Source: Octopus vulgaris (Eukaryota). From it: a DNA stretch of 64,000 nt. The notes beneath the pieces are model-generated. The model did no database searches. It worked only from the letters and a program-made list of their open reading frames with translations, and was not told the origin of the DNA. Positions within the stretch are counted from its first letter, which is position 1, and each line of letters opens with the position of its first letter. A program made the translations under genes and the position numbers. Location of the stretch: the NCBI GenBank assembly GCA_951406725.2, contig OX597823.1, forward strand, positions 69,812,001-69,876,000, in the 5' to 3' direction. Below are positions 1 to 64,000 of this stretch, in pieces.

Positions 1-175
1 ACGAGTTGTGATATATAAAAAAGGAAATGAAGAAAACGGTGACAAAATAATTTAAGTAAGGGAGAGTGTATTTAATTAGGTGAAAGTTCTTTTTACCGGT
101 TGCGCATTTGTTATGCTTATCAAAAGATATTTTTTTTAAGAGAGATAGAGTTCCTTTCTGATAGATTTTTTTCTC

Positions 176-236
<61 letters not shown>

Positions 237-815
237 AGCATTTCAAAACAGATTTTAATATAGGCGCAAGGTTTGAAATTTGTTTTATAGGTGAGTCATT
301 TCGATATCTTTATTGGGTGTATTTCATTTTTTTCGACCCCGAAAGGATGACAGGCAAAATTGATTTCGACTGGGACCAAATATTTTGGTAGATGAATATG
401 TGCGGGAGGGATTTGGAAGAAGAAAGGATATTGGGATTAGATTACTAATGAACTCCTGATGCACATGTAGAAGACACAGTAAAGCTCCACGAGGCTCCGG
501 CAGAGGGTGGAGGCGACCCCTGTTGTGCTCTTTCGCCACAGCTTTCTTTCATTCTCTCTTCCTGTTTCTTGAGTAACGCTGCGATGGACTAGCGTCCTGT
601 TCAGCTGGGGGAAACACATACGCCACAGAAACCGGGAAACCGGGCCCATGAGCCGGGCTAGGCTTGAAAAGGGTGACGGAGGAGGATAGGACAGCTCAAT
701 CAGGTTAGAGATAGTGCTAAGTACAATGCTTACACACAGTAATGACATAATTAACTTTGTCAAGGATTTGAACATTGCAAAGCGATTGGAAATAAAATGG
801 TGAGAAAACCAAATA

Positions 816-870
<55 letters not shown>

Positions 871-1120
871 CTAAAATTCGTTTCTTTGAAATCGAAGTGT
901 GGAAATAAATGTTTGATTCTGCTCGTGATATCGTCAATAGTAATTTAAAACAAGTGGGTGTTTTGTAATAATTATAAATCACGTATCGGTGTTAAAACAC
1001 CTTGATTTGCTTTGTACTACTTGGGTGGTTGCGGTGATGGTAGAGGGGTGGATATTTTTAATCAATGATTAGGTTTAACTGTTCTGCAAAACTGTTCTGC
1101 TTAACACTTCTCCACCTTAC

Positions 1121-1552
1121 CTGCCCTTGTTTGCACTACAGTATTCAGAGTGATGTGATCGTAACGATGATTGCTTCAGGCAGTAGAGATAGATACGGCT
1201 GTAGGGATGGTGGATGGTCGTCGTCTTTGTCGTCGGCGGCGGTGGCGTCGTGCTGCTGCTGATGATGATGATGGTGATTATGATGATGGTGCTGATGCTG
1301 ATGCTGATGCTGGTGGTATTGGTGATGATGATGCGATATGGGTGTTGGTATTGATCATCGCCGTCGTAATGATGGTGGTGATGGTGGGGAGGCGGGGTTG
1401 GTGGATTTTTTAGTGGTAGTGTTGGTGGTGGTGATGGATTATACTGGTAGTGATGGTGCAAGTTATCGTTGTATCGGATATTTGAGTCTATTGTAGGAGG
1501 AATCAATAAAGCTTTTTGGGAAGTCAGTTACTACGGCAAAAGCGCGATGGTC
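1121..1552 (-). other. Putative non-coding (UTR/lncRNA) exon
   Basis: Minus-strand acceptor ttcttgcttacctctcAG before 1552 and donor CAG|GTAAGG after 1121. The body is trinucleotide-rich and all three frames from the acceptor contain stops. Confidence 0.3.
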
Positions 1553-2122
1553 CTGAGAGGTAAGCAAGAACTTTTTGTAACACTCGTGGTGCTGGCAGAC
1601 ACATTGTCTTGTTGTTGTTGCTACTACAATTACTGCTGCTGCTGTCTTCTTCTTCTTCTTCTTCTTCTTCTTCTTCTTCTTCCAATCAGGACTCACGCCA
1701 TTAGCCACAAAAAATAATTTCTAATTCGAGCCTACTCTAAGCTACTAAGAATGCGTGTTGCAACTTGAAGATCCACCCACCACACGCGATAGACTGGCGG
1801 TTGCACGGGCGCGAAAGCTACGTTGTTATCCTCATTCCGTAAACAATGGCTTTTAACTGGTGGAGAGCTGAACCATCCCAGAGTACAGAGGATTCGCAAT
1901 CTAGACTAGGGTCTCTGCTTTGTAGCAAAAGTAAGAAGAAAGAGTGAGAGAAAGTTGTGGTGAAAGAGTACAACGAAGTTCATCCATCAAATCCCCGCCC
2001 CCACCGGAGCCTCGTGTAGCTTAGGTGTTCTTGCATAATAGGGTTTAACTTGAGGGCGATTTGATTGTTTCGAGCAAACCGAGCAATCACGAAAAAGCTC
2101 GCCTTATTGAATTTATAGATGA

Positions 2123-2351
2123 AGGCAGCGAGCTGGCAGAAACGTTAACGCGCCGGGTGAAATGCTTAGCAGTATTTCGTCTGTCGCTACGTTCTGAGTT
2201 CAAATTCTGCCGAGGTCGACTTTGCCTTTCATCCTTCGGGGTTGATAAATAAAGTACCAGTTACGCACTGGGGTCGATATAATCGACTTAATCCCTTTGT
2301 CTGCCCTTGTTTGTCCCCCCTATGTTTGGCCCCTTGTGGGCAATAAATAAA
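2123..2351 (+). mobile_element. tRNA-derived SINE, family A
   Basis: Head ggcagcgagctggcagaaacgtta, B-box-like gagttcaaattc, body gtcgactttgcctttcatccttcgggg. Many homologous copies in the window. Confidence 0.85.
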
Positions 2352-3624
2352 TATGAATTGATAGATAAGTTATTAAAGATGCTGCTATTCAGTTCTAGAT
2401 TAACTTCGAATTAATAGTTGTGAAGACTTACAGCTTTAGCAAAACCGGATTTTACAGTGATCAAACAGCTCCCTAATCATTGGCATTCCAGGCGTGACCA
2501 TCCTATCTTTTTGAATGTCTAAAACTACATCTTCCAATGTGTCATTCCTCTTGCTTTGCGTAAGATTTAAGAGAAAATATGCTACTATTTTTAGCACATC
2601 GTGTGAAGTCGTAGCAGTTCCTCTCCTTCGTTAACTCAATAGAGATGATGTTGAGGAGAGCGGTGATTACAGAGGCGATGGCGTTTAGAGGACGTCATTG
2701 GCCTTAGTGAAAGCGGCGATAAACCATATAGAATTGCGCCATTATTTGTATCTATTCTATTGTATTGTATTGTATCTATTCTATATGATACTAATAATGT
2801 AATACTAATATATGATGGATAGTATGATTACTATGACAACGGCAATAATAATGTAAATGGTTAATCATGCTTTAAAAAAATAATAAAACGAGGCCTATAT
2901 ATGATCTACATATATGTATGTCTCTTCTATGTTTTAATTATTATAAATTTTCCACTGAAGAGGGAGCCGGTTTTCAACAGAGAGACAAGGCTCTATCTTT
3001 GGGATGTAATTAACACAGACAAATTCACATTTAGAACTTGAGAAAAATCTTGCATATTTATGCTGTTCCACTCACAGATTGCATTTGTAATGTACGGGTA
3101 TGTATGTATGTATGTATGTATGTATGTATGTATGTATGTATGTATGTATGTATGTATGTATGTATGATTAATTGCAATTAGTACATCAGCAAACTATACT
3201 ATTAAAAATTAATAGTAGTTTAATTTGCGAATGCGCGATTCTTGTTCTCATGATATACAAGTTAAATTATTTTCTATATTCTGCTTCTAAGATGTTGTTC
3301 GACAAGTTAGAAATAGCAGTAAAATCTTCCCTAAATTTCCCCTATCCATTTAAATAAGAAAATAGAACCAAAGAACCTATGATTAAAGGCATGGTTGGTA
3401 TGCCTTCAGTCATGGGTTATCTCGATCAGGATTGATATGCGACAAATCAATAGCAATCATAAATTTACTGATCCAAATATATAGAGTGAATCAATGAAGG
3501 AGCCACAATTCAAGAAGATCAGTGCGCAATGTTCAGCTGTCAAAAATACAATACGAAAATTAGAGATAATTTGGGAAATACTTTTCGCTTCACAGTACTA
3601 TTTTCTAATACATAACTTAATTTA

Positions 3625-3838
3625 AGCGGGTAGCTGGCCGAATCGTTAGCACGCCGGACAAAATGCTTAGCAGGATTTCGTCCACCTTTATGTTCCGAGT
3701 TCAAATTCTGCCGAGGTTGGATTTGCCTTTCAACATTTCGTGATCAAGGAAATAAGTACAACTTGAGCACTAGGGTCGATGTAAGCGACCAGCCCCCACC
3801 CTCAAAACTTCAGGCTCTTGAATCTATGATAGAGAGGA
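3625..3838 (+). mobile_element. SINE family A (diverged)
   Basis: Homologous to 2123-2351 (gctggccgaatcgttagcacgccgg...gagttcaaattctgccgagg). Confidence 0.8.
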
Positions 3839-3894
3839 ATATATATAATTACGATTATGTAACTATTTTGAAAAACTTCTGATGTGAAATTGTG

Positions 3895-4278
3895 TGTTGA
3901 AACAAATATCGTTATATTTCGGGACGGTCATTTTTTCCCTTTTGTCAATTAAACACGCACTATATATTCGTTCTTCACTTCAGGTTGGTTATAGTTCCTA
4001 TTTTATGTCCTTTGTCTAGAAAGCTTTCGTCACACATTCGGTGACCTCTTCAGCCACACTCCATCCCGCGTGTCTTGTCCTATTCTGCTTAGTCCATCAG
4101 AACAAGAGAAGGCACGCAGGATGGAGAGTCGCTGAAGAGGTCACAGGCTGTGTGACGAAAGAATTCCAGACAAATGGCATAAAATCAGAACAATAATAAA
4201 TTTGAAGTGAAGAAAGAAGGGCGTGTTTATTTGTCAAAAAATGACCGTCCCAAAATATAACAATATATATCTAAACAA
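3895..4278. repeat. Fold-back (inverted-repeat) element with a hammerhead-like motif in each arm; Penelope pLTR-like
   Basis: Arms of about 190 bp are reverse-complementary around ~4090. CTGAAGA-g-gtcaca-ggctg-tgtgac-GAAA at 4132-4160 (+) and the equivalent at 4053-4025 (-). Confidence 0.75.
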
Positions 4279-5151
4279 CTTACATTTTGCGTTCTATCAA
4301 AAATCCATTTACATTTTTTGCTATATTATTGGAATATATATCAAACCCAGTTCTTGACAGTCATTATATTATCGATCTTGGAAGTAATAAATGCAAGGTT
4401 AATCTACCCAAGATTTCAACACAGGAGTTGCAGGAACCGTCACAAAACACAGCAAAGCATCCTTTTATTTGACGCTCTAACGATGTGCAAATCCAGTATG
4501 TAAACCTATTTCCATACATAAAGCACAAATGCTTATTTATATTTACCTACTCCAGTCAATCGAACCATAAATAATTTAATATATTGTTTCCCCTTACCAG
4601 TATAAATCGGTTACCCACCCTATTGATATTTTCGAAGAACCTGTGCTATCCATGCACGACAAGCATGTGAACTGAATCGATGCAATGTATAGCTACTTTC
4701 TCGAAAGAAAACATATTACTTGCATTGGATTGGAAGACATTATGCACGAGCAAATAGGTCTACGCTGCCTCTCACTCCCACCAGTGCGTTTTTATATACG
4801 TATATGAACACATCAGCTGGATATAGTGTTTGTTGTCGCCACAAGACATGCTCCCGTGCTAAACATACTACTCAGGGATAAAATATAAGCATACATACTG
4901 TAGACTATTTCTATGCACGTTATGACTTCTGCTTGACTTAATCTTTGCGCTCTGTATGCGTGTATAGTCAGATTTGCAAACAAATTATAACTAGATTAAA
5001 TTACGATACTGACAGATTTTTTCAGGAATAAGGAAAGCTTACTATCTCGAAGCATGTGCCACGCCGGTTAGCTAGTATACACTGTACACAGAATATATGA
5101 CCAGGCAAATATATATACATGTGTATGAGTGTGTATTTGGTGGGGTTCGTG

Positions 5152-5221
<70 letters not shown>

Positions 5222-5689
5222 CACACACGTACATTGCTTAATGTTGGAGGAAAGAAGAAGAAATGGACAATGTATGTCGTAGAGGTTATGTTGTTTTATT
5301 AAAACTCTCCGTTATAATTCTAAAAAACTATATACGCACACACATTCACGCGCACCAACACGCACGGATACGCATATGTACACACACAAACACACACGCA
5401 TACATACACACACATATACATTCCACAAAAAGTCACCTGGTGATTTGAAATATTTTAAAATATTTTATAATTTATAAATATAATTTCCACACTTTTTTAG
5501 TACTCAAAAATAGTTTTATACAGAGTAAAGATTTAAGCATAATATATATAGTCCTATTTAATTATGAAAAATTTACATTACGTGACAGACCTCCAATTTC
5601 GACTTCACAGACTCGTGGTGGGCAAAAAATTTCGGAAGTTCACGAAATTATTCGACGGCTAAAAGTTTGCGTTAGAAGTTCCATAGATG

Positions 5690-6523
5690 CTTCGTCGCTC
5701 CATCTTATTGAAACCATATCTCAGGTTTGTTCTGCACGCTGCTGATCATGACCCGATAACACTCACTAGTGATTGCAATTGCATTGACATTTTCATTTTC
5801 AAAAATTATAAAGTCCAGTGGTTATTTCTGACATTACACCACATGAGACTGTGTTTTTGAAAAGATGCGGCTTGCGTTGATGAATATTCCTAGAATCCTC
5901 TAATCCCCAAATCCAACAATTATCGTTATTAACAAAACTGTCTAAATAAAAATAAGCATTGTCACTCGTAATCAACTTATAAATAAATTCGTTGTCTTCA
6001 AAAGTCGCCCTTTGAATCTTGACCGAGTTATTTAAGCATTTTTGATGATCTGTCGGTTGTAAATTCTCTACCAATTTTAGTTTGTATGAGTACAGATGCA
6101 AATCTTAGTATGCGATGCAATGACGTCCGAGATATCCTGAACTGGTCAGAGCGTCTGCGAATCGATGTTCCTGGATTTTGTTCAACGCGGTCTTGCACAC
6201 GCTCACGATTCATCTTCGAAGTCATAGTACGTGGTCTTCCACATCATGGTAAGTCACTCACTGAACCATATTTCCTACAACACTGAATCAACAGATGAAT
6301 CATGAAATTGGATTATGGTTTTCTGGCACTGAAGTGTCGGCAGAATTCGCTTCGGGTGCAAATGGTGGATTGGTTAAATATAAAATACATTGTTCACATG
6401 TGGAGTTTTCCATGGATAATTTTCTCATGCTAATCTAAGTTCTGAAAAGAAAAAGAAATAAGTATGAAAACTCTAACGTTATGACATTTTGAAATTCTTT
6501 GGTAAGTTTTGAGACACCCTGTA
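5690..6523 (-). mobile_element. Decayed Tc1/mariner-superfamily transposon (transposase pseudogene)
   Basis: Terminus TA-CAGGGTGTCTCAAAA at 6523-6507. Frameshifted ORFs NPGTSIRRRS..ISRTSLHRIL, LHLYSYKLKLVENL and ITSDNAYFYLDSFVNNDNCWIWG (degenerate SDEA..F.L.G.VN.QN.R.W motif). Left end uncertain. Confidence 0.8.
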
Positions 6524-6646
6524 TACACAAACAGAAACATATGTCTGTGTGTATGTATGTATGTATGTATGTATGTATGTATGTATGTATGTATGTATGT
6601 ATGTATGTATGTATGTATGTATGTATGAATGTATGTATGTATGTAT

Positions 6647-6809
6647 AGACGTAGGAGTGGCTGTGTGGTAAGTAGCTTGCTTACGAACCACATGGTTCCG
6701 GGTTCAGTCCCACTGTGTGGCATCTTGGGCAAGTATCTTCTACTATAGCTTCGGGATGACCAAAGCCTTGTGAGTGGATTTCGTAGACGGAAACTGAAAG
6801 AAGCTCGTC

Positions 6810-6887
<78 letters not shown>

Positions 6888-7086
6888 GTTTGTCCCCCTA
6901 ACATCGCTTGACAACCGATGCTGGTGTGTTTACGTCCCCGTAACATAGGGGTTCGTGAAAAAAGACCGATAGTATAAGTACTAGGCTTACAAAGAATAAG
7001 TCCTGAGGTCGATTTGCTCGACTAAAGGCGGTGCTCCAACATGACTACAGTCAAATGACTGAAACAAGTAAAAGAGTAAAAGAGTA
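6647..7086 (+). mobile_element. tRNA-derived SINE, family B, with internal (TG)n
   Basis: Head gacgtaggagtggctgtgtggtaag, B-box gggttcagtccc, internal microsatellite and tail gactgaaacaagtaaaagag. Many copies in the window. Confidence 0.85.
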
Positions 7087-7377
7087 TGCATATGGTGCAC
7101 CAGAACGTTAAAAAATGGTTTGAAATTTAGAAATTTTCATAATGCTTTAATTAAATAAATCTTATATAATCAATATGCAAAAATATGATACTATTTCTAG
7201 TTTCTTATTAACTTTTCGGGCAACTTGTATATACACATTCATATCTGGATTCATAAAGGAATTAAATTATCTTTTGGGCTACAATGGTTTCAGTGTTTTT
7301 TGTACTTTTTCTATCTCTAAGGAAATATAAGAAATATTATGAAAATATATATTTTTAAAGATTCTTTAGTAATATGG

Positions 7378-7591
7378 TATTTACTCTTTTACTCTTTTAA
7401 TTGTTTCAGTCACTTGACTGTGGCCATGCTGGAGCACCGCCTTTAGTCGAGCCTAGTACTCATTCTATCGGTCTCTTTTGCCGAACCGCTAATTTACAGA
7501 AACGTAAACACACCAGCATCGGTTGTCAAATGATGTTGGAGAACAAACACAGACACACAAACATATAGACACACACACAAACACACACACA

Positions 7592-7632
<41 letters not shown>

Positions 7633-7832
7633 TTTATTTAAAAGCAGCAGCAGAAAATTCAAAAAGACCTGTTACTCTGAGCTTCACGTTCCCGTTCGAA
7701 CGGGAACGTGAAGCTCAGAGTAACAGGTTTTGTTGAATTTTCTGCTGCTGCTTTTAAATAAAGCATATAACTCTACCACTGGTATTTGAGTACTCTTTGT
7801 TCCACCTTGTTTCACATTTATCTGTTTACTCC

Positions 7833-7891
<59 letters not shown>

Positions 7892-8053
7892 GACGGACTT
7901 CTTTCGGTTTCCGTCTACCAAATCCACTCACAAGGTTTTGGTCGGCCCGAGGCTATAATAGAATACACTTGCCCAAGTTGCCACGCAGTGGGACTGAATC
8001 CGGAACCATGTGGTTCGAAAGTAAGCTACTTACCGCACAGTCACTCGTGCGCT
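7378..8053 (-). mobile_element. SINE family B, carrying a palindromic insertion in its internal (TA)n
   Basis: Reverse complement of 6647-7086, interrupted at 7632-7815. Confidence 0.85.
7632..7763. repeat. Near-perfect 132-bp palindrome
   Basis: ctttatttaaaagcagcagcag...cccgttcgaacggg...ctgctgctgcttttaaataaag, centred on TTCGAA (7695-7700) with no spacer and few mismatches. Confidence 0.95.
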
Positions 8054-8906
8054 TATTTCTTCAACAATTTTTGAATTAATCTTTTTTCTTTCTATACCCA
8101 ACTTCCCTATTTCCCTTAATAATAACCCTCAATCCTGGAGGATAATCTCCCTTAATGACATGTTATTTTTCCCTCAACTCGAAGAAACTGCATCGTTTCT
8201 GTCGTCTTAATCATTTGTTTTTTATCTGTTTATATCTGTGTGTGTATGTGTGTATGTGTGTGTTTTCTGTGTGTGAGTAATACCACTTGTGTAGGTCCAG
8301 TGAATTTACAATCACATTTAACAGAGTTATTCACTTTAACGGAAGAGAAATTGAGTATAAAAAATATATTTGAAAACTTCTTGTTTTGTTTTTGTTTTGG
8401 TTTTTTTTTCCCATATTTATTACAAAATGAAGGAAAGAGACCATTAGTAAATTGGCTTCTATTCTTAAAACAGTTTGGCAAAGAATGCAAAAAACTGTGA
8501 ATATATTTCGATATTATTATTTGCTAACCAATCTATATTTTTCAGTGAAGTAGAGATTTGTTAGCAAATTTGAACTTTATATATAATTTAACTACATCCA
8601 CTTTTGCTAAACCCGCTATAGAGAAGTTTCCGCTTGGTCATAAATCTTAGCCCAGTCAAATCACGCTTCAAAATAGAAAGACGCAATGAATAATGCACTC
8701 TTACAACCGGAGAAAAGACGGAGCAGCCACAGCTAGGATGTCTATGATCAAAGATCAGCTCCATGAGTATTCACTTGGGCTAATTTACAGCTTATATACT
8801 GTATTTTTACATACATGAGATGTAGTATATATATGTGTATTTTTTTTATACAAAATCCCTTAACTAGAAAATGAAGACTAAAATTTGTGAAATTACTGGA
8901 ACTCAC

Positions 8907-9372
8907 CTGAAATTTGTCTCAGGTCCTCATTTATTGTATACAAGCTACAGAGATAGCTTTGGAGAATGCAGCTATTTTCTCTTTATAGTTACTGCTGCTG
9001 CTGATTGTTGTTGCTGTTGTTGTTAAGCAACAAGACAGGTAAAGGTGATTAGGTGATGGTCTAGGGCTTAGGGGCGGAAGACCCCAGACCTTGGAAAAAA
9101 AAAACTTTGGTCGTCTTGTTGTAGTCGAGGGCTCTTCGTTGACGCCCGACACCACTGGGAGGTGGCCCTCGAAGTCGCTGGAAATGGAGATCTCCAGGTC
9201 CAAATTCGTGAACGGCTGCTACTGCTGATGCTGCTGCAGTTACTGTTGTGGATGTTTTTTGTTGTTGTTGTTGTTGTTGCTGATGCTGTCGTTGTTATTA
9301 TAGTTGCTTTACTTCTTCTTCGTCTTATTACTATTGTCGTTGTTTTTATTATTATCCTTATTGCTTCTCCTG
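8907..9372 (-). other. Putative non-coding (UTR/lncRNA) exon
   Basis: Consensus donor CAG|GTGAGT after 8907 and acceptor aatactttacAG before 9372. GC-enriched unique core; no frame is open throughout. Confidence 0.3.
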
Positions 9373-10120
9373 CTGTAAAGTATTAGCTGTTATTTTACAC
9401 ATGATTTTTGTTATATGTTTTATTTTGTTTTTTCATCTTTCTTTTGTATTGATTTGAGTTCTTAATTTTAATATTTCATTTGTCTTCAGAAATAATATGT
9501 GATTGATCCGTAACTATTTTTTTTTCCTTACACAATCTTTTTTTTTTTTTAGATTAGAAATTTTAAAAATCAGTTTTAATTCAGTAATTATTGAATATCT
9601 TAGCTATTTTATTGAATGATCGATTGAATATATGTCAGTTAATTGTATTGATCGCATGTAATATATACTTATAAATATTTTATTTATTTCTCGTTTTCAT
9701 TTTAGGTTTCATCAGATTGAAGTTCTTCAGATTATAAATGTTAGTTAATAAATTATATATGTGTGTGTGTAATTATGTGTATACGTGCGTGTGTATGTGT
9801 GTTTGAGTGTACCTGTATGTAGATAAACAATATTCATAACTACGCACTTGAACACGTGTGCATGTGTGTATATATGTGTGCGTGCGTATATTTGTGGGTG
9901 TGCGCACATGTGTATGTATGTGCGTGTGTGAATGTACATGTATATGTAGGTTGTTAGGTATCATATTAAGCCTAGACTATTTCTAGCACAGTATACGGCA
10001 AAATATTCACCCCATCATCAGTTAACAGTCGATCTTATTGGACAATCGACTGAAAGGAACAACTATTCCGCCCATTTTTTTAACGAGGATAGACACACAT
10101 ACATTATAGAGTCATTTGTT

Positions 10121-10177
<57 letters not shown>

Positions 10178-10202
10178 TATATTCATAGTGACAGTCAGAA
10201 AT

Positions 10203-10288
<86 letters not shown>

Positions 10289-10804
10289 GTCATCAGTAAG
10301 TTTTGTAAATATTTCTCATAGCTTCTTTTTCTTTACAAGAGAAATTGTGCACACGCAGCTTAAACGAATCACTTAGAAATTCATTTTGCAGCCATAAGTT
10401 CCCGGAGTCGATATCACTGACTGGCATCTAGGACAAATTTCATTTTCGAGAGCCACATGTGGCCCCTTATTTTGGGAGTGAAATGGGGGATAAAAGTCAG
10501 ATGTACTTGTAATTCAAAAAGTACACCTTTGTTACACAGTATTCTACAGTTGATTCTGCCTGAAAATTACATTCAGGGTGCACGATTCTGTATATTCTTG
10601 AGCCTAATAACTTCGGTATAATATTTACTGAGTACTTCGTAGGTTTAATCATGTTAAACTGCATTACGAGCTTTGACTCATAAGAAACATAATTTTGAAT
10701 ATATATATATTGCTCTCTACAAGGCATAAGGTTTACATGACCTATATCTGACATGTTACTTCTCATTCGGTCTATGATTGGCACATTTCACTTACTGTTT
10801 AGCC

Positions 10805-10880
10805 CAGTGGTTCCCAAACTTTTTCTACTCACAGCACACCTTACAAAAAGCCAAAATATTTTGACGCACTTTGTACATAA
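10805..10880 (+). mobile_element. hAT-like terminal fragment
   Basis: Begins CAGTGGTTCCCAAACTTTTT, a typical hAT (Charlie-type) terminus. Partner end not located. Confidence 0.45.
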
Positions 10881-12452
10881 ATTCTAAAATTTATTCAAAA
10901 AGGGTTTTTATACACATTAGCATAGCATAAACTATAAAGTAATATATAGATAATTAAAAATACAGAAAAATTGCATGTACTTACCCTTTATTCCATATAT
11001 GAAGCAAAGTTATCAATGAGAAACATGTTTTTTTTTAACGTTTTCAATATTGGGACGTATTAGAAAAACACAAACCCTCAATTCGATAAAAGAAAACAAA
11101 ATCTGCAGCCTTCCGTCTCAATAAACCACTATTGTTCCTGAAAGTTGATTTTTATATTCCCTACGGAATGCTTAAAGTTAACTTTCTTTCTACACCTTGA
11201 TCCCTGGATCTTACATTTATATATATTTTTCCCTCTGAAGATATTATGCTCAGGTCATATGAATTTAATATTGAATTAGATTCACTGAATATTAATTGAA
11301 ACAACTGTAAGAGATGATGATTGATTTTTTTGTTAATAATAAACAATTATCAACTTCCCGGTCTCCATTTTCCAGGTAAAAGTGGTAAAATCTAAGTGAG
11401 GTGTATACCGCCGGCTACTCTTCAGGCCAAGGATAACTTGATTAGATTACAGGCTACATTGTCCTAAGGAGGTATTTATTGGCGCAAAGATTCAATCAGA
11501 GTGTGTGGATGTCACAACATCTGAAGGGTATATAAATGAGGGTTGGAATAAGTAATAGAAGAAGGGAAGAAAGGAGGGAATGAAAAATAAATGAGTGAAT
11601 AAAATACAATAAAATAGAATATAGGGGAATGAGAGAAAGGTGGAATTGGACGGGTCGGTGGTAGATAATATAGTAGTTTTAGTTTAATTACAGAATTCAA
11701 TAGTGAGATTGGCATTTGAAGAGAAGAGGAATTTTAGGGGAGGGTACAAATGAAAATATGTATGAATAAAGCAAGGTAGGCTGGGGAGTTTAAACACGAC
11801 TAGGGGTTTTATGGTCAAAAGGTGTAAATTGGTACGAGAAAAAACAACGAATGAAGTGGTGAAGAGGTATGTAGGCGTATGTATTTGTACGTTTACGGGT
11901 GGCATGGGTAGGAGGAGAGAGGGCATTAAATCTATTCTCGAAATACAAATAATTACAACCGCACCTCGCCCTTGTGCCCCCCCCCATAACTCTCATATAT
12001 TCTTTTTCTCACTCATCCACCCTCACTAACCACTGAGTATTAAACCAATAATATTCTTTCTTCCCCTTTAATTCCTTAATCGTTAATTACAATTTTCTAT
12101 TCGTATTTTTACTAACTTCCTAAAATATTCTTCTCCCCTTATATTTCAGCCCCCCTCCACCCGTAAACGTACAAATACATGGGCCTTCATACGTCTTCAC
12201 CATTTCATTCGCTTTTTCTTTTTCTTGTATCAATTTACGCCTTTTGACCATAAAACCACTAGCCATGCTTAAATTCCCCACCCCACATTGCTTTTATTCA
12301 TACATACTTTCTTTTATCCTCCAATACCAAACATATTTCCATATCCTCTCCTTTCCAATGCCAATCTCACTACTGAATGCTGTGATTAAGCTAAAACTAC
12401 TATATTATCTACCACAGACCCGCCCGCTCATCCTTTCTTTCACTCCCATATA

Positions 12453-13377
12453 TCAGGTCATCCCATAAGTTCTGTCCGAATTTTGAATAAAGAAAACAAG
12501 TGATCAAATGTTATAATTAATTGAAATGTAATCATCAATGTACTTTCCCTGGTTATCTATGACTTCCTTCTATCTATTTACAAGCATTTTAATCCCATCT
12601 ATGTAAAACTTTTTTAGTTTCAAAGCGAAGGACTCTGAAATGTCAGTTTCGACCTCCTCCTGGCTTGCGAAGGTTATGTCCCTCAAATGATTCTGTAAAC
12701 TACGAAACAAATGATAGTCTGAAGGAGCAAGGCTGGGAGAATAAGGTGGATGAGGAATTTTTTCCCAACCAAGCTTTTCGATCACCTGTGATGTGATCTT
12801 TGGAGTGGGGGGGTCACTCATTGTCCTTTTTGGACAATTCATTTTCCAAGTTTAGGAACCTTTCCAAGTTGTTGAAGATGACGATGAACAGTTGTATGGT
12901 TTGAACTAAGCTTTATTGCTAATTCTTCAACTGATAATGCAGGATTTTCTTCAGGTAATGCCTCAAGGAGCTTATCATCAAACTCAACTGGACGTCCTGT
13001 TCGATCTTCATCTTCGAGGCTGAAATCTCCACTTCTGAATTTTGCAAACCATCTTCTGCAAGTTCTTTCATTCAAGCATTCTTTCCCATAAACTGAAAAA
13101 CTGAAAGTATGCTTCGAGTTGGTTTGGCTGCAGAGTTTCTGTTTTTGTACTCATAAAGCATTATATACCTCAAATGCTCTTTAGATACTTCCATGCTAGA
13201 AAGGGTTTTAATCAAAGAAATCTTAATTCTATAATTCTGTAAAATAATATTTAATTAGTTTAAATGTACACAAATGCATAAAAATATTTTTAAATTCATT
13301 AGACATTCTAAAATACTATTAAATTTCATTCAAATTTAAAAAAGTTAAAATCGGACAGAACTTATGGGATGACCTGA
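12453..13377 (-). mobile_element. Mariner transposon, internally deleted
   Basis: TIRs TCAGGTCATCCCATAAGTTCTGTCCGA at both ends, flanked by TA. Transposase from ATG 13194 (MEVSKEHLRY...RRWFAKFRSGDFSLEDEDRTGRP) jumps to HPPYSPSLAPSDYHLF; the central catalytic region is missing. Confidence 0.95.
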
Positions 13378-13556
13378 TATTTTATTGTATTTCATTCATT
13401 CATTTATTTTTCATTCTCTTCTTTCTTCCTTTTTTCTATAACTTATTTCTTCCCTCATTTATATACCTCTCACATACTGTGCCCTCGATATATTCTGACT
13501 GAATCTTTGCGTCAACATGTACCCCTTTGGGACAATGTAGCCTTTAATCTAATGAA

Positions 13557-13656
13557 GATATCCTTAGCCTGAAGAGTAGCCGGCGTTATGCACCTCACTT
13601 GGATTTTAGCACTTCTGCGGTTCCGGTCGCTATGAAACATATGCAGCCCGGATATC
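13557..13656 (+). ncRNA. Type I hammerhead-like motif with long stem II (degenerate cleavage triplet)
   Basis: gatatcc-tta-gc CTGAAGA gtagc...gctat GAAAC atat GCA gc-cc-ggatatc. U16.1 is C in this copy. Confidence 0.6.
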
Positions 13657-13991
13657 CAGTGTAGTACAGTTTAGTACACTAGTTTAGCACTCTATTGATT
13701 AACTGGACTATGATGATAATTTTTTTAAAATACATTAACAGTTCCACAGATTTCTCTGGTTTTCAAAAGTTGAGATAGAAATACGTGGAGCTATGCTGCA
13801 ACTATCTTGCGGCACAGGTTCTTTTTGAAACACGTAGATATCTGTGAAACCGGTTAAGTCGTTTTCTGTTTCTACCTTTGGAATACAATAACTTTGTTTT
13901 CGATACATACATACTTATATGTATTTATGTTTATGTATGTATGTATGTATGTATGTATGTATGTATGTATGTATGTATGTATGTATGTATG

Positions 13992-14029
<38 letters not shown>

Positions 14030-14031
14030 TA

Positions 14032-14246
14032 TTCTTTTATTCTTTTACTTGTTTCAGTCATTTGACTGCAGCCATGCAGGAGCACCACCTTAAAGGTTTT
14101 TAGTCGATGAAATCGATCCCAAGACTTATTCTTTGTAAGCCTAGTACTTATTCTATAGGTCTATTTGACCAAACCGCTAAGTTACGGGACGTAAACACAC
14201 CAGTATCGTTGCGGGGAAAAACACAGACACAAACATAAATATATAC

Positions 14247-14287
<41 letters not shown>

Positions 14288-14430
14288 ACGGGCTTCTTTC
14301 AGTTTCCATCTACCAAATCCACTCACAAGACTTTGGTCGGTCCGAGGCTACTAGCCCAAGGTGCCATGCAGTAGGAGTACACCCGGAGCCATGTGGCTGG
14401 AGGGCAAGATTCTTACCACAGAGCCACACA
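14032..14430 (-). mobile_element. SINE family B
   Basis: Homologous to the reverse complement of 6647-7086. Confidence 0.8.
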
Positions 14431-14530
14431 TTTACAGAGGAACAGATAGGGAGATAAAAAGAGGAGATCGATATATGACGAGACAGCATATCTAGCCAAC
14501 TAGCATGTAAGACAGACAGACAGATAGAAT

Positions 14531-14633
<103 letters not shown>

Positions 14634-14698
14634 GGCTAAGTGAATTTACTAAATAAATAACTTTTATTCTGAAATCATACTGTATTAGCCTTTACAAT

Positions 14699-14729
<31 letters not shown>

Positions 14730-15739
14730 ATCGCATAATTGTGGTATATATTAGAAATTAATGGCCAATTTCCCATTTTATGTTAAGTGCCGAGATTTTT
14801 AAAAATAAAATCTTTGAATGTGTTATATTTAGGATTAACTTGAGCGTTTAAATTTGAAGATTTAGCTTTGAATTTTTATTTATCCAATACTGAACGCTTT
14901 TTTAAGAATGCTTGAACAACCTATAAATATCGAAAATTTTTCCAAGATTCAACTTAAAGGGTTTAGAACATTTAAATACCTGTCTTAGTATTTGATATAA
15001 GAGTTTTTCTATTTCTATTTATTATAATTTTCATTTTATTTCCTCCGATCTAAATTCAATCATCTTTCAGTATATTTTATATCTTTGCTATATAATTTAT
15101 TAACTTTATTCTACTGTTTATATACAACGATATTATCTATAAAAAATAAAATTAGAATAAAATGCAAAAATAATGTAACTGGGCAAATAACAATTATGTT
15201 ATCTTAAAACATCATTCGCGTCTCTTAAATGTACAAACTGTTTTTCACTTTATTATCAGGAAGAATCATAAATCAACTTTATCATTGACGTATGTTTATA
15301 TTCAATTTAAACTGGAAAATTAAACTCTATAGAGCTAATGATATTTAAGACGATACAGCTGATATTAAAATATTGTAAATTCCTTGAAAGCTCGAAAGGG
15401 ATTTTAAGAGCAGGCGTTTGGTTTTATTTCCTTGACTTTGAGTGAATAAAAGAAATGAAAATCTCCCTTGAATACAACACCAGTCAATTTTTATTGCACG
15501 ATACGAATTATTAGATTAATAGTGTCATGCAGAATTAATTGTATTGTTTCAATATATGACAGCTGGGTTCCGGATTTTAAAATACTTAGAAAGGTCTAAA
15601 ACACAATTTAGAAGTTAGTCTTTATTCTTAGTTTCATAACAGATCCACCATCTTGGATAGCACGATTGATTAACTAAGATTAAGAATTTGTCACCTCACC
15701 CGCCATGATCGGTTTAAAGTTTCAGGCGTATGTTATATC

Positions 15740-18010
15740 TCACGTGATTAAGTATTTTCTTGGTCTCGGTCTTTACTTGAGCAAGTGTCAGTCTTTTCTT
15801 GGTTATATATTCGTCTTTTTTAAGTCTGATATTTGTACTTTCTTACTCTATTCTATGTCTTTTCTTTATCTCGTCTCGGCCTTTTCTTAATCTGTTCGAG
15901 CTTTTCCTTGGTCTTATCCCAACCTTTGTTAATCTAGTTTTTGTTGTTTCTTGGTCTAGTCTCGGCTGTTTCTCGTTCTCGTCGCGGCTTCTTCTTGGTT
16001 TAGTCTCAGTCTGATGATGGTAATCCCTCAAGGTCGAGGATGATGGTCTTCGCGCAAATTTACTGGTGAGTCCGTAGGCGACCGATAAGACCAATTCTTG
16101 CTTGAAAAGATCGGTCGCAGTGCGGACATCTAGTGCTGGAAGGGAGAGTCGCATGTGGTTGTTGTTGGCGCTCCTCCCGTCGTCGTCTTTTCTCCTCCAG
16201 CTCTGCAGACCTTTTCGACTCGAAAGTCGCCGTTCCCTCATGGATGGTGGTTTTCCAGAGTGGTCTGTTTTTTGCCGTTTCCTCCCAGTTAGTGAAGTCG
16301 ATGTCACACTTTTTGAGGTTCGTTTTCAGGGAGTCCTTGTAGCGTTTCTTCTGGCCTCCTTTTCTACGCTTGCTGTCTTTGAGTTGGGAGTAGAAGATCT
16401 GTTTGGGAAGTCGTTCGTCAGTCATTCTAACCACGTGGCCGTTCCATCTTAGTTGGCCTTTGCTGACATAGGCTTCGATGCTGGTCATTTTTGCTTCTTG
16501 TAGCACGCTGACGTTTGTTCTTCTGTCTTCCCAGCTGATGTTAAGGATCTCCCGAAGACAGCGTTGGTAACATTTCTCGAGCGTTTTCAGGTTGTGACTA
16601 TACGGGGTCCAGGTTTCGAATGGTTCACATTTTCCAATGGGATTCCTTCGAGTTGAATCGATGGCGGGTTGTCAACACGGGCATTGGGAGGAGGTTGGTA
16701 GAGTAAGTGAGTCTTCTTGATGTTGATGCTCAGTTCAAGTTTAGTATATACATGATGAAAAGCATTTAGGATCTGTTGGAGGTGATCCTCTCTGTAAGCT
16801 GCTACACTGTTGTCGTCGGCATATTGGAACTCTAGCAAGCTTCGCGCCTTTGTCTTTGACGTACTTTTGAGGCGAGCGAGGTTGAAAAGCTTGCCGTCCA
16901 TTCTGTACGAGATCTCGATGCCAGGTGGGAGGTCATCTCGTATGATGTGCAACACTGTCGCGATAAGGATGGTAAAGAGAGTTGGCGCTATCACGCAGCT
17001 ATGCTTCACTCCGGAGGTGACTTTAAAGGGCTCAGAACTGCCTCCGTCGGTCTGGACTCTGGCGTGCATATTGTCGTGGAGGAGTTTGAGGATCCGGATG
17101 AACTTATCTGGGCATCCATACTGGGCGAGAATATCCCAGAGGAGCTCTCGCGAGACACGATCAAAGGCTTTGGATAGGTCGATAAAGACCAAATACAGCG
17201 GTTGGTGTTGCTCACGACATTTTTCTTGTAGCTGTCGCAGCGTGAAGATCATGTCGGTTGTGCTTCGTGATGGCCTAAAGCCGGTCTGCGTCTCAGGAAG
17301 GATCCTCTCTGACAGCGTTTTGAGGCGGTTGTTCAGGATGCGTGCAGGAATCTTCCCAGCAGTTGCTAATAAGGAAATACCCCGGTAATTTCCACACTCG
17401 GATCGTTCTGAGTCTCAGTCTATCTTAGTGTAGTCTCGATTTTATTTTGATTTCGATCCCGGTCTCTTCTTGCTTATGCCTCCGTCTTTTTTTGGTCTGC
17501 TCTCTCTGTTGTCTTGGTCTGTTCTTAGTGTAGCTATGGTCCCGGACGTTTTTTGTCTTAACTCGGTTTTTTCCAGGGCTAACCGTAATGTGTGTTTCAG
17601 TCTCGTTTCGGTCTTTTCTTGGTCTTCTTTCTGTCTTTTTTCACCTGGTCTTAGTGTTTCTTCGATCTCCATCTTTACCTGATCAGGTTTTGGTGTTTCT
17701 TTTTTTTTTACTCTGGTATTGGTCATTTCTCGATCATGGTGTTTTCTTGATCTGGTCTAATTCTTTTCCTGGTCTTTATTGTTATCGGTCTTTTCTCAGT
17801 CTAGTGTCTGTCTCAGTCTTTTCTTGATTTCATCTCAATCTTTCGCTTTTTGGTCTCAATGAATTTTCGGTCTCTGTCTTTTCATCACGTGGTGGTTTTC
17901 GTTGTGGTTTTCATCTCGGCCTTTTCTCCGTACGGCATTAACCTCAGTCTCTTCGTTTGTATTCTATCCTCGTCTTTTCTTCGTTTTGGACTTCTTTGGA
18001 CTTCCCTTTC
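15740..18010. repeat. Degenerate pyrimidine-rich minisatellite (recurrent ttcttggtct/ctcggtct), split by an RTE insertion
   Basis: The same low-complexity motif runs on both sides of the LINE (15740-16012 and 17411-18010). Confidence 0.65.
16013..17410 (-). mobile_element. RTE-clade LINE, 5'-truncated with an internal deletion
   Basis: RT motifs NYRGISLL, GFRPSRSTTDMIFTLRQLQEKCREQ, FIDLSKAFDRV and QYADD; C-terminal RWNGHVVRMTDERLPKQ and CPHC..LRTH; deletion near 16620; 11-bp TSD AGTCTCAGTCT at 16002-16012 and 17411-17421. Confidence 0.95.
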
Positions 18011-19229
18011 GGTTTCTTTGTGATCTTAGTCTTTCCAGAATCGTTTAGCGGGTATCCTCTTTCTTTGAGTGAGGTGAATGTAACATTATCACACGGGCTA
18101 GTACAAATTAATCATAATTTTGGCGAGAGTCTAACAATAGATATTGAATTTCCCCTCGGTGAGACATAGGCGTTTCTATTTTTGCAAACTCGTGAAATTA
18201 AAATATTATTCTGAAATAAATTTCATACTAAAACCTATATATTAAATTAACACAAATTTAATGAGTCGAAAACATTTACATTTTATATTAAATTATTTAC
18301 TAATCAATATTTATAATATCATTGCAGAACAGCTTACCTTACATGAACAGACATAAAATACACAAAAACACGCAATATAATTATACTTATATGTATGTAT
18401 ACATATATGGCGGCGGTTGTTGTGCGTGTGTTTGGTGGTTGGCTTGGTTGGAAAGAGGCTGCGAATATGGAAATGTATTTTTCTTTAAAAATAATGTTAT
18501 TTACATCAAAGAAGTAAATACCATTAACTTACTAATCGTTATCATTACATAAAGACGAACTGTAAGCCTTCCATTATTTTGCTTTGTTCCACTATTTTCA
18601 GGATTCATATCAGACAATTTAGTCTTCCACTCCTCCAGGCTCGATAAAACTAAGCCAGCCGTATACATCAATATAATGTAAATGTCTCTAAATAACTCCT
18701 TGCTCTTTTAGTGTCCGGTGCATGACTTTAGTTCCAGAACATTAAACACATGAAAAATTTATCTTGTTAAATAGAGTACTGCTTTATTACAGGCAACATT
18801 CTCGCATAACCTAGAAAATATTGTTAACAAGTTAACAACGAATTATAAGGTTTATAAACAAAACAAAATGGCGGCAGAGGATTTCAACACGATAATTCGT
18901 CTTTGTATGGAGTAACATAAGTTCACTGTGGACCACTCCATTTGCTATTCCACGTCTAAAAATGTGTATGACTCTGTCGTGTATATGTACCTGTGATTCG
19001 AACGATGCTGCTGTCGCATATACTGTGGCACTGATTTTTCTTGAGTAACACGTTCAGATTGCACGTATATTAAATGTGTATGAATCTCCGTGTGTATACA
19101 TATATGTATTTTTATATGTGTATGTATGTGTGTGAGTGTGTGTGTGTGTATGTGTGTGTGTGTGAACCATAACATGTCACATTCTTAGGATTACGGCTGT
19201 TTCGCAGGCTTTATCATACATACATATAT

Positions 19230-19814
19230 ATATTAGTTATCGCCATACTAATATGGCATTCTTATAAAAATAAGAATAAAGCTGTTTGTGTATCAAATAG
19301 CTAATTTAAGGCGCTGGCCTCATGGAGCTAATAAGCGGTCAGCTTTATTCTTATTTTTATAAGAATGCCATATTAGTATGGCGATAACTAATATTTTCCG
19401 GGAACGCTGCCGTTGTTCTCTTTTAGAGAGACTTAGTAATTTTAATATTTCTATTATTGAAAACAAGTGGATGTATTCCACCGAAGCTAGGTAAATAAAA
19501 CCTTTGAACAGAGATTGTCGGAAGCGACACCTACTGGTTTGGCTACGCTGCATTGAAAAGGGGCAATACCCTGAAACGCGTCTGTAGCTGCCGGGCAAGT
19601 AGTGTGGAGCGACTGACCTCCCTTGTTCAAAGGTTATATGGATACAGTTTGTGTATCAAATAGCTAACTTAAGGCGATGGCCTCATGGAGCTAATAAGCG
19701 GTCAGCTTTATGCTTATTTTTATAAGAATGCCATATTAGTATGGCGATAACTAATATTTTCCGGGAACGCTGCCGTTGTTCTCTTTTAGAGAGACTTAGT
19801 AATTTTAATATTTC

Positions 19815-19820
<6 letters not shown>
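19230..19820 (+). mobile_element. Non-autonomous Penelope-like/retrozyme-like element (inverted plus direct repeats, hammerhead)
   Basis: Direct repeats 19284-19457 and 19647-19820 (363-bp period), 55-bp inverted copy 19230-19284, hammerhead 19547-19588, TA-rich flanks. Confidence 0.8.
19547..19588 (+). ncRNA. Minimal type I hammerhead, U3-A8 variant
   Basis: gctgca TTGAAAA gggg-caata-ccct GAAAC gc GTC tgtagc; stems I, II and III all pair. Confidence 0.75.
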
Positions 19821-19866
<46 letters not shown>

Positions 19867-20119
19867 TGGTTCTCTAAAGTCTCTTCCTTCCGTTCTAACC
19901 TGATCAATTGTCTCGCAGGAGTTAAAATACTTCGGAAAGGAGTGAAATGGCCGATTATATAATACATTAGACTGACAGTTCATAACTTCTATATAGTTAC
20001 GTCACCCTCAGCTTACTCCTGATCAAAAGCGTCTAAGCCGTTACTAATCACGGACCTAACAAACTAAGAGTATATTATTCGAACTGTTCTCCTTTTTCCA
20101 ATCTTTATGTCATAAACTT

Positions 20120-20340
20120 TCAGTGTCCCGGGATTTTATTGTGTCATGAGATGAAAGTGTGTTGCGAGAGTTTAGTGTCTCAAGATTATTGTGCGTTACG
20201 AGATCTTAGCGTGTCACGAGACTTTAGTGATTTTCGTTAGCAGGGAAATTTTAAAGCGTATCACAATATTTTGGTGTGTTCCGGTATCATATTGCTCTAT
20301 GATAAATTATATTGATGTATCGTAAAATTTTCCGAGATCA
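20120..20340. repeat. Degenerate ~18-bp tandem repeat
   Basis: Recurrent variants of ttttagtgtgtcacgaga. Confidence 0.55.
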
Positions 20341-20626
20341 AAATAATATATTTCTGATTAAACATCGATTTCCAACTTTTACTGATAATGCTTACTGTCA
20401 TATACGTTAAATGAAACGTGTCGAGTAGAATATATTCTATTGAATAGATTACATTAAGTAGAATGCATTGAACAGAATACTTTACCCTGCATTCATGCTA
20501 GATGATTTTATTTTTTATTTAAATAATATAATTGTGGCAAATTGTGTTATTTTTGAGATGCAAAAAATATTCTTTTCTACTCTATGCACAAAACCCGAAA
20601 TTTTTGAGGATGGAGCTAGTCGATCA

Positions 20627-21520
20627 GATCGACCCCAGTACGCAATTGGTACTTAATTTACCGACCCCGAAAGGATGAAAGGCAAAGTCGACCCCGGCGG
20701 AATTTGAACTCAGAACGTAGCGGCAGACGAAATACCTATTTCTTTACTACCCACAAGGTTCTAATCACAGAGGGGACAAACAAGGACAGACAAACGGATT
20801 AAGTCGATTATATCGACCTCAATGCGTAACTGGTACTTAATTTACCGACCCCGAAAGGATGAAAGGCAAAGTCGACCCCGGCGGAATTTGAACTCAGAAC
20901 GTAGCGGCAGACGAAATACCTATTTCTTTACTACCCACAAGGTTCTAATCACAGAGGGGACAAACAAGGACAGACAAACGGATTAAGTCGATTATATCGA
21001 CCTCAATGCGTAACTGGTACTTAATTTATCGACCCCGAAAGGATGAAAGGCAAAGTCGACTTCGGCGGAATTTGAACTCAGAACGTAGAGGCAGACGAAA
21101 TACCTATTTCTTTACTACCCACAAGGTTCTAATCACAGAGGGGACAAACGAGGACAGACAAACGGATTAAGTCGATTATATCGACCCCAGTGCGTAACTG
21201 GTACTTAATTTATCGACCCCAAACGGATGAAAGGCAAAGTCGACCTCGACGGAAATTGAACACAGAACACAAAGACAGACGAAATACCTATTTCTTTATT
21301 ACCCACAAGGGGCTAAACACAGAGGGGACAAACAAGGACAAACATAGGTATTAAGTCGATTACATCGACCCCAGTGCGTAACTGGTACTTAATTTATCGA
21401 CCCCGAAAGGATGAAAGGCAAAGTCGACCTCGGCGGAATTTGAACTCAGAACGTAACGACAGACGAAATACGGCTACGCATTTCGCCCGGCGTGCTAACG
21501 TTCCTGCTAGCTAGCCGCCT
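20627..21520 (-). mobile_element. SINE family A with a 184-bp internal segment tandemly amplified about 5 times
   Basis: Unit starts at 20631, 20815, 20999, 21183 and 21367; a single tRNA-like head ends at 21520. Confidence 0.9.
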
Positions 21521-21645
21521 TGAGATGCATAAATATTTTGACATCTAAAGAGGAAAGCATTGCAAGTATCATTTGAGCGGGGTGGTTGCTAAAAAAATAT
21601 GCATATGTATACATACATACATACATACATACATACATACATACA

Positions 21646-21681
<36 letters not shown>

Positions 21682-21689
21682 TATATATT

Positions 21690-21721
<32 letters not shown>

Positions 21722-21723
<2 letters not shown>

Positions 21724-22055
21724 GCTAAAATTTGCCTTGTTTATAATTATACTATATGTTACATATTTATTATATCATACCTTGATATTGTGTGGACTAA
21801 GATACCCGTTGACAAGTTTCTGGTATTCATAGTGTTAAACACTTTCGGTATGCAAATTAGAGACTTCTTCATAGAGTAACTGCTGCATTTGTTACGTATA
21901 TAAACAGTTTGGCTGTTTGTTTCTCTAGTGACTGTCAGAATGGTGTGGACGTCTCTGATGAGAATCCCATAAGTTTCGAAAATCGATTCAGTCTGCGGAG
22001 AAATGGCTAAAACTTTGCCCTGTTTATAATCATACCATATGTTATACATATTATA
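21722..22055 (+). mobile_element. Retrozyme-like monomer with short direct repeats and a hammerhead
   Basis: tggctaaaa(c)tttgcc.tgtttataat repeated at 21722 and 22004 (282-bp period); hammerhead 21945-21996. Confidence 0.7.
21945..21996 (+). ncRNA. Type I hammerhead, canonical core
   Basis: gtggac-gtc-t CTGATGA gaatc-ccataa-gtttc GAAA atcgat TC a-gtctgc. Confidence 0.75.
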
Positions 22056-22429
22056 GTTTGCATGTTCGGCGCGGGAAGAGTGTCATTGTTTCTAATTTTG
22101 AAACATCATGTAAAACTGCGACTTTCGAATCGTCTCCATGTCATAAATATGGGCAACAATGCACGTATTGTGAATTTAGCCATGCGTCGAAATGTGCGCG
22201 AGATGATACGTAATAATCACAACTTTATTGCAGCCAGTTAGCATTTAACATTTGGTGGTCCATTTGTCTCTTTGTATTACATATTTTGAATCGATATTTT
22301 AAAATGCATGACAAGTTACCCCTCTGACAATCGTTATTGCCGGCCAAACAATAATTAATTTTTTATAGAAACAGAGCATGTGTGGAAGGGTGGGGGGAGC
22401 GACTTTAGTTGAAATTTATAAAATCTGAA

Positions 22430-23880
22430 ACAACTCTAAGCATGAGGAACACGGTAAACCAAAACGACTTTGCATTTAGAGAAGAGAACAGTTTTAAATG
22501 AATTTTTATACAGATAGCAATCTCTTTTCACAAGATGTATCAATGAAAATACTTATGTAATTCAAACAATTTATGAAGTGTATGCGAATTACTGCACAAA
22601 ATAGTCAAACCACTTATCTAAAGCAAATTTATTTAATAGTTACCGTAGCACAAATTGCAATTCTAGTAAATGTCAGATTGTTTGAGAATATTAGTTTAGT
22701 TGAGAGAGCAGTTTCCGATCATATAAAAGACATCACTAATGATATCCAAGTATCCTTCAAACAAGCAGCATCATAATTTGTCTTTCAAGTCATATCTGTA
22801 ATTGAGATAAGGTACAGAATAAATATGACCAAGATGTGTGCATTTGTACGGTAGACTTTATGATACAAAAATTATTTGCTTTATAATCAACGCATCTGTC
22901 AATCAGAGAAGGAGATTGTTTTTCTGAAGTTAGATTAGCAACGAATGATTTCTATTTTACATGCAAAAACCATGATGAAGCTGTTATTGCCGTTGTTGTT
23001 CAGCCTGGGTCAGTCGTAATCAAATGTATTCCAAATGAAATCAAATGTATACAATCAAATGTATTCCAATCATGAACATTCTGTCTTTTGGGTGAATACA
23101 GTATACCCAGGACCACATCATCCAGTGTGCTTTGGTTTTCTAAGATGGTAGCGTATGATTGAAAATTAGCTGCTGTTTCTATCAGATCAAGTATAGAGGC
23201 AGATGTTGCGTCATTTGTGGTAGATTCTAAACCAAATGACTCAACGCGTTAATCAGGAAAGAAACGAGAACCATCATAAATATTCTGATAGTTTAATAGC
23301 GTGTCATTGTCTTATTCACCAGTAAATTTTATGTTCACATTTTCTGAGAATGAATAATGTGATGAAAGTGCTAACATGTATAAACTTCATAAATGAAATA
23401 AGAGATTGAACAACAAAGACTTCAAAAATATTTTGAGGAACCTTGAAATGAAATATGGTGATTTATTGGAACCATTAGGAGGTTCGCTGACTCATCGAAG
23501 AGTGCCCAATCAATCGCTTCTGTGAGCTGAAAGATGAAAGATGAAACTTTTCATGACATTAAAGGCATTCCCCATTATGTAACTAGAAGACCAAAAATGT
23601 TATTTGATAACTTTGATCGATATCACTTGCCATTTAAATGATCTAACTTTGAAATTACAAGGCCGATGTAACGTATTACATTTTTTCTTGCCAACATCAA
23701 GAGCTTTGAATCAATGCTGCAATTGCTCATAGCAAAGCCGAAAACACGCTCGTGATACATTTTCCAACACTGAAAGAAAGGAAACAAAAAGAGATGGTAA
23801 GAATGTTTTAGACTAATTTAATCTTTCAGATCGATTCTGAAACGGGTTTCGAGATTTAAAAAATACTGGGCTAGGACAAG
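22430..23880 (+). pseudogene. Highly decayed hAT (Charlie/SPIN/GTF2IRD2-like) transposase
   Basis: Remnants FENISL..AVSDHIKDI, LRMNNVMKVLTCINFI, NLEMKYGDLL, DITCHLNDLTLKLQG and HFPTLKE, with many stops and frameshifts. Confidence 0.8.
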
Positions 23881-24109
23881 AAATATAAGTGATTTCTTTG
23901 ATGTGGTGAGGCAAGACCAAACTCTTCATTTGGATTGACAATTGATTTCTTTAACATCGCATAATACACCTGTATCTAACTATATATTTTGAAATAATGC
24001 TATGTAGATATTGAACAATATCAACTTTTATGGAATCACTAATTAAAAATTGCCTCAATATTTCCTAATACACACGGGTTAATAGATTTCCTTAGTTTTT
24101 AACTCAACC

Positions 24110-25015
24110 ACGTACCACCGATAAAATCACGATTAACAATCATTAATGTCAATAAATTTCAACCACAATCAATATAGCAGTCTGCTGCCATCGAAATAAC
24201 AACCGCTACCAACTTTCAATATAAGTAACCATTAACTACATAGAAACTGATTCTCAAAAAAGCAATCAACCATCCGAACAAAGACCAACTATCATTAAGA
24301 TTATGACCAGCCATTAAACTAACGAACAATTACCATCAAAATAACGACGAACAATCTTTAAAATAAGAATTAACTAGCATAAAAATAGCAACCAACCATT
24401 AAAATAACAGCACATATCATCAAAATAATAATAAACTATCTAATAATGATCATCCAATATCAAAATAACAATCAGCTACGATCAAAATAAGGATCAACCA
24501 TTATCAAAATAAAAATCAACCATCGAAATATTAAGCCGTTATCACAATTATAACTAGCCAGTATCCAAATTACAATTAACCATTATTAAAATCACCACCA
24601 CCCATCACAATAACGACCAGCCATCAAAAATAATGACCAATCATCATCAATAAAACGTCGAATGATAATCAAAATAACGAGTAACCATTATCTAAATAGC
24701 GAGCAAAGCCCACCATTAAAACTGATCAAAAAGCATTAAAATAATGAGAGAAAAAAGCACCATTAAAACGGCGATTGATCCGCATGAAAATGACGACCGA
24801 TCCCCAACAAAATAACTTCGAATCATCATCAAAACAAGGTCCACCAACAAAATACCGACAAACCCTTATCCAATAACAACAATGCCTCAAGCTAATCCAT
24901 CATCAAAATAATGACGATCCTCAAAATAATGACCACTATCAAAGATATCAGCCTACCACTGTCAAAATAACCAGTAACCATCAATTTAACGATCATCACC
25001 AGCCATCATCGCTCA
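24110..25015. repeat. Old ~19-22-bp minisatellite
   Basis: Dozens of diverged copies of aaaataacgaccaaccatcatc. Confidence 0.75.
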
Positions 25016-26319
25016 ACAAAATTCTATTTTATGGCAAGATAGTTTCTCTTCGTTGCGTAACATCTATTTTTTTATTCGATAAAACTGATACTCTGATCCC
25101 TCGTCTTAATCTTAAAGTTATTCTGATTCTTATTTTCTTTTTACTTTTCTTATTCTCTTATTCTTATTCTCATTTCTATTATTCAATTCCTGCTTCCTTT
25201 CATATACTTATTTTCATGACTCATTTATTCGTGTTTCTTAGTCTTACTTTTATTATCATGATTTCTTTTTATTGTATGGTTTTTTTTTTATTTTCTATTC
25301 TTATTCTCATTCTTATTCTTATTATTCATCATTTCCCTATTTTGTTTCTCGCAAATTCTTATTCCTAATGGTTTTATTTATCCATTCTTTTTTTGTAATC
25401 CCTTTCTTGGTTTTTATATTTTTACACTTTCAGTTAATGAAGTATATATTTGCATCATCGTCATCCTCATCATCATCATCATCATCATATGATCGTCCCA
25501 TCGTTACACCTCTACCACTATCATCATTATCCTCATCATTACCACCACCAACAACATTACTACCCTTATCATCATCATCATAATCACCATCGTCAACATA
25601 ATTATTATCATTATTATTATTATCATTATTATTATTATCATCATCATCGTCATCATCACTATTATTAACGTTCATTTCTGATTCGTAGTATTCAACTCTC
25701 GTTTTATTTTATCTTATATTATTCTTCCTGTGCCAATTTTTAATCATATTTTTTAGCCTTTTTCTTATTTCTTTTATCATTATCCTTTATTTATTCCGTT
25801 TCCAGTATTCTTTCTTTTCTGTTTTTTTCTCTATTTCATCTATTTTTTCTATTTTCCTTTTCTTATTTCCTTCTTTATATTACTTTCCCTTTTATTGTGT
25901 AATGTGGTATTATCACACATCATCTCATGTGATTCTATTTTTGTCGTATCTTTTTTTCTGTTTTTTTTTTTCTTTTTGACAATTTTCTTTCTTCCCCACC
26001 GCAATCCCTACCTTGATGCAACAGCACCATCAAAACCTTCAATGCTATCATCTCCATCACTTCTGCAAAAATGCTATCATCATCACCACCATCACTGCCA
26101 CTATTAGCTCTGTTATCACCACTTCTATCATCACCACTACTATCACAACTGCTGCTATCTTCACTGCCATCAGTAATACCATCATACCATCATTGTTATC
26201 ATCGCTTCCATTATTCCCCTCATCAGATCACCACTTGTATCATTAGCCATCATACCCACTAATAACAACACCACCGTTACTGATCCTACAAGAGCATTCC
26301 TGCCATCAGGAATATCTTG

Positions 26320-26421
<102 letters not shown>

Positions 26422-26443
26422 TAACAAACATGTATAGATGCCA

Positions 26444-26526
26444 AGTCATTACGGTCGTTTCAAGCGACGCCTTTAATTGATTAATGAAGGAAAACATTGC
26501 AAAGAGACCGTTTTCGTCGGGTGACT
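26444..26526 (-). ncRNA. Degenerate type I hammerhead-like motif (CCGACGA core, long stem II)
   Basis: agtcac CCGACGA aaacgg...tcgctt GAAAC gacc GTA atgact, lying between (TG)n and (TA)n. Confidence 0.55.
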
Positions 26527-26615
26527 GCATAGACTTTAAACGCAAAGGACAAACCAGCTGCTTTAACATATTTACATCACCAATGGAGCTCAAAATATTT
26601 ACATTGATACTGCTG

Positions 26616-26668
<53 letters not shown>

Positions 26669-27059
26669 CAGTTGGGTCGTGTTATCTGCAGACACTGCAA
26701 GAATATCAAGTTCAAACACTTCTGCAGACAGACTGATATTCACCTGACATTGGGTGTGCTGATTCACAAAGTTTTCATCAATTGAGCCTATTGCTGCACA
26801 AAACAGCGATGTATTTCCTGCTATTTGACACCTATTGAGAGTTAATTGAACTGGGTCACTAAATGATAAGTATATCGATCAGAGGCTTCATCACATTTCT
26901 TCTGACAGAATACAAATTTCTGGTCCGTTGATTCGTAGTCCGACAAAATGGTAGCGTTCCACAGCTAGTACGATATTTCAGTAACACAGTGAAACACCAA
27001 TTATCTATTTCGATGATTAATCACTAACCTTAATTTCAGATTGATTATTTTCATTTCAG

Positions 27060-27157
27060 TTATATTACCTTCCAGTAACATCGAGGTTAATGAGTCTGAA
27101 ATGTACTTTTATGAGGACTGGACGGATGACTTATCAAGAACTTTCCAATATCTGTGA
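27060..27157 (+). other. Possible terminal coding exon
   Basis: Branch-like CTAAC and acceptor attttcatttcAG, then ILPSSNIEVNESEMYFYEDWTDDLSRTFQYL*. No recognisable homology. Confidence 0.2.
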
Positions 27158-29043
27158 ACTGTGTTTTGGCAGAAAATGTTACGTATTGCGTTAGATCATT
27201 TGAATTTAGAGTCGATTTTTTGCACTTTCTGAATTTTTCTGCTTTTCATCAAGGATTCTACAAAGTAATGACTAGTAATGTACTAAGTTGTCATGGTGAA
27301 ATTCTACGCTCAGCTTGTCAGAATTTTTATCATATTAATAATCTTCTTATTGGAGTATGACATCATACATGCATTTTAGCTTTAAAAATACATGTATACA
27401 TGTATTTTAGCTTTGAAAGATGATTATAGATAAGCTTTTTGTAAAATGATATTGCAGGTCATTTTTTTACGTTCATCACATTTCTGCTAAAATCCTGTTG
27501 TATAAAGCTAAAATCCTATTGTATCCTTTAGTGATAAAGCATGTCATAGGTTAGCCACATTTGCGAAAGAGTATAATCAATCAATAATATACCTCTAAAT
27601 AATAATACGTTTTGGAAAACAACGAAGCACTCTTTGTATGGCTGCTTGATTGATAGAAGTAACAGCCAAATTTCCCTCAAATTACACCCTTACCATCTTA
27701 ATAAAGAAACCCTTGATAATATGGCTTAGTATACATAAGGCATGAAAAATGGAGTGGCCACTGTTGGAACGTCGTGAATCATATTCTTTCTATGTCAAAG
27801 CTTGCCTATGGCTAAGCAGCAATAACAAATTGGATTTGCATCAAACCAAGAAAAATCAATAATTTTATCCATAAACCTATTTCATGTGCGGTTTTGGTAT
27901 CCTTGTAGTAAAATCTTCTGAAGCGTTTGTTTGCACAAGTATGTTGATATTGAGTTAAAAGATAAACTTAGTCTCTTTTGTTTCAATAATAAAAAAAATA
28001 TGCTGCTTTGTAAACCTAACATAATACACTTCCAGTATCTTATGTAACTAAACACTTTCAATATTCTCAGCTTGATCCCTTTTCTGTTTAGATTAGTAAA
28101 CAAAAACACAGTAGCTTACTGCAGATTATAACCGATCCATCATCATCGTGGCTATCACCATCATCGTCGATATCATCATCATCATCACCATCACCTGACT
28201 TATTCTCATAATTGCCACCACTACCATAACAATCATCATTATCATTCTCATGTGGAAGAACTATACTGAAATGTACTTTATTTTCAAATAAAAACATTTT
28301 TTTGAAATTCAAGCGTCTGCTGTTTGCATTATAATCTTTTTGTTTCTGCTTAAATTAGTTTAGCATTTTTTATTCTTAAAATATAATCTTCATATAGACG
28401 AAAAGCAGCTATATGGTATACCAAGTTTACAGTCAAGTTATCAATAACGTTAGATATTAGAATCTTGAATAATTTATTACGTTCGTTTCTTCTGAGTTTG
28501 AAAAAATATTGGATTTCTTCCAATATATTGTTTTATGGGTTGTTTTGGTCGTTTTTCTTGTTTATTTTCTGTTTTCTTCTAGTTCTATAACTCTATTGGG
28601 GCTTTTTTTTTGTCTTGGAAGTAATATAAAAACAAATCCAATAAAAGAAAAAGAATCATCCTCAGAATTTCGAATTTATATTTCAGATACTTATGCTGCC
28701 AATATAAGCAGATTATTTTTTAAATGTATTTTATGCTGTAACAGCCTTTAAGTAAACTGTAGTTCCTAGCAGTAATAATTCATGCATAAAATATTGGAAT
28801 ATTACATTCCAATTAAAATAATGAATATTTTAAATAAATATTTTAGCATATTTACAAAACAGCTTCATTTGATTTAATTTTATTAAAATATATTGTCTGA
28901 GATTCTTTAGAAGTGCTTTTTCATTTTTCTTTTTTTTCAAAGTTTGAAGGGAGCCTTAACGGACAAAAATAAATTGATGAACTGTAGAGATGTGATAGAT
29001 ATATTAACTAGCCTAGTAAAGATTAGTATTGTGCAAATGCATT

Positions 29044-29350
29044 CTGGCACTCCGTCAGTTATGACAACGAGGATTCCAGTTAATCCGATCCACGGAATGG
29101 CTTGCTCATGAAATTAATGTACAAGAGGCTGAGCACTCTACAGACATGCGTACCCTTCACGTAGTTCTCAAGGCGATTCAGCATGACACAGGATGTGACA
29201 AGGCTGGCCCTTTGAAATACAGGTACAACTCATATTTGCCAGCTGAATGAAATAAAGTATTTTGCTCAAAGACACAACGTGCTACTTGAAATCGAACTCA
29301 CAATCTTACGATCGTGAGCCGAACACCCTAACCACTAAACCACACAACTT
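29044..29350 (-). mobile_element. SINE family C
   Basis: Shares ctc(a/g)tgaaattaa...gagcactc...tacccttcacgtagttctc...ggccctttgaaatacagg with 38461-38770; tRNA-like head at the right end. Confidence 0.75.
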
Positions 29351-30127
29351 CTCTTGTATAAATGTTATAGATGTATTGATTGGCTTTGTAAACAGATATA
29401 TTAAAGTCTCAGCGAAACTATATCTAGTGAATTGAAACATAACCATGGTCAAGGCACTTGTGCATTAAGTATACGATATAAGGAAGACTCGACTTGCCAA
29501 AAATAGTATCTAAATCTTCCCGAAACCATATTCCAAAGGCTTAAAATTTAGGTCTGGGTACTTGGATACTTATCTAAAATTAAGATGTCATGGCTGGAAT
29601 GCTTTTTACCACAAGTCTGCTCATTAAGAGCCCTCTTGGACCTATATAACAACTATGTAGGAAATTTCTCCTCTCGTTTTATACCTACCATCTGATAATG
29701 AAGTACAAAAGGTAAGTGTAGCTTAGTTTTCAGCAACGACTTCATCCTTGTTGAGTTACCTCGTATTTTTGCAGAGTTTAATATATAACACCTCACGGGA
29801 AATTGATTTATGATAGATTAACGCCTATCTAGAGAAATATCTGTTTCTCACTTGGTTATTATGACAGAAATTGAAACTAAACACCAAAACCGTGCGATGC
29901 TGTGACTTCTGCTAAAAGGATTAACTATTTAACAAATTGTTAAGAGCATATGTAGTGATTGATAGCGCATCATTAATGCGTGGATCGTAAAGGGATACAT
30001 AAATAATAGAAATAGCGAATCATACCTAGACGCACATTTGTTTATATTTTAATAAGTCATCGTCCATTACTCACAATATGTATCCAGAGGAGATATAAGT
30101 GGTCTGTGATGAATCGTGAAATAAAAA

Positions 30128-30450
30128 TTAAACAGATCGGTCGGATTCTCCTCCCAAGCTGCTGAACAGGCCTTAATGGGGTTTTAATTTTGCAACAACA
30201 CTAGATGCATAAAAGTGATGATCCTTATATTTATGAGTTCATACAGTGGCTTACTAAAAGATGGAGCATTGGTGGTTTATTTATTATCACCTGTGCTAGA
30301 TTTTGTGTCCACAATCAAAAAAGGCTCAATCGCAACTAGTCCACGTAATCAGTCTTGAAACAGGGGTCAAGTATTATCAGTTGTTGCTATTTTGCTGCTG
30401 TATTAAGGCCTGTTCAGCAACTGGAATGTGCATTCAATCGATCTGTTTAA
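30128..30450. mobile_element. MITE-like element with ~50-bp imperfect TIRs bounded by TTAA
   Basis: ttaaacagatcg...gctgaacaggccttaat versus attaaggcctgttcagc...cgatctgtttaa. Confidence 0.7.
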
Positions 30451-32832
30451 GGAATTTTAGTTGGTTTTAATTTAGAAGAAGGCTGAAAACATTTCAGTTC
30501 TTTCAAAATACTTTGTACAGCTATGTTCCGTCATATATTGTTTCAGTTCAATTGTGTAGGTTAGCATATTTTGGTAAGTGAAGGACTCCATCAAACATTT
30601 AAGTACATTGAACGAAAACAAAGTCTTCAGAAGGACTCCAACACCCAAAACTTTGTAGGACTTATTGTTACCATTTGTTTCATATAAGGTTTCCTTTAAA
30701 TATCCAATTCTGATTTGATTATATTTTTGTTACCTTAATTTTTCATTAATTTCATTTTTTGCTATCTTCTGAAACTTTCCGAACAATATTAGAATATTTC
30801 ACAGACTAATCGGTTAGTTCAAATGAAATGAAATTAAATTTAAATTTTTATTTCAATATAATTAATTTGACTTCTAATGAAATTTTCACATTTGTGCTAA
30901 GGGATTTTTTCGGTCATTTTTTAATGCATATTGCTTTGTGAGTTGTGTATAATTAGTGTCTATTTTTATCGTTCGTTTTCAAAAAAATTTGCATTGACAT
31001 TAAAATTGTAAATGAATTGCTTTTATAATTAAATTCTGTACACTTCATTTGATCTCTCGTTTTGGGGACATTTTTTATATATTTCAAGATAGCAGAAAGG
31101 TATTAATAGTGGAATATTATAGTGAAAGTATAGCAGAATTAATTTACATTCCGAATTCAAGATTTCTCCTATTAACATATCCTTTGTCTCTCCTGGATTT
31201 AATAAAATAAGTTCCAGCAATGTATTGTTAAGTTCATTATATTATATCATTGCATCGCACTACAATTATGCGTCGTATATAAAAGTTAGAAATCATAATC
31301 ACTACGAATTGCGGGCTGGGTTTGTTGAAAGAATAGTTCTACAAACTGAAAAGCTTGGAATAGTTTGTTTTGTATTTCGATATTCAAGATTTAAATTCTA
31401 TTTAGTGTGCTATATAGATAAAAAGGAATTGTGCATGCCGACATACATTGCGTGCGACCGAACCTGATTTATAGTCATACAAAAAAATTATATAATGAAT
31501 AACATGCAATTTTGTTAATGCATACAAAAAATAACAAATGTTTGCAAACAGTAACAGTAATGAAAAAAGAATGAATTAGCGAGATTTCATAATTTTAAAG
31601 TTTATTTGAAAAGGTCGTGTACGAAACCGCTCACTATGATGCTTGTAAAAGAAAACATTACAGGACAATACCAAAAATAAAACACCAGAACAAGAAGTTT
31701 TTAAGAACGCACAAAGCACTTAAGTGTACGTGTGTTTCTAAACATGATTTTTATGTGAGAGTGTTTTCATTAGATTCGCCTAACAATGGAAAAAATTCTC
31801 TGGAGCATGACAAATGTAGATCTCCGAGAGATCTGGTATTATGGAAATCATAATAATGGTTGTCGAGAAGGAAAGAAGCTAAATTTATTAATACGTTACT
31901 CGTTTATTATTGTCTCAATCCCTTGTAAGATGTTCTTGTTTTTGCCGATTAGCTCGATGTCAACCTTGACTGTGTAAACTTATGATCAAAAATATTCCAG
32001 CCATGATTAATCCATCTATTTTTAAAGTATTTAGTGCAACATTATTCAAATGTAACTTTCTTTGTTTGAAATGGTTGCGTTTAATTTCAGGGAGATCTGG
32101 TTACCATTTCTAGTTGACTGGGCGTCTACGTAGAGGCTCCTATATTGACTCCTTCATAATGTTATTGTTGCTTGGTCTTCAAGGAGGAGTATTTTCAGAG
32201 ATATTCAATCTGTTATCATCCTTTCTTTTTCAGCATACATTGGATCATAACAAATGCATTTACGCTTTTTAAGAAGAGTGTGATATAAGAATCAGATATT
32301 ACATCCCACTGGTCAAGTGACTGCAAAGAGGCTTTCCCATTTAGCTATTTAATATGATCTTCATGTTGTTTAGCCCTAAATTCAGCAAACATATGATGAA
32401 AATATTCCATCCATGCCCACGCTTATCTAGGACTATATTATCCGATTTTTCCTTTATCTTTTTAAGACCACAGACTGATTTAGAGGAGATTTGGCAGCCC
32501 TTCTAAAGAAATACCGAAAGAAGGAATAAGGAAAGAAAACAGATGGTGAGAGGTAAAAAAATGGAAAGAGGAAAAAGTCGTGACTGGATTAACGGTTGAG
32601 TATGTTTTATTTTTTGTACAAATTTGAAACATGTATTATATACTCTGATGTTGTCATCCCCGTTTGATCTTGCCTGACTCAATTTCCTTCTTTCTTGTAC
32701 CTTCATCTCTTTTCCTACCTACTTTTCGGATCTTTGCCACCTCTCCTGAACCACTTTACCACAACTCCACCCCCTATTACCAGTGGAACTTTATACTTCT
32801 CGGATTCTACCATCATAGATCTTATTGCACAC

Positions 32833-32886
<54 letters not shown>

Positions 32887-33057
32887 CATAAATAGAAACC
32901 TTATTATTTCTAAATCTCTCTAAGAGAAATATTCAGTAACACTTCTTTAAAGTGAAGACTATTTGCAAACATAATGTCCAATCAGGACAGCCACATTATG
33001 TCGGCAAAAAGTCTTTATTATATATATATACATACATATGTGTGTGTATGTGCGTGC

Positions 33058-33130
<73 letters not shown>

Positions 33131-33237
33131 TTATAAACGGACAAATATGTATTATCCAAACATATTTGTAGAGAGAGATTTATGTTTTGTGAATAGGTAT
33201 ACGTGTTTACGTGTTTGTTTGTACGTGTATGCATATT

Positions 33238-33577
33238 GAGACCCCCTTCGGTCATGTCTGACCGTGGGATTGCACCTAGAATGTTACCCTTCCAGGTACA
33301 AGTCCTGGCAAGGTTGTTTATGGAAGACCAGCAGTCGCCCATGCATGCTGGCCGCCTCCCCTCTCCACGCCACCACTGTTATCCAAGGGAAAGGCAAAGG
33401 GGCCGATACAGCTTGGCACCTGTGACGTCGCAACTCATTTCTGCAGCTGAGTGAACTGGAGCAACGTGAAATAAAGTGTCTTGCTCAAGAACACAACACG
33501 CAGTCCGGTCCGGCATTCGAACTCACAACCTCACGATCGTAAGCTCGACGCTCTAACCACTGAGCCATGCGCCTTCA
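33238..33577 (-). mobile_element. SINE (tRNA-like head, distinct tail)
   Basis: Minus-strand head gaaggcgcatggctcagtggttagagcg...gtgagttcgaatgcc; the central part is shared with family C. Confidence 0.75.
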
Positions 33578-33959
33578 CATGTGTATGCATATGGCATATG
33601 CATGTGGGTATTTATGAGTACGAATGCTACATATGAGTACTTTTGTCCCCATCATTATCCCGAACCCCTAAAATTTACACAGCCAGTATCTTTCTCTATC
33701 ATATCGTCTGATCACGTTCTTTAACTCAGTGCCTCATCTAATCAACGTAACTTACATCAACTCAACGCATAACAACTTGTGTAACTCGATAATCATCGCC
33801 ATCGATAAGCATCACAAATATATACAAATATTGAACAACTTTGCGCACTTCCGCAGCAAACATGCATCAAGTACGCTTGTATTTTTAGAATGGTGTCATA
33901 TCAATACGCACTATCACACACATGTACATGCGTATCTGATTCTAATCACATGCTTTCGT

Positions 33960-34076
33960 GTGTCAGCATGCATATATATGTGCACACGTTATATGTATAT
34001 GTATATATGCGCATATATTAATTATATCTTATGTGCATGATTATATACATATACGTATATATACCTATCTGTGTAA

Positions 34077-34116
<40 letters not shown>

Positions 34117-34129
34117 GCATATTCGTATA

Positions 34130-34181
<52 letters not shown>

Positions 34182-34354
34182 CATATATGTATGTGTGTGT
34201 ATATATATATGTGTGTGTGTGTATATATATACATATATTTATATGTGTATATATATATATATACACACATATATGTATGTGTGTATATATATATACATAC
34301 ATATATATATGCAGTATATATATATTTATACAGTATATATATATATTTTTCATA

Positions 34355-34417
<63 letters not shown>

Positions 34418-34495
34418 TATATTCATATCTACATACATACATACATACATACATACAAACATACATACATACATACATACATACAGATGTGTGTG
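33960..34495. repeat. Compound (TA)n/(TG)n/(TACA)n microsatellite block, representative of dozens in the window
   Basis: Directly visible. Source of the YIYI/HTHT/MYVC pseudo-ORFs. Confidence 0.98.
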
Positions 34496-34953
34496 TTTGG
34501 GTGTTTGCAATATTAAGTATTATAGCTCGGTAAACATCATTTTGAGATTAAAAGAACAGAACAACAAGCCCATTAACGGAAATCGAACGAAATATCTAGC
34601 AGTTTATGGCGCTTTCATGCTATTTGTTATGTCACATTAAACATTCTTTGTCGTCTCCTTCACCATTACCTATAAATTTCTACCTGTATACAATCAAAAA
34701 TATTTACCTGAGCTTGTTTGGGAATTTGCCAGTCAGCAATTTAGTTGAAGGTGTGTTTAAGAATTCCTCTTTGTAGTTTGTTAGCTTCGTAACTATGGAT
34801 CACCTTACTCGATTCTACTGCGCAGGTGTTCGGGTAAGTGTTTTGTACAACAGCCTTCGGGTTGACTCACGAGTTTAAAGGATAACTTGGAAGCTGGAAA
34901 CTCTGTGAAAATTCCACTCAATGTACGAATATACATAAATACACATACCTAAA

Positions 34954-35173
34954 TACGAGCAGTACTGAAAAGTTCTTGGTTTTAAGGGTGCCGCAAAAAG
35001 CCTAGCTGGAGGCCCAGTCTTCGAGATTTATTACAGAGCTTAGAAAAGCTGAAGGACCGCTGCAATGAATGTGTGAATCTAAGAGGGAAATATGATTTAA
35101 AAAATCATAATGAACTGATTCCCCTGCACTTTGTTCTATCAAAAGCCAGGAACATTTCAGCACCCCAACTCGT
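34954..35173. mobile_element. Mariner-derived MITE
   Basis: tacgagcagtactgaaaagttcttgg versus ccaggaacatttcagcaccccaactcgt; internal remnant of a transposase C-terminus (DRCNECVNLRGKY). Confidence 0.55.
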
Positions 35174-35185
35174 TCTTGGTTCTTG

Positions 35186-35294
35186 ATTCAGTCCCACTGC
35201 GTGTCACATCGAGGAAGTGAGTTCTATTATAGCCCCGGATCGACCAAAGCCATATCAGTGAATTTAGTAGATGGAAACTGAAAGAAGCCCGTCG

Positions 35295-35354
<60 letters not shown>

Positions 35355-35550
35355 TATGTTCCTCTTTGTCCCCATCAACGCTTGAAGAATGGTATTGGTT
35401 TGTTTACGTCCCCGTGACTTAACGATTCGAAGAAACTATCAGACTTAAAAATAAAATAAAACAGGGTCTATTCGATTGACTAAATCATTCAAGTCGGTGC
35501 ACCAGCATGGTCGCAGATTAATGACTGAGACAGGTAAAAAGATAAAAGAT
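35186..35550 (+). mobile_element. SINE family B (5'-truncated)
   Basis: ttcagtcccactgcgtg...ggaaactgaaagaagcccgtcg, internal (GATA)n and the family tail. Confidence 0.75.
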
Positions 35551-35567
35551 ACACAGTGTGTGAGTGT

Positions 35568-35683
<116 letters not shown>

Positions 35684-35999
35684 GTGTGCGTGTGTTTTCC
35701 ATAATGAAACGATGCATTTTTAACGTAAGTGCGTAGGACTGGAATAAGCACATTCAGTAAAGAAAATTTCTAGTATATAAACATGGTCAATTGTCCATCA
35801 CTATGAGGTATCCTCTATGTATATATGTGTATGCATGTGTGAATGTATGTGTATACATATATATTTATATGTATGTATGTGTGTAGGTATATTTGTCTGT
35901 CTGTATTTATGTATGTTTGTATGTATATGTGTGTATATATGTTATAAACATCAAAACTTCTAAGAACCCATAAGTCATATAATCGTATAATCAATTTAC

Positions 36000-36173
36000 A
36001 ATATTATAGATCCACTTCAGCCAATTTCACCAATCGGTTTCGCACTGGGTATTAAATAACCGGATATTAGATAGCAGCAAAGTTAATGCCACGTGCTGGT
36101 ATCTAATATCCGCTTATTTAACACCTATTGCGAAACCGATTGGTAACATCGGCTGAAATGGATCTATAATATT
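36000..36173. repeat. Fold-back hairpin (~80-bp arms)
   Basis: aatattatagatcc...ggatattagata.cagca versus tgctggtatctaatatcc...ggatctataatatt. Confidence 0.9.
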
Positions 36174-36189
36174 ATATACATTGATTTAT

Positions 36190-36256
<67 letters not shown>

Positions 36257-36485
36257 CGTGGATGAATAGTAAGAAATTTGCTTCTCAACCACATGGTTCC
36301 AGTTTCAGTCCCACTGCGGGGCATCATGAGCAAATGTTCCCTACTATAGCCTCGTGCCGACCAAAGCCTTGTGAGTTGATTTGGTGGGGGGAAACTGAAA
36401 GAATCCCGTGATGTATAATCATTATACTTCACACATATATAGTGTGTTTTGCTTATAAGTCGATTTGATGCAGACTAGCCCAGGA

Positions 36486-36993
36486 TAACATCCGAATGTC
36501 CTTGACTAGTCGAGATGACTCGCCCTCGATTGAATTCAGGAGTGGTAGATGCCGATATTTCGCCATTGTTGCGTCTTATCAATATTATGCGTCTGAATCG
36601 AACCAAAACGAATAAGCCCCCGTGGTCTATAGCATACAGGTGTGCTTTAACACTCAGTGTTGTCAAGGGAGCCACCCCAGACGCTATCCCGCAGCAAGTC
36701 GGCTTATAAATAAAACATATACACTATGTCTGTGCCATCGATGCTGTTCACATTACCACAGCTACTTTTAATTCGTAATCTAATTTTCTTTCACATGTGC
36801 TTAGCCGTGACACATCAGCAAGTTGTCTTCACTCCATTTGTTCATATGTCGTAGACCAGGAGAGTGATTCGTTTTGGTTCGATTCAGATGCGTATATTCA
36901 TAAGCCACGATGACGTCGAAATACTTCTATTTACCGCTCCTGAATTTGATCCGTGTCGTGTTATGTTGGTTGGTCTATGACATTCAAGTGTTC
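36486..36993. repeat. Diverged inverted-repeat element (~150-bp arms, ~200-bp spacer)
   Basis: tctgaatcgaaccaaaacgaat versus attcgttttggttcgattcaga, with further flanking complementarity. Confidence 0.75.
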
Positions 36994-37318
36994 TTTAACA
37001 CTCAGTGTTAAATTACAGTCTATTCATTCGATTAAAATTTCCAAGGGTAGTGCTCCAGCATGGCCGCAGTCTAAAGACTGAAACAAGTAAAAACAAAAAA
37101 AGAAAAATCTGATGACAGCAACGATGCAGACTAACCGTCGTGCTATAGCACTGCCTTCAAGAGTTTACTCGCACAGATCACCCCCCAATAGATATTTTTA
37201 AATTTTGATACTTGGTCTACTGATTTCCTTTGCTGAACGGTTAAGTTACCTAAACAAACCAGCAAGGGTTGTCAACCGGTAGTGAGGAACAAACACAAAC
37301 ACAAAAACACACAGATAA

Positions 37319-37415
<97 letters not shown>

Positions 37416-37443
37416 AAAATGCGTGTGTATGTAAGTGTGTATG

Positions 37444-37497
<54 letters not shown>

Positions 37498-37501
<4 letters not shown>

Positions 37502-37780
37502 AACAAAAACGCAATAGAGGGCATTAAAACGTTCGGACAGATAGACGATACAAGGGCGGACAAGAGAAACAACAATTAGAAGGACAGGCAAAAAAAGACG
37601 GGTCATTCTTGGCTTTCTTCCATCAGTCAAGTCCCAGAAGTTATGACCATTTCGGGCAGTTACACTTGAGATGGTTCGATCTGGTTGCCGCCCACCCCAA
37701 AAAAATTCTAAGCTAAACGCATTAGAGCCCTTTGTAAGAAAGCCAGCGGATGTGTACGGCAACAAAGACAAAAAAATGCT
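37498..37780 (-). mobile_element. Short (TA)n-anchored element carrying a permuted hammerhead-like motif
   Basis: Abuts (TA)n at tatatgg; architecture parallels 59805-60110. Confidence 0.6.
37611..37677 (-). ncRNA. Non-circularly permuted hammerhead-like motif
   Basis: gaacca TC tcaagt gtaactgccc GAAA tggtc ataacttctggg acttga CTGATGG. Confidence 0.6.
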
Positions 37781-38080
37781 TTTATCTATTTCAGTCTACT
37801 TATTCCACTCTCAAGGCTTTGGGTAGCCCGTTGCTATAGCAGAAAAAAACACTTATCCTAGGAGTCACGCAGTGGGTCTGAACTCGGAATCATGTGTGGT
37901 ATATAATGTTTGCTTCCCAAAGCAAACTTTTTACTACACAGCCATTCCTGCGCCAGTTGATAGTTAGATAGATAGATAAAGAGAGAGAGAGATACATACT
38001 TACATACATACACACACACATACATACATACATTCATACATACATGCATACATTTATGCACGCATACATACATACATACA

Positions 38081-38116
<36 letters not shown>

Positions 38117-38249
38117 TATATGTATGTATGTATGAGAGAGAGAGATACATACTTACATACATACACACACACATACATACATTCATACATACATACATAC
38201 ATTTATGCACGCATACATACATACATACATACATACATACATACATACA

Positions 38250-38330
<81 letters not shown>

Positions 38331-38334
<4 letters not shown>

Positions 38335-38770
38335 GTACACGTGTCTGTGGAGTGCTCAGCCACTTACACGTTAATTTCACGAGCAGGCTGTTCCGTTGAT
38401 CGGATCAACCGGAACCCTCGTCGTCGTAACCGACGGAGTGCTTGCATCCATATATATATATGCTCGTGAAATTAACGTGTAAGTGACTGAGCACTCCACA
38501 GACACGTGTACCCTTAACGTAGTTCTCGGGGATATTCAGCGTGACACAGAGAGTGACAATGCCGGCCCTTTGAAATACAGGTACAACAGAAACAGGAAGT
38601 AAGAGTGAGAGAAAGTTGTGGTGAAAGAGTACAGCAGGGATCACCACCATCCCTGCCGGAACCTCGTGGAGCTTTAGGTGTTTTCGCTCAATAAACACTC
38701 ACAACGCCCGGTCTGGGAATCGAAACCGACCGCGAATCCGCTGCCCTAACCACTGGGCCATTGCGCCTCC
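38331..38770. mobile_element. SINE family C (-, 38461-38770) plus an inverted tail fragment (+, 38331-38441)
   Basis: About 55 bp at 38331-38385 is the reverse complement of 38461-38515; tRNA-like head ggaggcgcaatggcccagtggttagggc. Confidence 0.8.
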
Positions 38771-38771
38771 T

Positions 38772-38819
<48 letters not shown>

Positions 38820-39490
38820 CACACACACACATGCATACTCATGTGTAGAATATATGTATGTGTGTGTATGTGTGTGTGTACAGTCACCTCTTTTAATATG
38901 TGTGTGTATAGAGAGAGAGAGGCAACAATGATATGCATATAAGAGAGAGATCTTAAATGAAACATTGACAATATGTTTGTATAGTGTAGGTTTCTCATTC
39001 TAATCTTGTTTACAATCTCTTATTATCTATGTTTTCAACTTGTAAAAAAAAGTAGTTTTAAGTCATTCATTTATCAGACCCAGGTGATTAAGAGCTACTC
39101 ACGAATTATAAACATAATTAAGTAAAACACACCATTAGATTCTCTCATCAACTGAATACTTATGAGAGTCTGAGCGTTTCAGAGACAGATGTCATGTTAA
39201 ATTGAGTGAAGATATTCTATCTTGCGCGATATTAAGACACTCGTTTGCCTTCGAGTTACATCTTACGCTTCTAAACACTTAGAATTTGGCGCTACTACCT
39301 TCGTCGGTATAGAACTATACCAAGTTCTTTAGCTGAAGATTAGTCTTTGTTGGAGCAGACTAGGCCATGATGATGATGTTGATGATGATGATGATGATGA
39401 GGAGGAGGAGGAGGAGGAGGAGGATGGGGAGTAGGAAGTATGTACATATATGTATGTATATATGCATATATTTATATATTATTTATATTA

Positions 39491-39521
<31 letters not shown>

Positions 39522-39679
39522 TTGTGTATATATATATAAATATATGTATATATATATAAATATATATACAAACATATATACAAACACACAAACCGACAAA
39601 CGTACATATAAACATACCTACATGCATACATACGTACTTACATACATACGTACATTCATGCTCGAATATCTCAGAGAAA

Positions 39680-40232
39680 ACTCCAATAAAATGCAAATAA
39701 TCAAATAGATCAAACAATGATTTGGGACAGAGAAGAGAAACTATATACTGTGGTGGAAACCAGTTGCCCAGTGGATAGCAACACAATGCTCGAGTTGAGC
39801 TTAAAAGAAAATATCTAAACTATTGAGACTTATAGTTCTCCTACCTGAATTACAAGTTCAGATTGATACTTATAATTATTGGCACTAGGATATGTAACCA
39901 ATCTGCACTAATCTTGAGAGATTAGGCTTCTCAAAATTAGAAAGGGGAAAGCTAATTTTGAAGACTACCGATTCAAACCTTCAATGGAACTGTCGAAATC
40001 TGTATAACTTCCCAAAAGCTTAGCACATGCAACTATATACAGGAGAATACATACGTAAAATATACAAAGCTGCATATGCACTGACTCTAAATATATACCC
40101 ACAAACATGCACAAATGCATTGCTGATGTTGCTTACAATTCCAATGAAGAAACTTTGAATTTAGGCTAGAAAGCGGTTCGTTCTCTACTGGCAAGAAATC
40201 TAGAAATAAAACTGAATGATAATACACACAGA
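39680..40232 (+). mobile_element. 3' fragment of an RLE-endonuclease non-LTR retrotransposon
   Basis: MIWDREEKLYTVVETSCP matches IMIWDREWKLCTVEE at 63078-63353; its 3' UTR is shared with 62595-62690. Confidence 0.8.
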
Positions 40233-40677
40233 TCACGCAGTATACTTAGACTCTCAGTAAAACTAGTGGAGTTCATTCAGATATAGGCCAATCTGAAATC
40301 TTAAGTATAACACGCTAATCTATTAAGTACGTAAAATATTTAATTAGTCTGCCAAAGTTCAGATTCCTCATATCACGCAGAGACACTAAAAGAGCAACAG
40401 ATGGAGAGATAAGGAGAGGAGGAAGCGCAAACAATATCGGCACTAATTGTTTGATTATGATAATTGATATAATTTTGAACAAGCTGAATAATTCATCAAG
40501 CACAATATATTTCTATCGTTATATCTATTTATACAGATATATAGACAGACATATAGATCTATATATGTGTGGGTGTTTGTGTGTGTGTGTGTGTGTGTGC
40601 GTGCTTGCGTGTGTGTGTGTGTGTGTCTGTCTGTCTACATACACACTGTTTTTATATTCATAGGTAAGTGTTTTAAA

Positions 40678-40915
40678 GGCGGCGAGCTGGCAGAAGCGTT
40701 AGCACGCTGGGCGAAATGCTCAGCGGTATTTCGTCTGCCGTTACGTTCTGAGTTCAAATTCCGCCGAGGTCGACGTTGCCTTTCATCCTTTCGGGGTCGA
40801 TTAAATAAGTACCAGTTACGCACTGGGGTTGATATAATCGACTTAATCCGTTTGTCTGTCCTTGTTTGTCCTCTCTCTCTCTGTGTTAGCCCCTTGTGGG
40901 TAGTAAAGAAAAAGG
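40678..40915 (+). mobile_element. SINE family A (well preserved)
   Basis: ggcggcgagctggcagaagcgttagcacgc...ccccttgtgggtagtaaagaaa. Confidence 0.9.
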
Positions 40916-40924
40916 TAAGTGTTT

Positions 40925-41420
40925 TAATGCTTCGATTATTAGGACAGCCTTAAAGCATTGAAACTCTATTCTCTCCAGCGCCGCTGTGAGCGATACATCA
41001 TTTGTACTATGTGGAGAATATACCACCAGCAGTGCCCAAGTGACTTCAACATTAGCTTCAAAATTCATCCAAGGCTAGAACCATGGGCCACACATGCCCT
41101 ACCCAATTCAGGATCGCACTACATATATACACTGCAGCACAATTTCTTTTCCTCAACAGGCTCTAACCTATTTAACATTGTCCCGAAACAGATCAAAGAG
41201 GAAAAGGATCACATAACGTTTAAACGGAATCTGGACGAAATTCTCCAAGGATTAGCAGATAAGCCACCTATACCTGGATAAAACTCACTCAACAAGAACT
41301 CCATACTCAAATGGACCATGATACCACAAAACTTGACTTAAAAAGGATGTAGATAATCCTAACAGGAAGTGCTATTGAGTTAGACATGGCCTGGACCAAT
41401 CTTTGGTCGAAACATTTAAG
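40925..41420 (+). mobile_element. CR1/L2-group LINE 3' fragment
   Basis: LKALKLYSLQRRCERY...NFFSSTGSNLFNIVPKQI...FKRNLDEIL...DKPPIPG. Confidence 0.75.
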
Positions 41421-41440
41421 TTATCTAAGTTTTATATATA

Positions 41441-41822
41441 GGCGCAGGAGTGGCTGTGTAGTAAGTAGCGTACTTACCAACCAAATGGTCCCGGGTTCAG
41501 TCCCACTGCGTGGCACCTTGGAAGAGTGTCTTCTACTATAGCCTCGAGCCGACCAAAGCCTTGTGAATGGATTTGGTAGACGGAAACTGAAACCCCGTCG
41601 TATATGTGTGTCTGTTTTTGTGTGGCTGTACTTGTCCCCCAACATCGCTTGGCAACCTATGCTGGTGTGTTTACGTCCCCATCACTTAGTGGTTCGCTAA
41701 AAATGACCGATAGAATAAGTATTAGGCTTACAAAGTCCTGGGGTCGATTCCTTCGACTAAAGGCGATGCTCCAGCATGGCCGCAGTCAAATGACTGAAAC
41801 AAGTAAAAGAGAGTAAAGAGTA
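41441..41822 (+). mobile_element. SINE family B
   Basis: Full head ggcgcaggagtggctgtgtag through tail gaaacaagtaaaagagag. Confidence 0.9.
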
Positions 41823-42157
41823 TATGTGTGCATATGTGTGTGTGTATTATGTATATATGTAGAGATGTGTGGTTTAGTATTTACAGGTATCGCAATGATA
41901 GGTGTAACATTGTGGGTTCGATTCCTGGAGAAGGCAAACTGTTGTGTTCTTCATTTCAACCTGCTTCAGTCCATTCAGCTGGTAACCAAACGGCGTCTAG
42001 TGGGAATATATAGGCCACTGAAAACACAAAACTGACCTTACGAGCCTATGGTTCTAGAAATAACTTTCTTTCTTAGATTTTATATATACTCAAGTCACCG
42101 TATCAACATATATATATGCGTGTGTGTGTGTGTGTATGTGTGTGTGTGTTTGTGTGT

Positions 42158-42208
<51 letters not shown>

Positions 42209-42211
<3 letters not shown>

Positions 42212-42910
42212 TGGGTTGCCCGGAAAGTTCGTGCCGATTTTTAAAGGAAAGAAAAGGTCAATAAATATTTGCCATAACATTTTCAATCAACCAAATATGA
42301 AACATTTTGTTGCACTATGCATCTCCATCTTTCCTTTAAATTGAAAATACCCGCTTCCCAGAATTGAGGTGGTTTCATGGCAAAGAATTCATCAAGGTGT
42401 CTTTTTACATCATCCAAGGAATTGAAATTTTTACCATTAAGACTATTCTGCAGAGACCTGAATAAGTGGAAATCCGAAGGAGCAATATCTAGTGAATATG
42501 GAGGGTGTGGTAACACATCCCAGCTGAGCTGCAGCAATTTTTGTCTGGTTTTTGGAAAACAACACCCATCCTGTTGATCAATTCTGTACGTTTCTCTTGA
42601 ATTGCTGCTTTTAACTCGTCCAGTTGTGTGCCGTATTTCTCAGAATTAATTGTGTGGTTACTTGGGAGTAACAGAATTACATAGTACAGAATTACTTTCC
42701 AATCCCACCAGACACAAAGCAAGACTTTTTTAGGGTGAAGACCCGCTTTTGGAGTGGCTAAGGGTGGCTCATGTCGCTTACTCTAGGATCACTTTCTCTG
42801 AACATTTCGGTAGATAATCCATTTCTCATCACCTGTCGCAATTTGCTTTAAAAAAGGCGCGTTTTCATTCCGTTTATAAGGCGAATCATAGATGGAAAGG
42901 CGATCCATTT
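42209..42910 (-). mobile_element. Mariner transposon, 3' half
   Basis: TIR (TA)TTGGGTTGCCCGGAAAGTTCGTGCCGATTT; TGDEKWIIY, LCVWWDWK and HPPYSLDIAPSDFHLFRSLQN; frameshifted. Confidence 0.9.
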
Positions 42911-44068
42911 ATATATATATATATATAAAGAGAGAGAGAGACAAGACACTTGTGTAAGGTGTTACATAGCGGGACCTGTTCCACTAAAATCCTTCAAGAT
43001 GGCGTGCCAGCATGACCGTGGTCAAATAACTGAAAGAAGTAAAAGATAAAACGATGTCATGCTAACAATACGAGATATCACGTAATCCATGGCAAAATCC
43101 GAATTCAAGGAAAATGGTGATGACCTCCATCAACAATAATTAGTCTATAGGAAACACCAATATTCTATATATCCTAATCAAGCGGAAAAGTTTCCTACAC
43201 ACATATATAATGGGGTGAAGAAGGCCTTCGCTATGAACATTCTCATCACTTTATCATAATTCAGAACATCTTCGCCATCCTTTAATCAAGCTATAAATGT
43301 ATCAGATATTGATCTGGCTGTATTTTGATCCATTTCGTTACTAACATCTTAAATCTAGCTTTTACTTCACACCTCTAAGCATAAAGAGGTATTGATACAT
43401 GGAAGGAAATTTAGCAAATATATTTTCCTTCCTTAGTAAAAGAGGGTATCATGACCGCTGCTCATATTCTTCTAAAGACAGAATATACGCTAACCTATTT
43501 AATGCATTAATGGGATTTCCATCGATCACTTAACCGAATATATGTGCGCATGGCTGCCCTTACGTCTTTGTGTGTATATGGAATATGTGCATGTAAACGC
43601 ATATCTACTCACACACAGAAACACACACACACACATGTATGTATAGGTATGATTATAAATGTAAGTCTGTATATGAAGGGTGATATATATATATATATAT
43701 TATATATATATATATATATATAATATACATAAAAATATTTATACATAGATATGTATAGATATGTATACACACATGCATATATAAATGTAAGTGTGTGTAC
43801 ATGTGTATATATATATATATATATAACCAATTCTGTCTGTATATACGAACGAACACATGTTTACGTATGTCTTTCTTTGCATGCAAAAATAAGCGTAACT
43901 GTATGATAGGAAGTTTTCGTCCTAACCACGTGGTTTCATGTTCATGCATATCTATATGCATACACATATGAATATATACATACGGGTATATACATGCACG
44001 CATGCACACACACACACATATGTGCATTCATGAAAGTGTATGTATGAATATATATACGTGTAGGTATT

Positions 44069-44102
<34 letters not shown>

Positions 44103-44115
44103 TATATATATATAT

Positions 44116-44156
<41 letters not shown>

Positions 44157-44289
44157 CATATATTATATATACATATATATATATACATACATATATATAT
44201 ACATATTAAAACTACAGTACGATACATCACGTATTCACCTTAACACAGCTTTAACAACGAGCGAAATCATAGAAGCTGTATATCGCTTT

Positions 44290-44870
44290 AGTGAACTGCG
44301 AATAGGCTTTCAATAGAATCGAAATGAACGCAGTGCTAAAATCACTGGAAATGCAAAGAGTTGGGGCACAATACACGAAAATGCTCAGGAATGCACCACT
44401 AATGTAGCTCTATTATTATCATCTGTAAGAGTTCCTAGTAAAAAGACGTCAATGAGATACAATCTCTCCAAAGCTCTTCATTGCATATCTGGAAATTGTC
44501 ACCAGAGATATTGACCAGAGAGGTGGTGTTGACATCAACACCTCCAATTCATAGTTAACATCGTACTCATCGCCGAAACCACAGACCAGCTGCAGACAAT
44601 GCTGACAGCTGGACACTCATAGCTCAGATGTATTCATTAAAATGCATAAAAACAAAATACATGCAATTGAAAATGTTGCGCATGACCGAATATTAGTGGA
44701 ACCGTTAAAATAGAAGAGGTAATGGAATAGGTTTACATGGGACAGACAGTGAATATGGGCCTAAATATTCCTCAAGGTGAATAAGAGCAGGATGGAAAGC
44801 ATTTGCCCCGATAAAAGATGTGCTAAAAGCAAGGCTGGACAGGACCCCACATATCAGTCTTTGAGACGTG
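44290..44870 (+). mobile_element. Decayed RTE-type RT fragment
   Basis: RQ*DTISPKLFIAYLE, comparable to GVRQGDTISPKLF. Confidence 0.6.
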
Positions 44871-44906
44871 GGTTGCTAGTGAGCAAGAAGAACACACACA
44901 CATACG

Positions 44907-45277
44907 TCTATTATATAAAATCCGTTCTGTCTGTCTGTGTGTATGTCTTCTAGGATCTCGAGCATCCTTCATCCGATTGCGCTCAAATTTGATATGTAGA
45001 TACCGACGGTATCAGGGCGTGATTATTACAAAAATCGATTCCAGGTGGGAATGCGATCGATAAAGCCGTGGGAACGGGCATTTGTAAAATCGCTTTTCTT
45101 GGAATAGAAAAAAGTCTATCTTTATTTCTTCTTTTGCTGGTGTCTCAAATTTAGGTTAAATCAGTATTTCTCAAAGGGAGGCCTATGGGACGGTCGGACA
45201 AGTTGTTTTGAGAAAATTTGGTTTAGATGTTTGGCAACTCAGCACCGTCCATTGGACGGGGGGCAGACTTTTGCTCG
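44907..45277 (+). mobile_element. Non-autonomous Helitron-like element
   Basis: 5' TCTATTATATAAAA, (CTGT)n, subterminal hairpin CCGTCC-att-GGACGG (45245-45259), 3' CTCG followed by T (canonical is CTAG). Confidence 0.7.
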
Positions 45278-45928
45278 TATATACATATATTTATATATAT
45301 GCGTGTGTGTAAGTTAGTACGCGAGTGTGCATGTGTATGTATATTTATGTGTTAGTGCCTCTTCGTAAAAGCCGACTTCTGAATTGTGTATAAAGGCGCA
45401 GGTAGGACATATTCATGGACATACATTTATACTTTCATACATTTATTCAAATATATATACATAATAATACATATATAAATACAGATATATGTGTGAGTGT
45501 GTGTGTGTGTGTTATTTCAATTCTGGTATCTAACTATTGACGTCCGCTGCTACATAAACACACTATTAGTTTATAATTGTGTCATTAACCGTGTCATTAT
45601 ATGAGCTTAATTGTCCGAAAAATTAGAATCTAATTAACAATCATCTCAGGCATATAACCATTTTGTAAACAAACTATATATTTATGTTTGCAAGTCTACT
45701 TACATGTACATGTGTATGTGTATATATATGTGTGTGTGTGTGTGGAAAGGGAAATAGATAGATCGATTGATAGATATACATATAGATATATATATGTGTA
45801 TATACACTAAAGAGAGTAGGTCACATAGATAAAATATATAAATAAATATTTAAATATATATTATCTGTGCCATACATGTATATATTTGTGTGTGATTGCG
45901 CGTATGTATGTATATGTATGTATGTATG

Positions 45929-45980
<52 letters not shown>

Positions 45981-45988
45981 TATATATG

Positions 45989-46055
<67 letters not shown>

Positions 46056-46158
46056 GACAGAAATGGCAAGACAACAAGAGAATGAAAGAGACCTGGATAT
46101 TGCTTGAATAGAGGAATTTATCTGTAAATATATTTTCATAGCATTCTTTTCGATGGCC

Positions 46159-46223
46159 CGATAACTGAAGAGATATCGGCGTGGGTTTCCGCCCGACGAG
46201 ATCCGAAACTGGGAGTTTTATCG
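46159..46223 (+). ncRNA. Type I hammerhead with extended stem II
   Basis: cgataa CTGAAGA gatatcg...cgagatcc GAAAC t-ggg-a GTT ttatcg, flanked by the 13-bp inverted repeat tatctgtaaatat/atatttacagata. Confidence 0.75.
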
Positions 46224-46273
46224 TGGCTGCCGAATAATTGTCACATATCATATTTACAGATATATGTGTGTGT

Positions 46274-46340
<67 letters not shown>

Positions 46341-46563
46341 TAATATAGGATAAAATTTTTCGAAAAGTTTTTTATCAATGCCCAGCATATTAAAAAATAC
46401 CTTTAAAGGTTAAATTTATAAACAACTTATAAACAAGGGTAAAATAAAAAAATTCTAATGCCAAATATGCCGAATTTAGACAAATTATCAATAACAATAT
46501 AATTTATCACTATAAACACGCGTCTTGAAGTAAGCCGACAGAAATTTCTAAAAAATTCCATTA

Positions 46564-46624
46564 TTATCGTATCGGTCCCAATTTCAGAGTAAATTCATAA
46601 GAATTTTCTCCTCGTCAGCGATAA
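46564..46624 (-). ncRNA. Type I hammerhead, canonical core
   Basis: ttatcg CTGACGA ggag-a-aaattc-ttat-gaattt-a-ctct GAAA ttgg-ga-ccga TA cgataa. Confidence 0.8.
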
Positions 46625-47346
46625 ATACGTAAGACCTAAATGAAACACTTACTCATACCCATGGAAGAAGCAAACACTAAGTCATGAGCAGACCTAAGTA
46701 AATATCCCAAACTGACATTAATTCGTTAGTTCACTGTATTCAATATATTCAGTTTTTGGAAAATGTTTGTCAAACTGTCTTTCTGTCTGTCTTTCTTTTT
46801 TATGTCGTCTCTCTTTATGCTTTTTACTAAATTGTTCATAAAATAGAAAACTTTTCAATTAACCATACTCTCCTTCCAACATTTTAGTTTTGGACAATTT
46901 TGAGATTTTATTTTAGTATTTTATTTATTTCTGCAAGTCCAAGTAACAACAGGGGATTTATTTTGATATCAACGGTATCAATAGCGATGCCCTGGTTCTA
47001 CACTACTTACCGGTGCTGTGGTAGAATAGTCACTAAGTAAATATAAACATTAGAGTAGAAAAATAGGATGTCTACGAGACACCATCGGAATGGATTGTCG
47101 CCATCTATTGTATTAATTCATTGTAAATTCCTATTAGTGTCATTTCAAATAGACACGAGGACAATATATATTTCAGGGCGAATAACGAAAGAGAGTATTC
47201 TGACGTTCAAGTCTTAGTTAAGGAATTATACGAAATAGCTTCAAGTGGAAATCGATCCTAGTGGAGACTCACTGCACGCTTATCGCTACTCTTCATTGCT
47301 TGTTACACCGTCTTGCTACATCCTACTGTTGAGGACATATATATAT

Positions 47347-47434
<88 letters not shown>

Positions 47435-47537
47435 GTAGATATTGAGTGTCATCATGCGATACGATTCACACACCTACGCTAACTACACGCCCCCAAAGCA
47501 TAAGATTTCTAAATAAATGTTTTGATAAACTAATAAT

Positions 47538-47571
<34 letters not shown>

Positions 47572-48259
47572 AGTTCTTTTTTTTAATTCTAGGACATTAA
47601 TACACAATTTACTGCGTTATCATATCCATTATTTCATTATTTGTATTCTGGGAACAGATTTATTAGAGATAATTGCTGAAACCAAATAAAGCGCAAATCA
47701 TATTAATTTTAGGTGCGATTTGAAATATGATAAGCAGCATGAAACATTTAGAAGCCATATTTTATTGCGCTTTAAAATTAGGAAAATATACAAGTGATGT
47801 TCATTGATTGTAGGTTCCCGTCCCATCGAGTTTAAGATAAACGTTTACTCTGTATTTTGAGGCCATTATATTTCAATAAAGCCCATTATTATGATAACCG
47901 ATATGCCTTGGTAGGTTGACCTGCACAGGTCAGAAGAACTACATAGAAGTTTTAAACGTTAGCAGTTGAATGGAACTACACAGAAATAGGGGTGTGGTCC
48001 AGAAATTGCATTTCCATACTCGCCATCAAAATATTGCAGAATATTTCATCAATAGATCATGCTAATTGTCGGTGTGTATTATTTTTCCAGATGTAAAATG
48101 AAATGAGAAAATCAAGGGGAGAAAAAGACGGGAAAAAAGAGAATTAATTGAAGAAAGTATAAAAGCAGTTATATAATAAGTGAATCGAACATGAATTTGA
48201 TAGAAACATGGATTTGATATCGACTAAAAGACTGAAAGAGAAGGTAAGATTGAATGTAA

Positions 48260-48646
48260 TTGATAGAGAAATAAAGTAAATTGCAAGGTTACAGCAGAAG
48301 AATTCTATAACTTATTTTATGTTCATTCATGAGGTAATACGAATAAAAGAATTATTTTTAAGCCAGACCGAAGTTTGGCACTATATATTTCCTGTGGAAT
48401 TTGGCTAGAAATTCAAAGGTAATAGAAAGGTTGATTGTTTAAGCATGAATGGAGATAGGAGCAAAAATGTAAAATTCTATTATAGACCGTAGAGCCATTC
48501 AGAAATATACTGGGGTGAGTGAAGTAGAATAGCTGATGGCGATATGACTCTCTGGCTGAGCTTACATAAAAGTCAATGAAAGAATTTGTTTGGAGCTTAA
48601 AATAGATTCGGAAGCGAATAAATCCGTACAGTATATGACAAGAAAG

Positions 48647-48695
<49 letters not shown>

Positions 48696-49112
48696 TGTGT
48701 GGGAGATAGAGAAAGAGAGAGACAGACAGATAGAGAGATAGACAGACAGAGAGAAAGAGAGACAGACAGAGACAGTGAGAGGCAGAGAAGCAGAAGGAGA
48801 GAAAAAGAACTTTGAAAATAAAAGTGTTTAGTACAAGGGTAGCAAGAGAAATAGATAAAGTAAAAAGAAAAATAAGGAAAATTTAATGATACAGTTTCAG
48901 AAAGAGATAACAAAAAAAAAGAAGAGAATAACACTTGCGTTTGTAAGAAGAGAGAGAAAAACAAGAAAGACAGAAATCTGGTTAAGGAGATAAAATTGTA
49001 ATATAAGAAGCTGTGGGAATAGAGTAACTCTATATAAACGTATAAAGGCAAGAATTGAACTATTTGCTATTGTTGTTGCTGTTGTTGTTGTTGCTGTTGT
49101 TGCTGCTACTCC

Positions 49113-49155
<43 letters not shown>

Positions 49156-49345
49156 AGCATTGTTGTTGATGTTATGTTTCAAGTTGATATTCCTTATTTT
49201 CATTGGTGTGGTTGGTGTTTCGTCCCAAGACAATACTAATCGAAGAGACAAATCATCAAAGATGTTACAACAGCAATATATATATATATATATGGGTGTA
49301 TATATATGCACACACACACATACACACTCACACACACAGACGCAC

Positions 49346-49381
<36 letters not shown>

Positions 49382-50034
49382 TATCGGTTTCTTTTGCAGA
49401 AATGCTGCGATACACACACACACACATAAACGACGTACTCCTTTCAGTTTCCACCTGCTAAATCTATGGTCAAACAGCGCCTTTAGTAGAAGACGTTTGC
49501 TCAAGATGCCACGCAGTAGGAGTGAAACCGGAATCGTGTAGTTGAGAAACAAACTTCTTACCGCACAGCCACGCCTGCACCTATGTGTATGTGAGTATAT
49601 GTGCGTGTGTGTGTGTGTTTTTGTGTGTCTGTGTGTGTTCGCTTGTATGTATGCATGTATATACGTATGACGAAATCTGTGTATGTAGGAAATTAGCTGC
49701 TATTTTTACCATCTTGAAAGACCACTCGGTGACACCCTCGTTCTATAATAGTGTTGCCTTTTTTATTCTCGTTTTCTTGGCCAGATTTGATGGAAGAAAG
49801 AAGCTGACAATAATACATATTTCACTTCTGTACACAGCTGCGGTTTTTCTGATTGTTAGTTAGTGGTGACGGGAGCGAGGTGCAATGTAATCCTTCCTAC
49901 TACAGACACAAGGCCTGAAATTATAGTGCCAAACTTCGGTCTGGCTTCAAAATAATTTTTTATTCGTATTACCTCATGAATGACCATAAAATAAGTCTAC
50001 TGTAACCTTGCAATTTACTTTAATTCTCTATCAA
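48260..50034. repeat. Long-range inverted repeat pair (48260-48385 and 49922-50034)
   Basis: aagccagaccgaagtttggcactata versus tatagtgccaaacttcggtctggctt, extending about 115 bp with one indel. Confidence 0.9.
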
Positions 50035-50282
50035 GTACCAGCGCATAACTGGTACTTAATTTATCTACACCAAAAGGATGAAAGGCAAAGTTGACCTCGG
50101 CAGCATTTGAATTCAGAACGTGAAAGCAGACGAAATACCTATTTCTTTACTACCCACAAGGTGCTAAACACAGAGAGGACAAACAAGGACAGACAAACGG
50201 ATTAAATCGATTATATCGGTTGTCAAGCGATGTTGCGGGGACAAACACAGACACACAAACATATACATACATACACACATAA

Positions 50283-50368
<86 letters not shown>

Positions 50369-50905
50369 GACGGGCTTCTTTCAGTTTCCATCTACCAAAT
50401 CCATTCACAAGGCTTTGGTTGGCCTGAGGCTATAGTAGAAGACACTTGTCCAAGGTGCCAAGCAGTGGGACTGAACCCGGAACCATGTGGCTGGTAAGCA
50501 AGCTACCTACCACACAGTCACTCTTAATATATATATATATATTCTTTTATTCTTTTATTCTTTCACTTGCTTCAGGCATTTAACTGCGACCATGCTGGAG
50601 TAGCGTCTTTAGACGAACAAACCAGGACCTATTCTATGTAAGTCTAGTACTTATTCTATCGGTTTCTTTTGCCAAACCGATACGGTACAGGGACGTGAAC
50701 ACACTAACATCGATTGTCAAGCGATTGTGGTGGAAGACAGACACACAAATATACACATATACATATACATATATATATTTACATACATATATATATAAAT
50801 CACGGGCTTCTTTCAGTTCCTTGCTACCAAATCCACTCACAACGCTTTGTTCGGCCCGAGGCTTCAGTAGAAGACATTTGCCTGTGGTGCCACGCAGTGG
50901 GACTG
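50035..50905 (-). mobile_element. Cluster of SINEs: family A (50035-50217) and two family B (50215-50524, 50542-50905)
   Basis: Homology to other copies in the window. Confidence 0.8.
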
Positions 50906-51479
50906 AAGGACTGAAAGCCGAACTTTGTGCACCAACCGTGTGTACGGATTCTCTGGTTCTTACTAAAGTAAATTCGGATTTACTTAAGTAAATCCCGTTA
51001 CGCATACATTTACAAGTATAAGTCAAATATGCAACGTATACATAAAGAAAAATATGAGTATACTTCAGCACACAGTCCACAGTACACTGTAATTATAAAA
51101 GCATGTTTATGAAAGATAGCGATAAGTTGAAGTTACACTGACCTGCAGAACTCCAAAACCCTCTTATGCTGTGAGCTAGAAAATACTGATGCTTTCTACT
51201 AAACACTTTTTCTCAATTCTATTCTTTGTAATAGTAATCAATACGATGCTTTTACGTATTTGCCTCGTTGGTCAAAGGTAAAATCACTATATTTAGCCAA
51301 GTCCATTATCAATATTTTATAAAGGGGAGTAGATGTGAGTAAGACAGAACCATTTTTGATACTTTACTAAATCTGAAGAATATCAAAGTTTTACTGAGTT
51401 CCAACCTGAGAGATGACTTTATTGTTCATTGTTCTGTGTCTAATATAAAATCTAAAGCTATACTTAGGTACAAGTCCTC

Positions 51480-52000
51480 AGTTAGCGTGATTGGTAAGGG
51501 TTCAAATAATTCGATTGATATTGCCCCTACACTTCGTCACCAGGCTACTATTAACCTCCGCAAAGCTTTGATAAAACACACAATAGAGTGTTATTCTCAC
51601 GTCTGGCACTGTACTGCTTCCACGCTCATCCAGATTTTCTAGTTCGCACCAGCGTGATTATGAAATCGATCTCCCCCGATCTCCAATGCCTAACCCACAG
51701 ATGTGTCACCTTCCTCTCAGCTTCTTACTACTCCTGCCTGCAATATTCTCTTCTCTTCGAAACTAGAAGGACTAATGCCTTTTCCACTCAGGCACTTCTT
51801 GTTGTCTTCTCCTCCCATTCACCTTACCGTGTCTATTTGTCATTCTCACCTGTCCAGTACTGTACCAACTCCGATTTCTTTTTATTCCTTCCCAGAACGT
51901 CCTTCCTCTGGAATTTCTTTCCTCTGCATATTTTCTCTGCAGTTGTCAGTTTACAACTGTCGAGGAAGAGCATTAATCGCGTTGATTTCACTTGTCTGAA
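51480..52000 (+). mobile_element. Decayed CR1/L2/Jockey-group LINE 3' fragment
   Basis: IECYSHVW and FLPRTSFLWNFFPLHIF...LQLSRKSINR, comparable to SFFPRTSRLWNSLP. Confidence 0.7.
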
Positions 52001-53954
52001 AAAGCCTGACAAGCACCTTCATTTCAACCAGACCATTAATATTATTTTACGGAGATGTACTTGCATAGCAAGTGACCTGATCTGAAATCGTGTGCTGAAA
52101 TCTGAGATCGTGAATAATATTATTGTTTATGGATAAACATCTGACGCAAAAGGAGAGAACATCGAGTCATGAGAAAGATAACTCAAATAAATTATTGACA
52201 ACCTGACCACTGTTACAGCACCATTCTGCGATATGTGGAAGCACTTGTGTGTGTGTGGGAGGCCTTTATGCATGTGAGCATGTATGCGCATATGTATGTG
52301 AGTGCAAGTGTATGTACGCATTTATTTCCATGTCTGTCTTGACACATTTATAACCCGTAACTTAGAGCTGTAAATAGGCACCGATAATATAAAATCCGAA
52401 CTTCGAAATAAATCATTTTACTGTGTTATATATATTCGTCTAAGACCATTTAAGACGAAGCTGCGGTATGGCCGCATTTCACTGACTAAAATAATTTTAA
52501 AAAAACAATGTTTCGAGCATTCTCAAATAATTTAATAAATTCAGATCCGGTGGTATCAAATATCACCCCCAAAAGCAAAAATGCAATGACTCGCTATCGA
52601 TGTGAACTCAGAACATGATTTCGTAAAACCAATACAGTAGTTATGCAACCATTAAATTGTTGTTTGTAATTTTTCTTTAATCATTTCTTTAAAGTTTTCA
52701 TGATTAGCCTTCCTTGCTTCATGTTCTTGTTTAATTGATTTTGTTCTAAGGAGACATTTTTTTCTTAACACGATTTCTCTTATTGCTTTCTTCTGTCGTC
52801 AGCGGTTAACTTCTTATTCTGTTCAGAGATATTGTACCTAATAAATGAACGGAGATGTTGTTTTGAGTTAAATTAATGGACGTCTCAAAAAATATATTTT
52901 GTACTGAGGTAATCAAGTTTTTACTAACTTAAAACCTGATTAACTAATATAATTCTTTTCTACGTGTATTGATAACACTTTTCTTTCCTTCATAAGCATT
53001 TGAAGAAAAGAAGAAACTTCTATATGGTCACTAAAACTACTAGAAATAACAATAAAATATCTCTGAAACCAAATTTTTAAAAAGAGGAACATACCGACTA
53101 ATATACTCCTAGATACACCTAAACGATGGCCATATCTAGTAAACTTTAAGTCAATGGAATTCTTCGATCAAAATTGGTCGTGTATTGAACGACAGCAACA
53201 AAGGCAGAAATAAACACAAACGCAAAAATCACGGATATACATACAGATACACAACTGCATACACGTTACAATATACGTGGTACAATCTGTTGTAGAGTTA
53301 TTTATTGAGAATAAAGAATAAGAATATATGGGTATAAAGGTATATAATCTTTGATATATTATATTTATTATTCTGAGTCAGTTTCTCATAAATATCCTAT
53401 ATTCTTTCTGTGACTAAACAGTATGTTAGAAATACTTTTCTATTTCTTCTTTAAATTTTTTCATATATTCCAGTAAATGGTTTCTACAAAAGGCATGTGA
53501 GTATCACTAGAATAATACGGAAATATTTTACAATGAGATCAAGAGTAGCTGAGTGTTTTTTGGCACAGATGATGGATCGATGTTCAAAATACTTAGCTGT
53601 CAACGGGTAAGTCGACAAATTACAATTCATAGTAATAAGCAATAACATGTAAGGTGATGTAATACATCGCTGTAAGCTGTATTCATTCTTCTACGACAAC
53701 AATCAGAAATGTCAATAAGCACAAAAATATCCTCTAAAATCAGTAGACTCTTTTGTATGCATAAGACGTAACATTGCATTCACAGATAAGGATTTTAAAA
53801 GAATTCACGCAAAACAGTAGGCTATTCTTAAAAGCTTCAGAGTCATCTGGAAATGATCAGAGGACACCAGATGATTTTAAGTTTCGTTCGTGTCATTGTG
53901 GAATCAGTATTATTGTATTTGCCAATTGCTTGGTCAGTCACCTAACACCTAGCG

Positions 53955-54305
53955 GCAAGATTTGAGAGGGTTTACACTTATATGTTACTAGTCAGTATGA
54001 ATATCAGACAGGAAAAGCATCCGACCAAACAAAAACTGTATGACAGTCTTGTTGCAATCACTGAAGTCCTTAGAAGAAAATGCATGCATTTTGTGAGGAA
54101 CACATTGCCGGATAGTTAAGCAAGAACGTATTAGTGATACACTTCTGTAAATAACCCCAACATAAATATATGAGTCGTCCAGCGAAAAACCTTCATTAAC
54201 CAGCTTTGTACTGATACGTGATGTTATGTTCCCACATTGTCACTGTCATGTAAGGTGATGATGGGTGATGTAATCGAGTCAAGAGTATCTGGGTAAACTC
54301 AACCA
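53955..54305 (+). mobile_element. Decayed RTE-group LINE 3' fragment
   Basis: MNIRQEKHPTKQKLYDSLVAITEVLRRK, comparable to LNISWKQHPTKQQLYG. Confidence 0.55.
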
Positions 54306-55019
54306 GATAAAGCTACAGCTTAGTGAAACAAATTTGTGGACGATTTTAATTTTCCTTACTCCTACAGGAACATGTAAATGCACAAGATTTCGGCGTCAAC
54401 TGGAGGTTAGTTACCTTTACTACGGATAACTATGTGCCTTGAATGCGACAAAAGAGTTTTAGTGATGATAGTGGTGGCAACGGACGTTTACTAAAGTATT
54501 CTGAAGTTGCAAAGAATGATAGATTTGAAAGTAAAGGATGAAACGGGCGGAAGGTAAAGGAAAAGAGGATTTTGTTTTGTGGAAAGGCTGTGCGCTGTTC
54601 GAGTGCTTAGATACTGTTTCATGAAATTCCGGATATATCAGCATCTCACATTAGCAGAGCAAAGTGATGCAACCCCTTTTTTAGTGAACAAATTCAACAT
54701 ATCTTCATCCCGCCTCCATTAGAGCTAATCTCTGTCTACAATCATAAGCAGAAATTCTATCCGGTGAGCAAACAACTACCTATTGAATAAAGGGTAAAGG
54801 GCGAATAGGCCTGCGAGAAATAGCTGGTGAATCTGTCTCAAAGTACAACCCATTCTCTTTAAAATGCTAAGAATCGTTAGATAATGTAGTCCAAGACATA
54901 CAATACCTGGAGGGAAAATATTGAGTGTCCTATTAATTGGCTTTAGTAATTCATCGATTTCAATCCATAAGAGACTTCAATTGTGATAGGTCTTCTGTAA
55001 TCTTCACAAACACACTTCA

Positions 55020-55344
55020 TTTCAATGGCTGTTGGACATGATTGTGGTTTTAAGCTGGTTGATCAGCCTCCCTATTCTCCTGATTCGGCCCCATCTGACC
55101 GTTCCCCAAAATGAAAAAGCACTTGGCTGAGATCCAGTACCGAAGTGATGATGACGTCACATCTACTGTTGATGAATTTTTTTTTAATATCAACAGGATG
55201 AAAGCTCCTTCACCAATACACTGCAACACCGACAGAAGAAATGTGTGGGCCGCAAGGTGGACTATGTTGAAAAAGAAACCTCATTTAGTCACATTCCATG
55301 AAAGTATCCTGGTCAGCCTATTGACTTTTCAGCTGACCCGCGTA
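55020..55344 (+). mobile_element. Mariner 3' fragment
   Basis: GFKLVDQPPYSPDSAPSD, MKKHLAEIQYRSDDDV and TIR-like end cttttcagctgacccgcgta. Confidence 0.8.
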
Positions 55345-56216
55345 TGTGTTTCGGTACGTTACATGTAGGATTCAAACTCTACCGGGGTAAACCATTTCGA
55401 AAATCGATAAACTTCAATCGCTACACTCAGATACTGGAATTGACTCAATCGACTCGGCTCTACCCAAAAAGCTTTCAAGGCCTGTATCTTACTTCAAAAC
55501 GAATATGATATCACACGAGGATGATGGATAAGCAGAATTATTAGTGCGTCGAACAAAACGTCTTAAGGCATCTTTTCCGGTTCCGTACGTTCAGTATTTA
55601 GCGTCTATAAAATGTCATACCAGGCAAGTACACGTGTACGCGTTGTACCTACTCAAATTCCTGACCGTGTTCCTACGAAAGAAATTATTAAAGCAAATGA
55701 CGATACTAAATCTCCAACTTTATAGATATTTATTATAAAACACAGCTTTCCCCCATTAAAACCTAACTGAATATTTTCCTCGAACAAACACATAAGCAAA
55801 CTGATAAAACCCACCTAAATCTCATCTCCTTTCAAATTAACCCATCCAAAGTACTGCTTTTCGTCTCGTAGCATTTCTAGTTCTTTTTTAGTTAGATATA
55901 GTAGCATTTTCTCTCTCACTCTCTCTATCCTCTCTCTCTCCCTCTCCCTGTCTCCCTCCCTCTCTCTTTCAAATCTAATTGTTCATTTTTCTCTTTTACT
56001 ATTTCTCTAACAAAATCATTCATTTCATTGTGTCATTATCTCTTGCAATACGTTTATTTTTATCATCGCTAATAATGTTATCATGATTGTGCTTATGACG
56101 ACTTATACGTGTCTTTATTGTCCTTAGGAAAAAATACAGGAAACACTATTAATACAGTTATCGTCATTGTCATGATCATCATCATTATCATCATCATTAT
56201 CATCATCATCCTCATC

Positions 56217-56259
<43 letters not shown>

Positions 56260-57582
56260 AATTGCATCACTGTTACTACTTTTGCTCTCCCTGATATGTC
56301 TATTAACGATATAATGGTCTTTAACGTATCACTGTACCATAACGAAATAAATGAATTGTCAGCCCATAAAATTGTTACCTGATAAATCTTTAACTGGACT
56401 AAATCACTTATATTAATGACAACTTGACTGAAATGATCTATTGATATTTTCGTCATTTCTATTGACATAAAAACCCACGTAATTGATTCTACTCCGAGTA
56501 CTAACCTAACGAACAGACTATTATAAATTTCTATGTGTTGGCACGAATTTGTCACACATTTTTTTTCTTTACAATTCAGTTTATTAGCATAACAATTGTT
56601 CAATAAAAGATAAAGCACTTTGGTAGAGAATGTTTTATACACATACAGTCACATCTATATGTATGTATGTTTGTGCGCGTCTTTATGTAAGAACACACAC
56701 ACACACACACACACACATATGTAAGTATATTTACATATATATGTGAATATAAGTGTACATATATTTATATACATATATACTTATATATATACATATATAT
56801 ATACACACATAGATATGTGTATATATTTTCGTATATAGATATATGTGTGTACTCATGTACATGTGTTTATGTATGTATATATCTATATAGCTAGATAGAT
56901 AGACATAGATATAAATATCGTATATACACATACACGCACATACACACACATATTATTTAATATACATAATATATTTAATATACACAATATATGTTTATTT
57001 AATATATACAATATATGTTTTTATGTATTACTGTTAGTTTCATGTGATGAGAGCATGCCAGACAGTATGTTTTAACATGTCTGGTGTCTTAGTACAATCC
57101 TCAGGCACTGCCCACATGTCAAACTGAAAATAGGAGGATAGGATGAAATAGAAAGAGGGAGAAAAGGCGAGAAAGAAGTAGATATAAAAGGTGGAAGGTT
57201 GAAAAACTGGAAAACGAAAAATAAAACATAAAGAAGCAAAAGGAGGCTGGATTAGTGTTACTTCCCCTTTGACCATAAAATATAATGCTGAAAAAGATAG
57301 TAACTTAGAGTTTCACTTTCTAAATCGTCAACAGAATTGGAAAGTGCCACACTCACCAGATTGAACAGCTGTACTACAGATTCTAAGACACTATATTTTA
57401 CAGTCAAAGGGGAACAAACTTTAAAAGCCCTGTTTTTTGCTTCTTTCTGTTTTCTTTCTCGTTTTCCGGTTCTTCCACCTTCCATCATAAAAATAATAAT
57501 AATAATAATAATAATCATTATTATTATTATTGTTGTTATTATTATTGTTATTGTTGTTGTTGTTGTTGATGATGTTACGTCG

Positions 57583-57837
57583 AGCCGGTAGAATCGTTAG
57601 CACGACGGGTAAATGTTTAGCGGAATTTCATCCGTCCCTACGTTTTGAGTTCAACTTCCGCCGAAGTCGACTTTGCTTTGAATCCTTTCGAAGTCGGTAA
57701 ATTATGTACCAGTTGAACATTAGGATCGATATAATCGTCTTAAAAACAAACATACACACACAAACACATACACACAAACACACACAAACACATACAGACA
57801 CATCAGAAATTGCTGGTCCTGTGCCAAATTTTGAGAC

Positions 57838-57891
<54 letters not shown>

Positions 57892-58085
57892 GAAGGCAGC
57901 GAGTTGGCACGCCGGGTAAAATGCTGAGTGGCATTTCTTCCAGCTTAACATTTGATATTCAAATATCACCGAGGTCGACATTACCTTTCGGGGACGATAA
58001 ATTATGTACCAGTAAAGCACTAGGGTCAATTTATTCGACTAGCTTCATTCTCCAAATTTCCAGGCCTTGCGCCTATGTAGAAAGA
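57583..58085 (+). mobile_element. Two diverged SINE family A copies
   Basis: gagttcaacttccgccgaagtcgactttgc and aaggcagcgagttggcacgccggg. Confidence 0.7.
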
Positions 58086-58107
58086 ATTATTATTATCATC
58101 ATTATCA

Positions 58108-58600
58108 TCTTCCGTCACCAGTGATGACTTTCGAAAAAATGTCCGGAACAATTTCCAGTTGTTCTTTCAGTTCACTCGCGACTGTTTTGATCTTCCGTGA
58201 GCAAGCGAGGCACAAAGTTTGGTGCAATTCTTTCCAGTCGCACTTCCTCGCTTAAAATTCGTTGGCAAGACACACCAGTCGTATCAACAAGTTCGGCAAT
58301 TGTTCGGTGACGGTCCTCCAAGATGATCCAAGATTAGCTCATAAATTTTCATAATGCTTTCATTCGTTCGGGAGGTCGACGGACGCCCTGAATGAGGTAA
58401 GTCTTCAAGCGACAAACGGTCATTCCTAAAGCGTGAAACCCACGGGTAAGCTTATGTTTTGCTCATAGCACAGTGTCCCTCTAAGCTGCCTGAAGCATGA
58501 CAACCGTTTCGGCCGCTGTTTTGCCGAGCAGAAAACAGAACTTCACAGAAGCATGCCGTTCCTTCGTTTCAGCGATCTTACAAATCGTCGAACTGGGGAG
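58108..58600 (-). mobile_element. Mariner 5' fragment
   Basis: VKFCFLLGKTAAETVVML, RFRNDRLSLEDLPHSGRPST and FSKVITGD. Confidence 0.8.
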
Positions 58601-59624
58601 GAGTACTCAAACTAAAAAATAAATTGCTACAAGATACCATGCATAAAGTGAAAGGAATATATGTCTAATGTATGAAGAAATTTCTCCTATCGTACCACCC
58701 CAATGCCATTGAGCAACATATTATCAAAGCTAAAAGCTATGTATAACCAAAAGAAGACGTTTGTTGCAATGTGAGACTCTTTACACCGTATCACGAACTG
58801 CTAAATATCGCAGCAAATTTCGATCAAAGCATACTTTAGTGTGTTAAAAGATGAAAGACACGGTAGATCATGACCATCAACCAAACAGCACCAGTAGAAA
58901 TTCTTACTGATAAACCACCATATCTTACTGGCATCATATATCAGCTGATTGGTCTTCTATCTACCGTTCCCACTAATATCTGTATTAGACTGGTGATCGT
59001 TTGTATACAATTTGATGTTTTGATGAAATGACACAGTGGTTCGGAGTTGACGACAAATATATAGACATATAAATGAAATTAAGATATTTTACCTCAAAAA
59101 TATTTGTTTTCGCACACACATACATAAACACTGAATCAATAAAAAAAATTTGCTAGATATTTATATTGCAAACACCCTACTAAGGAAGACACGGATAAAA
59201 TATTGTCTATATATCTCTATATATCTTCATATGTATAATATGATATATATTCTAATATGATTCAGCGGTTAAAATAATGACAATATTCATGATTAAATAA
59301 AGTAGTGTGTCCAAGTAAAGAGCCTGATTGAATTTGTACTTGAATATACCAATAAACGCTAACGCAGTTTAAAATATCAATAAAGTGTTAAAGACATTGT
59401 GCTACAGACTAGAACATCATTAGAATTGTCTAGACGATTCTCTCTCCATTTACTATAGAACAATAACGAGTATTATTCTAAGAGAGTGCCAGCACCGACA
59501 TTGTTTTCTAGAGGTATTCAAGCGCTATTCAAATGTATTGTTAAGTACATTCTAACATCTATGATTGAATGAATTCATACACATATACATATATATCTAT
59601 ATCAATATCTATATCTGTACATAT

Positions 59625-59738
<114 letters not shown>

Positions 59739-59940
59739 GTATACATATGCATATATACATACGTATATGTACATACCTACATATCTATGTATATATACAT
59801 GCATATATGGGTACAGGACATCAAATAAACGTAGACACAATGAGAAACGAAAACATAAAAAGCAAAAATACAGAAAGCGAACTTTTTTTCGAACAAAGAA
59901 AGAAAAACAGAGAAACGCGACAGGCAACATAAAGAACATT

Positions 59941-60002
59941 CCGTTCATCAGTTGTCCCCTGTTTTCTCTAATCCGCATTTCGAAGGCAGGGACAATACGC
60001 GA
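59941..60002 (-). ncRNA. Non-circularly permuted hammerhead-like motif
   Basis: tcgcg TA ttgtccctg ccttc GAAA tgcgg attagagaaaa caggggacaa CTGATGA acgg. Confidence 0.7.
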
Positions 60003-60134
60003 CTTCATTAAAACAGTCCTCCCGCAAAGCAAATTAAATAAAATTTAGGACTTTTTGCGGAGGGTGAAAGTGATAACAAAAACAGGATATTTCGTCCGGT
60101 TAGGGTATTTTACACATGCTGAACCTTCGTAATG

Positions 60135-60640
60135 AGGAGTGTTTACGTGCATGCAAGATTTACTCAGTTTCTGTTTGGTCAACGGTGCCATATTTTCTGG
60201 TAAACTCGACTTCTTTCTTTAGCAAGTATCTTGACATTGAGGGGCAACAACCTACGATATCAAACTGTACGCACTTATCTCTAAACTTATCCCTATGTTC
60301 TTAAATAATCTATGATGGTGCTGGTGGTGCTCGTTGTCCACTGCTGCAATTCAGTAGTATTCCTAAACTTATCGTTAAGATTTCTTTTTATTCATTTACT
60401 TATTCATTTATTTATTTATTTATTTATTTATTTGTTTATTTATTGCTACTAAACCTATCTCTGTTCGAGCGGGTCTGTTAGTCTATAGGTAGGCTTTTTG
60501 CGAAGTGGGATCTTCGATCCTTTTAAATTACCAAGGCTTCCCTTTTACCTATCTTATTGTCAGTTTTCTTACGTTTTTCAAGGAGCTTAACCGCATCATG
60601 ACATTTATTAGTGTCTGCCTTGATTTGTAATTTATATGAA
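60135..60640 (-). pseudogene. Penelope-like element reverse transcriptase fossil (resembles the Naiad type)
   Basis: Remnants KPTYRLTDPARTEIG, LNDKFRNTTELQQW, STIIDY-FKNI and VQFDIVGCCPSMSRYLLKKEVEFTRKY...ILHARK, comparable to CRLINPAKSEIG and FIQFDIVDFYPSIS...IILHARK. Frameshifts and a (TTTA)n insertion. Confidence 0.75.
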
Positions 60641-61189
60641 CTTAGGAATGATAAATACGATAAGATGCTGCATAATAGTATTGCTAGTAAATATAATAAG
60701 GCAAACACTGATAAATATAATCATATCGATGATGAAGCCAAACTCATTGCAAAAATGTCCTTATGACTATATTAGTATGAAGAATATATGCAAAAAATTT
60801 ATTTACTATTACTTAGTGAAAAAAGTCTCGACATTTTTATATGAAAAGTGCATGCTTCATAAATTTTCAAATCCGATATTTAAGTAAGGAATTTCAGGTA
60901 ACTATTAATTATATCTAATAATAATAACTATTTAATCTTCTAAGGTTAAATATTCAGTGCTAATTATATACATACTATTAGAATTTTAAACACTAAAACA
61001 ACATTTACTAATTCATTATCAATAAAATTTTATGTAACTCCGCATTTTGTCAGAGATTACACATAGTAAGAACCCTTGAAATTCATGTTTAACATCAACT
61101 GGCAGTTAGACTTAGTCATATATTCATAAAGCTTAATGTAGGTCTTAACGGAAAAGACATTATCCTTAATCTAGTTCATAATACTGATT

Positions 61190-61392
61190 TCAAATTTTGG
61201 TACAAGGCCAGCAATTTCAGATTCGGGGATACATCGACTACATTGACCTCAGTGTTCAAATGGTACTTATCCCTTTTGATAGGATGAAAGATAACGTCAC
61301 GTCGGCGGAATTTGAAGTCAGAATATGAAGACGGACGAAATGCCGCTAAGCATCGTGCCTGGCGTGCTAACAATTCTACCAGCTCACCGCCT
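61190..61392 (-). mobile_element. SINE family A (diverged)
   Basis: Reverse complement of ggcggtgagctggtagaattgttagcacgcc. Confidence 0.75.
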
Positions 61393-62425
61393 TAAATGTA
61401 GTTAATAATATTGCTAAATGTATGCTTAAGTTGAACGACCAATGGATATTAAGTATGAGTTACAGTGGTTTAATCAATGACAAGAACCCTATAGCATATA
61501 TCTACTAGTAATATGAAATTTAATAGATTATGAGTCAGTTTTCTTTCTTTTAATATGAACATTCTAATAGTATATATAAAATCAATATTAAATACCTAAA
61601 TTTATTACATTTAACTGAGGAACATAACTGATTGATAAAACTAATGTTTACTAGCTTAATTAAATATTTAATTTAAATATTTATGTAGACACTGGCGTAT
61701 TTAAATATATATTCTAATATTCGATCTTTCCATGAAATATTTCTGATATTCTACGTAATGCTAATGAAATTTAGAGCATATAGTTTTGATATTAATGTAA
61801 CTGGTGGGGCATTTTTTAATAAGACTATGTTTATTTTCAGTACTTAAAACTAACTTTCTTTGTGAAAGGTATAACTTTTATTGAATTGTGTTCCGGTTTT
61901 CATTCTGTTAATCAAAATAATATTTTATTAGTTTTCAAATGAAATATAACAGTTTCTCTACTTTTTTTCCTTAATTTCTCTCCAGTTGTATAGAATTCGT
62001 GTTATTGTTCTACAGTCGTTTTTAGACATGTCCTTATAAACACACATACGATATCGTACATACACATCGACACATGTATAAAACAGATCAAGCGAACATA
62101 TATACATACATATATAAATAGATGTTTGGTTATACATGCAGAAATCAATATACAGACATAGTAATAACAGAAACAGCCGGTGAGAATACATGACTCATAT
62201 TTCCAATATAATAAGAAAAAGATTTGTCAACATTGTAATTTTAACAATCAACGAATATAGATATATTGAGGAACATTCTGAAGAAAATGTGGTTAAACAT
62301 TGAAGCAATTTGTGAACTGAATAGATGACAATACATTGTACATTTAAAATATAAAGTTTATACTCATTTCTATGTACTGAAGTCTTCTGAATTTTCTGAT
62401 CGGGAAAATCTGATTCATATACGTG

Positions 62426-62457
<32 letters not shown>

Positions 62458-62594
62458 TGTATGTATGTATGTATGTATGTATGTATGTATGTACGTATGT
62501 ATGCATGTGTGTGTATGTATGTATGTATGTATGTATGTATGTATGTATGTATGTATGTATGTATGTATGTATGTATGTATGTATTTTGTCATTA

Positions 62595-63780
62595 TTCAGT
62601 GTATTTCAAGTTTTCTTGCCAATAGAGAAAGAACTAGTTTCTAACCTAAGTCCAATGCACTTTCATTGGAATTTCAATACAAGAACTGGTATTTTTGCAT
62701 TTATGTATGTATGTATGTATGTATGTATGTATGTATGTATGTATGTATGTATGTATGTATGAGCTGATTTGTATGTTTTATATATGTATTCTTATGCATA
62801 TAGTTACATATCTAGACATGCCTATATATATTTAAATGATAAACTTATGGAAAGTTTTACAGATTTTTACAGTTCCAGTGATGAATTGGATCTGTAGTCT
62901 TCGAATTAGCTTTATTCTTTCAGGTTTTGAGAAGCCCAGTTTCTCAAGATTGTGTTACATATCCGAGGGCCCCAATAATTACAGGTATAAACCTGAACTT
63001 GTAATCTGGAAAGAGTAACTCCAGATTTCTCAATAGTTCATCATAGGTGTTCTCTTTTTCACTGATCTTCAGCTTCTTTATATGAGCATCTGCTGGCAAA
63101 TAATTTCCTCAACTGTGCACAGTTTCCATTCTCTATCCCAAATCATTATATCAGGTCTCTTATACTTACATTTTATTGCGGTCTTCACTGGTACTTTCCA
63201 CCAGTATTCCTTTTTATTATGAGTGGCTATGGCTTCTACCATATTGTGGGTTCTTATTTCTTTTTCCTCAGGAGTATCCTTCCGAGGGATTTCATTATAG
63301 AGTGTTCTAGTTACAACATCAGTAGATAATACCGTGATGACATTTTCGGACAACTGCTTAAGATGTGCGTGATATCTTCAGTATGAACTCAACAAAGTCT
63401 GCACCGGTTGTCACATCTTACAACTCTTCCTGCATCTCTACACCTTTTTGTGCATCAGGTATTTGGTTGATATTTCTTGTTCCTGGGTTGCAAACGCATA
63501 CCTTTCAAAGTGGGAGGTAGTAATCCAGCTAGTACTCCATGATAAACTGCTTTGATATTACTATTATCACGGAACTTCCTACTAACATATCCATACATAG
63601 TCTTCTGCTCATATAGGTTCATCCTTTCATCTGACGACACGTTGCGGTAGAGTCATGCGACCTCTTTGGGCATATATTCTAGGTTATCAGAGAAAGAGAC
63701 TTACTCAATGAACTGCCTTCCAAATCTTAGGGTGTTTTCAGCCTCATGTATGCAAACCTGGTCAAGGGATGCACTTCCAC
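62595..63780 (-). mobile_element. 5'-truncated RLE-endonuclease non-LTR retrotransposon (R4/Dong/NeSL-like)
   Basis: CCHC finger CRLC*VHTEDITHILSSC and RLE motif KRPDIMIWD...CTVEE; bounded by (TATG)n at both ends. Confidence 0.85.
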
Positions 63781-63783
63781 ACT

Positions 63784-63815
<32 letters not shown>

Positions 63816-63841
63816 TGTATGTATGTATGTATGTATGTATG

Positions 63842-63872
<31 letters not shown>

Positions 63873-64000
63873 TTGTATGTATGTATGTACGTAAATCGTT
63901 GGAAGTTCTTTTAGTTTACACTGTTACTAAAAGCTTCGATCTTCCATGTATTATTAAGCAACATTTGGCGAGTATTACTTCACAGCATGTGGCATACTTT

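Follow-up and report, generated by a model that had tools for sequence, protein, structure and literature searches.

Introduction

The mobile elements closest to the locus described here are the non-LTR retrozymes of animals, which were defined by Cervera and de la Pena (2020; PMC7229834) and shown in that study to form circular RNAs and to cleave as dimers; Penelope-like elements (PLEs) were named in the same work as a strong candidate for mobilizing them. Retrozymes were also linked to pLTRs in a preprint (bioRxiv 10.64898/2026.07.22.740005) that, in its accessible part, reports cleavage in one of nine dimers and calls tandem copies "active" only if they contain two or more complete hammerheads. 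Arguments about what moves retrozymes in animals still draw on co-occurrence and on the similarity of pLTRs (PMC7229834; bioRxiv 10.64898/2026.07.22.740005). PLE insertions themselves are described as partial tandems or pLTRs accompanied by 5' inverted truncated copies and one-sided tails of 30-40 bp, and the Naiad PLEs are reported to prefer (TA)n targets (PMC8557442). In Anolis, the PLE nicks AT-rich DNA, its reverse transcriptase (RT) has two internal start sites, which delimit the tail, and the ribozyme cleavage is protein-assisted and dispensable for insertion in vitro (PMC11167929).

The hammerhead core discussed below, in which the 3-8 pair is U-A, has its own literature. Natural U3-A8 covariation was reported in several hammerheads (Perreault, 2011; PMC3088659), a study that credits the earlier finding of in vitro U3-A8 activity to Przybilski and Hammann (2007). 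Moreover, a dedicated descriptor returned about 1,300 U3-A8 matches among the Cercyon PLE hammerheads of Schistosoma mansoni, and UUGAAAA cores are listed in the supplement of that paper (Cervera and De la Pena, 2014; PMC4209133). Among cephalopods, PLEs are reported to make up 6.83% of the Octopus vulgaris genome, with 31 recently active PLE families (PMC13282606), the supplement of which mentions neither "hammerhead" nor "ribozyme", and 235 Rfam hammerhead-1 loci were counted in the giant squid (PMC6962438). A literature search that left aside most subscription papers, Repbase, Dfam and some supplements returned no paper on an octopus retrozyme.

The element that we analyzed spans positions 19230-19820 of a 64-kb stretch of octopus DNA (the window, i.e., the whole of the sequence under analysis), and its 363-bp unit resembles in size those of metazoan non-LTR retrozymes (350-390 bp in Mytilus, 331/353 bp in axolotl; PMC7229834). 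Like them, it has no ORF, a GC content below 50%, one type I hammerhead per unit, a highly self-paired predicted circle that exposes the ribozyme, a weak palindromic helix III and an abundance on the scale of thousands, deduced in our case from sequencing depth; these properties agree with the description of a retrozyme unit as 150-450 bp long, non-coding, low in GC, self-paired and equipped with a type I hammerhead. It differs from them in its U3-A8 core, which the accessible part of PMC7229834 does not mention for retrozymes, and in being a dispersed copy of 1.48 units with a PLE-type inversion and tail in (TA)n, in what is likely a cephalopod host. With the Cercyon hammerheads (PMC4209133) it has in common the U3-A8 covariation, the UUGAAAA heptamer, the PLE context and the dimer logic. 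The Cercyon ribozymes, however, are described as minimal and heterogeneous, with a long stem II, a short stem I and an extra base between positions 9 and 10.1, and as tied to ORF-bearing or truncated PLEs, whereas the octopus ribozyme has canonical 6-bp and 4-bp stems with a bulge and a loop and sits in a homogeneous ORF-less unit.

Results

The forward insert of the element is 537 bp long. It consists of a first direct repeat (19284-19457, plus strand; unit positions 1-174), a single-copy, ribozyme-bearing part without any Pfam-matching ORF (19458-19646, plus strand; unit positions 175-363) and a second direct repeat (19647-19820, plus strand), which stops at the main 3' end of the family (unit position 174), as seen from loose ends at the equivalent position 19457. 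The 174-bp repeats are identical at 171 of 174 positions, the three mismatches being 19305/19668, 19314/19677 and 19349/19712. They are preceded by a 5' inverted arm (19230-19284, minus strand; unit positions 111 to 57), which matches the reverse complement of 19340-19394 without a single mismatch (55/55) and agrees with the second-repeat segment 19703-19757 at 54 of 55 positions; base 19284 is common to the arm and the forward copy, and the outer end of the arm, ATAT, merges into the (AT)n flank. Since the arm begins at unit position 111, a PLE-like tail of 63 bp (19758-19820, plus strand) extends past the inverted-repeat boundary on one side only. The (CATA)n/(AT)n microsatellite on the left (19214-19229) is likely the left half of the insertion target, and the (TA)n on the right (19821-19864) is likely the target site, (AT)n being found behind the 3' end in other copies as well. 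Collectively, the 363-bp period with near-identical repeats, the perfect inverted copy and the Penelope-type geometry that an earlier note had read from this DNA were all confirmed, the last by the repeats, the arm and the one-sided tail.

The partial tandem, the 5' inverted truncated copy and the one-sided tail are thereby those of the insertions of Anolis Poseidon PAc (PMC11167929) and of Naiad and Chlamys elements (PMC8557442), and the AT-rich or (TA)n target and the RNA-internal 3' end downstream of the hammerhead are likewise shared with PLE insertions (PMC11167929; PMC8557442). Unlike the latter, the octopus element carries no RT/GIY-YIG ORF, and its tail measures 63 bp rather than 30-40 bp (PMC8557442). 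It also resembles Chlamys MRC1, a non-autonomous, pLTR-forming element whose head-to-tail insertions are attributed to PLE machinery; MRC1 is green-algal, and its clade, like the Naiads, is described in the accessible part of that paper as devoid of canonical hammerheads, unlike the octopus element (PMC8557442).

With a rate of 0.0036 per site per Myr, as quoted in PMC13282606, and on the assumption that the repeats were identical when inserted, the three differences in 174 positions place the insertion at about 2 Myr (roughly 0.5-7), in line with the young age proposed for it before. An assembly artefact was rejected, as the repeats differ at three sites and the junction types are common to other copies. 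No second intact copy is present in the 64-kb window. A 45-bp match of 80% to the 3' tail region of the element was noticed at 32884-32927 (minus strand, E 2e-4) beside (TA)n, and it is possibly, judging by its sequence, an old truncated copy.

When the unit is taken as a circle, it has no stop-free frame longer than 51 aa on the plus strand. Its longest frame (111 aa, minus strand, across the ribozyme) has no Pfam match, and a protein search with it gave three candidates, none at E<=0.01. No ORF with RT and GIY-YIG domains lies in or beside the element, and an autonomous PLE, which would carry a telomerase-like RT/GIY-YIG endonuclease ORF, was therefore rejected. The neighborhood contains a broken LINE-like RT fragment in two frames (16060-17414, minus strand), about 2 kb from the element; its part at 16590-17414 matches PF00078, with 89% identity to Octopus sinensis as the best match, which makes an Octopus the likely host, and 76% to a mantis shrimp as the next one; this high identity across phyla could, from the sequences compared, reflect horizontal transfer. 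On the other side, about five head-to-tail copies of a 184-bp unit occupy 20618-21540, with four 300-nt register matches of 89-100% and a divergence that increases along the array. This 184-bp unit presumably resembles a SINE of octopus genomes.

The predicted ribozyme is a type I hammerhead on the plus strand (19541-19592), with an outer stem I (19541-43/19590-92), a UAC bulge (19544-46) and an inner stem I (19547-52/19583-88), i.e., 6 bp plus three further pairs beyond the bulge. The core UUGAAAA (19553-19559) places U3 at 19553, N7 at 19557 and A8 at 19558; it is followed by a 4-bp stem II (19560-19563/19569-19572) with the loop CAAUA, by GAAA (19573-19576) and by the palindrome ACGCGU (19576-19581), a minimal helix III through which, by prediction, the two hammerheads of a dimer would pair with each other. 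In hammerhead numbering, self-cleavage is predicted after C17 (19582), between 19582 and 19583. All these features lie on the plus strand, as does a long rod hairpin (19500-19634) predicted to show the hammerhead at its tip. The UAC bulge and the CAAUA loop presumably make the usual tertiary contact, as in the Schistosoma ribozyme. The positions expected of a type I core are all present, namely a Watson-Crick 3-8 pair, U4 G5 A6, A9, G12 A13 A14, A15.1-U16.1 and H17, and the 3-8 pair is U-A, a natural variant already in print. When both strands of the window were scanned with a strict descriptor, which required a core with C3-G8 or U3-A8, at least 4 bp in stem II, at least 6 bp in stem I and a short stem III, it matched once, and it never matched in 300 composition-matched null windows, so that the hammerhead with a UUGAAAA core and a 6-bp stem I, as proposed earlier, stands as the sole strict match. 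A relaxed descriptor also matched at about 46560-46625 (46618) on the minus strand (CUGACGA core, 18-nt loop II), which fails the strict descriptor and is probably a chance hit.

Of the 13 Rfam matches at E<=10 within 18000-21000, none belongs to a hammerhead family. This miss is expected, because the core is a variant and helix III is minimal, and it does not lower the ribozyme-like reading; the miRNA and snoRNA matches are far under the gathering scores and were rejected, inverted repeats and microsatellites accounting for them. In folding predictions, z was -6.3 for the region 19500-19640 and -6.0 (linear) or -6.3 (circular) for the 363-nt unit, while the ribozyme alone folded weakly relative to shuffles (z = -0.6 for 19538-19600 and -2.0 for 19547-19589). 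Helix III had a predicted pairing probability of 0.000 in the monomer. The cofold of two copies, on the other hand, gave a double-hammerhead arrangement through the palindrome at -43.5 kcal/mol vs. 2 x -18.3, and in silico modeling thus favors the dimer fold suggested in the earlier note.

Of 23 public sequencing runs listed, 20, from four organisms and ten studies, contain part of the stretch. We analyzed the family in the contigs of four runs (X1, X3, X7, and X15; at most four samples and three studies), with a likeness cut-off of 80% and a variant threshold of 2%, i.e., among contigs within 80% identity of the element. Family contigs were matched in all four runs (4602, 2003, 1220, and 588), which corresponds to the multicopy character of a non-LTR retrozyme (588-4602 contigs per run). 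The summed depth at 19584-19605 reached 2,529 to 11,209 times that of the adjacent flank bin, which is not a copy number; the depth suggests that the family comprises thousands of genomic copies.

None of the 40 variants listed (of 52) falls on U3 (19553) or A8 (19558), at a nearby depth of 33,000-600,000. According to change-type counts, the T>C places at or above 2% are all accounted for elsewhere in X1, X3, and X7, with one unlisted in X15, and the A>G places are all accounted for in X7, with two, two and one unlisted in X1, X3, and X15, respectively. Among the positions of the core heptamer only N7 (19557) has a listed variant (A>C, 3-12%). U3-A8 is therefore the family state among contigs within 80% identity, common to the family rather than private to this copy; a CUGANGA family consensus was not seen among these contigs, and private decay of such a consensus was rejected. 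A C3-G8 sister family may exist below this identity. The earlier note had called U3-A8 a selected variant rather than decay; this is only partly shown, because a founder effect can also fix a pair in a family that is young. That the 12 core sites have no listed variant is not significant alone, since a rate of about 33 variable places in 651 bases would put about 0.6 of them there. As a novel natural variant, U3-A8 did not hold up, having been reported in PMC3088659 and PMC4209133.

Variation in the rod and around the core may reflect structural constraint. At the predicted partners 19505 and 19629, the changes T>C and A>G, respectively, reach matching shares in the four runs (73.5/73.8, 80.5/90.1, 91.8/93.2, and 100/98.3%), so that this rod pair covaries from U-A to C-G across the family contigs, as judged from shares and not from single-molecule linkage. 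Likewise, 19542 G>A together with 19591 C>T restores a pair, and the near-core variation (19550, 19557, 19570, 19572, and 19591) lies on N7 or keeps pairs. Eight of ten variable rod pairs are kept (p = 5e-5 vs. random changes, about 0.12 vs. a transition-biased null); rod pairs are broken by 19503 T>A (47-68%) and by 19595, and in the repeat part, predicted hairpins are disrupted by three of the variants listed.

The copy in the window departs from its family at 19572 (stem II position 11.1), where it has U and about 99% of the depth has C in all four runs. Stem II, described previously as GGGG/CCCU, is accordingly real in this copy, but its closing U is private: the R10.1-Y11.1 closing pair is G10.1-C11.1 in the family (about 99%) and G-U here. 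U11.1 is predicted to slip stem II onto A9, with a probability of 0.87 vs. 0.11 for the active register. Further near-private bases are 19595 and 19712, and a depth drop over 19305 and 19314 suggests that these are private as well. Having a single hammerhead in its 1.48 units, the locus cannot release a 363-nt circle by double cleavage, and the idea that it is by itself the source of such a circle was rejected; in the terms of bioRxiv 10.64898/2026.07.22.740005, as far as its accessible part defines them, it is a "monomer" derivative. Because of the single hammerhead and the predicted misregister of stem II, this copy is likely impaired and a dead end.

Loose ends of other copies show (AT)n behind 19457 (unit position 174) in at least 40 contigs of X1 and behind 19454 (unit position 171) in at least 14; X7 adds at least 14 contigs with such ends. 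Since these ends read (AT)n, other copies have a fixed 3' end abutting (AT)n, 238 nt downstream of the predicted cut site; the family copies hence share with PLE-type insertions both a fixed internal 3' end and an AT-rich/microsatellite target. One X1 contig ends at unit position 114 beside a microsatellite, and at least two clean opposite-strand joints occur in other copies. In another X1 contig, of depth 56.9, (AT)n passes into the element at 19583, just past the predicted cut site, which gives a hint of a cut-site start, the chance of one such case among 10-14 junctions being 8-11%; no pile-up of copies starting at this site appears among the loose ends listed. Both unit junctions are deeply covered, in collapsed contigs that cannot show multimers. 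At least nine shorter joints in other copies lead from the inverted arm, where they end at unit positions 56-69 (19272-19285) beside a predicted helix, into other unit positions. These ends may mark a preferred stop of inverted cDNA, with the sides of the joints being 23-33 nt, the region quasi-palindromic and short joints unreliable, and our reading does not draw on their clustering. Loose ends in all four runs (at least 18-26 contigs per run before 19417) also reveal a diverged subfamily over 19388-19417 and from 19700 onward. Both repeats and the arm have subfamily alleles in common, namely A at 19347/19710 and at 19391/19754, two places that vary within the family. Such sharing would fit a single circle as template as well as a homogeneous multimer, and it does not separate the two.

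Discussion

We conclude that the locus is probably a 1.48-unit insertion of a high-copy, ORF-less 363-nt family with a family-wide U3-A8 type I hammerhead, that is, a non-autonomous non-LTR retrozyme likely copied by a PLE. Of the two names that had been offered for it, retrozyme or pLTR, the evidence favors the one that goes with an ORF-less 363-nt unit. In the mechanism that we propose, tandem source copies would be transcribed, two hammerheads would come together by way of the ACGCGU palindrome and cleave after C17, and the unit-length RNAs would be ligated into 363-nt circles. A PLE endonuclease would then nick (TA)n DNA, and the PLE RT would start inside the RNA at unit position 174 and go round the template beyond a full unit; the other target strand would prime a second start near position 111-114, giving the inverted arm and the 63-bp tail.

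The alternative that deserves most attention keeps the PLE and dispenses with the ribozyme: the family may be a satellite-like derivative of a PLE terminal repeat, copied by a PLE from uncut tandem transcripts or at the DNA level, with a vestigial hammerhead and a founder-fixed U3-A8. The insert reads across the predicted cut site, which an uncut multimer accounts for as well as a circle does, the invariance of the core is in itself not significant, eight of nine tested Xenopus retrozyme dimers were inactive (bioRxiv 10.64898/2026.07.22.740005), and the Anolis PLE can insert in vitro without cleavage (PMC11167929). A vestigial ribozyme, however, sits poorly with near-core variation that falls on N7 or keeps pairs, with a family that has kept G10.1-C11.1 and has a covarying rod pair, and with the one contig that starts at the predicted cut site, and we consider this explanation unlikely. 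More improbable still is that the locus is what remains, as a terminal pLTR, of an autonomous PLE truncated at its 5' end and that most of the depth stems from pLTRs of ORF-bearing elements. The geometry is indeed PLE-typical, the same UUGAAAA heptamer with U3-A8 occurs in S. mansoni Cercyon PLE hammerheads (PMC4209133), and 370 loose ends lie beyond those listed; yet the period is merely 363 bp, contigs deeply cover the passage from the 3' end back into the unit (19457/19458), the loose ends listed there read (AT)n and not coding sequence, neither an ORF nor a Pfam match turned up, and the hammerhead is of the canonical 6-bp/4-bp and not of the minimal PLE type.

Least credible, to the point that we give it hardly any weight, is a SINE-like element moved by a LINE (e.g., RTE), its inversion being due to twin priming. 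An RT-bearing LINE-like fragment does lie 2 kb away, and microsatellites are favored by some LINEs. Twin priming leaves an inverted piece upstream of the forward piece, with no overlap. In the octopus element, in contrast, the inverted piece and the forward copy overlap, and a tail is left on one side only, as in PLEs (PMC8557442), and a length of more than one unit combined with a type I hammerhead is a PLE/retrozyme trait.

Beyond the preferred reading of a PLE-copied retrozyme, we raise, tentatively and with more doubt than confidence, the possibility that this young, abundant cephalopod family records the reverse transcription, by a PLE and over more than one unit, of ribozyme-made circles, with occasional copies starting at the cut site, two fixed internal starts (unit positions 174 and about 111-114), 5' inversions and a preference for (TA)n targets. 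If this were true, it would be direct genomic proof that animal retrozymes are mobilized by PLEs, and a canonical hammerhead with a fixed U3-A8 pair would cleave in vivo. The question of the mover becomes directly testable, in one genome and in vitro, with a family that is young, present in high copy and equipped with PLE insertion hallmarks and defined ends. The surprise is limited in that both the chemistry of the U3-A8 pair and its natural occurrence were known before. Scans that use Rfam or CUGANGA only can overlook a whole high-copy ribozyme family.

Hammerhead pattern scans gave no matches in the viral_contigs or genome_contigs sets and 31 in metagenome_contigs, none of which belongs to the octopus family or is a structured U3-A8 hammerhead. 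Two of the 31 are structured C3-G8 type I hammerheads, found in low-GC metagenome contigs (L003:185-214 and L031:140-169), and both share with the octopus element its CAAUA loop and a helix III that is minimal and palindromic.

Follow-up and report, generated by a model that had tools for sequence, protein, structure and literature searches.

The minus-strand motif at 37611..37677 of the window, by which we mean the whole 64,000-nucleotide stretch of Octopus vulgaris DNA under analysis (GCA_951406725.2, contig OX597823.1, positions 69,812,001 to 69,876,000), is quite probably a mutated motif of the hammerhead type that closes a non-coding Penelope-like repeat at its 3' end. Its strands come in the order stem II 5' strand, cleavage block, GAAA block and CUGANGA; by this reading intact members of its family likely self-cleave 3' of the equivalent of C37670, and the copy in the window, which carries G in place of A at core position 9 (A9G), is likely slow or inactive. 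Comparison of copies establishes the strand order, the core nucleotides, stems I, II (upstream) and III and distal stem III, these helices by covariation, and the anatomy of the repeat. On that basis the motif is a real and well-covarying hammerhead variant with an unusual opening inside its core, carried on Penelope-like repeats.

The strands that an earlier sequence-only reading of this interval had quoted all lie on the minus strand where it had placed them, as read directly from the window. The cleavage block (block S) runs ACCA (37675-37672), U (37671), C (37670) and UCAAGU (37669-37664), block G runs GAAA (37653-37650) and UGGU (37649-37646), and a 12-nt linker then leads to ACUUGA (37632-37627) and CUGAUGG (37626-37620), which puts G at core position 9. 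Stem II of the window copy is formed by GGGCGG (37693-37688; GGGCA is the family form) and CUGCCC (37659-37654). The features are these:

37686..37693, minus strand: stem II 5' strand carrying G10.1, 5' of the cleavage block; GGGCGG here, GG[G/A]CA in family A (pairing and covariation).
37680..37684, minus strand: distal stem III 5' strand, CCAGA (cognate versus swapped duplex energies).
37664..37675, minus strand: block S, with stem III strand ACCA, U16.1, C17 and stem I strand UCAAGU; predicted cut between 37670 and 37669 (sequence and pair tables).
37646..37658, minus strand: block G, with stem II 3' strand UGCCC (C11.1), GAAA and stem III strand UGGU (sequence and pair counts).
37634..37638, minus strand: distal stem III 3' strand, UCUGG (sequence and duplex test).
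37620..37632, minus strand: one half of block C, made up of ACUUGA for stem I and then CUGAUGG (A9G), without a stem II strand after it (sequence, pair counts and family alignment).
37498..37775, minus strand: the window copy of family A, a non-coding Penelope-like repeat of ~730 nt; 5'-truncated, it covers unit positions 455-729 (89% against a full natural unit in blastn).
37447..37499, no strand: (TA)n tract on which the 3' end of the element lies (repeat detection; most of 30 copies have a tail that is rich in TA or made of another simple repeat).
59945..60022, minus strand: sister motif of the same layout, family B, with stem II GGAGG/CCUUC upstream and distal stem III CUGUUUUA/GAAAACAG; host copy 59803-60087 (pairing and blastn).

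The earlier reading had assigned to this motif and the one at 59941 a common, non-circularly permuted layout. The common layout is borne out by covariation, but a plain S-G-C permutation is not, the chain being opened inside the CUGANGA/stem II block; as judged from the pairing strands, the layout is S-G-C order with block C split between A9 and G10.1. The impression that stem II was not convincing was mistaken: it is a covarying helix of 5-6 bp whose partner strand lies upstream, outside 37611..37677. Pairs were counted in 16 chosen copies (about ten families, both window motifs included, picked among those that parse; related families are not independent). Of these pairs, 94 of 96 form in stem I, 62 of 64 in stem III and 79 of 80 in upstream stem II, and G10.1-C11.1 forms via the upstream strand in all 16. 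The stem II 5' strand starts 37-42 nt before GAAA, 5' of the cleavage block, and stems I and II are joined by a linker of 1-6 nt. When partners were swapped, the paired fraction was 0.62 for stem I, 0.53 for stem III and 0.66 for stem II, and none of 10,000 permutations reached the observed values; for stem II the best-scoring register among 8 offsets was taken, with the same freedom granted to the swaps. Pairs were counted on anchors by script, a cross-family MAFFT alignment having put block S out of register.

These counts bear directly on the idea that the motif is an ordinary type-SGC hammerhead whose weak stem II lies downstream of CUGANGA. The S-G-C order agrees with it, and family B forms 3-4 downstream pairs, mostly G-U; but the same 16 chosen copies make downstream only 27 or 39 of 80 pairs, against 79 of 80 upstream, and family A has at most one downstream pair and covaries with the upstream strand. 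We therefore regard this idea as very improbable and retain the upstream stem II. A less selected set gives the same picture. Stems I and III could be parsed in 38 of 88 core matches gathered without a structural filter, the remaining 50 being truncated or decayed copies or chance matches; of the 38, 26 have an upstream stem II of at least 5 bp and one a downstream stem II. With family A and B copies added, the numbers are 42 and 1 of 62 (from 72 copies, with 8 unparsed and 2 truncated left out). These copies fall into 12 clusters at 80% identity, so that covariation claimed at the outset from two sequences holds far more widely. Within family A, GG[G/A]CA against UG[C/U]CC gives 47 G-C, 27 A-U, 5 G-U, 4 A-C and 6 other combinations among 89 scored, a covariation that probably reflects few ancestral events.

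Past an internal loop, distal stem III is a further helix that, by the duplex comparison, is family-specific and covarying: cognate strands form duplexes of -8.3 kcal/mol and swapped strands of -3.9 kcal/mol, a difference reached by 0 of 10,000 permutations (9 representatives). Type-SGC hammerheads are marked by an extra helix between the outer sides of stems I and II, and distal stem III is a different one. A fourth helix that would bridge the gap between A9 and G10.1 can be drawn but does not come out as family-specific (swap test p 0.38, 9 representatives); in Acropora Naiad tails, a helix of 8 bp across this gap can be made out by eye in the published consensus sequences (PMC8557442 File S5). 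Single-strand and alignment folding, which is blind to crossing stems, gave z-scores of 0.63 and 0.73 and in family A recovered stem III and distal stem III alone.

Could so short a pattern be a chance match in repeat DNA? Rfam is silent and the folding energy is not unusual, which is all that speaks for such an origin. The scan of the whole window and of 37500-37800 returned no hammerhead, just microsatellite-driven miRNA noise, and silence is expected for this kind of fold because its stems cross. In the shuffle control that the sequence-only reading had called for, the descriptor (CUGANGN, stem I of at least 6 bp, stem III of at least 4 bp, C before GAAA) matched twice in the window, at 37626 and 59951, and in none of 300 dinucleotide shuffles, each carried out block by block over 2 kb. 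With a looser descriptor, 2 of 300 shuffles contained a match, neither of them two. Genome-wide, there are 41,044 matches to CGAAA-N21-30-CUGANGA and 7,130 to the reversed control (a 5.8-fold excess), and four helices covary across the 12 clusters. The shuffle control and the pair counts refute the chance reading, to which we assign next to no probability. A type I reading that starts from ACUUGA-CUGAUGA-AA-GAAA was dropped by eye, as the partner of stem I is absent downstream.

The core letters are kept in the sister copies, where CUGANGA is restored, a point that the earlier reading had proposed to check. Among 123 distinct family A copies (100 found via a pattern that fixes CUGA and the others by similarity, with one unparsed copy left out), 117 have A9 and likewise 117 have G8, and only 2 have G at position 9. 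N7 varies, with CUGAUGA in 61, CUGAGGA in 29, CUGAAGA in 20 and CUGACGA in 4 of the 123, and U16.1, C11.1, GAAA, CUGA and G8 are present in all 16 chosen copies. The equivalent of position 37620 is A in 304 of 308 RNA reads covering it. Because sister copies and RNA reads carry A, A9G is private to the window copy, where it breaks, at 37620, the hammerhead core CUGANGA/GAAA/NUH that is intact in family A. We thus share the doubt raised earlier about the activity of this copy. According to the portion of Eckert et al. (2023, PMC10085705) on core mutations, one engineered ribozyme became at least 20-fold less active through a change at position 9, and A9U occurs in a working natural ribozyme. 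Since a position-9 change costs activity, yet a natural ribozyme with A9U works, the window copy is likely impaired and not surely dead. In its minimum-energy fold (z 0.63), from a model that leaves pseudoknots outside, the G-rich upstream run pairs with the cleavage block instead.

The host repeats have the anatomy of Penelope-like elements. The window copy is 278 nt long and departs from the family A majority at 4% of columns. A first look at the genome gave 2595 candidates for family A, 40 of which were scored, and 4640 for family B. Copies of both families have their 3' end fixed on a TA-rich tract and variable 5' ends. The T-rich minus-strand tail leading into a ...CC(AT)n junction, described earlier for both elements, is indeed present in both, at 37499 for the window copy. 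At 20 of 30 full-unit family A loci, chosen via the 5' part of the ~730-nt unit, a partial 3' part lies head-to-tail upstream. Three Penelope-like features, namely 5' truncation, a fixed 3' end and partial head-to-tail tandems, are thus present in family A, as is the (TA)n insertion bias that is a feature of the Naiad clade. An inverted 5'-truncated segment was found beside none of the 30 family A copies, and such segments were seen by eye beside family B copies at L045, L241, L251, L256 and L341. No ORF of at least 120 aa with a reverse-transcriptase motif was found in the 30 full-unit loci. By this anatomy, family A appears to be a non-coding Penelope-like element and, lacking an ORF, is not classed as Naiad in the sense given in the consulted part of PMC8557442. 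The 5' end of the window copy is joined to the head of a very common repeat (37777-37955, minus strand; 68 blast hits in 410 loci). We take this head to be a tRNA-derived octopus SINE.

The cut 3' of C37670, proposed from the sequence, is a prediction supported by analogy with hammerheads, and the 5' ends of copies offer an indirect view of it. If templates are cleaved, copies are expected to begin either at the site itself or 3' of it. Of 70 family B ends (70 of 84 exact matches examined), 30 lie 0-17 nt from GAAA, 8 of them at 14-17 nt, where the predicted cut is at 14, and only 2 lie in the 18 nt beyond (p 1e-7). The other families pooled give 16 versus 4 ends (n=53, p 0.006), based on the 53 of 88 cores that could be assigned. 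Family A differs from family B (p 0.004) and shows no step at the cut: of 100 ends (100 of 192 matches), 12 lie at 0-18 nt and 8 in the 19 nt that follow. The 12 near ends include 2 internal deletions and 1 that falls precisely on the cut, and among the upstream partial copies 8 of 20 start 5' of the cut. All end counts are raw because an automatic flag for internal deletions also marked full-length copies and TA tracts. A cleavage footprint is clear in the sister families and absent in family A, and the window copy is a mutated member of the family with the weakest indirect sign of cleavage. Pausing of reverse transcriptase at the fold could add to such 5' ends. RNA reads (about 6% of each of three raw runs of one study) indicate that both families are transcribed from both strands, with no pile-up of free ends. 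A five-fold rise in depth just 3' of the family B cut was considered as a sign of RNA ends and rejected, as it goes with inversion joints and unlike flanks, and so reflects transcribed truncated genomic copies.

Such observations invite the view that the hammerhead-derived fold is real but that family A no longer cuts usefully, having been kept as a structure for a retroelement protein or as a reverse-transcriptase pause site. The missing step at the cut, a density of ends that is raised all along the motif (20 of 100 lie at 0-37 nt), the span of most copies across the site and the RNA ends without pile-up are all in its favor. We nevertheless think it unlikely, given that the letters of the catalytic core are kept across all families while the stems change, that N7 alone varies in the family A core, and that in the sister families 5' ends step exactly at the cut. 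Still less probable is an active ribozyme assembled from two copies, as a tandem unit or dimer with strands partly in trans. Minimal Penelope hammerheads do need dimers, according to the available text of Cervera and de la Pena (2014, PMC4209133), and family A has head-to-tail partial tandems at 20 of 30 loci; but a single copy can form all stems at fixed spacings (stem II starting 37-42 nt before GAAA), and stem III is long and without a palindromic loop. We prefer a motif that folds within one copy and, in its intact members, likely cuts itself.

How does this layout relate to known hammerheads? In the scheme of Eckert et al. (PMC10085705, as far as its main statements go), a hammerhead consists of blocks S, G and C, and CUGANGA is assumed to remain linked to the strands of stems I and II that belong to it. 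Cleavage in vitro is reported for hammerheads of the non-circular S-G-C and C-S-G orders, and these forms are described in that part of the source as not coming from the genome of any known eukaryote. The octopus motif resembles the type-SGC ribozymes (HRIMA-1 and variants) in its S, G, C order, crossing stems I/II/III, full core and short linker between stems I and II. It differs in that its stem II strand stands 37-42 nt before GAAA, upstream of block S and not after CUGANGA, in an extra distal stem III that links both ends, and in its source, the type-SGC ribozymes being known there from metatranscriptomes and not from genomes of known organisms. The block order is that of type SGC but block C is not intact, and because it is cut in two the motif falls outside this type, though it would act as a hammerhead of the reversed-order class; a break between A9 and G10.1 is the case that the scheme, as set out in the same portion of the paper, assumed impossible. 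The octopus layout shares its cyclic strand order with type CSG, of which it is a circular permutation, whereas in CSG the opening comes after stem III and CUGANGA is still attached to stem II (PMC10085705, same portion).

The order is also the reverse of the circular one of types I, II and III (S, C, G, in a nested three-way junction). The minimal type-I hammerheads in the pseudo-LTRs of Penelope-like elements (PMC4209133, in the text available) have the circular order, a tiny palindromic stem III and dimers; the octopus motif, by contrast, has a long stem III, a reversed order and a chain that opens at the 9/10.1 link. Because a single unpaired base at this link is common in Penelope hammerheads (PMC4209133, same text), an opening there is plausible; such an opening goes unmentioned in the part of PMC3088659 on core insertions. 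The non-LTR retrozymes of bioRxiv 10.64898/2026.07.22.740005, in the preprint's accessible text, are likewise non-coding units that carry hammerheads and are presumed to owe their mobility to Penelope-like elements, but their hammerheads are type I in tandem arrays, whereas family A is mostly dispersed and truncated and carries a rearranged motif. No description of the core-opened layout was found in the literature searched, a scope that has subscription journals and the supplements of PMC10085705 and of the bioRxiv papers outside it.

The closest link to known elements is with Naiads, which Craig et al. (2021, PMC8557442, in its relevant sections) report as lacking canonical hammerheads, with eight 'HHR_half_core' entries flagged, Naiad_Ovul among them, and given there without structure. 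For 40 of the 54 published Naiad consensus sequences (PMC8557442 File S5), we inspected the final ~350 nt by eye. The core-opened layout is present in 6 of the 40 (Octopus 2, Acropora 3, Beroe 1, the last with a short stem I), the Octopus cases being the 3' ends of Naiad_Ovul and Naiad_Obim; an intact C-S-G hammerhead is present in another 6, all nematode (Nbra-1, -2, -3, Hcon, Hpol and Asuum, each with an extra helix), and 28 have neither layout within reach. Type CSG is otherwise known from two metagenomic sequences only, according to the portion of PMC10085705 concerned.

The motif of the Naiad_Ovul and Naiad_Obim tails has 423 exact matches in the genome. Among these 423 loci, 30 were inspected; none has a recognisable Naiad ORF within 1.5 kb, and their 5' ends show no clear step overall; at L398:1490-1510 and at L399, Naiad-type tail copies start right at the predicted cut after a TA tract. 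One motif of the bivalve Naiad tails presumably is twister-like in appearance. In the part of PMC8557442 File S5 seen, hammerhead cores are absent from the bivalve tails, which share other conserved structured-looking motifs. Family A is like the Naiads in its (TA)n target, 5' truncation and partial tandems (PMC8557442, same sections), but has no ORF of the Naiad kind, with N-terminal GIY-YIG and C-terminal reverse transcriptase, and its kinship with them is by layout and target only. The layout and the (TA)n target suggest that family A may be mobilised by Naiad. Elsewhere, among the 18 of 148 GIY-YIG loci that were fetched, the long ORFs have a C-terminal endonuclease, and none of these loci is tied to family A. 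A young Penelope-like family with an intact 781-aa frame, a reverse-transcriptase motif and GIY-YIG at its C-terminus (L093:2545-4887 and L109:2642-4984, both plus strand) recurs many times among the 148 hits, and no hammerhead beside it was parsed with the filters used.

With somewhat less assurance than for the motif itself, we lean toward the view that the core-opened (A9/G10.1) hammerhead is an active and overlooked ribozyme of part of the Naiad clade and of its non-coding derivatives, with tens of thousands of copies in this genome, and that together with the nematode type-CSG tails it forms a circular-permutation series of a reversed-order hammerhead in animal genomes. In such a ribozyme the chain would enter the core at G10.1 and leave it after A9, and the core would be held by the three stems and distal stem III, not by a backbone link between A9 and G10.1. 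Hammerhead cleavage yields a 2',3'-cyclic phosphate and a 5'-OH, and the same products would be expected here. The cut would trim read-through or tandem transcripts and so set the 5' ends of templates, which a Penelope-type, probably Naiad, reverse transcriptase would then copy into (TA)n tracts. Because most copies, that in the window included, span the site, cleavage must be incomplete.

If true, this would broaden the range of wirings known for the small ribozyme that has been studied best. In the portion of PMC10085705 that presents it, the six-permutation scheme rests on CUGANGA being joined to stem II, with non-circular forms not found in known eukaryote genomes. It would also answer the Naiad puzzle of missing canonical hammerheads and unexplained 'half cores' left by the relevant sections of PMC8557442. 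Because families with and without a step in their 5' ends coexist in one genome, the role of cleavage in Penelope-type retrotransposition becomes testable. The window copy by itself is a worn example only.

Several other features of the window were seen along the way. Broken LINE-type reverse-transcriptase frames lie at 16063-17414 (minus strand). A 184-nt unit is repeated in 4.6 tandem copies, 93% alike, at 20618-21471, and we take this unit to resemble a SINE fragment. Finally, by eye, a hammerhead-like motif of conventional type-I order stands at 46157-46229 (plus strand), about 45 nt before a (TA)n tract, with CUGAAGA, a long stem II, GAAA, a stem III of 2 bp, UU and a stem I partner.
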